DNA from: a virus
Strand: one strand, 5' to 3'
IMG/VR virus record: IMGVR_UViG_3300016466_000859
Coordinates: 66,948 to 130,947 of that record
Length of the DNA stretch: 64,000 nucleotides
A program made the position numbers and the translations under genes. Positions 1-64,000 of the stretch are shown here, piece after piece; positions within the stretch are counted from its first letter, which is position 1; each line of letters begins with the position of its first letter. Below the pieces are notes generated by a model that worked only from the letters and a program-made list of their open reading frames with translations, did not search any database and was not told the origin of the DNA.

Positions 1-1023
1 CTCTACCGAATGTGCGTGCCCGGCACGAAACACCTCGCTGGCATAATCCACATAATCTTGTGCCACTGGATATTCATAGAGAGGTATTTCGTAGTGTATG
101 CGTGTTTCAATGCCCAGTGACTTTAGATGATTCCTAATACCATTACGCTCGGCAGTTCTTATCACGTATTTGTGCCATGCACTTGTTGTTTCGCGATCGG
201 GTAATATAGGATCTACCCATTCCATCAATTCTTGCGTGTAAAATTCAGCAATCTCTTTTCTGCGCTTTTGCCAGGCATCAAAATATTTTAGTTTGACGAT
301 CAGCTGTGCGCATTCAATTTCGCTCATTTTAGAATTGGTTCCGGTGGAATAGTATTCACTGGCCTTGCCATTGTTTTTGATGTCTAACAGTCTGGTGTAC
401 ATGTCAGAGTCATCGGTAAGTATCATTCCTCCTGAACCATAGGCCGGCAGATTTTTAGTGGGATCAAAACTCAGCACACTGATGTCTCCCATTTTTCCGG
501 ACGGAATACCATTCCTAGAAGCACCAAAGCTCTGTGCGGCATCTTCAATGATGGGTATGTGCTCATTAAAGAATGAGGTTTCTAATCTCAGTTTATCGTA
601 ATCAACACAATTACCGAAGATATTCACATACATGACTCCACCGACTCCGGTGCCTTTGAGTGCATAGTCCAGGCTTTCGAAGTCTAGTAGTGCGCGGTCA
701 TCGACATCGCAGAATCTGGGTTCGTTGTTGGCCATGAACACAGAGTTAAGAGTGGCCACAAAACTCACAGTGGGAATCAGTATTCGAGTTTGATTTAACC
801 CCAAAGCCATTTGAGCAAATATCAAAGCTTGGCTACAGGAGTTCACTGTTACGGCAAATCGCCTTTCGCAACGCAAGGCGATGGCTCGTTCAAATTTTTC
901 TGTGTAAGGTCCGTCGAGAACCTGGCCCGAACTCCAGACTCGATCTGCTACATCTAAAAGTTCTTCTCGGAGATTGTTATACTGTCTTTGAAGACCAGTA
1001 AACAGAATTCTTGAGCCACTCAT
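1..1023 (-). CDS. DegT/DnrJ/EryC1/StrS PLP-dependent sugar aminotransferase (3' end runs off the window edge; not in ORF track)
   Basis: Manual translation from ATG at 1023: MSGSRILFTGLQRQYNNLREE...VNSCSQAL...IEDAAQSFG...SFDPTKNL (PLP-lysine motif); frame open to position 1. Confidence 0.85.
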   Translation of the reverse strand, partial: MSGSRILFTGLQRQYNNLREELLDVADRVWSSGQVLDGPYTEKFERAIALRCERRFAVTVNSCSQALIFAQMALGLNQTRILIPTVSFVATLNSVFMANNEPRFCDVDDRALLDFESLDYALKGTGVGGVMYVNIFGNCVDYDKLRLETSFFNEHIPIIEDAAQSFGASRNGIPSGKMGDISVLSFDPTKNLPAYGSGGMILTDDSDMYTRLLDIKNNGKASEYYSTGTNSKMSEIECAQLIVKLKYFDAWQKRRKEIAEFYTQELMEWVDPILPDRETTSAWHKYVIRTAERNGIRNHLKSLGIETRIHYEIPLYEYPVAQDYVDYASEVFRAGHAHSVE

Positions 1024-1945
1024 AGTATCTCTGGAATCCTTCCTCAATGTCTACTTTGGGATCAAACCCAAAATCTCTGCGAGCTGCATCAATACAGAGT
1101 GCGCCTCTGCTGGGAAAATCTGCATCTTTGTCTCGCACTTCTACCTGGCCTTGGCCCGCGATTTTTACCGCTAGATTGGCCGCATCTAAAAGACTCCATG
1201 AATGACTTTTGGTGATGTTGTAGATTTTGTTTTTCACGGTAGGGCTTAATGCGGCGGCCACGATTCCGTCTGCGGCGTCGCCTACATAAGTGAAATCCAA
1301 TGTTTCTGCGGCGCCGTTGACCTTGAGTGTTCCGCCACGCATGGCGGTAAGCAGGAACTTGGATATTACTCGATCTTCCACATCTAATTCACCGTATACC
1401 GCAGAAGGGCGTATGATCACGTGATCAAAAAAGCCGCGGCGAGTGTAATCACGCACCAGCCATTCGCCGGCCAGTTTCATAATACCGTATTGCCCTTGTG
1501 GCCGGCACGGGGCATCTTCCTGCACGTTATCTGTGAAGTCACCATAGACCATGCTAGACGAGATATAGATAAATCTACCTACATTGTGTTTCTTAGCGGC
1601 CTCCAAAAGATTTAGCAGACCTTCGCTCATAGCTCGACTGCCGATCATGGGATTTACATTGACCACTTTCTGTCTGGGAAAGCTGGCCAGATGTATGATC
1701 ATTTCTGGTTGGTAATAGCGCATCATCCAGTCGATGCCATCGGCATCTGCGATATCGATACGATGTATTCGGTCCGTGTTGATTTTTTTCATGCGTTCCG
1801 CAACAAGATAATCCAGCTCAGACTGCGGCACGAGACCATAGTTGGTACGGGTGTCGGTGACAGAAATTTCATGATTTTGGCACTCCAGTCTCTGGACTAC
1901 ATTGTGTCCGATCAATCCCAATCCGCCTGTTACTAATATTTTCAT
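977..1945 (-). CDS. NAD-dependent epimerase/dehydratase (extended SDR)
   Basis: N-terminal TGGLGLIG Rossmann motif, ISSSMVYG, YGIMK (YxxxK). Confidence 0.9.
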   Translation of the reverse strand: MKILVTGGLGLIGHNVVQRLECQNHEISVTDTRTNYGLVPQSELDYLVAERMKKINTDRIHRIDIADADGIDWMMRYYQPEMIIHLASFPRQKVVNVNPMIGSRAMSEGLLNLLEAAKKHNVGRFIYISSSMVYGDFTDNVQEDAPCRPQGQYGIMKLAGEWLVRDYTRRGFFDHVIIRPSAVYGELDVEDRVISKFLLTAMRGGTLKVNGAAETLDFTYVGDAADGIVAAALSPTVKNKIYNITKSHSWSLLDAANLAVKIAGQGQVEVRDKDADFPSRGALCIDAARRDFGFDPKVDIEEGFQRYYEWLKNSVYWSSKTV

Positions 1946-2853
1946 ACCGCCATCCTTGCTTTTATTGGTTCGTGGCTTTGATAGTCAACTAATTTTATGT
2001 CTTCCATAGTAAATTTGCCAATGTCTGTGATATCGGGATTGAGCCAAAGTTGTGGGGCAGGCAAGGGTTCACGTGCCAATTGTTCTTTTACCTGCTCTAT
2101 ATGATCTAGGTATATGTGTGCGTCACCGAGTACATGAACAAACTCCCCTACACCCAGACCGCACACTTGAGCTATCATATGAGTCAGCGTGCTGTAGCTC
2201 GCGATGTTAAAGGGTACACCAAGAAACATATCACAACTTCTCTGATACATCTGGCAAGATAATTTTTTATCTTTGCCGACATAAAATTGCGCAAACATGT
2301 GACACGGCGGGAGTGCCATTTCATCGAGTTCTCCGGGGTTCCAAGCGGTGATCACATGTCTACGACCAAACGGATCGTTCTTTAATCCATCAATGAGGTT
2401 TTTTAATTGATCAGTTTCTTTGATGTGTACTGAACCGTGCCGATTATAAAGTGTGCCAAACTCGTCTTTGAATGTTTCTGCTTTGTGGGAGATCGGCGTA
2501 CGCCATTTACGCCATTGCACACCGTAGACTCGACCTAGATCGCCCTCATACTGGGCCTTTGACTTCCAATACGGAGCCATGGCGTTTGGAGTCCAGATGG
2601 TGACGACACCATCTCGTGTACCATGTGTGATTTCGGCCAACCTGCGCTCGTCACCGCTGCCTTCGATCATCCACAGCAGTTCTCCCAGCATGCTTTTCCA
2701 TGCTAGTTTTTTAGTGGTCACCGCTGGGAAATTTTTTGCCAGATCGTATCTTTGCTGTAGCCCAAATAAACTGATCGTTCCAACTCCGGTGCGGTCATCT
2801 CTGACCTCACCTTCATTCAATACTTGTGAGAGGGCGTTTAAATATGTTTTCAT
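1942..2853 (-). CDS. thyA: Thymidylate synthase
   Basis: DRTGVGT, MALPPCH catalytic Cys, YQRSCDMFLGVPFNIASY, DAHIY. Confidence 0.97.
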   Translation of the reverse strand: MKTYLNALSQVLNEGEVRDDRTGVGTISLFGLQQRYDLAKNFPAVTTKKLAWKSMLGELLWMIEGSGDERRLAEITHGTRDGVVTIWTPNAMAPYWKSKAQYEGDLGRVYGVQWRKWRTPISHKAETFKDEFGTLYNRHGSVHIKETDQLKNLIDGLKNDPFGRRHVITAWNPGELDEMALPPCHMFAQFYVGKDKKLSCQMYQRSCDMFLGVPFNIASYSTLTHMIAQVCGLGVGEFVHVLGDAHIYLDHIEQVKEQLAREPLPAPQLWLNPDITDIGKFTMEDIKLVDYQSHEPIKARMAV

Positions 2854-3331
2854 ATTTTAGAAAACTGCAAGAAAAATCAGGACTGGTATCACAGCGTTTG
2901 ACCTGGAAACCCGATAAAAATTCTTTGACCTGTATCCTCACATCGGCTCGATATTGACCTTTAAATGTGGTAAGATAGGCATAGTCTAGATATGGTTGTG
3001 CAGACATTATCACATCGGGCCCGCCTAAAACAAATATATGCTGATTGGGATGAGATCGTTGTATCGTTGATAGAACTGATGGGATCTCTCCATTGACCGG
3101 TCTTCCGTATATGGGAAGATTGTTTGGGCGATTGGTCAGCACATAACAGATACGACCCGACAGGGGTTTTGGGAACTTGGGATCATCCCAAGTTTTTCTT
3201 CCCATGACCACCACATGTCCCATGGTGAGATCTTGGAATCGTTTCATATCATGTTTGTTATGAGGCCAGGGCAATGTACCACCATTGCCCATGGCTCCGT
3301 TTATGTCGGTAGCGAATATGGCATTAATCAT
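2813..3331 (-). CDS. folA: Dihydrofolate reductase
   Basis: GAMGNGGTLPW, VVMGRKTW, PLSGR, FVLGG; directly upstream of thyA. Confidence 0.93.
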   Translation of the reverse strand: MINAIFATDINGAMGNGGTLPWPHNKHDMKRFQDLTMGHVVVMGRKTWDDPKFPKPLSGRICYVLTNRPNNLPIYGRPVNGEIPSVLSTIQRSHPNQHIFVLGGPDVIMSAQPYLDYAYLTTFKGQYRADVRIQVKEFLSGFQVKRCDTSPDFSCSFLKYENIFKRPLTSIE

Positions 3332-3335
3332 ATAA

Positions 3336-3677
3336 TCAGAGGTTTTTTAATATTCGATCAGTGACTGGTTGCACAGTCTTGGCCACTTTTTCAACACTGA
3401 TCATGAAGTCAACATCTTCAATGATGTCGTCTAATGTCTCGAGTTTTTCGTTTATGGTTCTTTCTAGGAACTCGGGATCATTGCCTTCGGAGATCAATTG
3501 TTCGATGTCAAGGGTTATCTCTGTGCCGTCAGACAAGTTGATCTTGATAAAGTCGATGCAATGCAAGGGTACTTCTTGTTTCTCTACGTCCTTGATTATG
3601 CGTTCCCATATCTGTTTGCGTGTGATATTAAGACGCGACTGTTTGCTTTTTCGTTGTTTTTTTGGATTTGGGGGCAT
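3336..3677 (-). CDS. Hypothetical phage protein
   Basis: ORF in the gene-dense minus-strand run; start chosen at MPPNPKK (uncertain). Confidence 0.65.
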   Translation of the reverse strand: MPPNPKKQRKSKQSRLNITRKQIWERIIKDVEKQEVPLHCIDFIKINLSDGTEITLDIEQLISEGNDPEFLERTINEKLETLDDIIEDVDFMISVEKVAKTVQPVTDRILKNL

Positions 3678-4215
3678 TTTGTGGAGCAAGCGTGTTCGCT
3701 TCTTTTTCGAGTCTTTCTGCTTCGGCGATGAGTCTCTTTGCTTCAAGTTTCATCTTAGTGGCTTGGTCCAAACGTTGTTTGGCGAGGTCAGTGTCATTTA
3801 AAACCTGTCCTTGGTCGTTTTGCGGTACGACCGGATCTCCGAGATCTCTCCCCATGGGCTCGCCAGATTTGATCTGTTTTATCAAAGAGTTGAGTTTGTC
3901 GAGCTTGATGTCTTCGTTGGAATTTGATGTTGGGGTTACAGTAACAGTATTGGTGGCCACACGAGTTAAAAATCCTCCCACGTGCAGGCTAGACAAAATA
4001 CTAGTTCCGTCAGCCATTATGGTTCGGAATAGCACTTCATTGAGTTCGTTGCTGGACTGCCCTACATCACTTTCGAGGCACTTCATCATTTCATCGTGCA
4101 ACAGCGACGGCAACGAATTGGGGTAAGTGATCAATGCATGATCGTCGTCTCCGGGCAATTGCCTAAAGACTATGACAACCTTTTGGTTACTGTGTTTTCC
4201 TACGTGTTTTAACAT
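3628..4215 (-). CDS. Hypothetical phage protein (C-terminal coiled coil)
   Basis: GGAG SD before ATG 4215 (MLKHVGKH). Confidence 0.75.
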   Translation of the reverse strand: MLKHVGKHSNQKVVIVFRQLPGDDDHALITYPNSLPSLLHDEMMKCLESDVGQSSNELNEVLFRTIMADGTSILSSLHVGGFLTRVATNTVTVTPTSNSNEDIKLDKLNSLIKQIKSGEPMGRDLGDPVVPQNDQGQVLNDTDLAKQRLDQATKMKLEAKRLIAEAERLEKEANTLAPQNAPKSKKTTKKQTVAS

Positions 4216-4459
4216 TTGATTTCTCCTTGGGTGCTTGATCATCGTTTGATGTTTGCGGGGTTGGTTGGTTTTCGGTGGAAGCCTTGATCACACCTGATGC
4301 TTCTAGGAAAGCTCGTAGTCGGTCGTGCAGTCCGCCGACATTGGCCATTTCGTCGGCTCGTATAGCTCCACGTTGAGACACAACTTGTATGATTTGGAAC
4401 ATCAAGAGTAGGTCTTGTACACCAAGACTTGGCCCTTGTGATTGAACATTTTCTTGCAT
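4187..4459 (-). CDS. Hypothetical phage protein
   Basis: GGAG SD; TAAATA box at 4491-4496. Confidence 0.7.
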   Translation of the reverse strand: MQENVQSQGPSLGVQDLLLMFQIIQVVSQRGAIRADEMANVGGLHDRLRAFLEASGVIKASTENQPTPQTSNDDQAPKEKSNVKTRRKTQ

Positions 4460-4530
4460 TGATTTCTCCAGCAGATTTAAAATATATAGATATTTAATGC
4501 CTTGGAAAAGGCCAAGGTATTTTTTTTAAG

Positions 4531-4830
4531 CTACCAATCGTGCCGATTAGAGTTGACTGTATCTAGAACGAGTGCAAAAAAACTAGCTTCTCCGGGAGAT
4601 TCAAATGCCGCTACTTTGGAAAAGCCGATTTTTCCATCTGTGTTTTGATGATACATGTCTCCGAAATAAAATCTACTGCTAGAGTTGGTATAAATCCAAT
4701 CCAATATAACTTTTTCGTTGACTCTGAGATCAAACGTCACAGGAGAAAAATGCGGAGGGCAATGGTGCAATCTCCGCAATCCAAAAACTTCTAAGGGATT
4801 TATCTCACGATTTGCCAGAGACATTGTCAA
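4531..4830 (-). CDS. Hypothetical phage protein
   Basis: ORF fills the gap in the minus-strand operon. Confidence 0.65.
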   Translation of the reverse strand: MTMSLANREINPLEVFGLRRLHHCPPHFSPVTFDLRVNEKVILDWIYTNSSSRFYFGDMYHQNTDGKIGFSKVAAFESPGEASFFALVLDTVNSNRHDW

Positions 4831-5128
4831 CGATGGTCAGTTTAAAATCACTGTTGGTTGGCTGTTCGATGACTATTTTGTTCACCATCAACTCTTCGGC
4901 TCTCGATCTAAAACCTTCTACCAAATCAAATTGCCGAGAAATAGTGGCAATTTCGACTGCCCGAGCAAGATCCTCTAGTGCCGTTTCTAAAACCATGATA
5001 CGCTGTACAGCAGAATCTAAATCCTCGGGAGCGTTTAAGAACTTGGGCGCAGGAAGCTGGATACCATCCAGCTTGTCGAGGATTTCTTTGGTGGTTGTTT
5101 CGTCTAGTATCGGCTGTGGGGTGGTCAT
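4805..5128 (-). CDS. Hypothetical phage protein
   Basis: ORF in operon. Confidence 0.65.
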   Translation of the reverse strand: MTTPQPILDETTTKEILDKLDGIQLPAPKFLNAPEDLDSAVQRIMVLETALEDLARAVEIATISRQFDLVEGFRSRAEELMVNKIVIEQPTNSDFKLTIVDNVSGKS

Positions 5129-5137
5129 AGATTTAGT

Positions 5138-6001
5138 TTACTTGAAAGAATTGAAAAAGTCTAGACTACGTTGCATCGAATCTTTGGTCACTTGTTCATG
5201 ATATCGATATGTGTGAGAACTTCCATTGGGTGCTACTTTTAAGAAACCGTCCATCCCTTTACAGTCCCAACAATGGGTGGCTCCGGGGTAAACATGCCAG
5301 TCAACCTTGACCTTCTTTTCGATGATCTGTAAGGTAGGAACGCATCGGTCAGCGGGCGTCTCGGGATCATCGGCTCCCATGAGCCAGATTACTGGAATGT
5401 TAGTATCGTTGAATAGATAATTTCCGCCTCTTCCGTAATCGCAGCCACCGTATAGACCTCCCACTGCTCTGGGCCGCAATCGTCCATTGGCCACTTGTTT
5501 ATAGACATCCTGGCTAGCGGCTAGACCTCCTACCATGGTTCCTAAACTAAACCCAAACGTAAAGATTCGATTTTTATCTACACCAGGCATTTTGCTGAGA
5601 TGCTCCACAGCATCATAGAGATCCTTGACTAGGCGTCCTTCGGCTACAGTTCGATTACGAGAACCCGAACAATTTTTTCCGGCACTCCTGGGTTGATAAT
5701 GATCGACCACCAAAACAGTATATCCGGCGTCAACGAATACCTTAGTCCAGATTTTTAAATCATCTTCGCTTCTGGCATGTATTCCAGAACAGGCTGGTAA
5801 TAGTACCATTCCTGGTCCGGGCTCTTGGGTTTTTTTTGAAGGTAAAAAAACAGAATTACGGATCGATTTTGATGAGTCAAAAGCAACAGCCGCATTGGCA
5901 AATTTTAAATCTTCACCAATGGTAGCTTCACGACCATAAAAGGCCTGTGCTGAAAGTGATGCAACCAGCCCTAGTCCAAAAACCAATGATTTGATTTTCA
6001 T
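5138..6001 (-). CDS. Secreted alpha/beta hydrolase, dienelactone-hydrolase-like
   Basis: Signal peptide MKIKSLVFGLGLVASLSAQA; nucleophile elbow GFSLG; GADD; YPGATHCWD. Confidence 0.8.
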   Translation of the reverse strand: MKIKSLVFGLGLVASLSAQAFYGREATIGEDLKFANAAVAFDSSKSIRNSVFLPSKKTQEPGPGMVLLPACSGIHARSEDDLKIWTKVFVDAGYTVLVVDHYQPRSAGKNCSGSRNRTVAEGRLVKDLYDAVEHLSKMPGVDKNRIFTFGFSLGTMVGGLAASQDVYKQVANGRLRPRAVGGLYGGCDYGRGGNYLFNDTNIPVIWLMGADDPETPADRCVPTLQIIEKKVKVDWHVYPGATHCWDCKGMDGFLKVAPNGSSHTYRYHEQVTKDSMQRSLDFFNSFK

Positions 6002-7251
6002 TTTTTTGCTGCCTCTTCGTAGTGAGCCCAAATACCAAAGGGCGGTTCACAGCCGGGATTGCCTTTGATGATCCAGACAGTATCGCAGTATAACTCATCT
6101 CCCCATGATCCAAACGGGAAACCGTCGGTGAACATAATGAACTTTTTAGGTTCGATGCCTTGCTCTTTCATAAAGGCCCAATTGGCTTCAAAGTCCGTGC
6201 CACCGCCGCCCTGTGGCTCATAGGCCATGATGTCTTCCAAATTGTCGGAAGTAAACACCTGCGGATTATAGACTTCGGTGTCGAAACTCCACACATGGAT
6301 GCGATACTCGTCATAACTGTCCATGATGCCTTTGATCTCGGTCAGGAACGCACGGATGTCTTCGTTGCCAATGGATCCCGAGGTGTCGATACCGATACAG
6401 ACATCGATGGTCTCACCGGGTTTCATGCCAGGCAGGATGGCATCTTGATGCCATCCTTTACGACTGGGCCGAGCAAAAGTAAAATCTGATTTGATTGTAG
6501 AGATGATTTGTTGCTCCAAGAGCTCTTTCCAACCAATCACCGGAGCAGTGAGATCTTTAATCAGGCGTTTGACGCCGCTGGGAACATTACCGGCTCCGCA
6601 AGCCTGTGCGGCTTGAAGAACAGCCTGTTTGATTTCGTCTCGGATCTCTTTCTTTTCTTCATCACTGAGTTTTGGACGGCCGCCTTTGCCGTCTTTGTCG
6701 CTGTCGTTACCGTCACCCTTGCCATCGAGGTGTTCGTCTAATACTTGTTGCACCAGCTCGTCAATGCTGATTTTATCCGCGTCAGCCATTAATGCATCGT
6801 AGACTTCTTCGGCACTCATGCCACGATATTTGCTGTCGTAAAGTATGGGCACTACAGTGATGCGCTCACCTACTCGTTGTTCTAACAAGTCAGCGTTGAC
6901 ACAATAATCGTCGGCGATGTTCCAAATTTTAGGATCACGATCGCCGCGGCGTCCCATATGGTCATAGACGGCATGGAGAACTTCGTGACCAAATAAGAAT
7001 TCGGTTTGCTTGAGCGGAAGGCTCTTGATGAATTCGGAATTGTAATAAAACCTACGTCCGTCGGTGGCAGCAGTGGGACACCAGTCGTCGGCATTGACGA
7101 GATTCATGCGGGTGGCTAGGTTGCCGAAAAAAGGACTACGAAGCAAAAGTCCAACTCGCGCCGTGATTAATTTTTCACGAGCTTCTGCATCCACTCGAGG
7201 ATTGGTAGTGGTCTGGCTCTTGGATCGTTCTGCTAAGGTGGTATCGCTCAT
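5998..7251 (-). CDS. Metallopeptidase-like + VWA domain protein (DUF2201-type)
   Basis: TAATDG, HEVLH (HExxH), acidic linker, DTSGS MIDAS motif, GGGTDF, FTDG. Confidence 0.85.
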   Translation of the reverse strand: MSDTTLAERSKSQTTTNPRVDAEAREKLITARVGLLLRSPFFGNLATRMNLVNADDWCPTAATDGRRFYYNSEFIKSLPLKQTEFLFGHEVLHAVYDHMGRRGDRDPKIWNIADDYCVNADLLEQRVGERITVVPILYDSKYRGMSAEEVYDALMADADKISIDELVQQVLDEHLDGKGDGNDSDKDGKGGRPKLSDEEKKEIRDEIKQAVLQAAQACGAGNVPSGVKRLIKDLTAPVIGWKELLEQQIISTIKSDFTFARPSRKGWHQDAILPGMKPGETIDVCIGIDTSGSIGNEDIRAFLTEIKGIMDSYDEYRIHVWSFDTEVYNPQVFTSDNLEDIMAYEPQGGGGTDFEANWAFMKEQGIEPKKFIMFTDGFPFGSWGDELYCDTVWIIKGNPGCEPPFGIWAHYEEAAKK

Positions 7252-7277
7252 CGAATGCTCCTTACTGTATATCTTAT

Positions 7278-7306
7278 ATTATACGAGAACGGGAATTATC
7301 GGTCAA
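7278..7306 (-). promoter_or_regulatory. Sigma70-like early promoter
   Basis: TTGACC-17 nt-TATAAT upstream of the VWA gene. Confidence 0.8.
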
Positions 7307-7313
7307 TTGGACG

Positions 7314-7351
7314 AAAAACGGGGGACTTATGCGCCCTGATGCGCGGCCCCC
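7314..7351 (-). terminator. Probable intrinsic terminator after the AAA gene
   Basis: GGGGGC...GTCCCCC stem with inner GCGC/GCGC hairpin, followed by GTTTTT on minus strand. Confidence 0.45.
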
Positions 7352-7371
7352 GAGCCCGTGACGGCTAGACT

Positions 7372-8475
7372 TTACTTACCGCTCGCGGCAATGATATACT
7401 TGCCGAATCGCTGATGAAACTCGTCGAAGCTTTTCATCTTGCCAGGCACCATGGGTAGATTGTAAGTGGTTAGAGCCACTCGCGCACCCATGACCACCAG
7501 CTCGGTGGTAAAGTTATCCATCATGAACCGCAGGAAGTTGTCGGCTTGAGCGTGCCAATCGGCAATTTTGCCGTTGCCGAGTTTTTTATGTTGCTCCTGA
7601 AGCTCATAGCACATGGAAACTGTCAACGAGTACATGGCACTGACTTCTTTGATTTTGAGCTCTTTGACTTTACCGGCTAAAACTTCTTCAGGATTGGGCA
7701 TCTGACTCGACACTTTGCGGTGAGCCATGAACTTGACTGCCAGACCCTCGCCCACGGTACCGGCGATTAGATCAGTGAGTTCGGCATCGCTGGTTTCGTC
7801 ATCGTCGAGAAAATCTGACACGAAACTCCATGAGCGCGGAGTAGCAAAACTACGACTGGCTGAACGCGGATCAAAATCCATGAGGTCCTGCTTGGCAAAG
7901 CTCAAATAACCAACCACGTCCTTGTGGACCTTTTTGTTGACAGCCCATTGTTGCCAGCTGTCAAAGTCGGATCGCACTTCTAAGTGAACGAAACGGTTGG
8001 CCAGTGGGGTGGGCATGCGATAAGAGATACCTTTGTCGCTTTCACGATTACCTGCAGCCACCACTACTACATTGTCGGGCAGGATATACTTGCCTACTCG
8101 ACGGTTAAGAATCAACTGGAAGGCAGCACCTTGCACAGCAGGCACGGCCTGGTTCATCTCGTCTAGGAACAGCACGATGATGGGATATTGTTCAGCCATC
8201 TCTCGGGTAGGCAAGTCGATGGGAGGAGCCCAATCCATGAGACCGGTGTCCTTGTTGAAGAATGGGATACCACGAATGTCAGTGGGCTCCATCTGACCCA
8301 AACGCAGGTCGATCATCAAGCCACCCATTTCGGAAGTGAGATCGGCGATTAGTTCACTCTTGCCGATTCCGGGAGGACCCCAGAGGAAAACAGGACGCTT
8401 CTTCTTAAAGCATCGAAGCACACGGCTTCGGGCTTCACTGGGGGTAACAGTACGATTTTCACTTACACTCATCAC
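7372..8475 (-). CDS. MoxR-like AAA+ ATPase
   Basis: Walker A GPPGIGKS, Walker B LFLDEMN, AAGNR, PLANRF; paired with a VWA gene. Confidence 0.88.
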   Translation of the reverse strand: MMSVSENRTVTPSEARSRVLRCFKKKRPVFLWGPPGIGKSELIADLTSEMGGLMIDLRLGQMEPTDIRGIPFFNKDTGLMDWAPPIDLPTREMAEQYPIIVLFLDEMNQAVPAVQGAAFQLILNRRVGKYILPDNVVVVAAGNRESDKGISYRMPTPLANRFVHLEVRSDFDSWQQWAVNKKVHKDVVGYLSFAKQDLMDFDPRSASRSFATPRSWSFVSDFLDDDETSDAELTDLIAGTVGEGLAVKFMAHRKVSSQMPNPEEVLAGKVKELKIKEVSAMYSLTVSMCYELQEQHKKLGNGKIADWHAQADNFLRFMMDNFTTELVVMGARVALTTYNLPMVPGKMKSFDEFHQRFGKYIIAASGK

Positions 8476-8512
8476 GGGTTCCTTAAAAAGTTCGTTGTTT
8501 CAGGGTATAACT

Positions 8513-8541
8513 ATTGTAAGACATCAGTGATTTCAGGTCAA
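8513..8541 (-). promoter_or_regulatory. Sigma70-like early promoter
   Basis: TTGACC-17 nt-TACAAT. Confidence 0.75.
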
Positions 8542-8620
8542 CCACGGCACCCTACTAGAAAGAGCCCCAGCGAAGTATCCAGGCGAATTGCAGGACCTAG
8601 TGGCCGGGGATTTCTAAGAT

Positions 8621-8887
8621 CTAACAGAATTCGTAAAATTTCACGTTGGGATCAATGCTCTTGAGTTGTTGAGCACAACGGGTTAACATACGATACTTCT
8701 GCTGGACCACTGAGCTAGGTAATTCGCCATCGCAGGTCAAGTTCTCTGGGCTCAGTGAGCAGTCGATGTCATCGGCGATCTGCTGTCGGTCCTGGGTATT
8801 GAGCAGGCTCAGTGGCTTCTGCTTGAATAGGGCACGGATCTGATTACGCTGTTCCACATACTGCTCTAATGTCTTGATGTTCATCAT
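8621..8887 (-). CDS. Hypothetical early protein
   Basis: AAGGAG SD, own promoter. Confidence 0.75.
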   Translation of the reverse strand: MMNIKTLEQYVEQRNQIRALFKQKPLSLLNTQDRQQIADDIDCSLSPENLTCDGELPSSVVQQKYRMLTRCAQQLKSIDPNVKFYEFC

Positions 8888-8914
8888 CGCTCCTTTTATT
8901 TACTGTATGAAATA

Positions 8915-8943
8915 ATTATAGCAAAACGGGAATTTTGGGTCAA
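8915..8943 (-). promoter_or_regulatory. Sigma70-like early promoter
   Basis: TTGACC-17 nt-TATAAT. Confidence 0.8.
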
Positions 8944-8990
8944 CCACCCAAAAACATGGTGTTTTTGGTGTTGTTTTTTCGCAACATTCA

Positions 8991-9158
8991 TTAATTCAGC
9001 ATGGTAGCGAACATGACCAGGAATTTCCAGGCCGAAGTCACGCAAACCACCGCTAGTCCAAATATAAAGCCCACAACAGCGGTCACGGTATTGGGGAAAA
9101 AATACAGCAGAGATCCCACGATCACGGCCCATGTTCCAAAGTAACCTATAGCATACAT
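8991..9158 (-). CDS. Small two-TM membrane protein (55 aa)
   Basis: AAAGGA SD; MYAIGYFGTWAVIVGSLLYFF..., hydrophobic. Confidence 0.6.
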   Translation of the reverse strand: MYAIGYFGTWAVIVGSLLYFFPNTVTAVVGFIFGLAVVCVTSAWKFLVMFATMLN

Positions 9159-9186
9159 GGTATTTCCTTTGAGATAATATACCCAT

Positions 9187-9215
9187 ATTTTACCTAAAAT
9201 GGAATTTCTGGTCAA
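9187..9215 (-). promoter_or_regulatory. Sigma70-like early promoter
   Basis: TTGACC-17 nt-TAAAAT. Confidence 0.75.
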
Positions 9216-9256
9216 CCATAAAATGCTTCAGTTTGCTATATCGTAGTAGTAGATCA

Positions 9257-9262
9257 TAAATA
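9257..9262 (+). promoter_or_regulatory. TAAATA box (putative phage late promoter)
   Basis: Recurrent hexamer, correctly oriented upstream of dctP. Confidence 0.5.
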
Positions 9263-9349
9263 TATTGACGGTGTATACTCAATGAATGCCGGCAAAACAC
9301 CACATTGATTAGACGCTATCATTTATATAACTCCAGGAGAAATAAAACA

Positions 9350-10318
9350 ATGGAAAAAAGAACTCTACGTTGGGTCCTAGCCCACGAACCAATCGAGATC
9401 TTCATTCGTGCCGCGGAAAAATTCGCCAAATCTATCAGTGAGAAGACCAACGGTGCCATCAGCATCGATATCATGACCGCTGAACAATATGGCAAAAAAT
9501 ATCATGGCATGGACAAGGTCGACACACAATATCGCTACGACCTCATCAAGCACTTAGAATCCGGTGAACTTGAAATGAGCCAGATGTACACAACCACATT
9601 GGGCACACACTACGACCAGCAGTTGCTGGCCTTTGATATGCCCTACATTTTCGCCGATCACGATCACGTCGCTCGTGTGCTGGACGGTGAAATCGGTGCT
9701 GGCCTGCGCAAGAGTCTCAGCGAAAAGACCAACATGGCTTCGTTGGCCTTCACATACTCGGGTGGTTTCCGTGTGCTGCCTTCGGCCAAGAAAATCACCA
9801 GCATCACAGAGCTCGCAGGCGAAAAGGTCCGCGTTGGTAGCCCTGTTTCCCTAGAAACATTCAAGGCTCTGGGTTGCGAAGCCGTCGACGGCATCATGAT
9901 CGAAGAGTTGGGCGAAGCCATTGGCGACGGTCGTATTGTTGCCGGTGAAAGCACATACCCACGTCTCTATGGTACCGAGCAGAACATCGCTCCTAGCAAA
10001 ACTGCCAAAGCGGTGATCAACACCGAGCACAGCCTGTTCCTGACAACCATCCTCATCAACAAGGACATCTGGAACAGCTTTGATGCTGAACTCCAACAGT
10101 TCATGCTGGAAGCCGCTCACGAGGCTGCTCTAGAAGAGCGCAAAGAAGCACTGGCCGACATCAAGAAGAACCAAGCTCGGTTGGCCCAAGACGGTGTTGA
10201 AGTGGTTGATCTGCCTGCCACAGAAATCGACCTGTTCCGCAACAAAACAGCAGTGGTCTATGACGTACTCGCTGACATGTTCGAACCCGGTCTGATCAGC
10301 AACATCAAAAACGCCTAA
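9350..10318 (+). CDS. dctP: TRAP transporter substrate-binding protein (DctP family), no signal peptide
   Basis: AGGAG SD before ATG 9350; FDMPYIFADHDH, YSGGFR, LAGEKVRV, HSLFLTTILIN. Confidence 0.85.
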   Translation: MEKRTLRWVLAHEPIEIFIRAAEKFAKSISEKTNGAISIDIMTAEQYGKKYHGMDKVDTQYRYDLIKHLESGELEMSQMYTTTLGTHYDQQLLAFDMPYIFADHDHVARVLDGEIGAGLRKSLSEKTNMASLAFTYSGGFRVLPSAKKITSITELAGEKVRVGSPVSLETFKALGCEAVDGIMIEELGEAIGDGRIVAGESTYPRLYGTEQNIAPSKTAKAVINTEHSLFLTTILINKDIWNSFDAELQQFMLEAAHEAALEERKEALADIKKNQARLAQDGVEVVDLPATEIDLFRNKTAVVYDVLADMFEPGLISNIKNA

Positions 10319-10335
10319 TAGGTGTTTTGATAAAG

Positions 10336-10361
10336 AAAAAGCCCGCTTCGGCGGGCTTTTT
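10336..10361. terminator. Bidirectional intrinsic terminator
   Basis: AAAAA-GCCCGC-TTCG-GCGGGC-TTTTT between convergent genes. Confidence 0.92.
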
Positions 10362-10378
10362 GTTGGCTGCTTTACTGA

Positions 10379-10672
10379 TTACTCAGCGGCTTCTGCTTTG
10401 GCAGATTTCTTGGCAGTCGTACCAGGTACTTTGAAGAACTTGGCAAGATCAAAGTTGGTAGCTTCGTTGATGGCATTTACGGTTTCCTCTGTGAGGCGTG
10501 TGCTAATTTCGTTAGCGACTTTGACGGCGCTCTTGGTGTAGGCAGTCTGCCCATCAATAAAACCATTTAACGCTGCCTTAATACCGTCGTGTTGTACGAA
10601 CGTACCGACAACAGTTTTCTTGGCGTTCTGTACTTGGTCGATGTAAAAGTCGGGGGATACATTGTAAAACAT
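10379..10672 (-). CDS. Phasin-like (PHA granule-associated) protein, 97 aa
   Basis: AAGGAG SD; amphipathic helical A/T/K-rich sequence with Lys/Ala tail; PhaR-like operator upstream. Confidence 0.5.
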   Translation of the reverse strand: MFYNVSPDFYIDQVQNAKKTVVGTFVQHDGIKAALNGFIDGQTAYTKSAVKVANEISTRLTEETVNAINEATNFDLAKFFKVPGTTAKKSAKAEAAE

Positions 10673-10761
10673 TTGCTTTCTCCTTGTAGTTAAGCGAGTT
10701 TGGTTACCTTGACCCGCACCGTGCGGCATCTTGGTTTACTGCATTCTTTTGATTGTAACAT

Positions 10762-10782
10762 TATTTATATTGCGGTGCAACA
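10762..10782 (-). promoter_or_regulatory. PhaR-like palindrome fused to TAAATA box
   Basis: Minus strand TGTTGCACCGCAATA-TAAATA; 18/21 identical to 43193-43213. Confidence 0.7.
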
Positions 10783-10886
10783 TATAATATGCCCACTTTA
10801 CAGATCAGTTTTCCCAAAAAAAATATTTTCACGGTCATGACATGACCTAGTAAATACTACACTAATCGATTAGGAGATTTTTCAAA

Positions 10887-11165
10887 ATGGAAATTATCAT
10901 CATTGTAGCAATTCTTGCCGGTCTCGCTTTTTTTCTGTTCCGTGGCTTTGACGCCAACAAAGACGGTAAAGTGACCTTTGACGAAGTCAAATCAGCTGCC
11001 GATGCCAACAAAGACGGCAAAGTTGATGCCGAAGATGTCAAGGTTGTGGCCACTAAGGCCAAAGCAGTTGCTAAAAAAACAGCCGCTAATATTGGTGCCA
11101 AAACCAAAACTGCTGTCAAAAAAGCCACTGCTAAAAAACCTGCCGCTAAAAAGACAGGCAAATAA
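10887..11165 (+). CDS. Membrane-anchored protein with two DANKDGKV (EF-hand/dockerin-like) loops and a Lys/Ala-rich tail
   Basis: TAAATA at 10851-10856, AGGAG SD; N-terminal TM helix; AKK/KKPAAKK repeats. Confidence 0.8.
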   Translation: MEIIIIVAILAGLAFFLFRGFDANKDGKVTFDEVKSAADANKDGKVDAEDVKVVATKAKAVAKKTAANIGAKTKTAVKKATAKKPAAKKTGK

Positions 11166-11197
11166 TTAGCAGACGAAACAGTAGGATACGTAGAAGG

Positions 11198-11223
11198 AAA
11201 AACGGGCCGTCGGCCCGTTTTTT
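11198..11223. terminator. Bidirectional intrinsic terminator
   Basis: AAAAACGGGCCG-T-CGGCCCGTTTTTT between convergent genes. Confidence 0.88.
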
Positions 11224-11536
11224 ATTGGCTAAGATTGTCCAGGTATTGTTTTAGGTTGCCGCCGTATAGACTCAGCATAGTGGCTTCTTGTTCCTCAAAC
11301 ACCAAGATCTTCTTTCTTTTACCGAACAAGAAATACACACTAGGGAAATGTCGTTCCAGTTGCAGGATATTGCCGTTACTGAGAGGTTCGGTGAGTTCAT
11401 AGGAATAATACCGAAGTTTCAGCTCCTTGGCCAGGAAAGTGTAACCTTCCATGGTAAGGCTGAGGCTGTTGGGATCTGTGGGGTTCGACCAAATTCGCAA
11501 ACGCAGTTCACGTTGGCTTCCTTGAGAGCCCGACAT
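11222..11536 (-). CDS. Hypothetical phage protein
   Basis: GGAG before ATG 11536; start uncertain. Confidence 0.6.
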   Translation of the reverse strand: MSGSQGSQRELRLRIWSNPTDPNSLSLTMEGYTFLAKELKLRYYSYELTEPLSNGNILQLERHFPSVYFLFGKRKKILVFEEQEATMLSLYGGNLKQYLDNLSQ

Positions 11537-11576
11537 CTCCCAGAATATCTTGGTCAGTTGTGTCTGGGTGAAATTC

Positions 11577-11864
11577 TTAGGGGTAGATTTGGTCACCGGC
11601 TTTGAGCAAGACCACTGTGAATTTGTCGGTCTTGAACAGGGTGTTGAGTTTTTTGGCCAGGTTAATGGCATGTCCGGGATTAGAGAACGAAACCTTTTTG
11701 TATTTGGGCCCCGGATAAGAAACTAATATGTTGTGAGTTTTTAAATTAATGGGTTTTCCGTCAAAAAACACCGCCCAGATTCCTTCACTACTGAGTACCT
11801 GATCACTCTTGTAGGAAGATTTATTGACATGTTCAATGATAACGGTAGGCTTTGGTCTAGACAT
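11577..11864 (-). CDS. Hypothetical phage protein (MSRPKP...)
   Basis: TAAATA box upstream (about 11884-11889); YKKVSFSNPGHA block. Confidence 0.75.
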   Translation of the reverse strand: MSRPKPTVIIEHVNKSSYKSDQVLSSEGIWAVFFDGKPINLKTHNILVSYPGPKYKKVSFSNPGHAINLAKKLNTLFKTDKFTVVLLKAGDQIYP

Positions 11865-11908
11865 ATTCAGTTCTCGTGTCTTTTATTTATCATCAATAAG
11901 TATGTAGA

Positions 11909-12130
11909 TTAAAACTTACCACCGTCCATTTCAACGTTGATCCGAGAATCCTCAACCTTTACCTGAAGTTGAGAAGTTAACTCACTGACAAGAGACAGCA
12001 AGGCAAAGATATCCGCATGTAGATTTCTAGCATCTGCGGCAGAAAGATTGAGATCTTTGTGCCCGGTTTGGTTCATGACCTTGACACGGTCATTGAAAGA
12101 TTTTATGTGTAGTCCAGGATTATTGTTCAT
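11909..12130 (-). CDS. Hypothetical phage protein
   Basis: Coupled ORF in operon. Confidence 0.65.
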   Translation of the reverse strand: MNNNPGLHIKSFNDRVKVMNQTGHKDLNLSAADARNLHADIFALLSLVSELTSQLQVKVEDSRINVEMDGGKF

Positions 12131-12599
12131 TTTTTTGTTCCTCTAAGGCTTGCCGCATGCTATCATGATCTTGAAAGGGCCCGAGATACTCGTAGCGGTT
12201 TAGTGTGATCAGTTTGGGGCTAAATTCCTGTATCCAGTTGTCGCCATGTTTTATGAGATAGTACCCAGCACAATAATAACTTTTGCTTTTTTCATTGAGA
12301 CTGTAAATTGGCAGTTGGCGTTGCAGATTGAATATTCCTTTGTATGGCACATGCCGGCATGGAAATCCATATAGCTCTTTGAGCTTGGGTTTTTTGAGAT
12401 CTTTGGTTGCTTTTGATAGTTTGATATTGTACTGTCGCTTGATGGCGATCATACTGGGAAAATACTGCCGGGCCTGATTTTTAACAAATGCAAATCCGCC
12501 ATCCTCCTTGGCCTGGATGGTGGCTACAGGTTTTCCTTCCTGCTCAACTACCCAAAATTTGTTTTTGACTACTGGAGTCGCAATCAATTGATCACTCAT
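12120..12599 (-). CDS. Hypothetical phage protein
   Basis: ATGA-coupled to the rnh-like gene. Confidence 0.7.
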   Translation of the reverse strand: MSDQLIATPVVKNKFWVVEQEGKPVATIQAKEDGGFAFVKNQARQYFPSMIAIKRQYNIKLSKATKDLKKPKLKELYGFPCRHVPYKGIFNLQRQLPIYSLNEKSKSYYCAGYYLIKHGDNWIQEFSPKLITLNRYEYLGPFQDHDSMRQALEEQKNEQ

Positions 12600-13585
12600 G
12601 GTTGATATTCCGCTGATAAGAAATCCACATACTGTTGTACATTGTCACTGATGCGATTGAGTTCATATTTTCCGCAGAACTTCAAGAATTTGGTACCTAC
12701 CTGCCCGACATTCTTACCCACAGAGTTTTCTGCGATAGTCTCTGCGATTTTGATCTTGATGTCGTTGGGCTGTGCAGTGAGATCTACTAGTGTGCGATTT
12801 CTCTCGTAATCGTCCAGAACTCGATGCTCATCACCGTTGTGATCGGTCCATCGTTGAAGCATGAGGTTGTTCCAGTTAAACCCTTTCTTGCCACGATCTT
12901 CGTAGGCCTCTTGAAGACCCACTTTGTTTTTGCTGCCTTTGGTCCTGACACCGGGATAGGCAGAAAACACATTGTCAGTGGGATCACCGCGCATGCATTT
13001 TTCAAACAAGATCCACTGGGGGTCGGGTATCTTTTTGGGCTCCTTGGTCTTTTTATCGATCACAGGCTTGCCCTTCTTGTCAAAGATACCTTCAATGGTG
13101 TGTAGCTCGTCGGCGATGCCGTTGTACTGATTGACATTGGCGGCCAGTAATTGATGGAAGTCAGTGTCACTGCTGACGATGGTATGGTGATCGTCGGGGT
13201 GGCTCTGTATCCATCCTGCGATCAGGTCATCGGCTTCGAGTTCGGGATGCCGCAATACCGTGCAGTTGGTCTTTTCGTACAGGAAGGTCTTGAGCTCGTC
13301 GAAGGCTTCCCAAAAAAGACGATCTTCTTCTTGTTCGCTTTCGGTGAGCGCGGCCCTGGCCACGGCACGATTCTTTTTGTAAGGCTCGTAGAAGTCCTTG
13401 CGCCAACTGCGCCCTTCTAGGCAGAACACCACATGGTCGGCTCGTTGTTCTCTCCATGCTTTGGCCACGCTACTCAGCGTGACATGTACAGCGAAACCCA
13501 AACGGTCCCAGGTGTCCGATTGTCTATGGGCCGCGTGGCGTGCGCGGAAGAAAGTATTAGCGGTGTCTACGATCAGATATCTCAT
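12596..13585 (-). CDS. rnh: T4 RNase H-like 5'-3' exonuclease (FEN/PIN fold)
   Basis: LIVDTAN, YKKNR, EADDLI, SSDTDFHQL, GDPTDNV. Confidence 0.88.
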   Translation of the reverse strand: MRYLIVDTANTFFRARHAAHRQSDTWDRLGFAVHVTLSSVAKAWREQRADHVVFCLEGRSWRKDFYEPYKKNRAVARAALTESEQEEDRLFWEAFDELKTFLYEKTNCTVLRHPELEADDLIAGWIQSHPDDHHTIVSSDTDFHQLLAANVNQYNGIADELHTIEGIFDKKGKPVIDKKTKEPKKIPDPQWILFEKCMRGDPTDNVFSAYPGVRTKGSKNKVGLQEAYEDRGKKGFNWNNLMLQRWTDHNGDEHRVLDDYERNRTLVDLTAQPNDIKIKIAETIAENSVGKNVGQVGTKFLKFCGKYELNRISDNVQQYVDFLSAEYQP

Positions 13586-13591
13586 AGAGTA

Positions 13592-13620
13592 ATAGTAGCA
13601 GTTTATAATAAACGTGTCAA
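13592..13620 (-). promoter_or_regulatory. Sigma70-like promoter, probable leaderless transcript
   Basis: TTGACA-17-TACTAT-6 nt-ATG. Confidence 0.7.
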
Positions 13621-14319
13621 CTCTGGATATAACCGTTTGGCCCAAGCCGCATGCGCATCTGCACCAAAATGATAAGATCCTGTTTTAACAGTAGAGAATC
13701 CATTTTTGGTCAACCAATCGTGGTATGTTTCGGATCGTTCATATGGACCAATAAAACAACCTTCCCAATCTTTTTGTAGATGTATCAGGTTATCCTTGCA
13801 AGAGATATTATTGAATTGAGAATAGCAATTGAAAAACAGGTGCGGGATATCTAACGTGTTGAGATCTTGATGTAGATTCCATATCTTTTCGTGCCATTCA
13901 ATTTCTTTGTTTTCCCACTGTACTCGATCTTGATCAATCACCCATTTGCGATATCGATCAAGCAGGGCCATTGGCACAGTATCATGTCCGCTTCCGTTTA
14001 CTTGCCACCAACGATGGTCATAGAACCACTCTTCTCTTTCCCACGTAGTCCATCCGATCACCACGGCCTGTGGTCTGTGGGTTTTCAGATATTCTCGAGT
14101 GGTCCTTAATATCCTGTCATTGCTGGCTGCAGATTCAGAGTCGTTATATCTATTCCACCCCAATTCTTCGGCTAACTTTGTGCCCCAACACACAGCTTCG
14201 TTATCAGGATGTGGTTTTCTACCCATGTGCCAATATTGACTATCGTCTTCGGCGAAAGCATGAGAATTAACAGCTTCTGCTCCAGCGGCGTTGCTGTCTC
14301 CGTTGATGTAAAGTGTCAC
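13603..14319 (-). CDS. SGNH/GDSL hydrolase-like protein
   Basis: INGDSNAAG block I, ASNDRILR, HFGADAH. Confidence 0.65.
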   Translation of the reverse strand: MTLYINGDSNAAGAEAVNSHAFAEDDSQYWHMGRKPHPDNEAVCWGTKLAEELGWNRYNDSESAASNDRILRTTREYLKTHRPQAVVIGWTTWEREEWFYDHRWWQVNGSGHDTVPMALLDRYRKWVIDQDRVQWENKEIEWHEKIWNLHQDLNTLDIPHLFFNCYSQFNNISCKDNLIHLQKDWEGCFIGPYERSETYHDWLTKNGFSTVKTGSYHFGADAHAAWAKRLYPELTRLL

Positions 14320-14702
14320 GACACTGATTTTTTTCCGCCGCCGAGATCTTGTGTATCGCTTCTACGAGTGGTGGCATAGTTGGCCTCCCACTGCTCGTAG
14401 TTTTCTTGTACAACATTACGGCAAACATCTTGGAACCAACGATCTACGATCACCGATTCGTCTTCGTTGGGCTTGCGTTGATACCCTGCTCGTACAAGAT
14501 TAGTGATAAACTTATCGTTCCAGTCAAGTTCAAAGGCGCCGTTACCGATGTCATTGGGATCAAGTTCCACTGACACTATAGAGATGTAAGGCTCTCCTTT
14601 TTCTGTGGCCAACTCTTTGGCAGTTTTCTTTGCTTTTTCAATTTTTTCTTTAGATTCCGCAGATTTTGCGGATTTTTTCTTGAATCTATCAAACAGCCCC
14701 AT
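14316..14702 (-). CDS. Hypothetical phage protein
   Basis: Coupled ORF; FELDWND block. Confidence 0.75.
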   Translation of the reverse strand: MGLFDRFKKKSAKSAESKEKIEKAKKTAKELATEKGEPYISIVSVELDPNDIGNGAFELDWNDKFITNLVRAGYQRKPNEDESVIVDRWFQDVCRNVVQENYEQWEANYATTRRSDTQDLGGGKKSVS

Positions 14703-14964
14703 TGTTGGGTCCTTTCAGCATTAAGATTAATCCTTCATCTCTGTGCAGCCATCGAGTCTCTACGATAGGTTCGCCAGGCCCGGTCCACGTGGCTTCGGCT
14801 CTTACTGCCAGACCCCAGATTCTGCGGTTAGTGCGATAACATCGACGTGGCCATAAGCTCCAACGATATTCGAATCGCGCCCGGCGTTCAAAATCGTTCT
14901 GGTCAGCCAAGAGCCTTATGGCGCGATCTAGGGTGCTTTCTATGGCCCACATCAAGTACCCCAT
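14689..14964 (-). CDS. Hypothetical phage protein
   Basis: Fills the gap downstream of queE. Confidence 0.55.
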   Translation of the reverse strand: MGYLMWAIESTLDRAIRLLADQNDFERRARFEYRWSLWPRRCYRTNRRIWGLAVRAEATWTGPGEPIVETRWLHRDEGLILMLKGPNNGAV

Positions 14965-15845
14965 TCGTTGCGCCAGATATCGACTTGAAGTCGGGGACTG
15001 TATCGCCAACCTCTCTCCATGGCCAGTCTGGCCACTTCCTGTGTGTTTAAATTGTAGACCTGTGGGACGCCGCCGGCAGGCATGAGATATATGGGTCCAC
15101 CAAAGCCGGCCTCTCGGTATTCTGTGACCGCTCGTTCGGCGTCCTCTACATCCTGGCGAGTAGCCACAACGAACTTGAGATAGGTGTAGCCCACCATCTC
15201 GTACTCTTTGACCACTTTGGGATTGATGGCCGTCTCCCAACTCTCTCCTGAGCAGGGCAGTTTGGGACTCACAGAGAAGGTGAGTCTGTCATAATCACGA
15301 CCATGTCGAGTAAATTCTTCAAAGAAATAATCTCGAACCGCAGGATACAGTTCTTGGCTGCCATTGGTTTCAATGGTGACATCACGTAATCCTTTCTGTC
15401 GGAGAAGATCTAGTAGAGCGGGATACAGTTGCTGATAACCCAGAAATGGTTCACCGCCGGTGATGATAAAATGCACTTGGTCGCTGAAGTCTTGATCCCA
15501 CTTTCCTTGGGGCAATAGTGCGTGGATTTCGTCAGCGATGGCATCGACATCGGCCTGTTTATTGAATCTCTTGAACTCGGGGTAAATTGATGCATAGGTA
15601 TCGCAACCTGTGGTCACAAGTGGCAAGTCTTTGAACTCTCGATATCGTTCAGGATCCTGCTCTACCATCCTAATGATGTCTACTACTTCGGGATTATGAC
15701 CTTCGATGTTCTCATCACGTGGCCGCCCAAATTTCCGGCAACGGAAGTTACAACCGTATGTGCGAAAAAAGATACTGGGCACACCGGCCCATTTGCCTTC
15801 GCCTTGTAGGCTGTAGAAGATTTCAGTGTAAGTGATTTTTTCCAT
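14952..15845 (-). CDS. queE: 7-carboxy-7-deazaguanine synthase (radical SAM)
   Basis: EIFYSLQGEG, RTYGCNFRC...GCDT, ITGGEP, IETNG, SVSPKL, YSPRLQ. Confidence 0.92.
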   Translation of the reverse strand: MEKITYTEIFYSLQGEGKWAGVPSIFFRTYGCNFRCRKFGRPRDENIEGHNPEVVDIIRMVEQDPERYREFKDLPLVTTGCDTYASIYPEFKRFNKQADVDAIADEIHALLPQGKWDQDFSDQVHFIITGGEPFLGYQQLYPALLDLLRQKGLRDVTIETNGSQELYPAVRDYFFEEFTRHGRDYDRLTFSVSPKLPCSGESWETAINPKVVKEYEMVGYTYLKFVVATRQDVEDAERAVTEYREAGFGGPIYLMPAGGVPQVYNLNTQEVARLAMERGWRYSPRLQVDIWRNEWGT

Positions 15846-16186
15846 CAATGATTCCTTTTGCCTTGGAACACACAATTGAACAACATATGACTATCTCCAT
15901 CGTTTATGACTCTATGAAAGGCCCCATCGGGGATCAAGACCACATCACCGGGACCCACGGCAAACGGCTCATCGGTTTCTTCGCCTAAGATCATGTGACC
16001 GCGTCCCTGTACAAAAAAGTATACTTCTTCCTGCCCTGCATGTCTATGACCACGAGTTTGTTTTCCACGATACAGCCATGTAGAACTCAGCACGAGGTTA
16101 TTGAGGTCTCGGTTGTCTTTGAGTCGATAAACCTCATTGTCTTTGACGACGTCGCCGCCGACGTCATGTATGTGATATTTCTTCAT
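15845..16186 (-). CDS. Cupin-domain protein
   Basis: HRHAGQEEVYFF and IPDGAFHRV cupin motifs. Confidence 0.85.
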   Translation of the reverse strand: MKKYHIHDVGGDVVKDNEVYRLKDNRDLNNLVLSSTWLYRGKQTRGHRHAGQEEVYFFVQGRGHMILGEETDEPFAVGPGDVVLIPDGAFHRVINDGDSHMLFNCVFQGKRNH

Positions 16187-16571
16187 CTAAATATCTCTTT
16201 AGTTCTTTGTCTGTGGGCTTGACAGTGTAGTTGTTTTTGAAAAAGATTTCATATGAATCCGACCCGTATTTGCCGATGCCATACAACATTGTAGCATCTT
16301 GTTTGTCCCAAGTCAAATAGTCCCGACTCATGCCCATCAACCTTTGATAGCGCACATTGACCATCCCCAAGGGCTTTAGGATGCTTTTGACAAACTCTTC
16401 GTCGGCATCCAACAATGCATGAGGATTAGGGAACCAAAACAGGAATTCGGGCAAAGTCATTTTGACTGGCTTTCTCCCTGTTTGGTTCAGCATGATCACT
16501 CCTACCATGTGTTCCCACTCGTTGCGTATCTGTTGTTGTACCATCAAATCATCGCGCAAAGGTTCGAACAT
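16164..16571 (-). CDS. HhH-GPD (MBD4-like) DNA glycosylase
   Basis: IMLNQT, LKPLGM, LYGIGKYGSDSY helix-hairpin-helix. Confidence 0.78.
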   Translation of the reverse strand: MFEPLRDDLMVQQQIRNEWEHMVGVIMLNQTGRKPVKMTLPEFLFWFPNPHALLDADEEFVKSILKPLGMVNVRYQRLMGMSRDYLTWDKQDATMLYGIGKYGSDSYEIFFKNNYTVKPTDKELKRYLDEEISHT

Positions 16572-16573
16572 CG

Positions 16574-16948
16574 TTAATCCTTTTTTGATAGAAACGGTGT
16601 TAGATTGGGAGGAATCCATCCCTCGGGTTTGAGTACTTTGCCATCCTCGCGCTTGCGTACCTTACCGGTTTCGCTGTCGATTTTGGCAAAGTTGGTACGC
16701 ATGACTTCGTTCCAGGCGGCTTCGGCGTCCATGCCGGCAGAATGTATGGCACCAATGGTGACGACCAGTATATCGATCAATGCGTCGAGTTGCTCAACAG
16801 CATCGGCATCTAGTAAGGCATTTATAAGCTCTTGGTGCTCTTCTTTGATCAATTTGAGATACATGTTGTATTGATCGACATTCCAGCCTTTTACTGTTTG
16901 ATCGCAGGCTCGCATGAACCGCTCTTGGTCTTGGAAAGGGTTGGTCAC
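16574..16948 (-). CDS. MazG-like / all-alpha NTP pyrophosphohydrolase
   Basis: IKEEHQEL, DALIDILVV, EVMRTNFAK, RKREDGKVLKP. Confidence 0.85.
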   Translation of the reverse strand: MTNPFQDQERFMRACDQTVKGWNVDQYNMYLKLIKEEHQELINALLDADAVEQLDALIDILVVTIGAIHSAGMDAEAAWNEVMRTNFAKIDSETGKVRKREDGKVLKPEGWIPPNLTPFLSKKD

Positions 16949-16951
16949 TGT

Positions 16952-17488
16952 TTATCCTTCGTAAATTGCAGAATTACCAGCATGTTCAAATACTTCCACC
17001 GATCTCAATTTGACATCTTGGCCCACAGGGTAGCGTGGCTCGAATGTTTCAATATGGTCGTTGCCTTTCATTAGGCGATAAGGTTGACCGGTTTGGAAGC
17101 AATGCAAGATACGAGCCATCTCATGATAGGCCAGTTCTGCGAATTTTTCGCAGCCCACTGCATCTACCAGCCTGATGTCACAGATGCCGCCGCGATCTTG
17201 TAGACCCAATGCGGCCAAGTCTTGGAATTTTTGCAGATGAGGATCATCTCGCGCAATCACTAATGTGTGATCGAACATGTATTCCGACCACTCTTTGAAA
17301 GCCTTCAGTCCACCGAAGTCCATAACCCAATTGCGACTATCAAGGGTAGCAGACTCAAATACAAGACGAATGCCAATGCTATAACCATGCAATAGGCTGC
17401 AATGACTGTGAGTGCTACGCCATTGACGGAAACAACATGAAAGGCCTCGGTCATTGCCATAAGTTTTTGTTGATACATATTTTGCCAT
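16952..17488 (-). CDS. queD: 6-carboxy-5,6,7,8-tetrahydropterin synthase
   Basis: HCSLLHGY, WVMDFGGLK, FDH, GCEKFAE, VFEH; AGGAG SD. Confidence 0.9.
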   Translation of the reverse strand: MAKYVSTKTYGNDRGLSCCFRQWRSTHSHCSLLHGYSIGIRLVFESATLDSRNWVMDFGGLKAFKEWSEYMFDHTLVIARDDPHLQKFQDLAALGLQDRGGICDIRLVDAVGCEKFAELAYHEMARILHCFQTGQPYRLMKGNDHIETFEPRYPVGQDVKLRSVEVFEHAGNSAIYEG

Positions 17489-17522
17489 CTCTAGTCTCCT
17501 GTGTAAAATGAGCAAGTTTGAT

Positions 17523-17565
17523 GGCATGCAGAATATTTAGAGTGGGATGAATGCCTGAGTCCACT
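17523..17565 (-). ncRNA. Candidate H-type pseudoknot in the queD 5' leader
   Basis: AGUGG(17565-61)/CCACU(17545-41) crossed with GGCAU(17555-51)/AUGCC(17527-23). Confidence 0.4.
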
Positions 17566-17598
17566 GGGATCATAATAGACGTATATTTATCGTCTGTG

Positions 17599-18417
17599 CT
17601 AGTCCATGAAAAATCGCTGGTACCATGGCAGCATTTCGGTCTGATAATCTACTTCTATGTCCTTGAGTTGATTGTACACGATCTTTTTAGTAATATCAAG
17701 TCGTTCTTGTTTAGTTTTTGCTCCTAAAACCACCACTATGAAGTTGCGATTGTTTTTTTCCACCATGAGTGCCACACACCACCCCGCGGCTGACGTAAAT
17801 CCGGTCTTAGAAATAACGATCTCGTCGAACTCAAACAGCAAAGGACGATTGGTATTTTCCAGTTCGATGGTGCGAACACGCTGCCGAAGATTGATGTCAA
17901 ACAGAACCTGTTTCTGCACCGAAGTCTCTACTATAAAAGGATACAAAGCCGCGGCCTTGATCAATTCTATCACTTCTCCTGCAGTGGCACGATTATTGGC
18001 ACTTAGGCCCGACGCATCTTCGAATCGAGCGGTAGCCATGCCCAATTTCTTAGCTCGATGATTCATGGCTCGTATAAAAGCCTTCTCGCCACCAGGGAAA
18101 TCAGCGGCCATGGCATCAGCGGCACGGTTGTCGCTCCTGATCAGCATGGCCCGCATGATGTCACGTCTTGTGTGCAGACCGGCTGGCAACTTTCCGCCAG
18201 GTTTGATTACAATATAACGATCTAAGTTGCGATCATGATCTAGAGCTATCATGGCTGTCATGATTTTGGTAATGCTGGCAATGCTCCTGGGTATGTTGGA
18301 GTTATTGCCCATTATTACCTCACCGCGTGTGGTGTCATATAAAATCACCGACGAATCGCGTGTCTGTGCTGACGCTGAACTAAAAACGACAAATAATAAA
18401 AATACAAAATATTTCAT
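17599..18417 (-). CDS. D-Ala-D-Ala carboxypeptidase/endopeptidase (peptidase S11, PBP7-like)
   Basis: Signal peptide; SITK (SxxK), SDN (SxN), FEDASGL, KTG. Confidence 0.9.
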   Translation of the reverse strand: MKYFVFLLFVVFSSASAQTRDSSVILYDTTRGEVIMGNNSNIPRSIASITKIMTAMIALDHDRNLDRYIVIKPGGKLPAGLHTRRDIMRAMLIRSDNRAADAMAADFPGGEKAFIRAMNHRAKKLGMATARFEDASGLSANNRATAGEVIELIKAAALYPFIVETSVQKQVLFDINLRQRVRTIELENTNRPLLFEFDEIVISKTGFTSAAGWCVALMVEKNNRNFIVVVLGAKTKQERLDITKKIVYNQLKDIEVDYQTEMLPWYQRFFMD

Positions 18418-18806
18418 GGTTTCTGATAATCAGATTTTCGATAATTGGCTTGCCCGGGAATCACGCCACGCACACCACCCACCGGATCTTCTACATCGCC
18501 TTTTCTGCGAGGAATTAAATGTATGTGTGGATACATGACTGTCTGCCCAGCAGATTCTCCCATGTTCATCCCGATATTAAATCCATCACATTCGTTTCGA
18601 TCTACCATGATCTGCCCTTCTAGCCAGGCTTCATAGAGAGTACTCATCATTGATACCGGATCTATGTTCTTTGGTACAAATAACAGATGTCCTTGGGTAA
18701 CAGGATACCGATCGCGAAACACTATATAAGTCATGCCATCTCGAACCCAATCATCCCAAGGAATGCGGCCTTGATTTTTAGCTAGATAATAATTGTCATG
18801 TAACAT
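18414..18806 (-). CDS. HIT-family hydrolase
   Basis: PVTQGHLLFVP, AGQTVMYPHIHLIPR. Confidence 0.9.
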   Translation of the reverse strand: MLHDNYYLAKNQGRIPWDDWVRDGMTYIVFRDRYPVTQGHLLFVPKNIDPVSMMSTLYEAWLEGQIMVDRNECDGFNIGMNMGESAGQTVMYPHIHLIPRRKGDVEDPVGGVRGVIPGQANYRKSDYQKP

Positions 18807-18808
18807 GT

Positions 18809-19385
18809 TTATATCCTAATGTGTTGTTTTTGGACAAATACCTCTTTTACTAGATCGATTGATTCATGGAAGTGTATGCTAAACCATATCCTAGATTTGT
18901 CATTGAACACTCGGTGATATTGAGTGATGTTGATGATGGTTGGCAACATGTTTTTACCAGTGTAGTAAAAATCATTTTTATCATCGGGATCATAAACCAC
19001 TCCCACAGCGTCATTTTTGTGTAACGGATATACTAGGCTAGCTTGCCCGTTTTTGATGCTGTCGCGATGTCGAGGTACATCGCGGCTGCTGTAACAGATA
19101 GTAGCAGGAGTGAATGTGAGCTCAGGCAATGCTGTATGGAATCGTTGTTGCAGGTCTTCGGTTTCTGGCAAACCACCCATGACAAAGAAATCTTCGCTGG
19201 GGCCACTCTTAGAGATCCAGCCGCCGCTGGGAATTTCTGCCACTACACTGGCACCATTTTCGTATAACACATGATCACGATACTTGTTGGTTTTGATAAA
19301 TTCTTCGGCTATGCCGGTGATTTTTTTAATCATTGGCTCCCACTCGTAATCAATGTAGATCGCAGGATGGAATCCCAACAGCATC
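18809..19385 (-). CDS. Possible 2OG-Fe(II) oxygenase-fold protein
   Basis: HRD (HxD), YHRV, RIWFSI; TGATG coupling to the upstream gene. Confidence 0.5.
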
Positions 19386-19965
19386 ACACATGTTCCTCGT
19401 TGGGATTCCAGCGACACCACCATTCTTCCCAGGGAAACACGATCCATTGTGGATCTTCGAACTTGTTAATGGTCTCAGCGGCATAGTTGGGATGCAATGT
19501 GCTTTCGCTGCTTTCGTTGTCATAGAGCACTGCTACACGCACGTTTTTGCCCCAGACCTCGGACCAACGTGGGTGGTTGGGCAAACATCCACTGGGCCAA
19601 TCTTTTTTTATCCAATTCAGCGTGGCACCTGAATCATTGATGTCATCTACGATCAAGATGTTTTTGGCGTGTAAGGAATAATCAAAATCGGCCAAGGTCT
19701 GTTCTTCCTTTGGTACATAACCAAATGCGTCTTCGGCCATCCAAAGATTGCTCTCACAATCTCCGTCCTCGCCGCCGTCGCGTAACTTTACCTTGAGAGT
19801 TTCCATGGGACGATCGAGATACTGGCTTATCAGATTGGCCGGAGTCAGTCCTCCTCGAGTGATACCAACCACATAATCGGGCACCCATTGATCCAACCAC
19901 ATTTGACGGATCAATTCTTGAACTTGTCGTTGGACATCGTTCCAACTCACATAGACTTTTTTCAT
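19384..19965 (-). CDS. Type I phosphoribosyltransferase (Gpt-like)
   Basis: VVGITRGGL, ILIVDDINDSGAT PRPP loop, WIVFPWE. Confidence 0.9.
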   Translation of the reverse strand: MKKVYVSWNDVQRQVQELIRQMWLDQWVPDYVVGITRGGLTPANLISQYLDRPMETLKVKLRDGGEDGDCESNLWMAEDAFGYVPKEEQTLADFDYSLHAKNILIVDDINDSGATLNWIKKDWPSGCLPNHPRWSEVWGKNVRVAVLYDNESSESTLHPNYAAETINKFEDPQWIVFPWEEWWCRWNPNEEHV

Positions 19966-20351
19966 CGCTTCAATGTCTCCCAGACCTCGCGCTTTTCGTG
20001 TAATTCTTTTTCCTTTGCACGGTATTCATCGCCGATCTTGCGTAGTTCCTCAAATTCTTTTTCAAGGTCAGGATCAAATTTAATCAAACTCAGTTGTCGA
20101 CGAATTCCTTCTAGGATTTCCATGAGGCTGTGCTCACCGATCTCGATGTCGGCGTTTTCGCCCGTGAGTTTGATTTTCGCACCACCGTTGAGTGTGGTCA
20201 ATGCTGTATCAGTGAAAGTCCATGGTCCCGAGGTACCGTCAGTGACGGTGACAGTGCCGGGATAAGGGGTAGCCGGCAAAGTCACTGACATGTTGCCGGC
20301 AGCGTCAGTGGTCCACACTGGCGGCAGCACGTTGTTGGAGGTATTGATCAT
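19962..20351 (-). CDS. Hypothetical phage protein
   Basis: Coupled ORF. Confidence 0.65.
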   Translation of the reverse strand: MINTSNNVLPPVWTTDAAGNMSVTLPATPYPGTVTVTDGTSGPWTFTDTALTTLNGGAKIKLTGENADIEIGEHSLMEILEGIRRQLSLIKFDPDLEKEFEELRKIGDEYRAKEKELHEKREVWETLKR

Positions 20352-20775
20352 TGCGTATCCATTTGTTGTTGACTAGGAATCCCCATTCTCGAAGTTGTGG
20401 CCCAGGCATGAATAGTGTCCAAGCAGTTACACCGGGAACCAGTTCAATGCGATGATAAGAACGAGATGAGCAAACACGGAAATGGCCAGGGCCGCGCCAG
20501 TGTCGAGTTTCTCCGACCTGTAGGCCTTGCGAATCGAACTCAGGAATCCATTCATAATATCCTCCCTTGAGTATCAGAGTAGCGTAAGGCCATGGATGGT
20601 CATGCACGTCATCGGGATCTGACTTAAGAAATTTGTGAACGAATATATTAAAGGGGAACCACTTTCGGTCTCGAAGGAAAACATAATATCGCTCCAGATA
20701 AGGTTCTTGGTCAGCACGATCCATGATCACTCTATGGCGACCCAGTCGTGTCATGATCCTTTTAAGCAACGGCAT
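20305..20775 (-). CDS. Cupin-fold hypothetical protein
   Basis: VHDHPW, GGYYE, SYHRIEL, REWGF. Confidence 0.7.
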   Translation of the reverse strand: MPLLKRIMTRLGRHRVIMDRADQEPYLERYYVFLRDRKWFPFNIFVHKFLKSDPDDVHDHPWPYATLILKGGYYEWIPEFDSQGLQVGETRHWRGPGHFRVCSSRSYHRIELVPGVTAWTLFMPGPQLREWGFLVNNKWIRNDQYLQQRAAASVDH

Positions 20776-20974
20776 TTTTGAGGTTTTCGCCAAGTGAGTG
20801 GATCTGTTCGCTGGTGAGGAAAAAATTGTAACTGCTTTCTTGCGTCTTTTCTCCGTCGTCGTTGTATTGTTCTCCGGTGAATACCAGATGCTTGAGATCC
20901 GCTGGTGCGGCACAGTCGGCAACAGTGACTCTTAATTTGAAACTTGGATGATCTTTAGCTAGGAAGGTTTTCAT
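20762..20974 (-). CDS. Small hypothetical protein
   Basis: AGAG SD, 70 aa. Confidence 0.6.
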   Translation of the reverse strand: MKTFLAKDHPSFKLRVTVADCAAPADLKHLVFTGEQYNDDGEKTQESSYNFFLTSEQIHSLGENLKNAVA

Positions 20975-20984
20975 AATTTCTCTC

Positions 20985-21719
20985 TTATCTGGGTGCAAAG
21001 TCTTGTTGTAGTTTGATATTGTCCATGAACTCTTTTTTTACAGCAGGATCGGTTTGGAAAGCGCCATGCAACACTGTGGTCTGGGTGAGGCTGGAATGTG
21101 CCATGATGCCGCGATTTTCGCAACAGCCATGCGTGGCCTGGATGTAAACTCCCACGTCTTTGCTATCAGTGGCCCGCATGATCTCGCGTGCGATGTCGTT
21201 GCAGAGTTCTTCTTGCAAGGTACCACGCCGGCTGCACCATTGTGCGATACGAGTGTATTTGCTCAATCCAATCAGTTTTTCTGCAGCCAGAATGCCAATA
21301 TAAGCAACGCCAGAAACGGGTTGGTGATGATGACTACACATACTACGAATTTCACTACGAACCACAAGCATGCCTGTGTAGCGGTCCTCGCTGTCATTAG
21401 GAAACGCTGTGCAATCGGGTGCTGGATCATATCTACCTTCCATGATTTCATTATAGTACATCTTGGCCAGGCGGCGGGCGGTGCCCTTGGAATTTGGATC
21501 GGTCTCACGATCGATCAAGAGACGATCCAACACCAGCTCGAACGCTTCGGTGGCTTCATCGATCAAGACCTTCTTCATCTCGGGATACACATAGTCCGAG
21601 ATGTTGTCTCCAGCCCAGAAGCGTTTTCCCTGTGATCGCATGTTGGCCCGGATGGCGTCGCTGAGGTATGTGCCTTTGCTGTCTTTGGGCTGTGCGTATT
21701 CATTAAATTTTACTGTCAT
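20985..21719 (-). CDS. folE: GTP cyclohydrolase I
   Basis: TARRLAKM, SMCSHHH, GLSKYTRI, LQEE, HGCCENRG. Confidence 0.95.
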   Translation of the reverse strand: MTVKFNEYAQPKDSKGTYLSDAIRANMRSQGKRFWAGDNISDYVYPEMKKVLIDEATEAFELVLDRLLIDRETDPNSKGTARRLAKMYYNEIMEGRYDPAPDCTAFPNDSEDRYTGMLVVRSEIRSMCSHHHQPVSGVAYIGILAAEKLIGLSKYTRIAQWCSRRGTLQEELCNDIAREIMRATDSKDVGVYIQATHGCCENRGIMAHSSLTQTTVLHGAFQTDPAVKKEFMDNIKLQQDFAPR

Positions 21720-21766
21720 AATTTCTCCGAGTTATAGGCGGTGGATCGCCGGGTATGATACTACTG

Positions 21767-21795
21767 ATTATAGAGTATATTTAGGTCGCTGTCAA
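21767..21795 (-). promoter_or_regulatory. Sigma70-like promoter with nested TAAATA box
   Basis: TTGACA-17-TATAAT; TAAATA at 21778-21783 inside the spacer. Confidence 0.75.
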
Positions 21796-22370
21796 ATTAT
21801 ACGAATTTTTCTAAGGTCCGGATATGTTTTAGGTTGTGGTTGGTTGTTGTGAGTTCCTAATATCGTTAAACCGATCTCTGCTTCTTCGGGTGTAGGACGA
21901 TAATGATATCCGATTTCGAACACCTGTTGATCTTGCCATGGTGATATGTCTAGATCTCTGCCATCGTATCTTTGTCGTATGACCTTTTGGTAGAATCGTT
22001 CATCGTCAGTGAGTATGGCTCCGCCACGACCTATCTCCAAAGGCTTGTCGAATCCAAAACTCAAACATTGTAGCATGCCGGGACGATACATGTTTTCCCG
22101 TAACAATCTCGCCGAATCCCATATCCTTGACCCGTGAAATTGGTATTCACCGATCCATTCTTCGTCGAGGTGTTCATATCCGATGTCAAGACGTCGTAGA
22201 ATCATAGGTACACTGAGATAAGTGTAGGCCGTGAATCTCACAAATTTAGGTCGATCATAGCGGAAACACAATTCAAGTGCGTGCGTACAACAATCTGTCA
22301 TGATCACATAAGGTGCACCGGTATAGTTGGCCAATGCTTGTTCGAAGTCTGCAATGCTGTTAAATGACAT
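21792..22370 (-). CDS. Miniature DegT-like PLP-dependent aminotransferase
   Basis: TDCCTHAL, WDSA, SFGFDKPL, GGAILTDD; only 192 aa. Confidence 0.72.
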   Translation of the reverse strand: MSFNSIADFEQALANYTGAPYVIMTDCCTHALELCFRYDRPKFVRFTAYTYLSVPMILRRLDIGYEHLDEEWIGEYQFHGSRIWDSARLLRENMYRPGMLQCLSFGFDKPLEIGRGGAILTDDERFYQKVIRQRYDGRDLDISPWQDQQVFEIGYHYRPTPEEAEIGLTILGTHNNQPQPKTYPDLRKIRII

Positions 22371-23358
22371 CTCGTTGATACCATTCCCATGCGTGTTCGA
22401 TCATTTCATATAAATCGTATCGGGGCCGCCACGAAGAATCGCGCATGAGTTTGTTAGCCGAAGCAGTCAATAACGCAGGATCGCCTTCGCGCCGCGGTCC
22501 GAATTTTGGTGGCCAATGTGTGCCAGTCACTTGTTCGGCGATCTTGACTACATCGAGATTGCTGGCGCCTTGGTTGGTGCCGATATTATAGACGCCGCAC
22601 AGTCCTTCCTCGATGGCCACGCGGATTGCAGAAGCGATGTCAGCGACATGTATGTAATCTCGCACACAAGTACCGTCGGGTGTAGCAAAATCGTCGCCGT
22701 TGACAACGAATTCTTTTTGATTGATCACTGACTCAAGATAACGAGCAATGATATGCGTGGCGGCTTTTTCCTGTCCGTGCCGGCCCTGGGGATCGGCGCC
22801 ACACACATTGAAGAAACGGAAAGCGGTATACTTGATGCCATACGCTCTCGCATAATCAGCAAGGATCTGTTCAAACATAAGTTTGCTGTGTCCATACGGC
22901 GAGATGGGTACCGTAGGACCATCTTCATTGAGTGGAACAACACTGGGATCGGGATTGCCGTAAGTGGCTGCTGAACTGGCAAAAATGAAATGTGCATCGG
23001 GTTGATACTTGCGCACGACGTCTAACAAACGTATAGATCGAGCAACATTGTTTTCGTAATACTCGCTGGGATCGGTCATTGATGGCCCCACGAGACTGGT
23101 GCCAGCACAATGAACTATGATATCGGGTCGACATTCGACCACGAAATCCAAAGTTTGATCGCTGTCGAAACTAGATTCAATGGTCGAGGACCAGGCTTGG
23201 CTGATTGGCCTACGTCGGCGATCTACTCCTATGACGGTATAGCCATGGTCGATGAGTTCTAAACCAACTTGACCCCCAATATACCCTCCAGCACCAGTGA
23301 CCAATGCGGTCTTATCAATACTTCGTTTCACTGGTATGCTTTCGATAATCTCTTCCAT
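22360..23358 (-). CDS. galE: UDP-glucose 4-epimerase-like (GalE)
   Basis: TGAGGYIG, YYENN, SSAATYG, YGHSK, RFFNVCG, DGTCVRDYIHV, RREGDP. Confidence 0.85.
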   Translation of the reverse strand: MEEIIESIPVKRSIDKTALVTGAGGYIGGQVGLELIDHGYTVIGVDRRRRPISQAWSSTIESSFDSDQTLDFVVECRPDIIVHCAGTSLVGPSMTDPSEYYENNVARSIRLLDVVRKYQPDAHFIFASSAATYGNPDPSVVPLNEDGPTVPISPYGHSKLMFEQILADYARAYGIKYTAFRFFNVCGADPQGRHGQEKAATHIIARYLESVINQKEFVVNGDDFATPDGTCVRDYIHVADIASAIRVAIEEGLCGVYNIGTNQGASNLDVVKIAEQVTGTHWPPKFGPRREGDPALLTASANKLMRDSSWRPRYDLYEMIEHAWEWYQRDVI

Positions 23359-24493
23359 CACGCAGGAATCGTTGGCCACTGCCTTCCAAGATGTCGCAGA
23401 TACGATCGATGGTTCCATCGTTGTAATCGGAGATGGCACCCATCCTTGGATGCGGTGCTTCCAGCAAGGGTTTGAGTTTGTCAATGGCATCATCTAAACT
23501 CCAAGGGACATAGAGACGGGTATGATCATTAGCAAAAGTCTCAGGAAAACTACGGTACGCAGGGTATAGAACATTGCAACCAAGAGTGTCTGCTTCCGAG
23601 ACTGTGTTGGAAACCCAGTCTTGGAGGGCGCAATTAAACAGCACACGACTATCATTGAGTAGAGCGTAGTAATCATTTTTCTCTAGATCCTCGTGCAAGG
23701 TCAGCATGCCATGGGCCTGTAGATCTCGTGTGCGTTGCATATAGCTGTCGTTGTTGCTACGGAGCTTGGCGCCTGAGAAGATGGCGAACTCCACGCCTGA
23801 ATCAGGATAACGACGATGCCACTCTTCGATGATGTCCATGTAAAAGTCAGGTTGCTTTTCTTGATCCCAGCGAGCGGCAAAACCCACTCGTCGAGCACGG
23901 TCCTGGAAAGGCTTTAGTTCGCCTGGCACACGGCCACGCACTTCGTCTTTGCCAAAGGCAAGTCCGGAGATATTGTAGATTGGGGCTTCCCAGCCAGCGA
24001 TTTTCATGTGTGCCACCATCTCTTCGTTGGTAGCCAGGACCATGTCTACGAATGAGTCCACCATCTTTTCATACGTTGACATCCATTTGCCCATGCCCCA
24101 GACATGAACGAAGTCGTCGGGATCGATAGTTTGTGCAAGACAACGAACGGCAATACGAGGGCGGAGGGCAGGATCGATTTGATCCATAATGTAAGGCAAG
24201 CTCTCGATACCGGGCTGGAACATATCTTCAAAATAGATGACATCTTCTCCTGTGACTTCTCCGGCCTTCATTTTCTTGACGAGATTCATGAGCTGGCTCA
24301 TACCAAAATAGGTACGCCCGTGTGCATCCAAGACCTGTCCTGTGACGATGGCTTTGTCGTTGCTGAGCGTCTCACCGGGCACGATCTCATAATCAATACC
24401 TCGACGCTCGAACACCGCCCGATTCCACTCTTGTAGTTGAAGAGTGTACCGAGCTTTGTAGGGCTCTAAGCCCATGTACCAAAGTTTTCTCAT
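23315..24493 (-). CDS. GT-B glycosyltransferase
   Basis: RWDQEKQP, EADTLGC (Ex7E-like region), YPAYRSFPE. Confidence 0.72.
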   Translation of the reverse strand: MRKLWYMGLEPYKARYTLQLQEWNRAVFERRGIDYEIVPGETLSNDKAIVTGQVLDAHGRTYFGMSQLMNLVKKMKAGEVTGEDVIYFEDMFQPGIESLPYIMDQIDPALRPRIAVRCLAQTIDPDDFVHVWGMGKWMSTYEKMVDSFVDMVLATNEEMVAHMKIAGWEAPIYNISGLAFGKDEVRGRVPGELKPFQDRARRVGFAARWDQEKQPDFYMDIIEEWHRRYPDSGVEFAIFSGAKLRSNNDSYMQRTRDLQAHGMLTLHEDLEKNDYYALLNDSRVLFNCALQDWVSNTVSEADTLGCNVLYPAYRSFPETFANDHTRLYVPWSLDDAIDKLKPLLEAPHPRMGAISDYNDGTIDRICDILEGSGQRFLRDGRDYRKHTSETKY

Positions 24494-24768
24494 CGATGAT
24501 TGTTCCTGTTATTCCACCCACCTTCGCGTTTTTCAAAACGTGGTTTGTTGGGATCACGCGGTTTCCAATACCACATGTCGCGGGCCCAACCTTTGGTGGC
24601 TTTGCGTTGCAGTTCTCCCCAGGGACCGTACTCTTTGTAGAGTTTGGCTTCATCAAAGGGGTGACCATGCTCCACACAAAATGCACGATATTGGTCGAGG
24701 TCGTCGAAGATCTGGTCAACCTCGGGCTTCATTTTAAGATATTTTTCCAACCACTTGGGATTAGACAT
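24490..24768 (-). CDS. Hypothetical phage protein
   Basis: ATGA-coupled to the GT gene. Confidence 0.65.
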   Translation of the reverse strand: MSNPKWLEKYLKMKPEVDQIFDDLDQYRAFCVEHGHPFDEAKLYKEYGPWGELQRKATKGWARDMWYWKPRDPNKPRFEKREGGWNNRNNHR

Positions 24769-24788
24769 TGCTACTTTCCTTTTTAGTA

Positions 24789-25283
24789 TTAAACAGAAAG
24801 GGTTTGAGGACGGTGAGTTTCGTATTTGATGAGGCAGCCGTTCTCACCATCTTCGGCAACCTCAATCCAGACGCTACGGCCAGGATACTTTTGCGCGATC
24901 TGTAAATACAGATCGTCGGCGATCATTTCGCAACTTTTGTAGTTGAGTTCTAGTACTGAATTTTGATTATGGGAAACGGCCCGATCACGCAAGACATCGG
25001 ATCCTGCGGAGTTGGTGTACAACGACAAGAGCCAACGCTTGAACTGGATGAACTCGATGTCCCGGTCGTTGTGGAACACAGAGATCCACACCCGGAAATG
25101 GAAAATATGGCGATGAGGACTAGCAAGGAACGAAACATCATATTCATCTCCTGTGGCCAACCGGGGATCGGTAGCGGCTGCAGGGTATTTATGAATACCT
25201 TCTCGTTGAAAAGTGACCCAGATCTTTCGATCTGCAACATCTACGATTCGATCTATTGTTTCTCTTTGTTGTTGTGTGATCAT
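24789..25283 (-). CDS. dpdL: QueD-paralogous T-fold protein, DpdL-like (candidate CDG decarboxylase)
   Basis: FLASPHRHIF fits the LxxxHRHxF motif I recall being reported for DpdL; KSCEMIA and EVAEDGENG resemble T-fold C-terminal motifs. Confidence 0.62.
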   Translation of the reverse strand: MITQQQRETIDRIVDVADRKIWVTFQREGIHKYPAAATDPRLATGDEYDVSFLASPHRHIFHFRVWISVFHNDRDIEFIQFKRWLLSLYTNSAGSDVLRDRAVSHNQNSVLELNYKSCEMIADDLYLQIAQKYPGRSVWIEVAEDGENGCLIKYETHRPQTLSV

Positions 25284-25289
25284 GATTAA

Positions 25290-25318
25290 ATTTTATGTGA
25301 TTTTCTATTAGATGTCAA
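25290..25318 (-). promoter_or_regulatory. Sigma70-like promoter, probable leaderless transcript
   Basis: TTGACA-17-TAAAAT-6 nt-ATG. Confidence 0.65.
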
Positions 25319-25330
25319 ACTTCTTGGACG

Positions 25331-25663
25331 CTATAGATGTTCTTTTTTCGCTAGGGTTTTTAGGATTTGGAGGCGTTCATGAGCTTCTTGTAATCCAGGA
25401 TGTTGGCGACACAATTCTTCAAATTCCCGATCTTCTCGCATTTTCTCTCGCGCCCACTGCATGATCTCTTCGGCTTCTCTGTCTAGACCTATTTCAGCAT
25501 GTCCACCGAAGTCCATCCAGTTGGAACCGTCATACACTTCCGTGCGATTGTTCTGTGTGTTATACCTCAGCATACCTGCGCTTTGCTGGTTCCCTACATA
25601 AGGACTAGCAGGACTGGCATTCACACGTATCCAACGGCTGTCTGAAGACATGGTGCGGATCAT
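25331..25663 (-). CDS. Hypothetical phage protein
   Basis: Coupled ORF. Confidence 0.7.
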   Translation of the reverse strand: MIRTMSSDSRWIRVNASPASPYVGNQQSAGMLRYNTQNNRTEVYDGSNWMDFGGHAEIGLDREAEEIMQWAREKMREDREFEELCRQHPGLQEAHERLQILKTLAKKEHL

Positions 25664-25998
25664 GATTGCCTCATGGATTCCATGGTTATGATCTTGCCCA
25701 ATTCTAAGTTGAAATCCTGCTCGTCGGTGATGATGTAACTGCGATCTTCTGAACGATCTGTTTTACGATCGTAGATCCGGAAGCTGACCACAAAGCCGCC
25801 GATCATTTTCTTGATACCAATGCGTAGACCGTCGTTCCAGGGAGTGACGTCTTCTTCTATGATGCCTCGCCCTGCCAGTTTGTTTATAGCAGTTGATGAC
25901 TGAAGAGCAGGTTCCGCACTGTCACGATTTTCCCAGGCCCACTGCCACTTGCGGAAGAACCATCTATCAATCCATTTCATTATCATTATTCTCTCCAA
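25660..25998 (-). CDS. Hypothetical phage protein
   Basis: Coupled ORF. Confidence 0.7.
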   Translation of the reverse strand: MERIMIMKWIDRWFFRKWQWAWENRDSAEPALQSSTAINKLAGRGIIEEDVTPWNDGLRIGIKKMIGGFVVSFRIYDRKTDRSEDRSYIITDEQDFNLELGKIITMESMRQS

Positions 25999-26591
25999 TA
26001 GTTATCGCCATCGGGATATTGGCTGTCCAACACCTGAACTTCTTTGTCACGAACCACCTCGTCTTTTTCGTACTGGCTCCAATCTGTAAATCTATCTCGC
26101 GGCATCAGGTCTCTGAGTTCATGCACCCATACACCAGGATTGGTGGCAGCGAAGTCTCGATCATCGATCTTTACACAGGTATTGTAGTTCCAAAGTTTTG
26201 TATAAGGGATGGGCACCTTGATGATGGGAATGAATCGATCACGTTCACACAGACCACCTTCATGAAATTCTTCTACATACTGGAAAGGAATGTCTAGGCT
26301 ACACCAGTATCCGCGATCCAAGAATGTCATAATAACATTTTCCCAACCGGTATGGTCGGCGTCGGTCTTGGGTTGATAGCTGTCGTTGGCACCAAAGAAG
26401 ATGTGCTTTATACTTCGATCGTGGGTGAGATATTGCTCGATTTTTTCCTGTGTATGATAGCCCACTACAAACAAGGTATCCATTCCAAAAGCAGGAGTGT
26501 GTTCCACTTCCTGTCCATAGAAAAAATCAATGTCGTTGTGTCCTTGCCTATCCATGTCGTCCCCAATTGATCCTGTTCCAAATTCGTTCAT
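25986..26591 (-). CDS. Hypothetical protein in the deazaguanine cluster
   Basis: FFYGQEVEHTPAFG, HIFFGAN, VKIDDRDFAATNPGVWVH; lies between dpdL-like and dpdA. Confidence 0.75.
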   Translation of the reverse strand: MNEFGTGSIGDDMDRQGHNDIDFFYGQEVEHTPAFGMDTLFVVGYHTQEKIEQYLTHDRSIKHIFFGANDSYQPKTDADHTGWENVIMTFLDRGYWCSLDIPFQYVEEFHEGGLCERDRFIPIIKVPIPYTKLWNYNTCVKIDDRDFAATNPGVWVHELRDLMPRDRFTDWSQYEKDEVVRDKEVQVLDSQYPDGDNYWRE

Positions 26592-26760
26592 AAAGATAAT
26601 AACTAGACATCCAAATCATGTTCATTATCACAGTAGGCAAGATAGCCTGGCTCCAGCTTTGGCCAGTTATCAGCAACATGGTATAAGTGCTGACTATGAC
26701 CCAACATCTATAGATCACTGTCTTGACTAGAGTTCGTTTGTGACTATCGGTCATCGTCAA
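26548..26760 (-). CDS. Small membrane protein (DUF2061-like)
   Basis: RTLVKTVIYR...YERIWNRINWG. Confidence 0.65.
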   Translation of the reverse strand: MTMTDSHKRTLVKTVIYRCWVIVSTYTMLLITGQSWSQAILPTVIMNMIWMSSYYLYERIWNRINWGRHG

Positions 26761-26953
26761 AATCTAGAGTCTCTTGATCATGTTCCCACTGCTGACGCTT
26801 TAGTTTAGCGATTTCATCTTTTAAATGCAACTTCTTTTTCTTCAAAGTCTGTATATGTTCATCCGAATACTTGCCGGACTTTTCCAATTTAGCGATCTGA
26901 TCGTCCAAGATCTTATGAGACTCTTCCAGGTGTTGTATGCGTCTTTCAAACAT
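26744..26953 (-). CDS. Small coiled-coil protein (DUF465/YdcH-like)
   Basis: HLEESHKILDDQI...LKKKKLHLKDEI. Confidence 0.7.
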   Translation of the reverse strand: MFERRIQHLEESHKILDDQIAKLEKSGKYSDEHIQTLKKKKLHLKDEIAKLKRQQWEHDQETLDFDDDR

Positions 26954-28583
26954 CAGTGTTCTCCTCGAGTTGGTGTAATTTGGATTCATCGAGCCCGGGC
27001 TCTTCTTCGTTTTCTTCTACAGCATCAAATAACTCATTGAACTTGGTGTTGGCATTTTTGGTTTTCTTTCCTTTAAAACCACGTGTGCCCACGATCTCCA
27101 TCCAGTACGTGTCATAGCGTTCAATGATGCCCTCGGCTGTAGCCCGGTCCGGTGAAGAGAATATCGCTTCCACGATGTCCTCGAAGTAAGCGTAATCTCC
27201 TCCGCTACGACGCATCATGGCCGGATGTTCTCCGGCATCAAAACGCCTGTTGGCTTCTTGTACTGCTGTGAGATGCATCCAAACATTGTGAGCCATCAGC
27301 AAGCAATAGCTGAAGCTATCCCAGCTGGTCTTGCCCCATTTACCATTTTTATTTGTGTCGGGTAAAACATCATACATGTCGGGATCTTGAAAGTTCTTCT
27401 CATCAATGACAACTCCGGGTTTGGGCACTCCGGGCCGGTAGATGCAGACATCCTTCATGCGTAACAAGTCGCTGACAGGACTGTCTTCCCATCGGGGGTA
27501 GATACCATCAGCCACAACTCCAGCACTCCACGGGCGTGTGTCTGTGGCGTATCGTTTATCGTCAGCTGACGGAGCCATACGATAGCTCCATTTGGCATCA
27601 TTTTCAAAGACATTTTCAAAGTAGACCTGCCCATTGGCAGTGGCTAAAAATGGACTAGCGCAGTCAAAAGAGATAGTAAATCTTGGATTCACATACTTGC
27701 GGATGGCTCTTTGTATTACTGTGAGCAATACTGCCCATTCTAGTTTACTTGTGCCCAGGAAGTGCATCCAATCGTGTCGTCCTTCCTGTAGGAGATTGTC
27801 ATAACGCAGGGCCACCAAGCGTCTCAGTACCAGATGTACGTCGCACATGTTTTGACCTCCCATGGCCCAACCGTCGAAATGTGTGTCAGGATATTGAATG
27901 GGGTCGCAATAGTGTTTCATGATTTCATACCACTCATCTGCTGACTTGTGATTGTCGCCTTGCAAGACATTAAGAAATCGAGCGCCACCATTCTTGACAC
28001 CCTTGCGATTGGCCATAAAGTATTCGTTGTTGAACTTGGTAGCGGCCACTGCTTCTGGAAGTGTTTTGATACCACAAGCCTGTGATGCTTTTTTATCATG
28101 GATGACCCAGGTAGGAATATCAAGAATCATACCGTAGTCGGCGATACCATCCAGCCATTTTAACACGGCGTCACGTTTCTTCTGTGCCCGTGGACAACCT
28201 GATCCCGCCTTCCAGTCACCTTCCCATAGGCCTTTGGCGATCTGGAACCCGCCCGAGTCACCAAGGATCAGGGTGTTGGGGTCACGATTGCGAACCATGT
28301 CCTCGCTCCAGTCCTGCTTGGTGAGATCAAGGTTGGCATGTCCGCCCGAGTATAGGCTCCAACGATACGGAAAAAAACTTTTTTGTGCGTTAAGCCAGTT
28401 CAGTTCTTCCATGTCCTTCATGCCTGGAGGAAACCTTGCAGGATCCACATAAGGACCATTCACAGGGTCGCGTTGCTTGCCTATGAACGTGGCATAGAAC
28501 CCTGAAATCGCCGGCAAGAATACTGCGTAGTCGTTTTGTTTAGCTGTGAGATTATCTTGCGACACTGGATATATTTCTTTCAA
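26946..28583 (-). CDS. dpdA: TGT-fold DNA deazaguanine transglycosylase (DpdA-like)
   Basis: DSGGFQ, MILDIP, NVLQG, DGWAMGG, HFLG, SFDCASP, MAHN: TGT catalytic motifs; queD/queE/folE nearby. Confidence 0.8.
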   Translation of the reverse strand: MKEIYPVSQDNLTAKQNDYAVFLPAISGFYATFIGKQRDPVNGPYVDPARFPPGMKDMEELNWLNAQKSFFPYRWSLYSGGHANLDLTKQDWSEDMVRNRDPNTLILGDSGGFQIAKGLWEGDWKAGSGCPRAQKKRDAVLKWLDGIADYGMILDIPTWVIHDKKASQACGIKTLPEAVAATKFNNEYFMANRKGVKNGGARFLNVLQGDNHKSADEWYEIMKHYCDPIQYPDTHFDGWAMGGQNMCDVHLVLRRLVALRYDNLLQEGRHDWMHFLGTSKLEWAVLLTVIQRAIRKYVNPRFTISFDCASPFLATANGQVYFENVFENDAKWSYRMAPSADDKRYATDTRPWSAGVVADGIYPRWEDSPVSDLLRMKDVCIYRPGVPKPGVVIDEKNFQDPDMYDVLPDTNKNGKWGKTSWDSFSYCLLMAHNVWMHLTAVQEANRRFDAGEHPAMMRRSGGDYAYFEDIVEAIFSSPDRATAEGIIERYDTYWMEIVGTRGFKGKKTKNANTKFNELFDAVEENEEEPGLDESKLHQLEENTDV

Positions 28584-29277
28584 TTAATTCGTAATCGGGC
28601 CAAAACCATTTCTCTAAATTGTATCTATAAAATTGATTGTGGTCAATCATGTATTTCAATAGATCTTGCAATTTTTGTTTTTTATGGGATTCGTACGAAT
28701 CTTGGCTTGAGCTGTTTTCGTTGTAAATCACAGCATTATGATATCCAAGGCTGTGCAGGAAATCAACAAATCGTTGATTAAAATGCTGATCAATCAGAAA
28801 CCACCGGGAATCAGCGAGGTCAATGCCGTGTAAAAAAATCGCCTGACGGTCTGTGTGATCGTCAAAACTCATACGATCAAATAGCAATGCCAGACCGAGC
28901 TTCTCTCCCAAAATCGGTAAGCAATCATATTCCATCGGAGAAACGATATCGTCAATGGTGTCTTGGTGATACATCATTAGATATTCGCTCATTCCGCTGA
29001 CCCAACGAGAAACTGGATCACGCATAATGACTATCTTCTTAGAGCGAGGAAAGTCTCTGGCATTGCCAAATTTCCATCCCAATCCATCCAATGTTTTTTT
29101 TGTGCTGGAACTGGAATTCTTTGGGATATTCAAATAAAACCATTCTTCGTCGGGACTGATCATTCCTTCTCCGAGATGATGCCCACGATTACTCCATATA
29201 TGATCCCACTCAAGACGTACGATACCGTCATTGATATGTATATAATCGAGAGTCTTGTACTCGAAATCTAGAATCAT
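28552..29277 (-). CDS. Sulfotransferase-like protein
   Basis: YLNIPKNSSSS (5'PSB-like) and MRDPVSRWVSG (3'PB-like). Confidence 0.6.
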   Translation of the reverse strand: MILDFEYKTLDYIHINDGIVRLEWDHIWSNRGHHLGEGMISPDEEWFYLNIPKNSSSSTKKTLDGLGWKFGNARDFPRSKKIVIMRDPVSRWVSGMSEYLMMYHQDTIDDIVSPMEYDCLPILGEKLGLALLFDRMSFDDHTDRQAIFLHGIDLADSRWFLIDQHFNQRFVDFLHSLGYHNAVIYNENSSSQDSYESHKKQKLQDLLKYMIDHNQFYRYNLEKWFWPDYELIERNISSVAR

Positions 29278-30005
29278 TTAGTCTGGGCTGGGATGATGTA
29301 ACTGTAATCTGCGATGCCCGAGTCTACGGTAATCATCGCGGCACCTTCGTCGCTGATCTTGAATGTTTTATCTCCGGGCAAGCTCAGGATAGAAATCACA
29401 GCCGCCACCGGCCACGACCATGCTTTGGTCAAGGAACCTGAGACGCCTTGTTCGAACACAAATTCACCAGCATGGCTGGCAGCATCTCCAAAGTAGAACT
29501 TGAGCTTGTCTCCGTCGGTCTTGGCCACGAACGTGGTTTCTTCGCTGTTGGCCTGTGCCTGGAACTTGAGGCGCTGGATCGAAGCGGCCGAAGGCACAAT
29601 GTCCACATTCCATTTCACGCCGCGGAACTTGACTGCTTTGAGTTTTTCGTTGATGATCTCGGCAGTCATGAAGCGATAGTCGTTCTTGAAGTCGCCGGCT
29701 TTGTTTTCGAAATGCACGCCCACGGGCACTTTCTCGCCGTTGCGATCCTGTCGTGTCACCGTGATGTTGGCATCTTCGCGATATTCGCTGATGCCAAGGA
29801 TGGTATTGAGTTTGGCTAGATTGGGCATGCCAAAGGTACCCACAAATTCGGCCACGGGTTGTTTGAAACTGGCCTCTAGGATCACGCTGCGATCTTCGGC
29901 AATGGCATTAACAGCAGTCCCGGCGCTGTCACCGGTGATCTTGACCAGTTCAATGCAACCTAATCCGTGAGTGTGTTGTACGATGTCTTGTAAAAAGTCT
30001 TTCAT
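29274..30005 (-). CDS. DNA polymerase sliding-clamp-like protein (gp45-like)
   Basis: 243 aa, beta-rich two-domain pattern, ends YSYIIPAQ; near DNA polymerase. Confidence 0.6.
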   Translation of the reverse strand: MKDFLQDIVQHTHGLGCIELVKITGDSAGTAVNAIAEDRSVILEASFKQPVAEFVGTFGMPNLAKLNTILGISEYREDANITVTRQDRNGEKVPVGVHFENKAGDFKNDYRFMTAEIINEKLKAVKFRGVKWNVDIVPSAASIQRLKFQAQANSEETTFVAKTDGDKLKFYFGDAASHAGEFVFEQGVSGSLTKAWSWPVAAVISILSLPGDKTFKISDEGAAMITVDSGIADYSYIIPAQTK

Positions 30006-30028
30006 GTAGAGCCTCCAATGATATTAAG

Positions 30029-30058
30029 ATTATAGATGATTGTATTTAGATTTGTCAA
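30029..30058 (-). promoter_or_regulatory. Sigma70-like promoter with nested TAAATA box
   Basis: TTGACA-18-TATAAT; TAAATA at 30043-30048. Confidence 0.65.
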
Positions 30059-30062
30059 ACAA

Positions 30063-31163
30063 TTAAGCCAATAAAACTCTTCTTTTGGCGAAATCTTGCA
30101 AGGGCGCAGGCATGAGATCAAACAACCGGTCTCCTTTTAGTCGATCCATCATCAGCATGTGTGTAACGGAATGCAAAAACAAATGCTCGGTATCACCGAT
30201 TTTGGATTTTGCCAGTTTGAGCACCTGGTTGTTATGCAGTTGATTTCGATCATTGGCAAATTCCACCTCGGGCACAAGATTCGCTAATTCATATGGCAAG
30301 GCTGACAGCGACAGAAAATCTGGTCCTTCGAGTATCGAAGCTTTCAGTAAAATATCCCGCTCTTGGCACCAAGTGACCAGATCCGGTAGGAACCAAACAT
30401 TCAACAATCCAACAGTGCAAAACACAGATATTTCTGTGTTGGGACGTTGTTGTCGGAAACCCAACAAGGAGTCGATGTTCTTTGTGGCACGGTTCCAATC
30501 CAAGCCCGACCTAATATATTCCACCGGCTCACCGGCGGCCTCGAGACTGGCATAGACTTTGATCTTTTTGAATTTTGGCCAATAGTCAAACACAGATCGT
30601 CCTTGATAACTCAAAGTGCTGAGATTGGTATTGTATCTGAGAGTGATATTTTTGCTATGATCATTGACTATAAGCCTTTCCAGTAACTGCCAATGATCGG
30701 GGTTTAACATGGGTTCACCACCGGTGAAATAGATCTCTTCGAGTCCAGATTCTGATATCTCTGCCAGCATTGATGATATGTCAAAATTTTCAAACTCGAG
30801 ATCTCCCACCAACTTGGTCCAGCTACTGCTGAACGCCGGGCCGCACATGCGGCAAGTGAGATTGCAGGTGTTGTTGTTGCGTAGATCGAGATAACGTATG
30901 CGATCTCGTTGATCGGGATTGCTGCCGTAGTTTTCTCGATAGGAATTCGTGCCATTCTGTTCATCCATCCAGCATTTACGGCAACCGGTTGGATAGGTTC
31001 CCTGCGACATCTGTTCCTGCAAATCAGCAAAGGTGTCGCGGCCCTGGAATTGGTCGCTGTCTCTGGCCAGTTGATAGTCGTAGATACAGCAAGGAGCGAT
31101 CTTACCATTGGGATATATGGTGATGCTGTTCCATACAGCATTGCAGGGAGACGAGCATTTCAT
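30063..31163 (-). CDS. Radical SAM protein with an N-terminal Cys-rich (SPASM/twitch-like) segment
   Basis: CNLTCRMC, YFTGGEP, YNTN; N-terminal C...PCC...CRKC. Confidence 0.88.
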   Translation of the reverse strand: MKCSSPCNAVWNSITIYPNGKIAPCCIYDYQLARDSDQFQGRDTFADLQEQMSQGTYPTGCRKCWMDEQNGTNSYRENYGSNPDQRDRIRYLDLRNNNTCNLTCRMCGPAFSSSWTKLVGDLEFENFDISSMLAEISESGLEEIYFTGGEPMLNPDHWQLLERLIVNDHSKNITLRYNTNLSTLSYQGRSVFDYWPKFKKIKVYASLEAAGEPVEYIRSGLDWNRATKNIDSLLGFRQQRPNTEISVFCTVGLLNVWFLPDLVTWCQERDILLKASILEGPDFLSLSALPYELANLVPEVEFANDRNQLHNNQVLKLAKSKIGDTEHLFLHSVTHMLMMDRLKGDRLFDLMPAPLQDFAKRRVLLA

Positions 31164-32095
31164 GCCAATGGTTTTCGTTTCACTGTTCCTAGGACTTGAT
31201 GCGCTTTGGTGGTAGTGAGCTCACCGGGTTTTTGTAGCTCGACCCAGCTCAGTGCTGGATGGAAATCTCGATGATCACTGATCACATAACCCAACATCTC
31301 GCACATGGGCAACAACAGGCTTTTTGGCATGTAAGTCATGTAATAGTGTTCAGCATGTTCGGCTGCTTCGGGTAAATCACCGTTGTTGTAGCTGAATATC
31401 ACTCGTCCGCCGGGTTTTAACAGATTGAAGATTTCTTGTAAATGATGTTTTATGCTGTCCAGGCTGAGATAGTTGAAAAAATTCCAACTGAACACAAAAC
31501 CAAACTGCTGTTGTGGCAGCACAGAAAAGTCTTGGTCTTTTATCAGATACGGGCGTATGCGTCGCTGATATTCAGGATTGAATTTATTCATGGTCGACGT
31601 CAGGAATTCCTGATGGGTGTCAACGATGTACAAGGGATCGCCGGCGACTAAATGCGTGGTCCATTCTCCGTCCCGACATCCTATTTCCAATGTGGGGTAT
31701 CTCCAGTCAAGTACAAGTCCCAGTCGGCTCATCAACACAGGAATGGCATGATTTGGCATGTAGAGTTTCCGCACACGCCGGATGTTGGCTGGATCGTTGT
31801 ATTCGAATTCAGTTTCGTAATTGGCCGCAAAAAATTTCTGTGTGAGTTTGGAAATTTCTCGATCGATTTCTTCACTGATATCGTCGGCCCGGTCCTTGTA
31901 CTTGACGACCATGTCAATCATCTCGCGCAGATCATGTATGCTCGAATCAATGAATCCATGATAATCTTGATCGGGGAACTGTTGATACAGCAACGACATA
32001 TCGCTGAGCATGGTCGTCAAGGACTGTTCAGCCGCGGCAGTATCAACCGCCTGCTTGATTTTTTCCTTGAAAGCGACCAGTTCACTGAGTTTCAT
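31160..32095 (-). CDS. Class I SAM-dependent methyltransferase with N-terminal helical extension
   Basis: LEIGCRDG, FVFSWNFFNYL, LLKPGG. Confidence 0.8.
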   Translation of the reverse strand: MKLSELVAFKEKIKQAVDTAAAEQSLTTMLSDMSLLYQQFPDQDYHGFIDSSIHDLREMIDMVVKYKDRADDISEEIDREISKLTQKFFAANYETEFEYNDPANIRRVRKLYMPNHAIPVLMSRLGLVLDWRYPTLEIGCRDGEWTTHLVAGDPLYIVDTHQEFLTSTMNKFNPEYQRRIRPYLIKDQDFSVLPQQQFGFVFSWNFFNYLSLDSIKHHLQEIFNLLKPGGRVIFSYNNGDLPEAAEHAEHYYMTYMPKSLLLPMCEMLGYVISDHRDFHPALSWVELQKPGELTTTKAHQVLGTVKRKPLA

Positions 32096-32124
32096 TGAAG
32101 ATCAATCATTATATACACAGTTAT

Positions 32125-34785
32125 TTATTGCCATTCAAACAGGTTGTCAAAAGTTGTTTTGATCTGTGTGTGTTCTTCGATGTTCCAACCCAGCACTCCC
32201 AATAAATTTTCTACCTTTTGGTCCACGATGGTAGACTCCATGTCAGCATCGTCGAACGGCAGCTCTTTGAACCATTCGGGAATATGCGATTCGTCGGTGG
32301 GATAGCCCACACTGGTATAGCCCAATGGGTTGTCTCGGAGTTTGCACACGATGGTCTTCATACCATCCACGATCTGCATGCTGTAGTTGTCGCTGTGCAT
32401 CCTCCTTAGATTGTTCCAGTTCATGGCGGCCCTTACATGTCCGGGCATATTGGCCTTACCGAGTCGTGCTTCCTCGGCCGCGTATTTGGTCAGGTTATTG
32501 ACACGCTTGGGCGTGCCTTTTTCCCAGGCGGGCCTTTCGGTGAACAGCAATTTGAAATCTCTGACTTTTTCAATGATGTCTTCTTTGCCGGAGCCGGTCA
32601 GGACCATGGTCAAGAGCTCACTGAGAAACTCCTGCACCACCTTGGGAGTGTCCGATCGCTTGAGGTCCAGGCCCATGGCTTTGACTTTGCCAATCTTGCC
32701 ACCGAGGTCCAGTCTTACTCCCTCCATGTCGAAGATGAGAACAGCGTAGCGTTTCTTTTTAATGAACAAGCCTTTGGACGCGATTAGTTCTCGGCCGGCC
32801 GCGATGATGGCACCCATGTCTCGGGGGCAATGGCAAGCACGTTCCATAAAGGCCGGGAATGAGTCATTGACTGAGTCGGCGATGGTGTCATAGAGCTGTA
32901 CGCATACCTCTCGGTTCCATTCCATCTTTCCCGATTCTACATCGTCCTTGATCACCGGCCAGGCTGAAAAGTACACCGAGTCTGTGTCACCGTAGATAAT
33001 GGCATCGCCCACGTGATCGTACTTGCCAGTGATGCATTCATTGACGAACGAGTCCATGTGCTTGGCGATAATACGACCTGTGAGCGTAGTCGATTGACCA
33101 ATTCTATGATCAAAGAAACGACAGCCGGGATTCAAGATAGCGCCATACAAGGAGTTCAAGTTGATCTTTTTTACCAATTGTCGCTTGTCCCAGAAAGCGA
33201 TATCTTCTTTTTCTGTGGCTTCTTTTTTCTTGGCCTGTAGCTCTTTGCGTTCTGCGTACCAGCGTTCCAGCAGGCCCGGGACGATGCCTTTGCTGTCGTA
33301 TCGGAATATGGTTCCGTTGGCGCTGAGTGTCCAAGGTTGTCCGCTTTCGAATACCAGGCGCCACACATTGTCAGCACTGACCACATCCTCGGTACCATTT
33401 TCCCAGTCGATGGTAATCTCCGTGCCGGGCTCCATGTTCATGACCGCTTGATATTCAAGGCTGCCGAACATGTTTTCCCAGGCATCTGCGAAGCTGGATC
33501 CGTTGGCCATTTTTTCACGGATGTAGTGTTCGGTCATTATTGGCCGGAGTTGCCCGACGATGGTTTCCGGTCCCATGTTGAGGGCGCGAATAGTGCTGGG
33601 ATAGAGCGAGTTGAGGTCGATGGCGCCGATGTATTCATGCATGCCTCTTTTGGGGTAAGCAACATAGGCACCTGCTGCTTGGGTTTCTCCTTGATCTTCA
33701 CGGCTTCTCCTATTAGGAACAATCATTCCTCGTTGATGCGCTTCATTGATGATGGCTTGCTCAGTGACCGCTACTGCCCCCATGGTCGTAGGCAATAGCA
33801 CAGTATTGTCGTGTGCCAGTTCGTTGGCTAGATCCAGGAACCTGAGCTTCTTGTCGAGTTTGACCAAGAGCATGACGTCTTGGCGGTTGTAGTCAATGAA
33901 CTTGGGGAAGTCTCGATTGTAGAGTTGGTCCAAAGTTCCTTCATAGGCCACTTTTGATTCGCCAACTTCGTATTCTCCGATGGCATCCAAACTATAGGAG
34001 TGTCGTTCTTCATAGGTGTATTTCCTGTAAAGTTGCATGTAATCCATGTGTACTCGGCCGATGATGTCGAAAGTGAGATTCTCGGCGCCAAAACGTTCAA
34101 AGGTCCGTTGCTTGGGATACTGCCCCCACAGGCAGAAGCGACGTGTGTCATCTTTGCTGAGCACACGATTCACTCGCATCACGGTATAAGGAATATCAAA
34201 GCCTTCGCTATTCCACCCCGACAGGATGTCGGCGTCTTCGATGAGATCCAAGAATGTGTTTAACATGTCCTCTTCGCGCTCGAACAAGAAGCAGTTGTCA
34301 AAGCCGTCGCAGATCTCTTGGGCGGTCTCCCACGAGTAACTCTTGGGTGGTACCACTAAGGTGATCAAGCGATCTAACCAGTCAAGATAAAGCGTGATGG
34401 ATGTGATTGGGTTGAAGGGATCTTCGGGCTTGCTGTATCCGCGCTCGGGGTCAAAGTCAACCTCAATGTCGAAAAAGCATGTCTGGAGTTTAGGAGAAGC
34501 AACTCCTAGATAGTTTTCTTCCAGACAACGGAAGATGGGATTGATGTCACTTTCCCAGAGACGCTTACCGGAATTGATCCGCATCTCTTTGTGGAACTCT
34601 TTGCTGTTCCTTGTAGTGAATCTACTAACAGGTGTGCCGTAGATGGTTTGGAACTTGCCTCGGGGGTCGTCGTAGTAGAACACATACTTGGCTGGAAACT
34701 CGCGAAACTCGCGAAGTCCGTTGACACGTTCTACGACATGGATGGTATCACGCTCTCGATCAAAGAGCGCATCGATATAACTCAT
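32125..34785 (-). CDS. polB: Family B DNA polymerase
   Basis: Exo I FDIEVD, Exo II GWNSEGFD, Exo III YNRQDV; Pol DLNSLYPS, KINLNSLYG, YGDTDS, KKRY; AGGAGG SD. Confidence 0.97.
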   Translation of the reverse strand: MSYIDALFDRERDTIHVVERVNGLREFREFPAKYVFYYDDPRGKFQTIYGTPVSRFTTRNSKEFHKEMRINSGKRLWESDINPIFRCLEENYLGVASPKLQTCFFDIEVDFDPERGYSKPEDPFNPITSITLYLDWLDRLITLVVPPKSYSWETAQEICDGFDNCFLFEREEDMLNTFLDLIEDADILSGWNSEGFDIPYTVMRVNRVLSKDDTRRFCLWGQYPKQRTFERFGAENLTFDIIGRVHMDYMQLYRKYTYEERHSYSLDAIGEYEVGESKVAYEGTLDQLYNRDFPKFIDYNRQDVMLLVKLDKKLRFLDLANELAHDNTVLLPTTMGAVAVTEQAIINEAHQRGMIVPNRRSREDQGETQAAGAYVAYPKRGMHEYIGAIDLNSLYPSTIRALNMGPETIVGQLRPIMTEHYIREKMANGSSFADAWENMFGSLEYQAVMNMEPGTEITIDWENGTEDVVSADNVWRLVFESGQPWTLSANGTIFRYDSKGIVPGLLERWYAERKELQAKKKEATEKEDIAFWDKRQLVKKINLNSLYGAILNPGCRFFDHRIGQSTTLTGRIIAKHMDSFVNECITGKYDHVGDAIIYGDTDSVYFSAWPVIKDDVESGKMEWNREVCVQLYDTIADSVNDSFPAFMERACHCPRDMGAIIAAGRELIASKGLFIKKKRYAVLIFDMEGVRLDLGGKIGKVKAMGLDLKRSDTPKVVQEFLSELLTMVLTGSGKEDIIEKVRDFKLLFTERPAWEKGTPKRVNNLTKYAAEEARLGKANMPGHVRAAMNWNNLRRMHSDNYSMQIVDGMKTIVCKLRDNPLGYTSVGYPTDESHIPEWFKELPFDDADMESTIVDQKVENLLGVLGWNIEEHTQIKTTFDNLFEWQ

Positions 34786-34794
34786 AATCCTCCT

Positions 34795-34839
34795 GTGGTT
34801 TATGGCCCACTGGCCGTTCTACATGCTGGTTGAGCCAGC
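34795..34839 (-). promoter_or_regulatory. Structured 5' leader of the DNA polymerase gene (candidate translational operator)
   Basis: GCUGG-CUCAA-CCAGC hairpin; alternative GGCC/GGCC vs GUGG/CCAC stems next to the SD. Confidence 0.35.
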
Positions 34840-34868
34840 GAGTCTTGTGTTTATTTTATATATCTTGA

Positions 34869-35555
34869 TTATAACACGAGTTTGAAACTTTTTAATTGTT
34901 TTTCTTTCTCGATTCGAGGATAATTTTTCAACCAACTACACTCTGACCAAGGTAAATTTTCCATTTCGTAGAATAATGTGTGCTGCCAAACTTGTGAATA
35001 CCAATAAACATCTTGATCATAAAAATAAGTCAACGTACCCGAAAGATCATTTTGGTCTCTGATATTTTCTATTTTAGCCGAAACTTTCTTGAAAAAATTA
35101 TTACTGGTATTCATGCCCGGAATAGCATTTTCATCGATGTGTATTCCGTGCTCCTGCAATAGTTTTTTCACACAGCGTTCCGATGACACATGTGGATGAT
35201 CTAACATTATCCAGTCGATTAACATCATCTTTTCAGCAAAGACCGTCGACAAAGGATAACTATGAAGATCAAAAACTGCTGTTCCCAACAGTTTTAGAAA
35301 CCTTGGATCGTCGACTATGTCAAATAAATCATACTGATACAGGGCTTGAACAGTACCTTTAAGGTGTCTTTTGTAAGGATGCATTATGTGTGCAAACACA
35401 TGTTGTTTATCCCAGTCAATGCTGTCTGTTTGAATCGACCCCCATCCTAAAAGATTCTTAAAGAAATGCGTATATGAGGTGCTGGCATTTTTGGTTATAG
35501 GTACATAAACCAAATTGTCGCGGCATAATGCCTCCATTTTATAAAGTACGGCCAA
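34869..35555 (-). CDS. Sulfotransferase-like protein
   Basis: YVPITKNASTS, IMHPYKR, FDLHSYP. Confidence 0.5.
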   Translation of the reverse strand: MAVLYKMEALCRDNLVYVPITKNASTSYTHFFKNLLGWGSIQTDSIDWDKQHVFAHIMHPYKRHLKGTVQALYQYDLFDIVDDPRFLKLLGTAVFDLHSYPLSTVFAEKMMLIDWIMLDHPHVSSERCVKKLLQEHGIHIDENAIPGMNTSNNFFKKVSAKIENIRDQNDLSGTLTYFYDQDVYWYSQVWQHTLFYEMENLPWSECSWLKNYPRIEKEKQLKSFKLVL

Positions 35556-35799
35556 CAGTTTCCAGGATTGTGGTCAGCTCTTCGTGATCTTTGGTAGTAT
35601 CGCCGAACTTGCTCTTTTGTGCAACACGAATGGCTTTTTTGAGCACAGCAGGTTTGACTTCCAGTTCTTCGGCGATGGCTTTGACTGTGTCATTGAGCCC
35701 GGCTGTGAGATCTTCGACTTCCTGCATGACAGCGATGCCTTCGTTGATTAGTTGTGTTAATTTGGCTTTTTGTTCGGCGCTGAACATCCTTGACGACAT
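35539..35799 (-). CDS. Small dsDNA-binding protein (T4 DsbA/GapR-like)
   Basis: AGGAG SD; helical ...VKAIAEELEVKPAVLKKAIR pattern. Confidence 0.5.
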   Translation of the reverse strand: MSSRMFSAEQKAKLTQLINEGIAVMQEVEDLTAGLNDTVKAIAEELEVKPAVLKKAIRVAQKSKFGDTTKDHEELTTILETVGRTL

Positions 35800-35849
35800 A
35801 CCATTCTCCTTGTTAAAAAACAATAGTATAACTGATTATCCTACCGCGG

Positions 35850-37031
35850 TCAACCGCTAAAAGATTCCAACATACCTAACGCAGCCTTTTTGACACCGGG
35901 CTCCCAGGGATGGTATCCGACCCAATCTTGATCGTAATACAAGGGAGATACCGACAACGATCGCAGTTCAAAATCGGGACTTTTGGAAGCTATTTTGATC
36001 TTTTCGTTGGCATACATTTCATTTTTGTCAAACTCAAAGATATATTTTTTTGCCTCCCATTTGATACCGCGCTTGCCTTGATCTATATGTTTGAAATGAT
36101 TTTTGAGATTGCTATAGCTCCATTGCTGGAACTCATCGGTATTGAAATAGGTGTAATTGGCATAGTCAACACGATGTTTGCGATCAATGGGTGCTTTGTA
36201 ATCTTTTCGTAGATGCATGAACGGGCGCACGATTGCAGTAGGCCATTTGAAATTGAAATAGTGCCACCACCACCAGTCAGTTATAGTCGTGACATTTTCG
36301 GGATTGACTTCTTCGAGATTGCGCGACGCCCTATCAACATACCATTGACCGAACCCAGCCTCTCTGTTGATCGATCGATCCATGTCAAAGAATTCTGATA
36401 TAAGATGTAGATTCTCGCGCCATGGAAAATTGTGTCGACCGGTATCAAAGAGATGGCGGAACGCCGGAGAAGTTGGGCCAAACACGCAATCCCCGGGATC
36501 GCCATGAATCAACATATACTTTTCCAAGGTCGTGTTACACATGTCAAATTCTGACAGGTGTAGACATTTTAGTTTTGACGAAATAAAGTTTTTGTAAAAA
36601 TCAAAATTTTCAATGATAGATTCTGTACTGAGTACAATTTCGAGATTGTCAAGATCGGCGGCTGAAATATTTTTCAAGAACGATACCAACACAGCAGTAG
36701 AATCTATACCACCGCTCCACATCAAGGCTATTTTCTTCTTGGATCGTTTTGCCAACTCATTGAGCTCGATTGCACGCTGATCAAATAGATCTGAAAGCTT
36801 ATAGTCTACGAATTTAAGTTCCGGCATGGGATACATGTCATCAACTGGGGCCTGCCACGGAGTGTTGAACTTCCCTTTTCGAGCTCGAAGATCTTTGGCA
36901 CCGATCACAAGATGTGCAAATTTGCTCCAATAATGTCCATTGGGATTTTGTATCCGCGAATGTGTGTTAAAGTCAGCTATTAGATGATTATCAACCGCGA
37001 TGCTGTTGCGGAGTCCCTCGACGTGATTCAC
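35850..37031 (-). CDS. PP-loop ATP pyrophosphatase (Asn-synthetase-C-like), copy 3
   Basis: MWSGGIDST, HGDPGDC, DWWWWHYFNFKW, EFQQWSY; GTGA overlap with the partner stop codon. Confidence 0.82.
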   Translation of the reverse strand: MNHVEGLRNSIAVDNHLIADFNTHSRIQNPNGHYWSKFAHLVIGAKDLRARKGKFNTPWQAPVDDMYPMPELKFVDYKLSDLFDQRAIELNELAKRSKKKIALMWSGGIDSTAVLVSFLKNISAADLDNLEIVLSTESIIENFDFYKNFISSKLKCLHLSEFDMCNTTLEKYMLIHGDPGDCVFGPTSPAFRHLFDTGRHNFPWRENLHLISEFFDMDRSINREAGFGQWYVDRASRNLEEVNPENVTTITDWWWWHYFNFKWPTAIVRPFMHLRKDYKAPIDRKHRVDYANYTYFNTDEFQQWSYSNLKNHFKHIDQGKRGIKWEAKKYIFEFDKNEMYANEKIKIASKSPDFELRSLSVSPLYYDQDWVGYHPWEPGVKKAALGMLESFSG

Positions 37032-37705
37032 GCGATTTCCTTGCAAAATTTATCTATAGACTCACGGAAAAAATAAGATTTCATTGGAATCAGTTGTGCT
37101 TGGGTAACAAGATCTTGTTTTATTTCGTTTGTTGGCTTGCTATAATCTATCTTCAATAGTATTTCGAATATTTCGGCCGAGAACGAATCAAATATATCGA
37201 GTACACGGTATTTGTTTTTTATTTCTTTTTCAATGATTGATCTAATCTGTTGATCTTTTGGCATTAAAGTCGACACGAATTTTTTAAAAGATCTTAGGCC
37301 CTTTTCCAAGAACTCCACTTGCGAAAGCTCCTTGCTGACGGTCTGATTTTTGATTTTTTCCAAAAGCAAAATCACGTCCGATAGGAATAACAAGGTTTTT
37401 TGCGAGCAAAGGTCTTTGTCATTGACAGGAACGGTGTTGACGATCAGTCGATATGAAGGATTAGTCACATACATGTCGACTTCGATTCGCATTTTTTCTC
37501 CGGTGGCAATACCAATGGTGAGGCAATTGCCGGTGGTAAGTAAGTTCGTTCGGTAGTTCGAGATGCCGCTGAGATTGACCATATAAAGCAATTCGTGATT
37601 CATGGTCAAGAACTGTATTTGCTTTAGTACCTCATAATCCTTGCTTACCAAAATAAATCTATTTTTTTGCGAACTGAAAAGCCCGAAGTCAGGATCTTTC
37701 GTCAT
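37028..37705 (-). CDS. Unknown partner protein, copy 3
   Basis: FGLFSSQKNRFILVSKDYEVLKQIQ, homologous to the other two partners. Confidence 0.75.
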   Translation of the reverse strand: MTKDPDFGLFSSQKNRFILVSKDYEVLKQIQFLTMNHELLYMVNLSGISNYRTNLLTTGNCLTIGIATGEKMRIEVDMYVTNPSYRLIVNTVPVNDKDLCSQKTLLFLSDVILLLEKIKNQTVSKELSQVEFLEKGLRSFKKFVSTLMPKDQQIRSIIEKEIKNKYRVLDIFDSFSAEIFEILLKIDYSKPTNEIKQDLVTQAQLIPMKSYFFRESIDKFCKEIA

Positions 37706-37707
37706 GA

Positions 37708-38874
37708 TCAGCCTTTGTAAGTTTCTAGCAAATAAAAAGATTCGTCGTCGAGACTTCCTTCCCAACGATAATATCCTATCCAATTTTCGTCGTAGCATAT
37801 AGGTAGATCAGAAGTACCTCTCATCACCGAATTACCCGGCGCTCCTGACATCTTGGTCTTGTTTTTAAAGTACAATTCGTTTTTGTCAAACTCGTAGATA
37901 TATCTTCGAGCTTCAATTTTATGAGTACTTAGGTCTTTGCCGACGAGATTTTTAAGATTGGTATAACTCCAATTCTGGAATTCGGGTGTATTGTAAAAAG
38001 TTGTGTTGGCAAAATCTTTTTGATTTTCTTTACTGATACCGATTTTAAAGTCGTTGCGACTAAATGTAAAAGGTCGTTGGCAGCTGAATTCCCATTTGAA
38101 ATTGTAATAGGTCCACCACCACCAATCGGATACTGTTGTGACATTCGCCGGATTGACTTCCTTGAGATTGGCCGTGACTTTTTCAACCCACCATTTACCA
38201 AATCCTTCGACATAATGAGGAGCCCCTTCAGATGGTTGTATGAGCTCGGCCATACGATCTAGATGTTTTTCGTAGGGTTCAAGATGTTGCCCAGAATCGA
38301 TCAAAGGACGATAAGCGGGTGTCGACGGACCATAGATACAATCTGCAGGATCTCCGTGTATGATTATATTCTTGGAGAGAACATCATCATTCATGTCTAA
38401 CTTAGTATAGTTCATACAAGCGATCTTGTTAGAAATAAATTTTTGATAGAACTCGATATTCTCAATTATGGAGTTAGTGTTCATCACTATCACGAGATTG
38501 TCTAGATCTTGTTTAGACCAGTTTTTTATCAATGACACAAGCACCGTGGTTGAATCTATACCACCACTCCATAGAGCCATGACTTTTTTTCCTTGGAGTT
38601 TTGATATCGCTAGAATTTCTAACGCACGTTGGTCCAATAGGTCACTGAGGCTATTTGTGTTTTCTCGGAACTCCGGTGCAGCATAGAGTGGATTACTCGG
38701 TGCACCCCACGGAGTAATGAAAGTTCCTTGTCTGGCCCGCAGGTCATGGGCACCGATAATATGATTGATCGTGCCTTTCCAACGTAGTCCGTGTATGTTA
38801 CGACGCCGTCGATTGAGATTTATATATCTCACATCGGCCATTATACTATTTTTAAGAGCAGCAGGTCTAATCAT
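37708..38874 (-). CDS. PP-loop ATP pyrophosphatase (Asn-synthetase-C-like), copy 2
   Basis: LWSGGIDST, HGDPADC, DWWWWTYYNFKW, EFQNWSY. Confidence 0.85.
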   Translation of the reverse strand: MIRPAALKNSIMADVRYINLNRRRRNIHGLRWKGTINHIIGAHDLRARQGTFITPWGAPSNPLYAAPEFRENTNSLSDLLDQRALEILAISKLQGKKVMALWSGGIDSTTVLVSLIKNWSKQDLDNLVIVMNTNSIIENIEFYQKFISNKIACMNYTKLDMNDDVLSKNIIIHGDPADCIYGPSTPAYRPLIDSGQHLEPYEKHLDRMAELIQPSEGAPHYVEGFGKWWVEKVTANLKEVNPANVTTVSDWWWWTYYNFKWEFSCQRPFTFSRNDFKIGISKENQKDFANTTFYNTPEFQNWSYTNLKNLVGKDLSTHKIEARRYIYEFDKNELYFKNKTKMSGAPGNSVMRGTSDLPICYDENWIGYYRWEGSLDDESFYLLETYKG

Positions 38875-39581
38875 AAGTGTGTCAACATGAGTTTTTTTAC
38901 TATGTCTCCGAGGAAAATTTTATCTGATGTGTTCGACAAGTATTCCCGATTACCAAAGCTAAAAGATTCAATCATTTTTTTCAAAGACTGAGTAGCATCG
39001 TCACGGAAAAAATCTATATCCATGATGCTTTTAAAAATCTCGGACTTCAGTGGTCTTGCTCGCTGTATAGATTTCTGTCTTTCTTCGATGTCTGCTGCGA
39101 TAAATTCTTCAAATACTTTATCGTTGGGTATCACGGTATTTAAAAATGATTTCAGCTCTAGCAATCCCGAAATTTCGTCTTGATATCTCTCAATCTCTTT
39201 ATTTTCAAAGTCCTTGAAAAATTTTTCAACAGGTCCAAGTAGTTTTTGTAAACTTACAAGGTTGTCTCTGAGTATTTTGTTGTGAGGTCTTTTTGATTTT
39301 GTGATCCCGCATCCGTAGATTCCGGGGTCGCTATCGAATCTAATGTACTTGATCATCGGAGCCGATACTCCAAACTGATGACAGTTTTCATTGTTGATGT
39401 CACCAATGGCGTCGACGCCTGGTAATTTAGAGATGTTAATACAGTAAAAAAACTTTTGCTTGATCAACAATATCTGTATCAATTTGATGAGTTGATAATT
39501 TTTTTCTACGATATAAAATGAATTATCTCGACTATCGAGCAAACCATAGAGATCTTTTTCGTTTTCTAACATGGAAATCAT
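38871..39581 (-). CDS. Unknown partner protein, copy 2
   Basis: YGLLDSRDNSFYIVEKNYQLIKLIQ; ATGA coupling at both ends. Confidence 0.78.
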   Translation of the reverse strand: MISMLENEKDLYGLLDSRDNSFYIVEKNYQLIKLIQILLIKQKFFYCINISKLPGVDAIGDINNENCHQFGVSAPMIKYIRFDSDPGIYGCGITKSKRPHNKILRDNLVSLQKLLGPVEKFFKDFENKEIERYQDEISGLLELKSFLNTVIPNDKVFEEFIAADIEERQKSIQRARPLKSEIFKSIMDIDFFRDDATQSLKKMIESFSFGNREYLSNTSDKIFLGDIVKKLMLTHL

Positions 39582-40780
39582 CCTTGGAAATCATTAAGGC
39601 AATCTAGCATGGAGTCCTTCACTAAAGGATCCTCCCAATGGTATCCTACCCAGTTTTCATCAAATAATACAGGAACACCCCGATAATGTAAATCGATATG
39701 ATTGGTAACTCGGCTGGCCTGGAATTTTTTCTTGTTATGATATGTATAGTCTCCGTTGAAATCCAGGATATATTTTTTTACTTCTGGTTTATATGCGTCC
39801 GCTGGATTTTTGCCAATCAGACGATGTAGGTTGGTATAGCTCCAGTCTTGGAACTCTTGTGACGAATAAAACGTATTCCGAGAAAAAAACTCATAATTTG
39901 ATTTTGATATCGGTTTAGAATAGTTCTTGCGGCACCAGGCCAATGGACGCACGATGCTTCCGTACCATTTAAAATTGAAATATTGCCACCACCACCAATC
40001 GCATACAGTTTCAACCCCATCAAAAGAAAGCTCGTCGATCACGGAAGATATTTTATCTATGTACCATTCGCCGATGTTGACAGTACCAGGATAATTAGGG
40101 ACCTGTTCGTTGATGGATCTTATCATTGAGTCCCTGTGATGTTTCCATGGCTCGAGATGTCGTTCATTTTGAGCGAGTTTGGCATACATCATTCCGCTGG
40201 GTCCGTACAAACAATTGGCAGGATCGCCATGCAGAATGATATTCTTGTCAAGGAAGTCGTTATTAACATCGACGTCAAGCCAATTCACTATCTTTAGTTT
40301 TTTAGAAATATAACTTTGATAAAATATTGGGTTTTCGACGAAGCTGTTGACACTCATCGCAATGATAATTTTTTCTTGGTCCGCCCGGGAAAGATTCTTT
40401 AAAAATGCTGTCAACATCGAAGTCGAGTCTACGCCACCGCTCCACTGTATCACGATATTTTTATTTGTTTTCACAGCGATATCAAATATCTCTAGTGCCC
40501 GCTGATCATAGATTTCGCTCAACTTGAGAGAAGTGTGCTGCGGTAACCTGGTTACAAACGATCGATCTATGGGGGCGTTCCATGGAGTAGAAAAAGATCC
40601 GTATCTAGCTCGGATATCTAAGGTCATAGGGATCAGCGAAAAAATCGAAAGCCATTCTGAGCCTGCTCTTGAAAGAGAGATCTTTTCTGTCTTTTGTATA
40701 TTGTGTCTCATGATTAAATTTCTCAATGCGGCATTGTCAATGAACGCACTTGTTGAAATAATTTTTTTAAAATCAATCAT
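39578..40780 (-). CDS. PP-loop ATP pyrophosphatase (Asn-synthetase-C-like), copy 1
   Basis: QWSGGVDST, HGDPANC, DWWWWQYFNFKW, EFQDWSY. Confidence 0.85.
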   Translation of the reverse strand: MIDFKKIISTSAFIDNAALRNLIMRHNIQKTEKISLSRAGSEWLSIFSLIPMTLDIRARYGSFSTPWNAPIDRSFVTRLPQHTSLKLSEIYDQRALEIFDIAVKTNKNIVIQWSGGVDSTSMLTAFLKNLSRADQEKIIIAMSVNSFVENPIFYQSYISKKLKIVNWLDVDVNNDFLDKNIILHGDPANCLYGPSGMMYAKLAQNERHLEPWKHHRDSMIRSINEQVPNYPGTVNIGEWYIDKISSVIDELSFDGVETVCDWWWWQYFNFKWYGSIVRPLAWCRKNYSKPISKSNYEFFSRNTFYSSQEFQDWSYTNLHRLIGKNPADAYKPEVKKYILDFNGDYTYHNKKKFQASRVTNHIDLHYRGVPVLFDENWVGYHWEDPLVKDSMLDCLNDFQG

Positions 40781-41583
40781 TTTAGTAACAATAATAAACC
40801 TGTGCTTAGTTTTTCTTTCAAGACTTGCTGTGCTATATGATAATTGCTTTTTGAAATTAATCTTTCACATAAGTTCATATCGAGTCTTTTGTTGGTAGAC
40901 TGTATCTTTCTGACTTCTAGAGAATACTTGCCTAAATCGATTCCTTCTATCTTTTTTTGTAAACTATTTTTAAAATCTTGTATCGGTTGATCGTAGTCAA
41001 CAAAGATCAGCGCCCGCAATATTTTTTTTCTAAACTCTTTTATTTCACCAATCGCGAATGATAGTTCTTGTGTGTCTCTGTCAGCAATTTTATTAAAGTC
41101 TTGATCATCAAATACATCACTGACAAAATCGCGAGCAATCTCTAATCCTTTTATTTCTTGTTGCCAATCATTGGTCAATATTTCTGTGTATTCTCTGTAT
41201 CTTTCCTCGAGCATTTTGATTACTTGATAGCAAAGGAACAGCTTGTTTTGTAGTTCTAGATCGTTTGCCTTGGGCAGGGAATCTTTTTTTATCAATGACT
41301 GGCCTTTTAATTTTTTGAGTTCAACGTCGAGCTCGAGATGCAATCTTCGAGCATTTGACAAAGTGTACATTAAACAGTTGGAATTGTCTATGGCCGAATC
41401 GTGAGTTAATTGGCTGAGATCAGCGATGTAAAACAGCTCAGATCTCATGATGCAGAGTTGCAAGAGCTTTAAATGCCGATAGTCATTTGACAGCAGGTAC
41501 AGCCGATCAAGGCTCGGCGAGATCAGCCCATACCATTTTTTTGGTTGGTAAGAACCATTGAAAAAATATTTTTGAGGTATCAT
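40777..41583 (-). CDS. Unknown partner protein, copy 1
   Basis: YGLISPSLDRLYLLSNDYRHLKLLQ; TAAATA at 41589-41594, 5 nt before ATG. Confidence 0.78.
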   Translation of the reverse strand: MIPQKYFFNGSYQPKKWYGLISPSLDRLYLLSNDYRHLKLLQLCIMRSELFYIADLSQLTHDSAIDNSNCLMYTLSNARRLHLELDVELKKLKGQSLIKKDSLPKANDLELQNKLFLCYQVIKMLEERYREYTEILTNDWQQEIKGLEIARDFVSDVFDDQDFNKIADRDTQELSFAIGEIKEFRKKILRALIFVDYDQPIQDFKNSLQKKIEGIDLGKYSLEVRKIQSTNKRLDMNLCERLISKSNYHIAQQVLKEKLSTGLLLLLK

Positions 41584-41620
41584 CTAGGTATTTAATAATA
41601 TCTCTGGTACCCCATTTTTT

Positions 41621-41782
41621 TCACCAGTGGTGGATAACACCCGCTATGATAAACAAGTTTGTGATCACATATAAAAGCACGATTCCAGTACGTACCAGTG
41701 CTATGTAATCTGCTTCAAGATTGTTTTCACTGCCCTTTGGACCGAGAGACTTGGCCCAAACACGCCATATGTGTCTGATCAT
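41621..41782 (-). CDS. Small membrane protein, 53 aa (not in ORF track)
   Basis: MIRHIWRVWAKSLGPKGSENNLEADYIALVRTGIVLLYVITNLFIIAGVIHHW; resembles a small protein common in T4-like aquatic phages (recollection). Confidence 0.7.
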   Translation of the reverse strand: MIRHIWRVWAKSLGPKGSENNLEADYIALVRTGIVLLYVITNLFIIAGVIHHW

Positions 41783-41798
41783 TTTAGCTCATATTCGC

Positions 41799-41885
41799 TC
41801 ATGGTAAGTTGACCCAGATCGCTGCAAACATCAAAGCAATCCAGGCCAATCCAAACAAGAGATTTATTTTATGTCGCGATTTCAA
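41799..41885 (-). CDS. Possible 28-aa membrane peptide
   Basis: TTG start overlapping the aceA stop: [28 protein letters not shown]. Confidence 0.35.
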
Positions 41886-43168
41886 TGGAACTGTTCTTCT
41901 TCAGTGGAACCTTTGAGTGCCTGGGTAGAAGCATCGGCTTCAATGGTGGTGGTCACAGCGTCAAAGTAAGATGTGCCTACTTCTCTTTGGTGCTTGACAG
42001 CTTCGAAACCACGGCCCGCATCAGCAAACTCGCGTTCTTGTAGCTCCACGAAAGCAGACATGCCATCCCTAGCATAACCATGAGCAAGGTCAAACATACT
42101 ATGATTAAGAGCATGGAATCCAGCAAGTGTGATGAATTGAAAACGGTAGCCCATTGCTCCAAGTTCACGTTGGAAACGGCTAATTGTGTCTGCATCTAGA
42201 TTTTTCCTCCAATTGAATGATGGTGAGCAGTTGTAGGCCAGCATCTTGCCGGGGTAGTGTCGTTGTATACCTTCGGCAAATCTGCGTGCGAAGTCGAGGT
42301 CTGGAGTTCCGGTTTCACACCACAGCAAATCGCAATAAGGTGCATAGGCAATCCCTCGTGCCAATGCCTGATCAAAACCTTTGCGAGTGCGATAAAATCC
42401 TTCCACGGTGCGTTCGCCAGTTAAGAAAGGTCGATCATTCTCATCAATATCAGATGTAACTAAGTCTGCAGCTTCGGCGTCGGTACGAGCGAGCAATACT
42501 GTAGGTACCCCCATGACGTCGGCAGCCAATCTCGCGGCAATCAGTTTGTTGACAGCTTCACGAGTAGGCACCAAAACTTTACCACCCATGTGACCGCATT
42601 TTTTCACTGAAGCGAGTTGATCTTCGAAGTGTACTCCTGCGGCACCAGCTTCGATCATGGCTTTCATCAACTCGAATGCGTTAAGCACACCGCCGAACCC
42701 AGCCTCGGCGTCGGCTACGATGGGAGCGAAGAAATCTCTGCTTCCGTTTTGTTCCATCCACTGTATCTGATCTGCACGGGTGAAGGTGGCATTTATTTTG
42801 CGTACCACTTCCGGTACCGAGTTTACTGGATATAAACTCTGATCGGGATACATTTCTCCAGCGGTGTTAGCATCGCCCGCTACCTGCCATCCCGAAAGGT
42901 ATATGGCCTTTAATCCTGCTTTAACTTGTTGTAAGGCCTGCATGCCAGTCAAAGCACCCAAGGTATTGACATAATCTTCTGTGTGTAACAGATTCCACAA
43001 CTTTTCGGCTCCGCGTTTGGCCAAGCTGTACTCAATGGGATTCGATCCTTGTAGGTTGATTACTTGCCGTGCGTCATAAGTGCGTTTGATTCCGGCCCAT
43101 CTCGGGTTGTCGCTCCAGTCTTTTTGCAGTTGATATGCTTTCCAATCGCGTGGCTTTTCCGTTGACAT
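41882..43168 (-). CDS. aceA: Isocitrate lyase
   Basis: [39 protein letters not shown] signature, [21 protein letters not shown]. Confidence 0.97.
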
Positions 43169-43192
43169 GTCAATCTCCTTGTATTGATAAAG

Positions 43193-43213
43193 TATTTATG
43201 TTGCTATGCAACA
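43193..43213 (-). promoter_or_regulatory. PhaR-like palindrome fused to TAAATA box
   Basis: Minus strand TGTTGCATAGCAACA-TAAATA; perfect 6-3-6 inverted repeat. Confidence 0.72.
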
Positions 43214-43221
43214 CCTACACT

Positions 43222-43374
43222 TCAATGTTGGCCGTAGGGATTTTTACCGGAGTCGGGCCAAACTAGATAGATATCAGGATTTTGTGTATTGTCATCAGTT
43301 GTGGCATCAAGAATCGAGTCATTGGTGTCCTGGACACACATAGAAACACATTGAGATAAGTCATCTGACATCAT
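43222..43374 (-). CDS. 50-aa acidic peptide (not in ORF track)
   Basis: TAAATA 43404-43409, AGGA SD; MMSDDLSQCVSMCVQDTNDSILDATTDDNTQNPDIYLVWPDSGKNPYGQH. Confidence 0.5.
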   Translation of the reverse strand: MMSDDLSQCVSMCVQDTNDSILDATTDDNTQNPDIYLVWPDSGKNPYGQH

Positions 43375-43419
43375 TGATAAAAATTTTCCTATGTGATTTT
43401 AATTATTTACCAATGACTG

Positions 43420-43959
43420 TTATTGCACTTTGCCCCAACCGGTCTTGGCACGTATGGCAAACGCCAACTCTCTCATGCGACCGTATTCATCACTGCCTTT
43501 TGGGTGCGGCCCGGATTTTTTCAATGTATTATAGGCTTTGAGCAGTTCGGCCTTGGTCTTACCAGAGTATTTGCCACGTTCTTGAGGGCTCACCTGTGTC
43601 TCGGTACCCCATTTTTCGGACAGTGCTCGTGGATTTTTGGCCAACGCAATTCGATCGGCGTAGGTGACTCGGTCTTTGGGAGGAGCCATTTTAGCGAGCT
43701 GTTCTCGATCGATAGCTTCTTTGGGTTTCTTTTCTGGAAGACCTTTGTGCGGTGTCTTAGCGAAATCCTTGACATCGCTCTTCTTCATGGTGCGAGCAGT
43801 TTGTTTGAGCTCTTTGCTGGCACCAGGGATCTTCTCTCCTTTCTGTAAGGCATGTACCATGCCCATATATCTTTGCTGTGCTCGACTTACAGCACGCTCG
43901 GCCAATGTAATGGCCGCTCGAACTTCGAGCTCTTCGCTGACAAAATCTCGACTTTTCAT
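43420..43959 (-). CDS. Hypothetical basic protein (possible virion protein)
   Basis: GGAGG SD; AVSRAQQRYMGM...DFAKTPHKGLPEK block. Confidence 0.75.
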   Translation of the reverse strand: MKSRDFVSEELEVRAAITLAERAVSRAQQRYMGMVHALQKGEKIPGASKELKQTARTMKKSDVKDFAKTPHKGLPEKKPKEAIDREQLAKMAPPKDRVTYADRIALAKNPRALSEKWGTETQVSPQERGKYSGKTKAELLKAYNTLKKSGPHPKGSDEYGRMRELAFAIRAKTGWGKVQ

Positions 43960-43977
43960 TTCGCCCTCCTTGGCGTG

Positions 43978-44421
43978 TTATTTGAGACTGGCTCTCAACA
44001 TCCAGGAGTGTTTGCGGTGTGCGTCCATGCGTCCAGCAAGGAAGTCGGCTAGTCCTTCTTCACCGGCTTCGGTGGCCATGTCAAACACACGCTTGAGGAT
44101 CTTGACCATCTTGTCAGAGTCGTCGAGCAGTTCTTGGCACATGTCTTCGGCGGCCAGGATGGCAGTTTCATCGTCGACCATGCTGAGCATGCTGAAACGA
44201 GTGAATGACCCTGGTGTATAGGAATCCAGCTTGCGGATATTTTCTGCGAACAGGTCGATGCTGCCATAGACCTCTTCGTAGATGTCACCGAACAGTTCAT
44301 GGAACTGCGCGAAGTGTATGCCTTCCACATTCCAGTGAAAGTTGTGTGCTTTGAGATAAAACGCGAACTCAGATGAGAACGCGATCTTCATGGCTTTTTT
44401 GAGTTCGTCCATCTTAATCAA
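43978..44421 (-). CDS. dps: Dps/ferritin-like protein
   Basis: YLKAHNFHWNVEG, FHELF, DLFAENIR, KHSWML. Confidence 0.92.
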   Translation of the reverse strand: MIKMDELKKAMKIAFSSEFAFYLKAHNFHWNVEGIHFAQFHELFGDIYEEVYGSIDLFAENIRKLDSYTPGSFTRFSMLSMVDDETAILAAEDMCQELLDDSDKMVKILKRVFDMATEAGEEGLADFLAGRMDAHRKHSWMLRASLK

Positions 44422-44424
44422 TCC

Positions 44425-46056
44425 TTAAATGTCGTAGCCGGCTTTTTTCATCTCGGCTAGATATTTACTGATTTCTGCGGAGGTGGCCCTAGTGCTTAAG
44501 CGTGACTCTAACCGGGATGGCTTTCTTTCGCTGCCGTCTTTATAAAGCACATTGACCTGCGCCTGTAGATCGTTTAATTTCTTTTCAATCTGTTCGTCAC
44601 GTGTGCTCATCTGCGAAAGCATGCGTTGTTCTTGATCGTTTTCTCTATCAAGGCGGTCAATGTCTCGATCCTCCCGGTCATTTTCTCGGTCAAGACGGTT
44701 GACATCTTTTTCTATTCGGTCGTTGATCCACATGGCCAACGCTTCTTCGTCAGTGGCCGCCATTGGAAACGCACGCTTGGCCGCTTTTAATACCCAGCCA
44801 GTACGCAGATCACCGTGATCTTCTTCTTTCATTAAAGTAGAAGCTAGATATTTGTTAAGATCTTCTTTTTCTTGACGACTCACTGGTTTGTTGTTTTTTA
44901 CTTTGTGGACGATTAATTTTATATAACCAAGGTCGTTGTTTTTAACAGGAGCAACAAAGGCCAGTGGCCGATCATTGTTCTCATCAGCACGCACACTCCA
45001 ATCTACTTCAATATCTCGTACTTCAAGTCCTTGCTTGGCAAAGTGTTTGATAATAGGGTCACGGAATCCTTCATCAGATCGTATTTTGACCTTTTTCTTG
45101 GTACCGTCGTTGAAGGTGACTGTGGCCACATGATATTCACCATCACGGAGACTTTCTGATGTTTTCTGTGTCTGTGTTGTCTGCGTAGGCTTGCCTATGA
45201 AAGTAGGACGACCCGGTGCCGGAGGTAGCACCTTAGAATTTTTTATCGGTGGTGGATTACGATCTCGTTGAGGAGCACCAGTGAATCGCGGTTTGCCGTC
45301 ATCGCTTTCGTTGGTATCAACATCGCCTTGGCCGTATTCTTTTACCAGCTTGTCCATGAGCAGTTCGATCATGCGGTCTTCGTCGTTGATGATATCGTTC
45401 ATGCCTTTGGCGGCAAGTTCATCGGCAAGATCCGACATCATGTCTTCGAGTGCGATTTGCACTCCGGTGCCTTTGAGCCCTCCAATGGCATCAATGAGTT
45501 CTTCTTCGTCTTCACTTTGTGCGATATTGTGTAGCTCGATGTCAATTTCACTCATGAAGCCTTCCGCAAATGGCCTACGATCCCGCATCTCTTCTCTGCT
45601 ACCACCGCGACTCTGCAACTGGTCGTGCACCATTTTTACATAGGCCGACACATCCGATGATCCAATTTCTTCCCAGTCATCCTCGCCTTCGGTTACGTCG
45701 TCGATGACTTGTAATAGGAACTCCACACCATACTGCATGATCCATTCGGGATGCTGGTTAATGATTCTGCGTGTCACAGCCTGTGCCATGGCATTTTCTT
45801 CTTCGTTGATGATGCCGGCGAGACGTGCTGCCTTTTCAAGATCGAGTAAACGCTCTCGAGCCTTGGCTTTGGTTTCTGAGTCTACTCCGGGCTGGCTCAG
45901 CAGTCTAAATAGTACATCTCGTTTGTCGAGATAATCTTCTTTGCTCTGTAATTTGTTGTGCCCACCGCGATTAAATGCAGGAGTCGATTGATCATTTTCA
46001 TGTATTTCAACTACAGCACGATTGGTTTTTTTTGATCTAAAATCTGACAGTAACAT
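44425..46056 (-). CDS. Large modular hypothetical protein (possible virion protein)
   Basis: 543 aa; acidic/Pro-rich linkers; repeated RLDREND coiled-coil unit. Confidence 0.8.
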   Translation of the reverse strand: MLLSDFRSKKTNRAVVEIHENDQSTPAFNRGGHNKLQSKEDYLDKRDVLFRLLSQPGVDSETKAKARERLLDLEKAARLAGIINEEENAMAQAVTRRIINQHPEWIMQYGVEFLLQVIDDVTEGEDDWEEIGSSDVSAYVKMVHDQLQSRGGSREEMRDRRPFAEGFMSEIDIELHNIAQSEDEEELIDAIGGLKGTGVQIALEDMMSDLADELAAKGMNDIINDEDRMIELLMDKLVKEYGQGDVDTNESDDGKPRFTGAPQRDRNPPPIKNSKVLPPAPGRPTFIGKPTQTTQTQKTSESLRDGEYHVATVTFNDGTKKKVKIRSDEGFRDPIIKHFAKQGLEVRDIEVDWSVRADENNDRPLAFVAPVKNNDLGYIKLIVHKVKNNKPVSRQEKEDLNKYLASTLMKEEDHGDLRTGWVLKAAKRAFPMAATDEEALAMWINDRIEKDVNRLDRENDREDRDIDRLDRENDQEQRMLSQMSTRDEQIEKKLNDLQAQVNVLYKDGSERKPSRLESRLSTRATSAEISKYLAEMKKAGYDI

Positions 46057-46068
46057 CGTCGGGTCCTT

Positions 46069-46395
46069 TTATTTTTGTTGTGCTCGCTGTAGCGTGCTTT
46101 TGAGTTGTGTGGCCAAAGCAGGGTCAGACATGGCCTTCTGCACAGCACCGGCCACCGATCCTGCGTTGTTGGGATCGTCGGCGGCTTTTGTGGGGTCAAT
46201 ATCTACACCGGCTCCTTTGAGTTGTGTGAGATTTTTTTTGATCTCTTGATCTTGTTTGATTTGATCCGGGGTTTTTTGTGCAGGAGTGGTACCGTATTCT
46301 TCGACCCGCTTGATGACTTTTTTTGTAAGCGGAACAACCACACTGGCGATGCCGCCCGAGGTAGTTGTTTCATTTATAATTTCGGCGATTTTCAT
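46069..46395 (-). CDS. Hypothetical protein
   Basis: MKIAEIINETTTSGGIA... Confidence 0.7.
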   Translation of the reverse strand: MKIAEIINETTTSGGIASVVVPLTKKVIKRVEEYGTTPAQKTPDQIKQDQEIKKNLTQLKGAGVDIDPTKAADDPNNAGSVAGAVQKAMSDPALATQLKSTLQRAQQK

Positions 46396-46402
46396 GATTT
46401 TC

Positions 46403-46687
46403 CTAAATAAAAAATTCAAAGTCTGATCGGCGCCCATTGATCCTGACATTGTCGACTCGTAGTAGACCTCGAGGATCATTGACACGATCAATTTTTAAGT
46501 AATGACGTCCCAAAGATAATTTTACTGTGGCTAGTTCTTCCACATATTCGTCACTGCCGGACCAAACAAAGGTTCTTTCTGTGAGTAAATCTTGATCAAG
46601 ATAGACTCGATATCCAGGGAGATACATTTCGTCGCCGTGATTGCAGTGAACATCGAATCTGATTTCAGTCTGATGTTGATTATTCAT
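46403..46687 (-). CDS. Hypothetical protein
   Basis: Coupled ORF. Confidence 0.65.
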   Translation of the reverse strand: MNNQHQTEIRFDVHCNHGDEMYLPGYRVYLDQDLLTERTFVWSGSDEYVEELATVKLSLGRHYLKIDRVNDPRGLLRVDNVRINGRRSDFEFFI

Positions 46688-47978
46688 CGGCGAACATTCC
46701 TTTGGGTATTCCACGCGAAGATGTTCCACCTTTTCGTCGTTGTGCTGACAGGTCGCGATAGGCCTGCAACAATGAGTCTAGCATGACTGGCAACGGACTT
46801 TTAGCGATGATATACTGCGCTCTGCGTACAGCATCGGGGTCCATGGTGGCCAACATGTCGCCAAGTTCATGAAAATTCTTTTCTAGTTTTTTGTGCAAGG
46901 TTTGTAGAGTCAGTCTACCGTATCCTGGAATCAATACTTCGCTGTCAACCATCGGCGCCGTCTTATCTATGCTGTAAAGTGTTTCCACCAAACGGAAAGC
47001 TCGTAGCATTTTATTCAGGGTACCGGGCCCGATGTCTCGTGTCATGGACATGCTGTATCTAGGATCACGTGCCATCTTTTTGTTGGATGCGACCACACCA
47101 ACTCCGGCGGCATCTTCGTTGGAACGTTTGCGTTGTCCTAGGATCTTGCTGGCATTGCGATCTCCGCGAGCGATGGCGCGGATCTCTTGATCTATTTCGG
47201 CACGCACAGAATCTTTGTTGATGTTCTGTACATTCTTTGCAGTGCGCAGAGCGATCAGTGCATCTCGTGCAGTGACTCCATCAGTGGTGGCACACCCTGG
47301 CGTGCCCGCGATGCAGGCAGCCGCGGCCAAAGAACCCAAAGATTTTTTCAAATCTTCGGTGATGACCAATTTTTGGTCCATGATGTGCTGCGCTTCTTCG
47401 CTGTAACGTCCAAATAGGTCAGTGATGATCTGCTTGCGAGTGGCAGGATCGGCGTCTTTGTATTGCTGACGCACTTCTGTGGCGGATCGCATAGGAGCAC
47501 CGAGGACGGTGAAGTCCACCGTGGGTACCGTTAGGATATAGCCCGTCTTGTCGAGTGTATTGGTATTTTTTAGATCGCTGGGCAGAGGCTGGAAATATGT
47601 TGGGCTGCCGTCTTTCTTTGTTCCCATGCGAAAACGTGGATCTTCGGCCATGTCTTTTTCACTGACTGCGAAGATCAATGTGGTTGATTCTGCTGGATAC
47701 AATGCTGTCAGCTCAGGAACTTTGTAGGGTTCGCGGCTCTCGATGACACGGTCCATGGGCACTCCTGTCAAGGCCATGAACACGCTTTTGTCTGAGAAAT
47801 TAAAGGGACTCCTGGGAGGATCTACCTTGTTGCTGGTGGCAATGAAAACGCGGTCTCGGCCAAATTTCTTGACGAGTCCGTCATAGACTGCTTTGTGCCC
47901 TTTGTGAAAGGGCTGGAAGCGTCCGGGATAAACGACTACTAGATTACTAGAGTCTTCAAAAAGATCAGCAACAAACAT
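46680..47978 (-). CDS. HxGH nucleotidyltransferase (cytidylyltransferase-like) domain fused to unknown C-terminal segments
   Basis: YPGRFQPFHKGH, SPFNF, RSATEVR; TAAATA at 48000-48005. Confidence 0.8.
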   Translation of the reverse strand: MFVADLFEDSSNLVVVYPGRFQPFHKGHKAVYDGLVKKFGRDRVFIATSNKVDPPRSPFNFSDKSVFMALTGVPMDRVIESREPYKVPELTALYPAESTTLIFAVSEKDMAEDPRFRMGTKKDGSPTYFQPLPSDLKNTNTLDKTGYILTVPTVDFTVLGAPMRSATEVRQQYKDADPATRKQIITDLFGRYSEEAQHIMDQKLVITEDLKKSLGSLAAAACIAGTPGCATTDGVTARDALIALRTAKNVQNINKDSVRAEIDQEIRAIARGDRNASKILGQRKRSNEDAAGVGVVASNKKMARDPRYSMSMTRDIGPGTLNKMLRAFRLVETLYSIDKTAPMVDSEVLIPGYGRLTLQTLHKKLEKNFHELGDMLATMDPDAVRRAQYIIAKSPLPVMLDSLLQAYRDLSAQRRKGGTSSRGIPKGMFADE

Positions 47979-48008
47979 ATCATTTCCATTTTGTTGCTGT
48001 ATTTAGCG

Positions 48009-48512
48009 TTAGATATTCTCTAGCAACCAGATGTAAAACGGGGTGCGGAATGGGACATCATAGCGTCCGTTCCACCCGAGATTTTTGATTCCGGGTATTT
48101 CAGTGACATTTGCTTGGCCACGATAATTCACAGGAACATCGACACGATAAGTACCAAATTTAGCATCTTCGCCGTAGTCGGCACCAATGGGTATCTCAAC
48201 GTCGTTGATTTCCAGAGATACGATATTCAACAACATGTCCTTGGCTATGACTAGATTTTCTTCGGTACTTTCGGGAGCCTTCACGGTTTGATCGGGTGTT
48301 TTGTTGACGAAACGCACTGACACCAAATGTTCTCGATCTTGCTCAACTTCGGCTGAAAACTCATGATATTCTACGCAATCGGAATCGGCGGTGATTTCCC
48401 CGGATTTGATTAATTGATCATTGAGCAATATTTCGAATGCTGGCCTGCGATCCCAGAAAGTTCCACTGATGCCTATCTTGAAAACTAGATGTTCTTTTTC
48501 TTGGTCGGACAT
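48009..48512 (-). CDS. Hypothetical protein
   Basis: ORF in operon. Confidence 0.72.
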   Translation of the reverse strand: MSDQEKEHLVFKIGISGTFWDRRPAFEILLNDQLIKSGEITADSDCVEYHEFSAEVEQDREHLVSVRFVNKTPDQTVKAPESTEENLVIAKDMLLNIVSLEINDVEIPIGADYGEDAKFGTYRVDVPVNYRGQANVTEIPGIKNLGWNGRYDVPFRTPFYIWLLENI

Positions 48513-48515
48513 ACA

Positions 48516-49361
48516 CTATTTTCCTCCGTTTTTTCTCTTGCTCATATCTAGAGCAGCGGCCAGCGCACCAGGAACTTCGACTTCATTGCCGGTTTCGGTG
48601 GACTTGGCGATGTTACTGAATTTAGGCATCTTTTCAAGATCGCCTTGGAATTCATAATGTCCTATGTGGTTCAACAATACTTTTCCATGCGCCCATATCT
48701 CCCCACCCAGCTTTTGCCACCGGCGACTGAATGTCCAGTCCTCACTGAGATAATGGCCTTTTTCATCAATGACTGTGTCAAAAATTGAGTACATGTAGGG
48801 CTCGTATTGCTTGCCTAGATTGACATCGTCGACATATTTGGTTTCGGGATGAGCGGCGCAGAGCTTTTCGTAGACATGTCGTTTAAACAACAAGAATCCT
48901 GTTCCCATGGTGTCCACGGTAAAGATATCTTCGTTGTATTTTACTTCCGGCAACAAGTTGATCACATACGCCGGTGGCAGGCTTTTCTTGGGATAAAGAC
49001 CACCAATGACATCTTTTTCGCAGGCAATCATCTTGAAGATGCTTTCGGGTTGGAAACGTATATCGGCGTCGATAAACATGAAATGCGTGGCCTTTTGATT
49101 GTGCATCATCTTGGCCATGAGATTGTTGCGAGCTCGAGTGACTAAACTTTCATTGACCATGGTATCCAAGCTCCATTGGAGACCCACATGTTGTGCAATC
49201 AATACAAATCTAATCAAGCTGGTCATGGTAGGTTCACTGACCATTCCACCATAGCAAGGCATAGCGATGTGCAAATGTACTTTGCTCCAGTCGTAGTTTG
49301 TGGTTCCGGCAGCCGGTGCGGCCGCAGGTGTTTCCTGTTTTTTTGATTGTTTTTTACTCAT
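48516..49361 (-). CDS. GT-A fold glycosyltransferase-like protein
   Basis: AMPCYGG, ESLVTRARN, FIDAD (DxD), GTGFLL, LSEDW, HIG. Confidence 0.75.
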   Translation of the reverse strand: MSKKQSKKQETPAAAPAAGTTNYDWSKVHLHIAMPCYGGMVSEPTMTSLIRFVLIAQHVGLQWSLDTMVNESLVTRARNNLMAKMMHNQKATHFMFIDADIRFQPESIFKMIACEKDVIGGLYPKKSLPPAYVINLLPEVKYNEDIFTVDTMGTGFLLFKRHVYEKLCAAHPETKYVDDVNLGKQYEPYMYSIFDTVIDEKGHYLSEDWTFSRRWQKLGGEIWAHGKVLLNHIGHYEFQGDLEKMPKFSNIAKSTETGNEVEVPGALAAALDMSKRKNGGK

Positions 49362-49375
49362 GATAGATTCTTTGA

Positions 49376-49543
49376 TTAACCTTTTATGACTTCGACCAAT
49401 GTTTTGTTGTTGCCGGCCAGCTCTTCGATGATTTTTTGCAGGGCCACCGTGTTTTCCTCGCCCATGACTTCTGTTGATTCAGCAGTGTCGGGCAATAACG
49501 TGGTGATTTTTATCACCAGTACTTCTTCGTTGACTTTTGCCAT
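49376..49543 (-). CDS. Small hypothetical protein, 55 aa (not in ORF track)
   Basis: AAGGA SD, TAAATA 49569-49574; MAKVNEEVLVIKITTLLPD...VEVIKG. Confidence 0.65.
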   Translation of the reverse strand: MAKVNEEVLVIKITTLLPDTAESTEVMGEENTVALQKIIEELAGNNKTLVEVIKG

Positions 49544-49571
49544 TTTAGCTTTCCTTGAATTATATTAGTAT

Positions 49572-50306
49572 TTATTCAGCCACTACAATCTCATTTATAT
49601 TTGATATTATCCCGGGTCGTATCAGCTCGACAAATGTGTTGATGCTGAGGTCGTTGGTGTAAAAATATACTCCCCAAAAAGATGAAAATGGAGTCTTCAT
49701 CATTTCTCGAGGGCCACGAGGGAGAAACACCAGATCTTCCAAAGATTCGAGATAATTCAGTAAATTGATTTTTGTGCCAGGATCAACGCGGCAATCTCTC
49801 ATGGACACTTTGTAACGATAGGGATTTCGTCGAGATTCCCGTATGATCTTGTTTTCTTTCAACAAAATTTCTGATTTCGAATCTTTGGGCACTGTAATAG
49901 AAGAAACCCGAGTCTGATCTTCGCTGGAGAATTTTTTAATGAAATTTTTGAGATCTTGTTCAGATTCGGCATAGATCTGCACTTTGGGTTCTTCGACTCT
50001 AATTTTGATCGCCGAATCGGTCAACAGTTTTTTGAGTGTTTCAAGTTGCGACTCGGCGGCCTGATCGATGTATTTTCGATGACGGTGATTATAGTTTGAA
50101 GGCCAGCTTCTCGAATATATTCCAAGCTCGAAAATCTGTTTTTGTTCTATCAATTCTCTAATAGAGCTATGCTCGTCGTAGATAAACCTTCCACCGGGGC
50201 AAAAAATTTCCAACCGATAAACATATCGACCAAAATATATTTTTTTGGTGTTGTGGATTTTTATCTTGGAATTAAGGTTTATCCAGTACAATATATCCAT
50301 GTTCAT
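49572..50306 (-). CDS. Hypothetical phage protein
   Basis: 244 aa ORF downstream of clpA. Confidence 0.72.
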   Translation of the reverse strand: MNMDILYWINLNSKIKIHNTKKIYFGRYVYRLEIFCPGGRFIYDEHSSIRELIEQKQIFELGIYSRSWPSNYNHRHRKYIDQAAESQLETLKKLLTDSAIKIRVEEPKVQIYAESEQDLKNFIKKFSSEDQTRVSSITVPKDSKSEILLKENKIIRESRRNPYRYKVSMRDCRVDPGTKINLLNYLESLEDLVFLPRGPREMMKTPFSSFWGVYFYTNDLSINTFVELIRPGIISNINEIVVAE

Positions 50307-52557
50307 CCACCACGTCGTGAGCTGGGAAACCTTGCTTGATATCGAACGTTATCTCGTTTTCAACATAGTCTACAACGATCATCGATCCCGGCAACACCTT
50401 TTCAAACAATATTTTACGACTCAACGGTACCTTTATGAGATCGTTGATTTTCCTTGACAACGGCCTTGCGCCCATTTTGGGATCGTAGCCCACTTCAGCA
50501 AGATAATCGATCACCGACTCAGTGAAACGTAATTTTAGATTTTTTTCGCTGAGCAGATCATTGATCTCACCAGTGAATTTGACCACTATCTTCTTCATGC
50601 TGAGCTGGTCTAAAGGTTTGAATTTACAAACCCCATCTAGTCTATTACGGAACTCAGGCTTGAAGAAATCCTTGACTGCACGATCATCCTCGCCGGTTTT
50701 CTGGAAACTGCGGCCCATGCCAATGGCGTTGCGTTCCGAGTCAGCGGCACCCAGGTTACTGGTCAGGATCACGATGGTGTTGCGGCAGTCGGCTTTCTTA
50801 CCGTTGCTGGAAGTGATCATACCTTCGTCCATGAGGTTTAGTAGCACGTTAGTGACATCGGGGTGTGCTTTTTCGATCTCGTCGAACAAGATCACCGAGT
50901 TGGGATTTTTTTCTACGTCACTGATCAGCAAGCCACCGCCCAAGTTAGAGTCGTCGTAGCCCACATATCCCGGAGGAGCACCAATCAGTTTTGAAGCCGA
51001 GTGCTTCTCCTGGTATTCGCTCATGTCATAGCGTAGGAGTTTCATGCCTAGGTTGTCGGCCAGTGCTTTGGCCAGTTCTGTTTTACCCGTGCCAGTGGGC
51101 CCAATAAACAAGAAGTTGCCAATGGGCTTGTTGATGGCCTTGAGACCGGCCTTGCTGACATAGATCTTTTCCAAAACCTGATCCACTGCATCGTCTTGAC
51201 CAAACAAGCGATTCTTGATTTTTGATTCAAAGTCTCCAATGTCTCGAATTTCTTGAGACTCGCTGATCTGATCTGCGGGAATCTTGGTAAACTTGCTGAT
51301 GGCATCGATGATGTTGCTCTTGCCAATGATCCATTCGGTGTGATTTATCTTGGCCTTGGCGCATGCTGTATCAATAAGGTCGATGGCTTTGTCAGGCAAT
51401 TTTTTATCAGTTTGATAACGCACAGAAAGATCAACGGCCGCATCAAGTGCATCATTGTTGATCTTTCCGCCATGGAAATCTTCGAAGTATGTTTTCAACC
51501 CGCGCAGTATTTCTTTGGCCACTGCAGGGGTGGGTTCTTCAATGGCCAATCTGTAGAAACGTCGCATCAATGCGCGATCTTTTTCAAAGCTCTGTGTGTA
51601 TTCTTCCCAGGTCGTGCTGGCTATGACTTTGATCTGCCCTTTGTTCAGGGCTGGTTTGATCATGTTGGCAAAATCTACGCTGCTGGAAGATCCCGACCCA
51701 GCACCTCTCATTTGATGTGCTTCGTCGATGAACAGAATAGTTTTTCCAACAACGTCAAGGGCTCCTAGCACTTCTTTGAGTTTCTCTTCGAATTCACCAC
51801 GATACTTGCTGCCGGCCAATAACCCGCCGATGTCGAGATTGTAAACTGTGAAGTCTTTGAGGTAGTCGGGGACTTCTCCGTTGATGATGTTGAGTGCCAG
51901 ACCTTCGGCGATGGCAGTCTTACCTACACCAGGATCGCCCACCATGAGCACGTTGCTTTTGTTTCGCTTGGCCAACACATGAGTTATTTCTGTTATCTCG
52001 GCTTCTCTGCCGATCACGGGATCTATTTTACCTTCCTGTGCCAGTTCATTGAGATTATCGCAGTATTCGCGTAGTACCTCGTTGGCCCGTGCTTTGTTTT
52101 TTCCTTTGATGTCTTGGCGTTTGTCTTTCCAGTGTTCATTGTAAAAATCCACTAACTGTGATCGATCGATGCCGTACTTCATCAAGAAATAGGCTGCGTG
52201 GCTGTTGGATTCTTGCCAGATGCTCAGGAGTAGATCAATGATCTGTATGTGAGTCCTGCCAGAGAACAATACCTGTGTAAACGCTCGGTTAAATACTCTT
52301 TCTAGGGCATGTGTTTTTTTGGGATCTATATCGGTGTCGGCAGCAACGAGATGTCTCTGGGTGGTCAGATACATGGTGAGATCATCTGTTAGTCCTTCAA
52401 CATCGGCACCGAAGTTTTTCAATAGATCATAAAATGGACGATAGCTCAGCACACCGTGTAAAAGATGTTCCACTGTCACATAACGGTGTTTCAGCTGCCG
52501 TGCGGCATTAGTGGCAGAATCAATGACTACTTCAATTTCTGGGTTTGGTTGTATCAT
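50272..52557 (-). CDS. clpA: ClpA-like Hsp100 AAA+ chaperone
   Basis: Clp N-domain (HRYVTVEHLL), GDPGVGKT, AGSKYRGEFEE, GPTGTGKT, GAPPGYVG, FDEIEKAHPDV, IGM loop, MGARPL. Confidence 0.92.
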   Translation of the reverse strand: MIQPNPEIEVVIDSATNAARQLKHRYVTVEHLLHGVLSYRPFYDLLKNFGADVEGLTDDLTMYLTTQRHLVAADTDIDPKKTHALERVFNRAFTQVLFSGRTHIQIIDLLLSIWQESNSHAAYFLMKYGIDRSQLVDFYNEHWKDKRQDIKGKNKARANEVLREYCDNLNELAQEGKIDPVIGREAEITEITHVLAKRNKSNVLMVGDPGVGKTAIAEGLALNIINGEVPDYLKDFTVYNLDIGGLLAGSKYRGEFEEKLKEVLGALDVVGKTILFIDEAHQMRGAGSGSSSSVDFANMIKPALNKGQIKVIASTTWEEYTQSFEKDRALMRRFYRLAIEEPTPAVAKEILRGLKTYFEDFHGGKINNDALDAAVDLSVRYQTDKKLPDKAIDLIDTACAKAKINHTEWIIGKSNIIDAISKFTKIPADQISESQEIRDIGDFESKIKNRLFGQDDAVDQVLEKIYVSKAGLKAINKPIGNFLFIGPTGTGKTELAKALADNLGMKLLRYDMSEYQEKHSASKLIGAPPGYVGYDDSNLGGGLLISDVEKNPNSVILFDEIEKAHPDVTNVLLNLMDEGMITSSNGKKADCRNTIVILTSNLGAADSERNAIGMGRSFQKTGEDDRAVKDFFKPEFRNRLDGVCKFKPLDQLSMKKIVVKFTGEINDLLSEKNLKLRFTESVIDYLAEVGYDPKMGARPLSRKINDLIKVPLSRKILFEKVLPGSMIVVDYVENEITFDIKQGFPAHDVVDEHGYIVLDKP

Positions 52558-52634
52558 TTATTTTAGTCCAAGAGTTTTTAAATGCACCCTGTATTGTACA
52601 CAGGATAAAATCTATCTGCAACCTTCAACGATAT

Positions 52635-53468
52635 TTATTTGCTGGGTTTTAGGTTCTCGAGTATTTGTTTTTGATCCGGATCAGTGATCGACCTTATCTT
52701 CACCTGCACCTCTACTATGATATTTCCACGATGTTGCGAATTTGTGGAATACAGACCTTGATCTTTGATGCGTAATCTTGTGCCCGGTTGACATCCCGAC
52801 GGGATGGTCAGCAAAAAAGTCCGCCCGTCGATGCCGGTGATTTCATGCTGTGTTCCTATCATGGCATCGATGGCATCGATTTTGATTTCTGTTACGAGAT
52901 CAGAATTTACTACTCGAAAACGAGCGTGCGGTGCCAAAAAAACCACAATATATAGATCACCACGTGGGAGTGTTTCGAAAAAATTGTCGCCGAGACCGGT
53001 GTATTTTATCGTCGATCCGTGCTCGATACCTCGCGGAATATTGATGCTGAGCGTTTCTCTGTGGCCATTGGTTGTCTGTATATGTATGGTTTTTCCAATG
53101 GATTGTAAGGTTTCTTCTAACGGTAGTTCAACATTGACTCGTATATCTTTGTTACGGCGAGGCTGTCGCATGCGATCAAATGGGTTTACGTCGCCGAATC
53201 CAAACTCTCTGAATATATCATTGATGTTTCCATCATGGGGATTCCAATTGAATCGTATTCCGCCGTGATTGATACCTTGTCGTTCGAGATCGTACTGCTG
53301 TCGTTTTTCGGTATCGCCTAATATGCCATAAGCCTGCTGTATTTCTTGGAAACGAACTTTGTCACCACCTTTGTCGGGGTGGTGCTGGCTGGCCAATCGC
53401 CGAAAAGCCTTTTTTATTTCTTCCTGAGAGGCGTTTTCAGAAACACCCAAGGTATCGTAGAATGACAT
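52635..53468 (-). CDS. dnaJ: DnaJ/CbpA-type co-chaperone (no Zn finger)
   Basis: J-domain HHPDKGG; C-terminal domain GDLY, TIPSGCQPG. Confidence 0.9.
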   Translation of the reverse strand: MSFYDTLGVSENASQEEIKKAFRRLASQHHPDKGGDKVRFQEIQQAYGILGDTEKRQQYDLERQGINHGGIRFNWNPHDGNINDIFREFGFGDVNPFDRMRQPRRNKDIRVNVELPLEETLQSIGKTIHIQTTNGHRETLSINIPRGIEHGSTIKYTGLGDNFFETLPRGDLYIVVFLAPHARFRVVNSDLVTEIKIDAIDAMIGTQHEITGIDGRTFLLTIPSGCQPGTRLRIKDQGLYSTNSQHRGNIIVEVQVKIRSITDPDQKQILENLKPSK

Positions 53469-53474
53469 CTTTAT

Positions 53475-53503
53475 ATTTTAACATTTTCCATTGACCAGGT
53501 CAA
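53475..53503 (-). promoter_or_regulatory. Sigma70-like promoter, probable leaderless transcript; palindrome over the -35
   Basis: TTGACC-17-TAAAAT-6 nt-ATG; ATTGACC-A-GGTCAAT at 53490-53504. Confidence 0.68.
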
Positions 53504-53510
53504 TAGAAGA

Positions 53511-53897
53511 TTATTTCGTTCCAAAATTTGGTGGTGGTGGTGGTGGAGGAGGTTTAATAGTGGGCGCAGAGGGCGGTACAGTTGTTTCGTCGGACTCGTA
53601 ATGGCCATTGACACCGGCTATCTTTTCTTTGCCGCGGCTCCAGGCAGTGATGCCCAGCACCGCACCCATGGCCATATGATAAAGTCCTGCACCCTGCAGA
53701 GTGAGTGGTTGCCATTGTCTAAAGGCATCGTTGGCCGCTTGGGTTTCCCAGAATTGTAGTATAGCATACAACACAGGAAAAACTATAAAATCAAAAATGC
53801 AGACCAGCATGTACTGCCATCCCATCATGGGACGCCATTTGGTTTGCATCCAGTCTTCGGCTTTTTTCGCTTTTCCAGAAGTCGATTGTTTGCCCAT
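53511..53897 (-). CDS. Holin-like membrane protein
   Basis: KWRPMMGWQY, two hydrophobic helices, AVLGITAWSRG; downstream of endolysin/spanins. Confidence 0.6.
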   Translation of the reverse strand: MGKQSTSGKAKKAEDWMQTKWRPMMGWQYMLVCIFDFIVFPVLYAILQFWETQAANDAFRQWQPLTLQGAGLYHMAMGAVLGITAWSRGKEKIAGVNGHYESDETTVPPSAPTIKPPPPPPPPNFGTK

Positions 53898-53935
53898 CGT
53901 CCAGCTCCTTGGTAGATATTTATCTAAAAATACCG

Positions 53936-54178
53936 CTATTTGTCGCTGGTTAAAGTATAAGTAATCGGTCTATCGCTCTTGATTATAGAAGTCTTGTTGG
54001 TGGCATAATCTTGGTATATTATGCATGATTCTGATTTTTCTCGGAATCCCGAGACCCATACTTGATAAAGCTGATTGTTGAGCCAGTATTGCAGTAGGAA
54101 ACGGCTTCGGAACATGCTGGCCAACCAACCCAACTTGGGTATGTCGGGCATGGATATTCCTTTTAGCTCGTCGTCCAT
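53936..54178 (-). CDS. Small hypothetical protein
   Basis: Fills gap; start uncertain. Confidence 0.5.
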   Translation of the reverse strand: MDDELKGISMPDIPKLGWLASMFRSRFLLQYWLNNQLYQVWVSGFREKSESCIIYQDYATNKTSIIKSDRPITYTLTSDK

Positions 54179-54188
54179 ACCAACTCAA

Positions 54189-54422
54189 TCAAACCACTTG
54201 TGCCACAGCATAGACGGCTGTGACCAACATAGTCTTGGTTTCGAGGTCCGAGCATTCAGCATCAAGACGATCGGAACGCACCAGATCCATCATGAGTTCT
54301 TTGTATTCGCTTTCGCCGATCTCTCTGCGGCTATATGCTTCTGCAATCTGCATGGCCATTTGTGCTCGACTCGATACGGCAGGATCTGATGCTCCACACA
54401 GTGCTTGTAGTTGTTCAAACAT
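54189..54422 (-). CDS. Small hypothetical protein
   Basis: GGAG SD, coupled. Confidence 0.65.
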   Translation of the reverse strand: MFEQLQALCGASDPAVSSRAQMAMQIAEAYSRREIGESEYKELMMDLVRSDRLDAECSDLETKTMLVTAVYAVAQVV

Positions 54423-54815
54423 TTAAAATCTCCCCAGCACAGCTTCGGCGGCTCTGGCGGCCTGCTGTTGCATGACTTTTTTCTTGAGTTCGCAGTAGGT
54501 CTTTGATCCCTGAGTGCCTTGCGCACGTTTGTACATGTCTTCGACGGTTTCTTTCATTGGAGCAATCACACGCAACACATCGGACTGTCTCCAACCTTTG
54601 CTTTCTGAATAAAGTTCAAACCAACGCAGGTCATCTCGTATACGAGCAACCTGTGGCAGCTGATCTTGGGCGCAATCTAAACGATCCACACTGGCTCTCA
54701 CATCTACTATTTTTGCACTTTGATTGTCGTCCCAGAAGCTGGGAATCCACTCTTTGACAGTGGCGCAGCCAGTGAGAGACAGGCCAATGATCATGGCAGC
54801 AATGGCTTTTTTCAT
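54423..54815 (-). CDS. Lipoprotein
   Basis: Signal + lipobox LTGC. Confidence 0.75.
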   Translation of the reverse strand: MKKAIAAMIIGLSLTGCATVKEWIPSFWDDNQSAKIVDVRASVDRLDCAQDQLPQVARIRDDLRWFELYSESKGWRQSDVLRVIAPMKETVEDMYKRAQGTQGSKTYCELKKKVMQQQAARAAEAVLGRF

Positions 54816-55216
54816 TTTTTACCTTCCTGTACGGGTGCAGCGGGTTCGTAGTATTCGCGATATTTGATGATGATTTGCCGCTGGGTGGCAATGTAGTTTC
54901 TCAGTTCGGCCATGGTCACAGACAGAGATTCATATCCATCGTCGGTGAGCCCAAACAATACCAAATCCACATTTTTTTCCTTAAGCTCGGCAAAGATTTT
55001 CTCGGCGTTGGCCGGTGTGATCAGTACCCACTCCACGGGCTTGTTTTTGAGAGGTGCGGGATCTGGTAGATTCAGTCGAGTGCGATCCACGGCCTTGGTC
55101 TGTATCTCCACTGGTTTGACACGATCACCAAACAGGCTGAAGCTGGCACAGCCTGACAGTAGACTAGCGACCAGGAGCAGGCTGGTAGTTCGGATTAGCG
55201 ATTGATGGGCATTCAC
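54812..55216 (-). CDS. o-spanin-like outer-membrane lipoprotein (Rz1-like)
   Basis: Lipobox LSGC; Pro-rich LPDPAP; overlaps the i-spanin 3' end. Confidence 0.7.
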   Translation of the reverse strand: MNAHQSLIRTTSLLLVASLLSGCASFSLFGDRVKPVEIQTKAVDRTRLNLPDPAPLKNKPVEWVLITPANAEKIFAELKEKNVDLVLFGLTDDGYESLSVTMAELRNYIATQRQIIIKYREYYEPAAPVQEGKK

Positions 55217-55664
55217 GATTTATCTCACTTGTGGTTTTTGCAGCCAGTTCGGCTTCGGTGTGTGGAGCTCCACTGGCCAGTTCTAAGCATCGCATGGCAT
55301 TCACAGTGCCACGATTTACTGCACGTTGTATGATGTCGGGACGCTCAGCTGCCAGGGCCCCAAAATCTCTAACTTCTCCACGAGCATTTTGGCTGAAACG
55401 ATTGTTAAGGGCTTTGACTTCGGCCTGCTGACGATCGTTTTCAGTCTTGAGCTCTTGATTGATGGTCTGTATCTGAGAGATGTCAGCTCGCATCTGGTCC
55501 ATCAATGACTGCTGTGCAGTGATACCTTCCTGTAAGCGAGAATTATTCTGCTCGCTGATGGCAAGATCAGCTCGAAGGCCAGTCACGTACCAAAGTCCCG
55601 CGGCTATCACTGCTACTACCAACAGTATAGAGATGGCCCGAATGGCCGGTCCTATTCCAAACAT
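55164..55664 (-). CDS. i-spanin-like protein (Rz-like)
   Basis: N-terminal TM, long coiled coil, two C-terminal Cys. Confidence 0.72.
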   Translation of the reverse strand: MFGIGPAIRAISILLVVAVIAAGLWYVTGLRADLAISEQNNSRLQEGITAQQSLMDQMRADISQIQTINQELKTENDRQQAEVKALNNRFSQNARGEVRDFGALAAERPDIIQRAVNRGTVNAMRCLELASGAPHTEAELAAKTTSEINRECPSIANPNYQPAPGR

Positions 55665-56128
55665 CAGGCGATCAATCCTGGTTTATAAACTATCTTGCCA
55701 TTTTCTCTCATGGCAGTAAGGACCTGTTTTTTCAAGTTAGCGGGATCAAAGCTGACATGCACCCATCCTGAGTCGGGAATACCGGGTGTGTAGAATTCCA
55801 GTATCAGCTGAGTAAAGTTGAAGTACTGACTGATATACAGTGCTAGATCATAATTAGCGACGCCCGGAATCTCAATATCGGCCGCTTGTCCCTTGCAGTG
55901 GTCTGATGTGCGGCTACCGCCCACGGCGGCATTGACGTCGGGATGGCGGAAACCCGAGTTGACTTTGATACCACGCCCGTATGCGGTGCGCAAGGGCTGT
56001 AGCACCTGCTCGCATAATATGCGTAGATTTTCAATCTCTGTTTCGCCGGGGGTGTTGTCAAGTCCCTGTCTCAGGGCAGTTTCGCTCTTGATCATTTCGG
56101 CTAGGCTGAAGTTTTCAGTGAGTTGCAT
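55664..56128 (-). CDS. Endolysin, peptidase M15A family
   Basis: SGFR, SDHCKGQAADI, WVHVS zinc ligands; TAAATA 56160-56165. Confidence 0.88.
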   Translation of the reverse strand: MQLTENFSLAEMIKSETALRQGLDNTPGETEIENLRILCEQVLQPLRTAYGRGIKVNSGFRHPDVNAAVGGSRTSDHCKGQAADIEIPGVANYDLALYISQYFNFTQLILEFYTPGIPDSGWVHVSFDPANLKKQVLTAMRENGKIVYKPGLIA

Positions 56129-56154
56129 GTTGGATCCTTTCGAATATCACTTAT

Positions 56155-56970
56155 CTAAATATTTAGTTTTTTCGTTGCTAACCATTGTTTCCAACGTTGG
56201 CGTTGATCTTCGGTAAGACGACAATTTCTGTGTATAGATACAGTGAGTGTGGTAAAATCTTGCATATCTCGGAAAAGGCTTTCGAATTCCGATTCTTGCC
56301 CTACTGCAATATTCACTGGTTTAAAATTCTGGCTACTATCAATCACGCTGATGTAACTGTGATATTTTTTCAGCACATAAGCAGAATAGAGATTGAATTC
56401 CGTGATGAAATAAGGATGCATGACATGCCGGCAGAAAAAATCTACTAGATTTTTCCATCCGCGTTGTTGTAAATCGTTTTCCAGTTTATTGAGTACCACG
56501 GAATCCATCAAGTAAGGAACTCCACCGGGTCCAATGATTTGATCTGTGTACTCGATTCCCCACATGTCTAGTAGGAATCGCCATCCGGGTTCAAAGACGG
56601 GTTGTATATCTACAGTCCTTAAAGCCGGCTTTTCTCTGTGGAAAAAAATATCAGGGGAAAATCCTTTGACAAACCAAGTCTTGGCATCCAAGATTAGGCT
56701 CCAGCCCGGGGCCGTTTTAGCAGCCATTAACTTGGAAATTTGTTGCTGATCCCACCCGCAAGCCATTTTTGGTATCTGATAATCGGTGTAGTGGCTGAAT
56801 ACAACATGATCGCGATAGCGGCCCCACCAGGTTGGGTCTAGATCGTTGGTGATGTCATCATTGATGACCACACGTATGGTTTCTATGTTGTTGGCGTAGA
56901 GATCAATGGATTGAGCCTGGGTTTTCAATAAACCCTGCTCGGCCTCGTAGACCACTGTGACTAGATCCAT
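56155..56970 (-). CDS. Possible glycosyltransferase-like protein (DUF6492-like)
   Basis: DLVTVVY, GWDQQQISKL, LILDAK, TEFNLY. Confidence 0.5.
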   Translation of the reverse strand: MDLVTVVYEAEQGLLKTQAQSIDLYANNIETIRVVINDDITNDLDPTWWGRYRDHVVFSHYTDYQIPKMACGWDQQQISKLMAAKTAPGWSLILDAKTWFVKGFSPDIFFHREKPALRTVDIQPVFEPGWRFLLDMWGIEYTDQIIGPGGVPYLMDSVVLNKLENDLQQRGWKNLVDFFCRHVMHPYFITEFNLYSAYVLKKYHSYISVIDSSQNFKPVNIAVGQESEFESLFRDMQDFTTLTVSIHRNCRLTEDQRQRWKQWLATKKLNI

Positions 56971-57524
56971 TAGCGGATCCCGGCAGCGATCCTGATGCTT
57001 TCGGTGTACTCGTTTTTGGGGGCGCGGGATTCTACCGGGAGTCCGGCAGCCGTTTTGATGTTGTCGATCTCCCTGGGACCGTATTTTTTGTTGTACTCGT
57101 TGGCGGTATTGGGGACGATGCGAGAGATATTTTCTTCAGTGACTTCGTGATATTGACGATCTTTATGATACTGGAATTTCCATTCACTGACATCCTGTGA
57201 AGTTAGATTCATTATGTCCGACAGCAATGTCATTATGTTTTTGGCCAACTCTTGATCACGCTCGATCTCTACAAACACCAAGAAATCGCCGTCATCCATT
57301 TCACCCGAGCTTACGTCGGCGTCAATGACCCAGCTGTAGCCTTTTTCTATAAAAGATACCAGGTCCAAGGCAGGTTCCTTGCCCGAGACCTTGAAGCTGA
57401 GCACACAGACATCTTCGTCTCGTCCCAGTTTGCTACGGAACTCGTCGATGTGTAACTCGGCCTGTATCAGGCGTGCTAGATCTCCGCGCTCGGCTCCTTC
57501 GGTTATGTGCTCTTTGTGTGTCAT
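56970..57524 (-). CDS. Hypothetical phage protein
   Basis: HIDEFRSKLGRDED, DADVSSGE. Confidence 0.78.
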   Translation of the reverse strand: MTHKEHITEGAERGDLARLIQAELHIDEFRSKLGRDEDVCVLSFKVSGKEPALDLVSFIEKGYSWVIDADVSSGEMDDGDFLVFVEIERDQELAKNIMTLLSDIMNLTSQDVSEWKFQYHKDRQYHEVTEENISRIVPNTANEYNKKYGPREIDNIKTAAGLPVESRAPKNEYTESIRIAAGIR

Positions 57525-58066
57525 ATTTGCTGTGTTTGTGGTTGAGCAGCGATATTGGCTGGTTGGTCAGTTTGATAGACTTTTTCGTCGGCGCCGGTTT
57601 CGTAGGCCTGCTCGATGTCCTCGGTGTCAATGGTGTCATTTTCGAGCTCGAGACTGCCGCGATGTATTTCTTGCATGAGTCTTTTGGGCATGACGATTTC
57701 TACCAACCAAATTGGTACCTGTTTCATCTGAGGCATCTTGGTCCCTGCCTCCATGTCATCGGGGCTCTTGACCCGCTTAGGAACCTCTAGCACGTCTTTC
57801 TTGTATTTGACTTCGCAATCATAGTCCAGTAGTCGCTCTGCACCGCGGGGATCAGGCATTTTTTTGTAAGGCCACATGAAAACACAAGTGACAAAGTATT
57901 TTTCGTACTTGGGTCCAGCTACTAGCTCACCGTGTTTCCAGTTCTCAAATGCATAGACATCGAGCTCGTCGATCACTCTTTCAAAATCCAAGAGGCTGTT
58001 GAGACTGCTGTCAGTCATGTAGATAGTTTTGATGTTTTCAATCACATCTGCGATGTTTTTTGCCAT
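57521..58066 (-). CDS. Hypothetical phage protein
   Basis: LDFERVIDE, NWKHGELVAGP, MPDPRG; TAAATA 58072-58077, 5 nt before ATG. Confidence 0.8.
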   Translation of the reverse strand: MAKNIADVIENIKTIYMTDSSLNSLLDFERVIDELDVYAFENWKHGELVAGPKYEKYFVTCVFMWPYKKMPDPRGAERLLDYDCEVKYKKDVLEVPKRVKSPDDMEAGTKMPQMKQVPIWLVEIVMPKRLMQEIHRGSLELENDTIDTEDIEQAYETGADEKVYQTDQPANIAAQPQTQQI

Positions 58067-58125
58067 ACCAATATTTATGCTAAAGCTGTTGGGATCAATG
58101 ACACGATCCCGACGTTTTTGACGTT

Positions 58126-58971
58126 TTACTTGGTAGCACCAGTGATATGGTTTTTGATATATCTATCAATCCATGCATCGACTCTGACTCTGAGTTCTTT
58201 GGGCGATGTTGTTGGAAATACCTTGAAATTTCCTTCTCTGAGCAGGTCCTGGAACCCTTGGCTGTCGATGGCTTTTTTAATCTCTGCCGTCGATTGCGGG
58301 TCGTTGGCGCCATTTTTCAATAGTACCACCGGGATTTTTAGATCGGGGATTTTCATCTTTAGCTGTTTTCCGATGTAATCAGCGTCAGAAGGATCCGTGC
58401 TGGCGATACAATCCATGGCTCCACTGTCTTGATGCTTTCTAGCGGTGGACGCACCGATTAGTCCCAACTCTAGATCTCCGCTCAACACTTGCATCAAAAT
58501 ATCTCGGCTGCCTTGGAACGGAAGAGCCTTGAGTGTTGTGCCATTCTGTGCATTGATATCGTTGACCAACGGATCAGGCAACTGAACCGACGGAATACCA
58601 AATTTTGCGTTTGGTGTAGAGAAATTTTTATTCGATCCTTTTTTGGTACAGACCTTGTAGTACTGTTCTCCGTACCAAACTATGTTCTCATCGTTGATGG
58701 TGGGATAGCATGTCTGACCTTTGGAAACCGCAGAAAATGCCAGCGTGGCGCCAAATATCAACAAAGAATCCTTGGTTTCGGTGAATTTTCTCACACCGTC
58801 CTGGCAATTCTCAGACTGATAAAATTTCGACCCAGCGAGATTTTTTTGATAGGTCATGGCCACAGTTGTGGTCGGGGAAGTCTTGGAAGACGCTGTGATC
58901 ACTGTGAGCTCAGTGGCCTGCAAGGTCGCACTGATAGATAAAATGGCCGCGGCCGCTATGAATTTTTTCAT
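58126..58971 (-). CDS. tctC: TctC/Bug-like periplasmic binding protein, paralog B
   Basis: Signal peptide; LKALPFQGSRDILMQVLSGDLELG; paralogous to 59011-59838. Confidence 0.65.
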   Translation of the reverse strand: MKKFIAAAAILSISATLQATELTVITASSKTSPTTTVAMTYQKNLAGSKFYQSENCQDGVRKFTETKDSLLIFGATLAFSAVSKGQTCYPTINDENIVWYGEQYYKVCTKKGSNKNFSTPNAKFGIPSVQLPDPLVNDINAQNGTTLKALPFQGSRDILMQVLSGDLELGLIGASTARKHQDSGAMDCIASTDPSDADYIGKQLKMKIPDLKIPVVLLKNGANDPQSTAEIKKAIDSQGFQDLLREGNFKVFPTTSPKELRVRVDAWIDRYIKNHITGATK

Positions 58972-59010
58972 TGATTTTTCCTTAAAGTGGGATTTTTCAA
59001 GCTTGAAAAA

Positions 59011-59838
59011 TTATTTACCATAGCTTTCGTGACTGCGTTGAATATATCTTCGTGTTTTTGCTACCAGAGTATCGGAACCTTGTAGCTGTACTTCGGCATA
59101 TTGACCTTGCTCCAAGAGACCTTTCACGGTATCGCTGCTGATGGCTGCACGGGCTCGATCCACCGTTTTTTCATCGTTGATGTTGTGTAAGATCAAAGTC
59201 TGTATACGGATGTCGGGCTGCTTCATTTTCAGCTGATTGCCCCAGAACTTGCTGTCTCTGGGATCGGTACTGGCTATGCATTCAATGGTGCCAGATCGAC
59301 TTTGTTTGTCTGCGGTGCTGGTACCAATCAAGCCGAGGTCTAGGTCGCCACTGAGCACTTGTAGGAGCACGGCCTGGCTGCCAGAGAACGGTAAAGCCTT
59401 GAGAGTGGTACTGTTTTGCTGATTAATGTCTGCAACGATGGCCACCACAGGCTGCACTGATGCCATTCCCAATGTTGCGCCGGGCGACTGGAAATTTTTG
59501 CCTGAACCACGTTTGGTACAAATCTGATAGTACTGCTCACCGTAAAATAAGATATTATTTTTAGTGATAGTGATATCACAGGGCTGGTTTTTGCGAAGAC
59601 CAGTGATGGCCAAGTTGGTGCCATAAGCGATGATGCTGTTTGGCGTTGTTTCAAATTTCTTTACAGCATCCTGGCAGCTTTCTCCCTGATAGTATCGGCT
59701 ATCGGCGAGATTTTTTTGCACTGTCGTGGCCAATGCGGCCACTGGAGAAGTAGCGGCCTGCGGATTGATCACTGTGATTTCAGGTGCGGCCCAGGCCACT
59801 GCCGGGAACATCATGGTCGTTAGTAGTTTTTTAAGCAT
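59011..59838 (-). CDS. tctC: TctC/Bug-like periplasmic binding protein, paralog A
   Basis: Signal peptide; LKALPFSGSQAVLLQVLSGDLDLG (Bug-type PYxG..A...V.G motif); next to tctA. Confidence 0.65.
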   Translation of the reverse strand: MLKKLLTTMMFPAVAWAAPEITVINPQAATSPVAALATTVQKNLADSRYYQGESCQDAVKKFETTPNSIIAYGTNLAITGLRKNQPCDITITKNNILFYGEQYYQICTKRGSGKNFQSPGATLGMASVQPVVAIVADINQQNSTTLKALPFSGSQAVLLQVLSGDLDLGLIGTSTADKQSRSGTIECIASTDPRDSKFWGNQLKMKQPDIRIQTLILHNINDEKTVDRARAAISSDTVKGLLEQGQYAEVQLQGSDTLVAKTRRYIQRSHESYGK

Positions 59839-59851
59839 GTAAAATTCCTTT

Positions 59852-61138
59852 CTAAAGTTGTGCTATGACTTGTATAGCTGTCCATATCACTTTGTCGCCC
59901 AAGATGAAGGCAAACAGCATGGGTATGGGGTCTATGCCTTTGCGGTCCAACCATAGACCGATAAGGCTAAAAAATAAAAACAGCGCGATGTACTTGATGA
60001 TGCCTAGTTCAGAATAATAAAAATCGATAAATCCCAGGGCCGCTATCAGCACCGCTAATATCAAGCGGAACCTAGATTGCAATACCTGCAAAGCCCGGCT
60101 ATAGAAATCGATCAGTCTAGTACTGAGGAAATAGAAGACCATGGCCAAGGCCACGCAGATCAGCTGTATCTGTATCAACATGCGACCTATGCCTTCGATG
60201 TCTGAAAGATCAGGCCAATCAACTAATTTGGTTTGCAGGATCTGCAGTACGATGACTTCGCCAATGGTAATGGGTATGCCCACTATCAACAAAGGCAGCA
60301 TGCTAGTGATCATGGCCGAATTATTGGCACTTTCGGCAGCCGTGACACGCCGGCCAAGATCTCGTTCGGACTGGTAGGCTATGTTGCTGCTGAGAGTGGC
60401 TGACGGCCCTGGTATGAGGCCAATGAAGCTACCGATAATTCCGCCTCTGACTGCGCTACCCCAGGGCATGTCACCAATCTGGTTGGTGTCGTTCCTGGAG
60501 CGCCAATGATCTGCATCGTATTTTTTAAACAGTTCGGGCACAATCAGCAGACCCAAGGCCATGGAAAAGAAAGTGGTGTTCTGGAATATCAACTGCACCG
60601 CAAACCAAGCATCAGGCAAAGCATAATTGTTTTTGGGACCCAGTATGATACCGATAGCCACCAAGATGGCCGCGGCTATCCTATTACTGCTGAGATAGAT
60701 AAAAAATCCCAGGGCCAATGAAAATATCACGGCCTTGACCCAGATCTTGTTAAACCAAAACATGAAATCGTAGCTGCCGATCAAGAACACAGCCACGCAC
60801 ACCACAGAAGCGGCCACCGATGCTGCCAATGATCCACGAGCGGTGTAGAGTATCAGCTTCAATCGGTCCGAGATGCCCAAGGGTTTGATGGCATTGATGT
60901 AGATGAGGCTGGATGTCTCTCCGGGCACACCGGTAGTGATGGCAGCCACGCTGCCGAAATATTGCGAGCCGATGATCACCGCGGCCCAGTAAACGAATAT
61001 CTCAAACACCGACATGATGTCAGCAAAGGGAAATATCAGCATCATACCTAAAGCAATGGGCATGGCTGGGAACAGTCCAACTAGCATGCCGGCCATGATG
61101 CCCGCGAATAAGACTACGATGGTAGAAAGTTCGATCAA
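59852..61138 (-). CDS. tctA: TctA-like tripartite tricarboxylate transporter large subunit
   Basis: Polytopic; GVPGETSS, GLIPGPSAT, AAESANNS, GIP, PMLFAFILG. Confidence 0.82.
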   Translation of the reverse strand: MIELSTIVVLFAGIMAGMLVGLFPAMPIALGMMLIFPFADIMSVFEIFVYWAAVIIGSQYFGSVAAITTGVPGETSSLIYINAIKPLGISDRLKLILYTARGSLAASVAASVVCVAVFLIGSYDFMFWFNKIWVKAVIFSLALGFFIYLSSNRIAAAILVAIGIILGPKNNYALPDAWFAVQLIFQNTTFFSMALGLLIVPELFKKYDADHWRSRNDTNQIGDMPWGSAVRGGIIGSFIGLIPGPSATLSSNIAYQSERDLGRRVTAAESANNSAMITSMLPLLIVGIPITIGEVIVLQILQTKLVDWPDLSDIEGIGRMLIQIQLICVALAMVFYFLSTRLIDFYSRALQVLQSRFRLILAVLIAALGFIDFYYSELGIIKYIALFLFFSLIGLWLDRKGIDPIPMLFAFILGDKVIWTAIQVIAQL

Positions 61139-61363
61139 GACTATTCTTTCGTTGAACAGAAATTCCTAAATTGGGAATTTGAATATTTTGATTATTTTAC
61201 AGTGAGTTGGCCTGGTCTGTCAAGGCCAAAAATGCAGGCTAGTACAATTTCAATTAGCCAAGTATTTAGCAACGGAAAGTCAAAAATTACTGTCCTGTTA
61301 TTTGATCCAAGGTGATCCACCTAAATATTTTTGTCATAGCCAAAATCTTCACAGGAGGCACAC

Positions 61364-62122
61364 TTGACCAAACGACGCCACAGAGAGCAACCTGCTCATC
61401 ATTCACACAACAACGTTCACACATTACCAACTCCACAACACATCGACTACGATCACTACAAGAAAAATCGTCAAAACATACAGCTTATCCCCAAGAGCCT
61501 GGGACAGGAGCGATATATAGAATTATTAACGGACCCGGATCGTACCATCATATTCGCTACTGGTCCAGCTGGCACAGGCAAGACCATGCTGGCAGTGCTG
61601 GCCGCCCTGCGTGCATTGAAAAATGGTGAGTGCCGCAAAATCGTGGTCACACGCCCGGCCGTGGGCGTTGATGATGAAAAACACGGTTTCCTGCCCGGAG
61701 ACCTTAACCAAAAAATGGAACCTTGGACCCGCCCCATATTTGACTACATAGGCGAGTACATGAGGCCCCAAGAAATCGCCCGGATGCTAGATGAACATGT
61801 GATAGAGATTTCTCCACTGGCATTCATGAGAGGACGCACATTCAAGGATGCGTGGATTATCGCAGATGAAATGCAAAATGCCACCCCTTCGCAGATGAAG
61901 ATGCTGCTTACGCGACTCGGCGAAGATTCCAGGATGGTCATTACCGGAGATACCCGCCAAGCAGATCGTCAGGACAGCGATAATGGGTTACTAGATTTTA
62001 AAAATTTGGTAAATAATTACGCAGGAAACTTGCTACACATCTCGGGGGTAGAATTCACTGGAAAAGACGTACAGCGTCACCCTGCAGTCACAGAAATACT
62101 AAAACTCTACCAAGAGATCTAA
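61364..62122 (+). CDS. phoH: PhoH-family ATPase
   Basis: GPAGTGKT, GFLPGDL, LAFMRGRTF, DEMQN, LTRLG, GDTRQ; TAAATA 61322-61327. Confidence 0.95.
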   Translation: MTKRRHREQPAHHSHNNVHTLPTPQHIDYDHYKKNRQNIQLIPKSLGQERYIELLTDPDRTIIFATGPAGTGKTMLAVLAALRALKNGECRKIVVTRPAVGVDDEKHGFLPGDLNQKMEPWTRPIFDYIGEYMRPQEIARMLDEHVIEISPLAFMRGRTFKDAWIIADEMQNATPSQMKMLLTRLGEDSRMVITGDTRQADRQDSDNGLLDFKNLVNNYAGNLLHISGVEFTGKDVQRHPAVTEILKLYQEI

Positions 62123-62178
62123 TCATATTTCCATTTTAGCATAAATATTATTAACTTTCATTATTAAGGAGACGCTGA

Positions 62179-63264
62179 ATGTCAACCGAAATCACAAATT
62201 CCGGACGTAGAAAAGTACGCTGGATTATTGCGCACTTTCCCTTGGAATTGTTTGTGCGAGCCGCTAAAGCATTTGCTGTAGAACTGGAAAAACTCTGCCC
62301 CGGGCAATTTGAGATCGAAATCCACACTGTGGGATCGTACAAGAAAAACTACGGACATTTGTTCAACGAGCAAGAAATGGAATCGCTGGGAATATCTCCC
62401 CCACAGATCCCCGGACTCGAGGAACCATCGCGCACATCCACTGGACCAAATGCAAACCATGCTTATGCCTCTACATTTATGGGTATCAAGCCTTTCTGGA
62501 CAACCTTGTTCCAGGCCATGAAAGATCAAAAGTTTGAAATGAGCCAAACTCAGGTCAACATCATCGGAAGTCACCTTGACACCGATTTCCATGCTATCGA
62601 TCTTCCATACTTGTTCAAAGATCACGATCACGTATCCCGTGCATTGGACTATGGCATCGGAGAGAGACTCAGTGAGCAAGTAGCCGAGCGCACAGGTCTA
62701 CGTGCTCTTGGTTACACATACTCGGGCGGATATCGTATCATTGGTTCCACCGACGGTGTAACATCACTGAGCGATCTAGAAAGCAAGAAATTCATCGCTT
62801 TCACCGCTCCCAGCACCAAGCTGTTTGGCTTCGCTGGCGTAAATCATGTTTCTCGTTTCCGTGCCACAGCCGACGACGTTGCTGACGTTGCTGAACAAGG
62901 TGGTGCTATTGAAACAACATATTTGCGTTTTGGTGGCAAGAATGTTCTTAAGACCAATCACAGCATGTTCATGACATCGATCCTGACCAGCGATGCTTTC
63001 CTGTCAACACTGACAGAAGAACAGCGTGCCGCTTTCAAAGAAGCCGCACATCGTGTAGCCAAGATTGAGCGTATTTGGTCGGTGGAAGATGCTGCCAAGT
63101 ATGAAGCACAGGCCAAAGACCGTGGCGTTACCATCGTTGACATCAATCAAGAAGACGAGCAGCGCCTAAGAGACGCGGCCGAAAAAGTCTATGATTCCGC
63201 CGTGCTTGAAAAAATCGGAATTGATGCTTCCTTGGTTGAAGAAATCATCAAGTTGGGCAAGTAA
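62179..63264 (+). CDS. dctP: TRAP DctP-family substrate-binding protein, no signal peptide
   Basis: TAAATA 62142-62147, AAGGAG SD; IDLPYLFKDHDH, YSGGYR, HSMFMTSIL. Confidence 0.8.
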   Translation: MSTEITNSGRRKVRWIIAHFPLELFVRAAKAFAVELEKLCPGQFEIEIHTVGSYKKNYGHLFNEQEMESLGISPPQIPGLEEPSRTSTGPNANHAYASTFMGIKPFWTTLFQAMKDQKFEMSQTQVNIIGSHLDTDFHAIDLPYLFKDHDHVSRALDYGIGERLSEQVAERTGLRALGYTYSGGYRIIGSTDGVTSLSDLESKKFIAFTAPSTKLFGFAGVNHVSRFRATADDVADVAEQGGAIETTYLRFGGKNVLKTNHSMFMTSILTSDAFLSTLTEEQRAAFKEAAHRVAKIERIWSVEDAAKYEAQAKDRGVTIVDINQEDEQRLRDAAEKVYDSAVLEKIGIDASLVEEIIKLGK

Positions 63265-63278
63265 TTTCCTAACTCAAT

Positions 63279-63305
63279 AAAAAACCGCCCCCGGGCGGTT
63301 TTTTT
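63279..63305. terminator. Bidirectional intrinsic terminator
   Basis: AAAAAACCGCCC-CC-GGGCGGTTTTTTT. Confidence 0.9.
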
Positions 63306-63891
63306 ATGATTTCACTACCAAGTCGTAGATCTCTCGCCAATCCTTGACTCTGGGTATGGCATCATGATAGTAATGCATGTTGTGACCATGTTCAACCAAG
63401 ATAGGCTTGAGTCCCAACATCCACCCCAGTTCGGCATTTGCGACTTTGTCTTCGATCCACCATAGTCCTGTTTTGCGATATGGCGCCAACGCTTCGTCTT
63501 TGTCGGCACCAGTGTCTAGGCACACAATCTTTTCAAACACTGTTTCTCCAAATAGCTTGGCCAAGTTCATTTCTCGTAGACGCTGTGCATTACGATCCAA
63601 ACTCAATGATGTGATGCAATGGAACACAAATCCATGTTCCTCGTGTAGCCTTTTCACATAATACATGGCGTCGCGCAAGGGAGGTAGGAATCCAATCGCG
63701 GCACTTTCGTTGAACATCTTGATCAGCTTTTTGCCTTGTGTTTTGGTTATACCGTAACGCTCACCGATGTCGTAGTTGAGCTCACCACCAGGGATCGTTT
63801 CAAACCCGTGGTCCTCCATCCAAACAGAAAAGGCGTACTCCCAGTTAAGGAGCACGCCGTCGCAGTCAGTTAATATAATCCTATTTGTCAT
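63304..63891 (-). CDS. HAD-superfamily phosphatase (5'-nucleotidase-like)
   Basis: ILTDCDGVL motif I, ITS motif II, IEDK motif IV. Confidence 0.82.
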   Translation of the reverse strand: MTNRIILTDCDGVLLNWEYAFSVWMEDHGFETIPGGELNYDIGERYGITKTQGKKLIKMFNESAAIGFLPPLRDAMYYVKRLHEEHGFVFHCITSLSLDRNAQRLREMNLAKLFGETVFEKIVCLDTGADKDEALAPYRKTGLWWIEDKVANAELGWMLGLKPILVEHGHNMHYYHDAIPRVKDWREIYDLVVKS

Positions 63892-64000
63892 AAATCCTTT
63901 ACCAACTTGAATTGTAAAAAACCTTGAACCCGGAAAAGATCTCTGCCCGGGCATTACGGATGAATTCTAGGTCCTGATCGCGATAGTGCTCATCAGAGTT

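Follow-up and report, generated by a model that had tools for sequence, protein, structure and literature searches.

Putative host PhaR operators in the promoters of a phasin-like gene and aceA of a huge freshwater phage

The DNA analysed here (the window, 64,000 nucleotides) corresponds to bases 66,948-130,947 of a single 130,947-bp IMG/VR record and includes two copies of a palindromic motif, both of them located within core promoters, one that of a gene coding for a 97-amino acid protein and the other that of aceA, the gene for isocitrate lyase. The motif is specific to these two promoters within the record, is conserved in related phages, and is identical to a box found upstream of phasin genes in Polynucleobacter, and the promoter of the 97-aa gene has the layout of the host phaP1 promoters. 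Sequence comparison makes it probable that two genes of the phage carry operators for the PhaR repressor of its host, and that the first of them, transcribed from a phaP1-type promoter, encodes a relative of the phasins that coats PHB granules, the second being an isocitrate lyase. The phage would thus probably read the carbon reserve of the host to time the expression of both genes.

The 21-mer TGTTGCACCGCAATATAAATA was found exactly where the original prediction had placed it (10782-10762, minus strand). The near copy that had been announced ahead of aceA, TGTTGCATAGCAACATAAATA, was located at 43213-43193 on the minus strand, 25 nt from the aceA start; it is identical at 18 of 21 positions and likewise has zero spacing between the palindrome and the sequence TAAATA. 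A search of the window with a degenerate 21-mer pattern allowing up to 3 mismatches produced 2 matches versus 0.13 expected, and the genome-wide scan that had been proposed, carried out on the complete 131-kb record, returned these two sites and none besides. Table 1 lists the features of both loci.

Table 1. Location of the features identified at the 97-aa gene and aceA loci (window coordinates; a dot in the strand column denotes a feature with no assigned strand)
Feature	Coordinates	Strand	Basis or remarks
Bidirectional terminator (likely): hairpin GCCCGC-N4-GCGGGC with flanking A and T runs	10336..10356	.	Read from the sequence
Gene for the 97-aa phasin-like protein (helical hairpin plus Lys/Ala-rich tail)	10379..10672	-	AF2 model, protein family, Phasin_2 relatives
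Ribosome-binding site AAGGAG	10680..10685	-	Conserved in relatives
5' leader RNA hairpin, 11 pairs, 5-nt loop	10707..10734	-	Covariation in 51 sequences
TG-extended -10 element TGTTACAAT	10752..10760	-	Invariant in all 8 aligned loci
TAAATA word in the promoter spacer	10762..10767	-	Phage promoter core elsewhere; poorly conserved here
Putative PhaR-type operator TGTTGCACCGCAATA, TGTTGC-N3-GCAAYA palindrome	10768..10782	-	Fits the R. eutropha consensus; Polynucleobacter phasin box
-35-like hexamer TTGCAC inside the operator	10775..10780	-	17 nt from TACAAT
aceA, isocitrate lyase	41882..43168	-	NCBIfam NF011645 equivalog, 781 bits
TAAATA promoter core abutting the second operator	43193..43198	-	Conserved in relatives
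Second putative PhaR-type operator TGTTGCATAGCAACA	43199..43213	-	15-mer identical to a Polynucleobacter phasin-gene box (L117)

The PhaR motif of Ralstonia eutropha is YTKNTGCRNYGCANMAR, the conserved positions being those numbered 1-4 and 7 from the centre, and the PhaR sites of phaP1 in this bacterium are found at the -35 and -10 boxes (PMC12849132). For Sinorhizobium meliloti the published motif has the sequence YGCRNYGCR and AT-rich arms; EMSA confirmed it at phaP1 and phaP2 as well as at two depolymerase genes, and the wider regulon of this organism extends to ppa, TRAP transporters, and an isocitrate-lyase-family protein (PMC12542648). The arms of the 15-bp palindrome fit TKNTGC-N3-GCANMA at both phage sites. 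Each site has 3 mismatches to the full 17-mer YTKNTGCRNYGCANMAR, mostly at weakly conserved positions, the exception being the aceA site, which has an A for Y at +1, a position that is counted as conserved (PMC12849132).

The phage boxes agree at every arm position with the consensus of the Polynucleobacter phasin boxes, T-(G/T)-K-TGC-A-N-Y-GCA-A-Y-A. A Polynucleobacter metagenome-assembled genome (MAG) contained 15 occurrences of the strict pattern versus 5 of a reversed control, and the clearly intergenic sites precede the intracellular PHB depolymerase gene, phaR, and ppa, with another before an SLT transglycosylase gene. In 12 further genomes of the genus a TGC-N3-GCA box was present within 260 nt upstream of 23 out of 28 Phasin_2 loci. 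Curated phasin upstream windows included such boxes in 18 of 20 cases; the 20 windows, 200 nt each, had 27 boxes, i.e., 6.75 per kb versus 0.37-0.45 elsewhere in the same loci, a 16-fold enrichment (p=8e-21). The box was also found in 8 of 11 upstream regions of phaR and in 5-7 of 14 upstream regions of phaZ. The classical PhaR regulon consists of phasin genes, depolymerase genes, and an autoregulated phaR. Since these are the genes that carry the box in Polynucleobacter, the box can be ascribed to PhaR, by regulon logic and by likeness to the motifs of other species, with a confidence that is good but indirect. The proposal that the phage site is a PhaR-like operator was well supported by these comparisons, as the palindrome fits the published consensus and equals the box that precedes phaP, phaR, and phaZ in Polynucleobacter.

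Two other sets of matches were discarded. The strict hit GCATAAATA in contig L100 of the MAG was attributed to chance, as this is a mis-binned phage contig and the hit forms part of the late promoter, of ordinary type, that precedes a virion protein gene; the left half-site is absent from the homologous promoter of the phage under study. The strict pattern TKNTGCNNNGCANMA, when applied to five related phage records, gave mostly chance matches within coding sequences and missed true sites that have GCAATA arms.

A search for the DNA-binding domain of PhaR (PF07879, PHB_acc_N) was negative for this record and for five related phage records, one of them 91% and another 100% complete. A host sensor is therefore implied, in agreement with the suggestion that the repressor belongs to the host rather than to the phage, and the PHB sensor would be the host's own. 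It could be argued that the box is a real operator of some other regulator, either a phage repressor encoded in the missing part of the genome or another host factor acting at phasin promoters: the PhaR identity of the box rests on sequence comparison, about 63% of the phage genome is missing from the record, and the different conserved element found at host aceA (see below) shows that other regulators act on this pathway. We consider this improbable. In the host genus this box is located before phaP, phaR, and phaZ, a set of genes that amounts to the classical PhaR regulon with its autoregulation. The box fits two experimentally derived PhaR consensus sequences, and a PhaR-like DNA-binding domain was not found in either of the nearly complete relatives. 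The only protein near aceA that is labeled "DNA binding protein", by PHROGs, has a Dps/ferritin fold. It is encoded at 43978-44421 on the minus strand, about 0.8 kb upstream of aceA (Pfam Ferritin, 77 bits).

The boxes are also maintained among related phages, which was one of the checks called for by the original prediction: they are kept before both gene families. In seven close relatives of the 97-aa gene the sequences TTGC and GCAA are invariant and the N3 centre varies. At the level of the protein family, 47 of 67 distinct upstream regions include a box (4.98 per kb versus 0.26, p=4e-38), usually TGTTGC-N3-GCAACA, about 90-110 nt before the start codon. Upstream of aceA in related phages, a TGC-N3-GC(A/C) box abuts 12 of 26 TAAATA sites. 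On the other hand, it was present at 1 of 274 control TAAATA sites, so that the box is not found at many unrelated TAAATA promoters, an outcome that would have spoken against the prediction.

In this phage the word TAAATA is genuinely associated with promoters: 24 of the 143 predicted genes, structural genes among them, have it in the 60 nt ahead of the gene, versus about 2 expected. The operator had been described as fused to a TAAATA promoter, a description that was borne out at aceA and was not at the 97-aa gene. In the close relatives of the latter TAAATA changes to TAAGTA in 3 of 7 cases, TTGC-N3-GCAA and TAATGTTACAATCAA being unchanged in all 7, and throughout the family TAAATA follows 22 of 51 boxes; the conservation of TAAATA at orthologous promoters that characterizes T4-type late promoters is thus not seen at this gene. 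A TATAAT/TACAAT-type hexamer (TAnnnT) is located 16-18 nt after the TTGCNN of the box in 38 of the 51, and the promoter of the 97-aa gene has the arrangement of a sigma-70 extended -10 promoter, TGnTAnnnT preceded at 16-18 nt by a -35-like hexamer. Polynucleobacter phaP1 promoters are organized in this manner, with the box over TTGCAn followed after 16-17 nt by TATAAT. The hexamer TTGCAC matches TTGACA at 3 of 6 positions, as is also the case for the -35 of the host phaP1 promoters, and this is why a simple sigma-70 scanner did not list the promoter of the 97-aa gene. A sigma-54 promoter (GG-N10-GC) was considered and rejected because the spacing does not fit. The working promoter of the 97-aa gene is therefore probably of the host sigma-70 type rather than TAAATA, and the layout shared with the host phaP1 promoters suggests that the phage copied a phaP-type promoter-operator unit, which is presumably read by the RNA polymerase of the host. 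A bound dimer would occlude the polymerase at both genes, as the box covers the -35 hexamer of the 97-aa gene and abuts TAAATA at aceA.

As TTGCAN does act as a -35 hexamer, the palindrome could be a mere promoter element, or a duplicated cassette, with no repressor involved and a coincidental likeness to PhaR sites; the two promoters of the window resemble each other outside the box as well (by eye, at about 26 of 36 positions), which duplication could explain. This seems very improbable to us. A -35 hexamer needs no symmetric partner, yet both half-sites are kept and the central 3 nt vary freely in the 7 close and 47 distant relatives. Furthermore, the aceA box of the relatives stays symmetric while its distance to TAAATA shifts by 0-3 nt, and the other promoters of the phage do not have the box.

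At aceA the TAAATA sequence looks like a real promoter. It is conserved in the relatives, often 8-20 nt from the ribosome-binding site, no sigma-70 -10 hexamer is found downstream of it, and the gap between box and TAAATA is 0-4 nt with the symmetry of the box preserved. A malate synthase partner for aceA was not found in the record. A proximal PhaR-type box was not found at Polynucleobacter aceA, and therefore the wiring of the phage aceA would be its own, with no host precedent in the genus. The Polynucleobacter aceA loci (L131-L141) have in common an upstream element, CTCTTATATAAGACATAAGAC, which is conserved, does not resemble the PhaR box, and is probably the site for another regulator; host aceA was for this reason rejected as the origin of the phage box. 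In many Polynucleobacter genomes aceA and phaZ are 2-4 kb apart, which hints at a functional link between them, and in one phage record (G005) aceA adjoins the phasin-like gene, each of the two genes having one box. A 50-aa ORF (43222-43374, minus strand) with its own TAAATA at 43409-43404 ends right before the aceA operator, and the C-terminal portion of its coding sequence is conserved in the relative L080.

The AF2 model of the 97-aa protein (pLDDT 78) consists of two helices, residues 7-25 and 29-80, followed by a disordered Lys/Ala tail. Its mean hydrophobic moment, 0.30 versus 0.20 +/- 0.04 in shuffled sequences (p ~0.014), together with the model, is indicative of the all-helical and, in this case, moderately amphipathic fold that is expected of Phasin_2 proteins. 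The protein had been predicted to be phasin-like, with Pfam Phasin_2 (PF09361) proposed as the check. That check was negative: the protein does not reach the Phasin_2 gathering score, and it had no Pfam, NCBIfam, or PHROG match, in the case of Pfam even at E<=1. A tblastn search with the protein against deposited phages gave nothing, as did megablast of the region; comparison to the PDB by sequence profile and by Foldseek gave designed helical bundles or noise only; and hhalign of the protein family against Polynucleobacter phasins was not significant (probability 0.8%). What remained of the prediction, with weak support, comes from the amphipathic helical hairpin and from the relatives of the protein. 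Two of them, P0152 (26.5 bits) and P0157 (26.1 bits), are above the Phasin_2 cut-off of 24.9, a third, P0149, scored 24.7, and their alignments span positions 30-94 or 36-94 of the model. Several further relatives fall just under the cut-off, with alignments within positions 28-94. Weak matches to Phasin_2 were found in 17 of 69 family members, far above any other family, this being the only recurrent Pfam family. Against this, only 2 of 62 profile hits have a precomputed Phasin_2 domain. The two best structural matches in BFVD are proteins of uncultured phages that UniProt names Phasin. As it is the relatives and not the protein itself that pass the cut-off, the homology to Phasin_2 is transitive only, and the 97-aa protein can be considered a likely, though not established, divergent and virus-specific relative of the Phasin_2 proteins.

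A profile of the family retrieved 338 IMG/VR loci, and a HMMER scan yielded 129 representative clusters, with lengths of 63-161 aa, and in addition two long repeat proteins, P0035 (1886 aa) and P0111 (1012 aa), which include 9 and 6 tandem phasin-like modules, respectively. The Atlas neighbours of the 97-aa protein are viral without exception, and a profile search of 60 Burkholderiaceae genomes did not find the family. It is therefore not a recent copy of a host gene, and may have undergone a drift in function. Record G004, complete at 337 kb, has a single site with a box plus TAAATA (L158:1500-1833), which precedes the gene for a different helical protein, of 88 aa, flanked by genes for a fatty-acid desaturase and ClpP. 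The layout of its promoter is TTGCAC, 17 nt, TATAAT, and the hhalign match between this protein and the family is weak (E 0.007, probability 5%).

The operator assignment could be correct and the 97-aa protein could nonetheless be something other than a granule-binding phasin, such as a PhaR binder or mimic, or a membrane or lipid protein that shares the PHB-dependent timing. We think this somewhat unlikely. It would be in keeping with the lack of a direct family match, the non-significant hhalign result against host phasins, and the virus-only distribution of the family, and short helical hairpins do match many families weakly, as illustrated by the Perilipin, ApoC-I, and PHB_acc leads. Against it, Phasin_2 is consistently the top Pfam family, with two members above threshold, and the gene has a phaP-type promoter, which is a mark of phasins in bacteria.

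A second inverted repeat, which the original prediction had noticed in the leader of the 97-aa gene at about 10714-10728, is indeed present, with the structure CCGCA-N3-TGCGG at 10714-10726. Its interpretation as a further PhaR-like element was abandoned: the core GCA-N3-TGC is the inverse arrangement of the operator, and the repeat is the core of an RNA hairpin that covaries. In an alignment of 51 family leaders (A6), 89.6% of the cells were paired versus 75% in shuffles and 26-47% in slid controls, and there were 81 double-change cells versus 25 in shuffles, none of the 500 shuffles reaching 81. Double changes affect 8 of the 11 pairs, and G-U pairs are frequent, which indicates an RNA on the sense strand. 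The hairpin is followed by a conserved AAACTCGCTTAA and then by the ribosome-binding site. The fold of the single sequence is ordinary (z = -0.64), the structure being visible from the alignment only. No Rfam family was detected at gathering score for the hairpin in the window or in 20 relatives; a sub-threshold match to freshwater-2 (19 bits) was obtained in the window. The leader is thus a candidate new cis-acting RNA, which may act as a 5' stabiliser or as a regulator-binding site.

On its other side, the 97-aa gene is convergent with a gene (9305-10318, plus strand) coding for a TRAP-type DctP solute-binding protein (Pfam DctP, 135 bits), for which neither membrane partner genes in the vicinity nor a PhaR box were seen. 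The hairpin at 10336..10356 is likely a bidirectional terminator common to both genes; a terminator scan did not list it. The order of the DctP and phasin-like genes recurs in the related fragment L084. A divergent gene (10887-11165, plus strand) with its own TAAATA at 10851-10856 encodes a protein of 92 aa in which a hydrophobic segment at the N-terminus, two calcium-binding EF-hand loops, and a tail rich in Lys/Ala can be recognized.

The IMG/VR record is linear, has a G+C content of 45.8%, and its completeness was estimated by CheckV at about 37%. Its family-B DNA polymerase is 52% identical to the counterpart in Sinorhizobium phage Phosso and 49% identical to the one in Agrobacterium phage Atu_ph07, with the Rak2-like and T4-like phages as remoter kin, and related phages that have the same genes are represented by contigs of 200-340 kb. 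By this kinship and size, the record is taken to be a piece of a huge T4-related freshwater phage. When bacterial genomes were searched with the 97-aa protein, a single match was obtained, in a 2.5-kb contig (L084/L161) of the Polynucleobacter MAG mentioned above (G001). This contig is itself a phage fragment, syntenic for the EF-hand, phasin-like, and DctP genes. The MAG includes at least three short contigs from phages of the same group, which carry a virion protein (L100), the 3' end of aceA at 80% identity (L142), and the phasin-like locus (L084/L161). These contigs are contamination of the bin and also a pointer to the host. A full-length Polynucleobacter-1 RNA (RF01718, 99 bits) is present in the phage genome outside the window (G000:C1:6230-6375, L160:431-576), and the phage aceA is 69-72% identical to that of Polynucleobacter. 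The mis-binned contigs, the matching G+C content, the RF01718 RNA, and the aceA identity are suggestive, although not proof, that the host is probably Polynucleobacter or a close Burkholderiaceae relative, an assignment made from binning and composition.

From these characteristics we infer the binding of PhaR, its titration by PHB, the binding of the 97-aa protein to granules, and the physiological purpose of the system, which could operate as follows. When the host has no free PHB surface, PhaR would sit on both boxes and block RNA polymerase. Nascent or uncoated PHB granules would titrate PhaR away and the 97-aa gene and aceA would be expressed, expression being confined to PHB-rich hosts. 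The 97-aa protein would most likely coat PHB granules, and in doing so it might change access to the polymer or displace PhaR and the host phasins. Isocitrate lyase would turn the acetyl-CoA released from PHB into C4 building blocks and so perhaps into biomass for virions, and the conserved 5' RNA element might add post-transcriptional control of the phasin-like mRNA. A more general scheme, in which widespread huge freshwater phages sense PHB through host PhaR by means of a virus-specific granule coat, isocitrate lyase, and a leader RNA as a second layer of control, is put forward tentatively, as a possibility that falls short of being probable.

The arrangement resembles the PhaR-phaP circuit of R. 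eutropha (Cupriavidus necator), Paracoccus, and S. meliloti (AniA) in the TGC-N3-GCA core with T at -7 and A at +7, in the overlap of the operator with the sigma-70 -35/-10 region, and in having a small amphipathic helical protein as the target. It differs from that circuit in that the operators are located on the genome of a lytic-type huge phage with the regulator not encoded alongside, one target uses a TAAATA promoter, and the target protein belongs to a virus-only family. The 97-aa protein shares with Phasin_2 (PF09361) the all-helical amphipathic character and the Lys/Ala-rich tail, but it is about half the length of the host phasins (97 vs 180-220 aa) and has neither a direct match nor a significant profile match to those of Polynucleobacter. 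As in the phage aceA link, the PhaR regulon touches central carbon metabolism through an isocitrate-lyase-family protein and ppa in S. meliloti (PMC12542648). The accessible portions of previous reports indicate that aceA is known in huge phages and in marine T4-like viral genomes, its carriers being phages of about 200 kb or more, freshwater ones included, and do not describe its regulation (bioRxiv 10.1101/2025.02.27.640493; PMC5332604). Compared with aceA as it appears in those portions, the gene studied here has a PhaR-type box in front and no malate synthase partner in the record.

The literature that was searched had no description of phage phasins or phage PhaR boxes. Links between phage auxiliary genes and nutrient regulators of the host are already known in the case of phosphate and nitrogen, as in the cyanophages, where Pho boxes read by host PhoB precede pstS and phoA and NtcA sites are found in promoters. 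As in those cases, a metabolic gene of the phage would be wired to a host transcription factor and its expression would track the nutrition of the host. Unlike them, the repressor would be titrated here by the surface of a storage polymer, instead of a two-component response to phosphate or 2-oxoglutarate, and the set of phage genes would include a structural granule protein. The promoter layout illustrates how a phage can acquire from its host a copy of a promoter-operator unit instead of a gene. With two short operators, one 97-aa protein, a repressor of a known class, and natural variants by the hundreds, the proposal lends itself directly to testing. A tie of phage genes to carbon storage would be new. 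If true, phages of abundant lake bacteria gauge and exploit the PHB reserves of their hosts, and this would have a bearing on carbon flow in lakes and on the strains used in PHB-producing bioprocesses.

Follow-up and report, generated by a model that had tools for sequence, protein, structure and literature searches.

Three old copies of a two-gene unit encoding a probable partner-dependent AsnB-type ligase in a freshwater giant phage

Organization of the locus

The window, a stretch of 64,000 nucleotides, comes from an uncultured giant phage of freshwater. It contains a two-gene unit, with a partner gene in front and an enzyme gene after it, in three old copies that have diverged. Six ORFs at 35850–41583, all on the minus strand, form the three pairs. 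The operon opens with partner 1 (40777..41583, 268 aa), followed by enzyme 1 (39578..40780, 400 aa), partner 2 (38871..39581, 236 aa), enzyme 2 (37708..38874, 388 aa), partner 3 (37028..37705, 225 aa from the ATG at 37705) and enzyme 3 (35850..37031, 393 aa). Reading of the junctions revealed ATGA overlaps between partner 1 and enzyme 1 and on both sides of partner 2, and a GTGA overlap at which the GTG start of enzyme 3 meets the stop codon of partner 3. These four junctions are 4-nt overlaps, while enzyme 2 and partner 3 are joined as TGA-TC-ATG, with a 2-nt gap. The three translationally coupled pairs described in an earlier, sequence-only reading of this DNA are thus all present.

The operon has a GC content of 0.392, against 0.465 in the rest of the window, and is the window's lowest-GC stretch of 5.7 kb, about 3.4 SD under the mean of sliding stretches. 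Its GC skew, computed within the window, is not distinctive. The AT-rich block noted earlier is therefore real, and so is the TAAATA box at its start: the hexamer (41588..41593, minus strand), a candidate phage promoter element, begins 11 nt ahead of the ATG of partner 1. TAAATA is also found about 30 nt before the ICL start and the methyltransferase start in the window. Beyond enzyme 3 lies a DsbA-like gene of 94 aa (35539..35823, minus strand), which is found (as cluster c2) after the final enzyme of 36 related loci and has a weak match to Pfam Phage_DsbA and one to the phrog_639 transcriptional regulator; we regard it as a context gene with a putative tie to the module.

The enzyme belongs to the asparagine synthetase structural class

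The three enzymes share 37–46% pairwise identity (40% for enzymes 1 and 2, 46% for enzymes 3 and 2). In an alignment of 41 family members, the PP-loop motif SGGxDST is invariant (S103, G104, G105, D107, S108 and T109) and is found in all three window copies, as WSGGVDST in enzyme 1. A second conserved block reads G-D-x-x-D...G-P-S, and the HGDPxD, WW..K W, RP and Q.W blocks quoted in the earlier reading are at least 90% conserved in the same alignment.

The AlphaFold2 model of enzyme 2 (pLDDT 93) was used for a structure search, as had been proposed. The top 12 PDB entries all represent synthetase domains of the AsnB family (Z 9.1–12.3, 187–287 residues aligned), among them TsnB9 (Z 12.3, 287 aligned), human ASNS (10.9), beta-lactam synthetase (10.4), AsnB (10.4) and CarA (9.9), while the GMP and NAD synthetases rank behind the family at Z of at most 8.4. 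The identity to the solved chains is 8–17%. On the sequence scale, every curated family model failed. Pfam Asn_synthase (PF00733) found no match in the enzymes at E values up to 1; SpCmoY of Synechococcus phage S-B43, the positive control, matches it at E 4e-15. TIGR01536 scored 12 bits (cut-off 267), the NAD_synthase and Pfam QueC models found no match, and a PHROG QueC-like match covers just 26–30 residues of the PP-loop. The 388–400 aa enzymes have no GATase match, and a search for glutaminase-bearing forms found no fused relative of at least 680 aa. The picture of a PP-loop enzyme lacking a glutaminase domain therefore holds, and can now be placed in the asparagine synthetase structural class. 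None of the 87 metagenomic homologues of enzyme 2 has a Pfam domain. Pfam, NCBIfam, PADLOC and the annotated PHROGs do not contain the module, and we found no description of the two-gene unit in the searchable literature, in agreement with its earlier designation as undescribed.

The partner is a fast-evolving protein family

The partners are only 21–25% identical, yet they are true paralogues: BLASTP relates partners 1 and 2 at E 7e-10, partners 1 and 3 at 2e-15 and the remaining pair at 1e-13. Partners 1 and 2 also match the partner HMM. The AlphaFold2 model of partner 3 (pLDDT 93.3) consists of an N-terminal alpha/beta domain and a helical bundle. It has no PDB match: Foldseek E values are 0.1 or higher, and VIA reaches a Z of at most 7.4 over the helical part only, with the N-terminal domain barely covered. 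Neither program returned an Ntn-like match.

Among 53 partner sequences there is no invariant polar residue, and conservation reaches 90% or more only at M1 and L9. Lys, Asp and Glu all lack an invariant position, and the best-kept Asp is replaced by Asn in 26% of the sequences. In the window the N-termini read MIP, MIS and MTK, and the C-termini are not conserved. Because no invariant polar residue is found, the partners look non-catalytic, which fits the scaffold or specificity role suggested earlier. The dN of a partner is 2–4 times that of its enzyme. The family comprises 481 stand-alone clusters, with no fusion among the best 150.

Partner and enzyme form a unit

In 75 viral loci, 60 of the 113 enzyme ORFs examined have a member of the partner family directly upstream. 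Most of the other enzyme ORFs are preceded by a different ORF of 180–250 aa that overlaps the enzyme start; one group of these shares homology with the upstream gene found in CPR bacteria (hhalign 94.8%). We found one natural partner-linker-enzyme fusion, at locus L064. The enzyme tree and the partner tree yield the same three positional orthogroups, with partner 1 in that of position 1, and this agreement argues that the cassette was duplicated as a unit. Enzyme 3 is 95% identical to its orthologue in a related locus (L004), and dN/dS is 0.02–0.11 where it could be computed. Upstream position, translational coupling, the natural fusion and the congruent trees all tie each enzyme to its own diverged partner, in line with the sequence-only reading, and the pair is a real unit.

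The distribution of the unit is wide and takes in bacteria as well as phages. No GenBank phage record matches enzyme 2 or partner 2. Distant homologues in bacteria are preceded by a small gene of their own, often with a cupin in addition.

Gene neighbourhoods

In loci outside the PolB-syntenic lineage, DctP, TctA or TctC genes lie within 4.5 kb of the enzyme in 22 of 39 cases (15 of 26 arrangements), 11 of them within 1 kb. The window's own lineage (37 loci) differs, in that the pair adjoins a DNA polymerase and a transport gene is in view in just one locus; the phage of the window has a TctA gene at about 59.9–61.1 kb. Of 79 bacterial loci, 43 have a cupin with the pair, as do several phage loci; other recurring neighbours are 2OG oxygenases and PaaK-like ligases. 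The annotated recurrent neighbours are ferritin, desaturase, dCMP deaminase, the DsbA-like protein, PolB, methyltransferase, DctP, TctA/TctC, ClpP, cupin and 2OG oxygenase.

Discussion

Our analyses indicate that the block is very probably a partner-dependent adenylating ligase module of the AsnB type. It would have arisen by tandem triplication of a two-gene module, the cassette being duplicated whole before the related phages split. By analogy with its superfamily, the enzyme, a stand-alone AsnB-class synthetase domain, would bind ATP at the PP-loop and adenylate the carboxyl group of its substrate, after which an amine would displace AMP to give an amide. The partner may be a non-catalytic, fast-evolving subunit whose synthesis is kept in step with that of the enzyme by the start/stop overlap. 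The two proteins probably form a 1:1 complex in which the partner would replace the missing N-terminal domain, shaping or gating the substrate site; this role is suggested by its position, its co-evolution with the enzyme and the single fusion. Every copy appears to have been kept under purifying selection since the duplication, and therefore each of the three pairs most likely makes a different amide. The statement in full, namely a triplicated cassette with a non-catalytic partner that makes three amides from small carboxylic acids, is put forward more guardedly, at nearly an even chance.

As to the substrates, organic or amino acids could be used, possibly imported via phage-encoded solute-binding proteins. 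The recurrence of DctP, TctA and TctC genes nearby makes small carboxylic acids, rather than proteins or DNA, our leading guess, although a tentative one. The context elsewhere, with carboxylate binding and transport, cupins, 2OG oxygenases and PaaK-like ligases, leans toward small-molecule chemistry. However, the ties to transporters and cupins stem from distant relatives (25–33% identity), whose substrate may differ, and they could also reflect the clustering of auxiliary genes in variable regions.

DNA hypermodification is a rather unlikely alternative. SpCmoY, the sole biochemically tested phage AsnB-like ligase that we found, is a stand-alone enzyme that joins glycine to 5cxmC in DNA (PMC12783734). 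By the same logic, CmoY-like ligases would adenylate a carboxyl-bearing base in the phage DNA and add an amine, the three pairs giving up to three adducts. The neighbourhood is compatible with this, as in 37 of 76 loci the DsbA-like gene and DNA polymerase B come directly after the pair, and the GDPxDCxxGPS block of the enzymes aligns with the GIGADGYYGVS block of SpCmoY; the adjacency to the polymerase, however, may be inherited gene order. Moreover, the similarity between the two enzymes is at the superfamily level (hhalign, 32 columns, 44.7% probability, E 2e-4), the S-B43 genome yields no match to the family profile, and SpCmoY has no partner gene. The handle would not be 5-carboxymethylcytosine: neither the Cx-SAM synthase CmoA (TIGR00740) nor a CmoX-like C5-methyltransferase (PF00145) is found in any of the 17 pair-bearing viral records searched, two of which are complete, and the methyltransferase of the window scores no better than a BLASTP E of 0.28 against SpCmoA. 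It could instead be a base such as 7-carboxy-7-deazaguanine, from the queC-less deazaguanine island of the phage, which lies 10–25 kb from the operon. QueD and FolE are encoded in the window, where no QueC match was seen, and QueD occurs in 10 of 17 large records that bear the pair; of the records with a completeness of 55% or more, only G007 lacks it. Yet G007, a complete genome, has the pair and no QueD, and while QueD is found in 108 GenBank phages, none of the GenBank phage records matches enzyme 2 or partner 2. The bacterial homologues, for their part, sit in three-gene cassettes with a cupin, and DNA-modification genes are missing from their recurring neighbours. We consider it improbable that the pairs attach up to three amines to a different carboxyl handle, most obviously 7-carboxy-7-deazaguanine, in the phage's own DNA, with the partner choosing the amine or the sequence context. 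If true, this would represent a new family of purine amide hypermodification with a built-in specificity subunit.

A ligase that acts on a protein or peptide, making an amide or isopeptide bond on a target presented by the partner in the manner of an RRE/B1 protein, is likewise improbable. The idea draws on lasso cyclases, which belong to the AsnB superfamily, on a partner that appears non-catalytic and co-evolves with the enzyme, and on prophages of Xanthomonas, Undibacterium and Comamonas in which the pair follows baseplate-J-like genes (named from N-terminal sequences only). The earlier reading had likened the partner to lasso B/RRE proteins, but the partner model finds neither an RRE/PqqD-like nor any other clear fold in the searches described above. 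No precursor gene, leader peptidase or transglutaminase-type peptidase occurs among the annotated recurrent neighbour families (ORFs of 80 aa or more), and the operon sits in the window among replication and metabolic genes, not structural ones; nothing points to the isopeptide links in virion proteins that had been envisaged. It is very improbable that the partner is itself the second substrate, a small carboxylate being adenylated and moved onto its terminus or a side chain. Such a scheme would follow QatC and Cap9, PP-loop enzymes that bind a partner stably and take its Gly2 amine into the active site (PMC13376578), and the strict arrangement of one partner per enzyme fits it. The partners, however, have neither a conserved Gly2 nor conserved C-termini, nor an invariant Lys, Asp or Glu; PADLOC matches neither protein, and by fold class the enzyme is AsnB-like rather than QueC-like. 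We give equally little credence to the view that the enzymes are ordinary asparagine (or NAD) synthetases that use ammonia, retained as auxiliary metabolic genes beside unrelated upstream genes. Some relatives are auto-annotated in the sources as 'Asparagine synthase' or 'NH3-dependent NAD+ synthetase', and aspartate is among the C4-dicarboxylates that DctP-type receptors can carry. Against this stand the failure of the Asn_synthase, NAD_synthase and TIGR01536 models, the existence of the fused partner–enzyme form, and three paralogues long kept at their present divergence, each with a co-evolving partner.

The partner-dependent ligase module that we favour shares features with several known systems. 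QatB-QatC and CdnD-Cap9 likewise comprise a PP-loop adenylating enzyme in a dedicated pair with a protein devoid of recognisable motifs, but QatC and Cap9 are QueC-like zinc proteins of anti-phage defence, in which the conserved Gly2 of the partner is the acceptor (PMC13376578), whereas the module described here is carried by a phage. Like SpCmoY, the window enzymes are phage-encoded, glutaminase-less, AsnB-like proteins, predicted to be ATP-dependent amide ligases, in a DNA-metabolism neighbourhood, with an alignable G-x-x-x-D...G-x-S block. SpCmoY, however, has 271 aa, matches Pfam Asn_synthase and is encoded without a partner between cmoA and cmoX, both of which the searched carriers of the window family lack, and the two are not linked by a profile-level match. 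Lasso cyclases, which are also AsnB-superfamily ligases aided by a small non-catalytic protein, the RRE/B1, differ in keeping a dead N-terminal domain and in coming with a precursor peptide and a leader peptidase. The closest parallels in structure are the C-terminal synthetase domains of asparagine synthetase B, a class-II amidotransferase, and of its relatives human ASNS, beta-lactam synthetase, the carbapenam synthetase CarA and the hydroxyamidotransferase TsnB9. AsnB, beta-lactam synthetase, CarA and TsnB9 all act on small molecules. In contrast to these relatives, the window enzymes lack the N-terminal Ntn glutaminase-type domain, fall below every curated sequence model, carry their own Trp-rich DWWWW.Y.NFKW helix and N-terminal RAR.G.F.TPW block, and come with an obligatory separate partner gene. 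They share with them the SGGxDS PP-loop, the second acidic G..D block and a Rossmann-like core with a helical C-terminal subdomain, and the same adenylate-then-amide chemistry would be expected of them.

Organization of the operon

Six open reading frames on the minus strand of the window (35850-41583) form a single block in the order partner 1, enzyme 1, partner 2, enzyme 2, partner 3 and enzyme 3, each enzyme being an AsnB-type PP-loop ligase preceded by its small partner gene. Direct reading of the sequence gives three ATGA overlaps and one GTGA overlap at the junctions, with a 2-nt gap between enzyme 2 and partner 3. The GC content of the block is 39.2%, compared with 46.5% in the remaining window, and no stretch of the same length in the window is lower. 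A TAAATA hexamer (41588-41593, minus strand) starts 11 nt 5' of the partner 1 start codon and ends 5 nt from its ATG, with no visible Shine-Dalgarno sequence; if this hexamer is a promoter, partner 1 would be nearly leaderless. The sequence-only reading had described an operon of three pairs, 4-nt overlaps with one 2-nt gap, an AT-rich block and a TAAATA box at its start. As the ORF order, the junctions, the GC content and the hexamer are all as described, that observation is right in all the details checked.

An isocitrate lyase gene adjoins the operon just upstream. By eye, a hydrophobic short ORF of about 54 codons (about 41620-41781, minus strand) can be read between this gene and partner 1. 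The TAAATA box also occurs about 30 nt 5' of the isocitrate lyase and methyltransferase starts. On the other side, between the DsbA-like gene and the DNA polymerase gene, lies a 228-aa ORF (34869-35555, minus strand) with a GC content of 0.364, low like that of the operon. It is present in only four related loci, has no relative in the PDB, and was rejected as a partner relative, being unrelated by hhalign. Near its N-terminus, the stretch PITKNASTS is reminiscent of the PAPS-binding loop of sulfotransferases.

The window is the final 64 kb of a 131-kb virus record in IMG/VR. Given that CheckV estimates this record to be 37% complete, the full genome is suggested to be roughly 350 kb. The nearest relatives of its family-B DNA polymerase are those of Sinorhizobium phage Phosso and Agrobacterium phage Atu_ph07 (49-52% identity). 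The window contains no tRNA genes, and a link between tRNA and the module was dropped.

The enzymes belong to the AsnB structural class

The three enzymes share 37-46% identity with one another. No Pfam, NCBIfam or PADLOC model matches them above threshold, and PHROGs likewise gave only short PP-loop hits. The sub-threshold matches cover 25-80 residues around the PP-loop and involve QueC-like, LarE, DndC, TilS and PAPS-reductase models. In an alignment of 41 sequences, SGGxDST is invariant, and the blocks RAR.G.F.TPW, HGDPxDC..GPS and DWWWW.Y.NFKW are conserved specifically in this family.

The AlphaFold2 model of enzyme 2 (pLDDT 93, pTM 0.91) was compared with 48,161 PDB representatives, independently of Foldseek. 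The top match is the hydroxyamidotransferase TsnB9 (Z 12.3, 287 residues), followed by human asparagine synthetase, beta-lactam synthetase, carbapenam synthetase and E. coli AsnB. In a second-look ranking, entries 1-12 all belong to the AsnB group (Z 9.1-12.3), after which the scores drop to GMP and NAD synthetases. This places the enzyme in the AsnB structural class, as a synthetase domain that stands alone. The absence of a glutaminase domain, as the sequence-only reading had stated, was borne out, and no fused form of at least 680 aa was found among the relatives searched. By analogy with this class, the enzyme would be expected to adenylate a carboxylate and then form an amide. In the BFVD, the enzyme has structural twins from uncultured Caudovirales (TM 0.8), some auto-named "Asparagine synthase", and its only matches in the ESM Atlas are unnamed viral clusters.

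Among 90 distinct viral enzyme ORFs, 60 belong to the window-like main clade, and 57 of these 60 terminate exactly in (F/Y)-x-Gly-COOH (for example FSG, YKG or FQG). This terminus is found in all three window copies (35850-35861, 37708-37719 and 39578-39589) and in the related loci L004-L050, whereas the more distant phage and CPR enzymes terminate near a Y-x-P-N-N-(D/S)-F motif instead.

The partner as a probable structural subunit

From their sequences, the three partners are clearly paralogues, with 21-25% identity and BLASTP E-values of 7e-10 to 2e-15. When 1.84 billion representatives were searched with a profile of 53 members, 481 clusters at 50% identity were retrieved, and the best 150 of these 481 consist without exception of stand-alone proteins about 130-300 aa long. 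The AlphaFold2 model of partner 3 (pLDDT 93.3) consists of a small alpha/beta domain (residues 1-90) and a subsequent helical bundle. Foldseek and VIA-align searches with the whole model returned only generic helical-bundle matches, the profile matched only designed helical proteins among the PDB sequences, and the ESM Atlas provided no usable match. Pfam, PHROGs, NCBIfam and PADLOC gave no match for the partners.

The family has no invariant polar residue, the best kept being K28 and Q31 (79%), D151 (83%) and D187 (70%, elsewhere mostly Asn), and its N- and C-termini are both unconserved. For these reasons the partner looks like a structural subunit; it does not resemble an enzyme or a sulfur carrier, nor an acceptor such as QatB or ubiquitin, and a QatB-like acceptor role is unlikely. 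A split-off glutaminase or a sulfur carrier was also considered and rejected, as the cysteine of the "NC" motif is not conserved in the family and none of the polar residues is invariant.

Enzyme and partner form an old unit

Enzyme and partner are a real unit. In 75 viral loci collected with the enzyme profile, a partner-family ORF lies directly upstream of 60 of the 113 enzyme ORFs. Most of the remaining enzymes have a different 180-250-aa ORF overlapping their start, and one such group shows homology (hhalign 94.8%) to the gene found upstream of the enzyme in Patescibacteria (CPR). In locus L064 (3-1814, plus strand), a single ORF encodes the C-terminal portion of a partner, fused through some 50 residues of collagen-like Gly-X-Y linker to a complete enzyme. 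This natural fusion is cut by the contig end.

For 16 phages, the enzyme tree and the partner tree, both built by maximum likelihood, recover an identical set of three positional orthogroups, each of which divides into the same two phage sublineages. Since the two trees agree, we infer that the cassette was duplicated whole, long ago, and that its copies co-evolved. Phages with two pairs retain pairs 2 and 3. Relative to L004, the closest relative of the window, dN/dS is 0.02-0.11, counting only genes whose synonymous sites are unsaturated, and the partners exceed their enzymes two- to fourfold in dN.

Distribution and neighborhoods

The module is common in viruses and bacteria. IMG/VR holds 430 relatives of the enzyme, and species-representative bacterial genomes contribute 128 (24-30% identity), all of the bacterial ones labelled hypothetical. 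Among GenBank phages, neither tblastn (enzyme 2, partner 2 or the neighboring methyltransferase as query) nor megablast with the operon region gave a match.

The gene order is small membrane protein, enzyme and cupin in Saprospiraceae, and cupin, 127-aa protein and enzyme in Flavobacteriia and Cytophagia. In CPR bacteria, a 230-aa partner precedes the enzyme, and the two are surrounded by PaaK-like ligases and beta-propeller proteins. In prophage-like regions of Xanthomonas (L115, L143; X. albilineans), Undibacterium (L135, L150) and Comamonas (L127), the pair, whose upstream gene encodes 199 aa, comes immediately after baseplate-like genes and is followed by genes for a cupin, a 2OG-Fe(II) oxygenase and a DUF5675 protein; the neighbors 5' of the pair look like Mu-type DNA-circulation and baseplate-J proteins, as named from their N-terminal sequences only. 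Copies of the enzyme with 45% and 59% identity to enzyme 2 lie on two short Polynucleobacter MAG contigs, L079 and L104; partner genes are present on L079 as well. Both contigs probably represent phage DNA that was binned together with the host genome, a hint that the host genus is Polynucleobacter. A radical SAM family, c21, encoded downstream of the polymerase in the window (30063-31163, minus strand), has 10 copies in seven loci near ligase pairs and recurs in three otherwise different locus types (including L011, L048, L055 and L062).

Candidate substrates

Small carboxylic acids are the substrate class that we rank first, although tentatively. The context evidence comes mostly from distant relatives: outside the polymerase-syntenic lineage, which is the window's own group, DctP, TctA or TctC lies at most 4.5 kb from the enzyme in 22 of 39 loci (15 of 26 distinct arrangements), and within 1 kb in 11 loci of several different layouts. 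Small-molecule pathways typically use cupins, 2OG oxygenases and PaaK-like ligases for tailoring or activation, and to our knowledge the solved relatives of the enzyme all act on small molecules. The window itself encodes a TctA (59915-61120, minus strand; Pfam E 4e-34), adjoined by two ORFs of 275-281 aa (58126-59838, minus strand), which would at best be very divergent TctC proteins; the Pfam TctC model has no hit anywhere in the record. The isocitrate lyase gene next to the operon also fits this reading. The 210-260-aa cupin type that travels with the pair elsewhere was not found in this phage, its only cupin being a 113-aa protein inside the deazaguanine island. Plain asparagine or NAD synthetases are unlikely, even though the module proteins are annotated in every source either as hypothetical or, automatically, as one of these two enzymes.

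A less probable proposal is that the ligases act on DNA in the manner of CmoY from Synechococcus phage S-B43 (SpCmoY), a 271-aa AsnB-like ligase that links glycine to 5-carboxymethylcytosine in DNA (PMC12783734). The pair lies just upstream of the DNA polymerase gene in 37 loci of the window's lineage, and this phage encodes QueD and FolE in a deazaguanine island. Of the sub-cases, a carboxy-deazaguanine handle is the most interesting. However, none of the 17 large viral records that carry the pair, two of which are complete, contains CmoA or the C5-methyltransferase; the enzyme family profile fails to find SpCmoY, the alignment to SpCmoY is restricted to a 32-column motif, and SpCmoY has no partner gene. 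The CmoY pathway itself was rejected for this phage group. QueD and the pair each occur without the other, and an obligate link between the pair and 7-deazaguanine genes is unsupported in either direction; the TGT Pfam model is too insensitive for phage DpdA, missing it even in the window's own record. The sequence-only reading had favored amide or isopeptide links on proteins or peptides, with the partner acting like an RRE protein. This we consider the least probable of the three, as positive evidence for it is lacking: the whole partner 3 model gave no RRE-like match with Foldseek or VIA-align, and no peptidase recurs among the annotated neighbor families of the pair.

In the deazaguanine region, genes for an HhH-GPD glycosylase-like protein (16164-16619), a D-Ala-D-Ala carboxypeptidase (17599-18417; Peptidase_S11, E 3e-39) and a phosphoribosyltransferase (19384-19965), all on the minus strand, are interleaved with QueD and FolE.

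Comparison with known systems

If the partner truly sets the substrate choice of a minimal AsnB-type ligase, the module would represent a new design for amide-forming enzymes, and its three ancient pairs, which co-evolved and share one operon, would be a ready test set for the encoding of specificity. Depending on the substrate, the module may be an unrecognized phage route for converting imported organic acids, a new DNA hypermodification or a protein-tagging system, and any of these three outcomes would alter the annotation of hundreds of phage genomes.

A full-text literature search returned no description of the enzyme-partner family, and the known systems each resemble it in part. By its structure the enzyme falls into the AsnB class, but it fails the AsnB sequence models and has no N-terminal domain. 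A lasso cyclase with its RRE is a precedent sharing one feature with the module while differing in others. With SpCmoY the window enzymes have in common that they are minimal phage ligases, and with QatBC and Cap9-CdnD that a PP-loop enzyme has a dedicated protein partner (PMC13376578), whereas the other features of these systems differ.

Follow-up and report, generated by a model that had tools for sequence, protein, structure and literature searches.

A phage isocitrate lyase gene and a small-protein gene with a common predicted PhaR-type operator and promoter element

What does a phage gain from carrying aceA, the gene for isocitrate lyase (ICL), and what decides when this gene is switched on? 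To our knowledge, catalogues of phage auxiliary metabolic genes usually record just their presence, and a matching of their expression to host physiology is known in very few cases. Control of cyanophage pstS and phoA through PhoB boxes is an instance in which a host regulator governs phage auxiliary genes. The question is raised here by a viral stretch of DNA of 64,000 nucleotides (the window). An earlier note on this stretch had described an intact aceA gene behind a PhaR-like operator-promoter that is shared with a phasin-like gene, and had proposed that both genes form a module converting the PHB reserves of the host into biomass precursors. The features of the two loci are compiled in Table 1.

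Table 1. Features of the aceA and small-gene loci (positions within the window).
Feature	Position	Strand	Basis
aceA, isocitrate lyase, 428 aa (P0001)	41882–43168	-	Pfam, PDB, catalytic residues
Shine-Dalgarno sequence AAGGAG, 6 nt 5' of the aceA ATG	43175–43180	-	read from sequence
(C)ATAAATA box, candidate phage promoter element of −10 type	43193–43199	-	recurrent before start codons
PhaR/PhbF-type operator TGTTGCATAGCAACA, perfect 6-N3-6 palindrome	43199–43213	-	fits TG[N]TGC[N]3GCAA
Co-regulated small gene, 97 aa (P0121), 'phasin-like'	10379–10672	-	helical hairpin, Lys/Ala-rich tail
Second operator-promoter copy, TGTTGCACCGCAATA + TAAATA	10762–10782	-	21-mer match; conserved TACAAT 10752–10757
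Divergent gene, 92-aa membrane-anchored EF-hand protein	10887–11165	+	Pfam EF-hand_1, E 2.3e-9

The aceA gene is intact, as the earlier note had read it, with an open reading frame uninterrupted by stops and a Shine-Dalgarno sequence in front of it. Its product, an ICL (EC 4.1.3.1) of the prokaryotic ~430-aa type, matches the Pfam family ICL (PF00463) over the full length (E 4e-108; 362.6 bits at a cut-off of 26), and the ICLs in the PDB align to residues 7–427 with E values from 1e-183 to 1e-220. The best solved relative is the enzyme of Burkholderia pseudomallei (PDB entry 3I4E, E 1.5e-220, residues 7–427). Both proteins share a near-full-length alignment with conserved catalytic loop and substrate residues, whereas the phage protein has a deletion of five residues after the QIQW segment and sits in a separate viral clade. 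The catalytic loop KKCGH is located at residues 189–193. Canonical substrate/Mg residues are found in SGW (92–94), as Asp153 and Glu155 in DAEAG (from 153) and as Glu182 in EDQ (from 182); Arg228, Thr347 and, in NCSPSFNW (from 313), Asn313, Ser315 and Ser317 complete this set. KKCGH and NCSPSFNW are invariant in all 38 members of the viral clade, and the dN/dS ratio against phage homologues is 0.055–0.072 (about 0.06), with dS near saturation. Together, the invariant motifs and this ratio at near-saturated dS indicate that aceA has long been resident in phages under strong purifying selection. Such selection argues for an enzyme that cleaves isocitrate to succinate and glyoxylate.

A phylogenetic tree computed for 135 ICLs places the window protein within the 38-sequence viral clade (SH-like support 97). 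This clade adjoins, or nests within, the ICLs of Burkholderiales, where the bacterial rows of the tree are the best GTDB matches and hence Burkholderiales by selection. A second viral clade, which is marine and includes Phage C48C1, stands apart. The hosts of the clade are most likely PHB-accumulating Burkholderiales.

The IMG/VR contig whose latter half forms the window has 130,947 bp and a GC content of 45.8%. According to CheckV this contig is ~37% complete, i.e. 63% of the genome is unseen. Its genes around aceA are viral: the first half encodes a baseplate wedge subunit (E 9e-303), tail fibres and virion proteins, and the contig also encodes an SbcC-like nuclease and a family-B DNA polymerase, the latter inside the window. 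This polymerase is common to five other ICL-encoding IMG/VR records (72–92% identity), three of which have 316–337 kb and are 91–100% complete, one with terminal repeats. Therefore, the ICL-bearing group is a set of huge phages of about 320–340 kb. A megablast search with 20 kb of the window gave no match among GenBank phages, and the only GenBank phage with an ICL is Phage C48C1 (Kyanoviridae), whose enzyme is distant (57% identity).

Host contamination or a chimeric assembly, the latter named by the earlier note as a danger to its reading, could explain why the nearest cellular ICL relatives are bacterial (79% identity) and why Logan contigs stop within the conserved part of aceA. This explanation is contradicted by several observations. 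In the closest relative (G001), an independent 207-kb contig from another metagenome, both flanks of aceA are homologous to window genes: downstream these encode PP-loop-type units, and the upstream ones include genes of a DUF3008 protein and of a ferritin-like protein with 96% identity. Three further studies supplied contigs across the 5' junction, which span from the aceA interior via the promoter to upstream phage genes with 1–15 differences. The 3' junction is unbridged by the listed Logan contigs and is covered by the G001 synteny instead. GC content and gene orientation run on unbroken from aceA into its flanks, and a viral ICL clade with 38 members exists. A chimeric assembly at aceA is effectively excluded, and we assign a negligible probability to a host origin of the gene by contamination or misassembly.

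What lies in front of the gene corresponds to the arrangement given in the earlier note: the 15-bp palindrome TGTTGCATAGCAACA runs directly into TAAATA (43193–43198, minus strand). The resulting 21-mer pattern TGTTGCAnnGCAAnATAAATA has exactly two copies in the whole contig of 130,947 bp. Both are minus-strand copies, one before aceA and the other 32 kb away before the gene of the small protein P0121. With three mismatches allowed, the 15-mer is found four times against 2.2 expected, which is not above chance. Hence, the significance rests on the 21-mer, the non-coding position and the conservation. Both sites, TGTTGCATAGCAA and TGTTGCACCGCAA, fit the PhaR/PhbF operator consensus TG[N]TGC[N]3GCAA. 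This consensus has five matches in the contig, of which two are intragenic; the remaining ones are the two non-coding sites, the aceA palindrome being counted on both strands. Non-coding DNA amounts to ~5.5% of the contig. In G001 the box with TAA[AG]TA is present at the same two loci only.

For a comparison of upstream regions, 35 non-redundant members of the viral clade having such a region were used. TGC-N3-GCA abuts TAAATA at 11 of these 35 loci in addition to the window, and a box variant with one mismatch (GCC half-site) is found at seven. TAAATA without a box occurs at four loci, and neither element at 13, mostly operonic ones. With these 13 loci, the complete genome G003 among them, lacking the box, its wiring is not universal in the viral ICL clade. 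The marine phage ICLs of the separate clade are without the box. In diverged phage ICL upstream regions the box, TAAATA and the Shine-Dalgarno sequence are conserved while the rest is unrelated, and most phage ICL genes still have TAAATA in front of them. The distance between box and TAAATA varies by 1–3 nt across the phage ICL loci. Such variation is in line with two neighbouring elements, each under its own constraint, and not with a single composite site of recognition. In a sub-branch of phage ICL genes (loci L130–L134) a TGC-N4-GCA variant, GTGCAAATGCAAC, is located ~40 nt before the ICL start, followed by CATACATA where TAAATA would be; this arrangement may represent the operator-promoter in a diverged state.

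ATAAATA occurs 19 times in the contig and is not over-represented overall. About a dozen of these copies lie 25–50 nt before start codons on both strands, which suggests a phage promoter element of the −10 type. A scan with the sigma-70 consensus called no canonical promoter at aceA or at the small gene, and a search for RNA runs that contain the aceA locus gave none. Before the small gene, TACAAT is located 4 nt downstream of TAAATA and is invariant in relatives even where ATAAATA is changed to ATAAGTA; the true −10 element at this gene may be TACAAT. At a distance of 1–3 nt from the conserved TAAATA, the box would presumably overlap contacts of RNA polymerase at the promoter. Other explanations of these elements were rejected. 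The late promoter of T4 type, TATAAATA, which might have accounted for them in general, has only three exact copies in the contig. The box accompanies just two of the ATAAATA copies and is not part of a general promoter class. For a sigma-54 reading of TTGCAC, the GG/GC spacing is absent, as judged by eye.

The consensus itself comes from footprinting at the phbF promoter of Herbaspirillum seropedicae (PMC3206438). For a direct comparison, phaP (Phasin_2) and phaR (PHB_acc_N) were located in five Burkholderiales genomes whose aceA is among those closest to the phage gene. The upstream regions of both genes contain boxes of the form TG[CT]TGC-N3-GCA[AC]CA at a distance of 33–220 nt, for example TGTTGCAGTGCAACA and TGCTGCACCGCAACA, and the phaP promoters often have two boxes each. 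With this 15-mer the phage palindrome agrees perfectly. The PhaR-like operator-promoter that the earlier note had assigned to aceA and the small gene in common is thus borne out by the published consensus and by the phaP/phaR boxes of Burkholderiales.

A similar arrangement exists in the bacterial aceA genes. A box within 250 nt upstream is found at 36 of 79 Burkholderiales loci (L002–L081). The density before aceA is 2.3 sites/kb, whereas the remaining non-coding DNA of these loci has 0.17 sites/kb and the overall value is 0.11. Over the remaining non-coding DNA this is a 13-fold enrichment, for which related genomes inflate the p-values. The bacterial boxes are located at −50 to −240, whereas the phage box is at −45 and fused to the promoter element. 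Upstream of aceA of Undibacterium jejuense, TGTTGCTATGCAAAA at −66 is identical to the phage box on the other strand in 14 of 15 positions. The boxes at these 36 loci suggest that the PhaR regulon of Burkholderiales widely includes aceA, a membership that has not been described before. In Sinorhizobium meliloti, an ICL-family protein belongs to a module that is repressed by PhaR and derepressed by PHB (PMC12542648).

Compared with the known PhaR/PhbF/AniA-phasin circuit, the phage loci have the same operator class (TG[N]TGC[N]3GCAA) with a TGC-N3-GCA core and AT-rich arms. The phage operator would likewise be placed at or over a promoter, and a gene of a small helical protein would be among the targets. 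An ICL-family protein as a target is shared with the S. meliloti module (PMC12542648). In contrast to the bacterial circuit, the operators stand on phage genes, no PhaR gene was found in the phage contig or in five relatives, binding is predicted, and the small protein is not a demonstrable member of Phasin_2.

How well, then, does the name 'phasin-like' suit the product of the second gene? Translation of P0121 starts at 10672 behind a strong Shine-Dalgarno sequence, AAGGAG. In four relatives the box before this gene keeps the half-sites TTGC/GCAA, with N3 spacers ACC, GCC, GGT, AAT and AGT. The AF2 model (pLDDT 82.6) has helices at residues 7–25 and 29–73, which form a helical hairpin, and a disordered Lys/Ala tail. 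This fold would be compatible with binding to PHB granules, albeit unspecific. A profile search places P0121 in a family of at least 284 cluster representatives with 56–161 aa, and its nearest ESM Atlas clusters are 100% viral. Alone, P0121 has no Pfam match even at E 10, which includes Phasin_2 (PF09361), and no PHROG match. Alignment of the family with six PhaP of Burkholderiales by hhalign gave a probability of 0.6%, and a Foldseek search with the model found nothing in the PDB at E ≤ 0.001. On the other hand, nine of 150 relatives weakly match Phasin_2 (best E 1.2e-4), the sole family matched by more than one of them. The nearest named ESM clusters are PHB_acc (0.82) and Phasin_2 (0.81), which serve as leads only, and the top BFVD match is 'Phasin [uncultured Caudovirales phage]' (32% identity, E 0.011). 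The signals for a phasin relationship are recurrent but weak. Because the hhalign comparison with PhaP is negative and the Foldseek search against the PDB uninformative, we do not file P0121 as a phasin. The phasin-like identity claimed before for the partner gene is thus weak.

Some further features were observed around the small gene. The gene of the EF-hand protein diverges from the operator-bearing intergenic region, and the same arrangement is present in G001. This protein has an N-terminal hydrophobic helix, two DxNxDG loops and a Lys-rich tail. The leader of the small gene (10673–10750, minus strand, ~75 nt) is highly conserved in relatives and contains the hairpin CCGCACGGTGCGG; an Rfam scan of this leader gave nothing above the gathering score. 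Convergent with the small gene, a DctP-type solute-binding protein of TRAP transporters (Pfam DctP, E 4e-39) is encoded at 9305–10318 on the plus strand. Typical ligands of DctP proteins are C4-dicarboxylates such as succinate, and the phage protein may be the product of another auxiliary gene for carbon acquisition. In the relative G002 (locus L184, G002 80001–100000; 12049–14004), the genes of ICL and the small protein are just 3 kb apart, with genes of a class II aldolase and a fatty-acid desaturase between them. The surroundings of the G002 ICL gene contain no PHB-related genes; its neighbours encode the class II aldolase, the fatty-acid desaturase, UvdE and ClpP.

Which parts of a pathway does the phage supply? 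Malate synthase (PF01274), whose absence had been noted for the window, is absent from the whole contig and from four relatives, three of them 91–100% complete. Accordingly, ICL is not accompanied by malate synthase as in a glyoxylate-shunt operon aceBA. PhaR (PF07879, PHB_acc_N) was found neither in the contig nor in five relatives, three of which are 91–100% complete, and PHB depolymerases (PF06850, PF10503) neither in the contig nor in four relatives including all three near-complete genomes. The companions that the earlier note had advised looking for in the rest of the genome, aceB, phaZ and phaR, are thus found neither in the contig (~37% complete) nor in the searched relatives. No gene of a PHB depolymerase, PhaC or PhaR accompanies aceA and the small gene. 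Since PHB_acc_N is missing in the contig and five relatives, the regulator would be that of the host. With malate synthase, depolymerases and PhaR absent, the contribution of the phage appears to be ICL and the small protein, not a pathway.

The best overall explanation, which we regard as fairly probable, is an active phage ICL that is controlled by the PhaR of the host via a PhaR-type operator. For a functional cis-element common to the two genes as such, our confidence is higher than for PhaR itself. A clade of uncultured aquatic huge phages would carry the active enzyme vertically. The aceA gene would be transcribed from a phage promoter of the TAAATA type that is abutted by the 15-bp PhaR/PhbF-type palindrome. 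PhaR, the PHB-sensing repressor of the host, would occupy the box when no surface of PHB granules is available and would leave it when PHB is present. ICL and the small helical protein, the latter from the second identical operator-promoter, would then be made only in cells with a carbon store. Isocitrate would be drawn off by ICL, yielding succinate and glyoxylate, and malate synthase of the host would complete the shunt. The phage probably turns on aceA according to the carbon reserve of its host. That PhaR binds the box, in which direction it regulates, that the small protein attaches to granules and that the carbon comes from PHB are steps that we infer. The proposed module turning PHB into biomass holds in part: the intact viral aceA and the shared operator were found, but the phasin identity is weak and no gene of a depolymerase, PhaC or PhaR accompanies the two genes. 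From the operator such a module may reasonably be expected; it is not a demonstrated pathway.

A more far-reaching reading is put forward tentatively. It may be that a freshwater huge-phage lineage has wired a regulon of two or more genes to the PhaR of its host and in this way reads the carbon store. ICL would then be made only in the presence of this store, together with a phage-specific, granule-associated protein that helps to open up PHB or to make use of it. Incidentally, aceA might turn out to be a core gene of the PhaR regulon throughout Burkholderiales that has so far gone unrecognised.

The palindrome might serve another protein, either a different phage regulator or a host factor, as an operator or as an activator site, and resemble a PhaR site by coincidence. 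Such a protein would be in line with the simplicity of short TGC-N3-GCA palindromes, with the phage-type promoter element that the box abuts, with the large unseen part (63%) of this phage genome and with the fact that PhaR binding at the box is a prediction from sequence. We consider it unlikely, since the agreement extends beyond the core to the 13–15-bp consensus, and since the box precedes aceA and a small helical protein, whose bacterial counterparts bear the same box. Moreover, an element of a promoter class should be found at many phage genes, not at two. The box could also be a non-functional relic of a bacterial aceA promoter that was captured with the gene, for such boxes are present at aceA genes of the donor order. 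A relic is very improbable, however: an unrelated phage gene has the second copy in front of it, the box has been kept in lineages with saturated ICL dS while the flanking upstream sequence is unconserved, and its fusion to the promoter element at −45 differs from the bacterial positions.

Another matter is the purpose of the enzyme, which may be unrelated to PHB, with the PhaR box, if functional, acting just as a switch for nutrient status. Candidate purposes are carbon sparing on acetate or fatty acids, a lowering of NADH/ROS and a bypass of iron-demanding steps of the TCA cycle. The lack of a PHB depolymerase in the contig and in the four searched relatives, near-complete ones included, points in this direction. 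So do the ferritin-like gene two genes upstream of aceA and the DctP-type dicarboxylate-binding protein encoded next to the small gene. In addition, marine phage ICLs of the separate clade are without the box, and 13 of 35 members of the clade discussed here have ICL without it. We nevertheless judge a purpose apart from PHB to be somewhat doubtful, as the operator is specifically of the type used by the PHB sensor and the co-regulated partner gives weak phasin-like signals. Control of the phage ICL by the host PhaR remains our preferred explanation.

Phage ICL as such is already known, and among the products of phage auxiliary metabolic genes the enzyme is nothing unusual. ICL was reported in viromes (PMC4053976), an aceBA operon in a 179-kb marine (Tara) viral genome (PMC5332604) and 98 ICL genes in huge phages, of which the freshwater ones are without malate synthase (bioRxiv 10.1101/2025.02.27.640493). 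The phage studied here agrees with the reported cases (huge phages, marine T4-like phages, viromes) in carrying aceA as an auxiliary metabolic gene, and with the freshwater huge phages in having ICL without malate synthase (bioRxiv 10.1101/2025.02.27.640493). It differs in that those accounts, in their accessible parts, cover the presence of the gene only and make no mention of a host-type operator, a co-regulated small protein or a single viral clade derived from Burkholderiales. Likewise, no PhaR-type operator on phage genes turned up in the accessible parts of the literature. The regulatory part is what stands out, as a well-supported in-silico prediction. It would follow the same logic as the PhoB boxes of cyanophages, in which a phage metabolic gene has a site for a regulator of host nutrient status and is expressed only when useful. 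The two cases differ in the regulator, here PhaR as the sensor of a polymer that stores carbon, in the host group and in the target genes.

If the prediction is true, a PhaR-type operator on phage promoters means that a virus reads the carbon-storage state of its host, and the PHB reserves of abundant freshwater Burkholderiales are linked to viral production and carbon flow. The analysis also predicts that the bacterial aceA belongs to the PhaR regulon of Burkholderiales, which is testable in Cupriavidus or Herbaspirillum.

Finally, a host-like set of iron, stress and chaperone genes was observed near aceA. It comprises the ferritin-like protein (43978–44421, minus strand; Pfam Ferritin, E 1e-21), a ClpA/B-type AAA+ ATPase (50272–52557, minus strand; PHROG 'ATP-dependent protease', E 3e-244) and a DnaJ homologue (52635–53468, minus strand).
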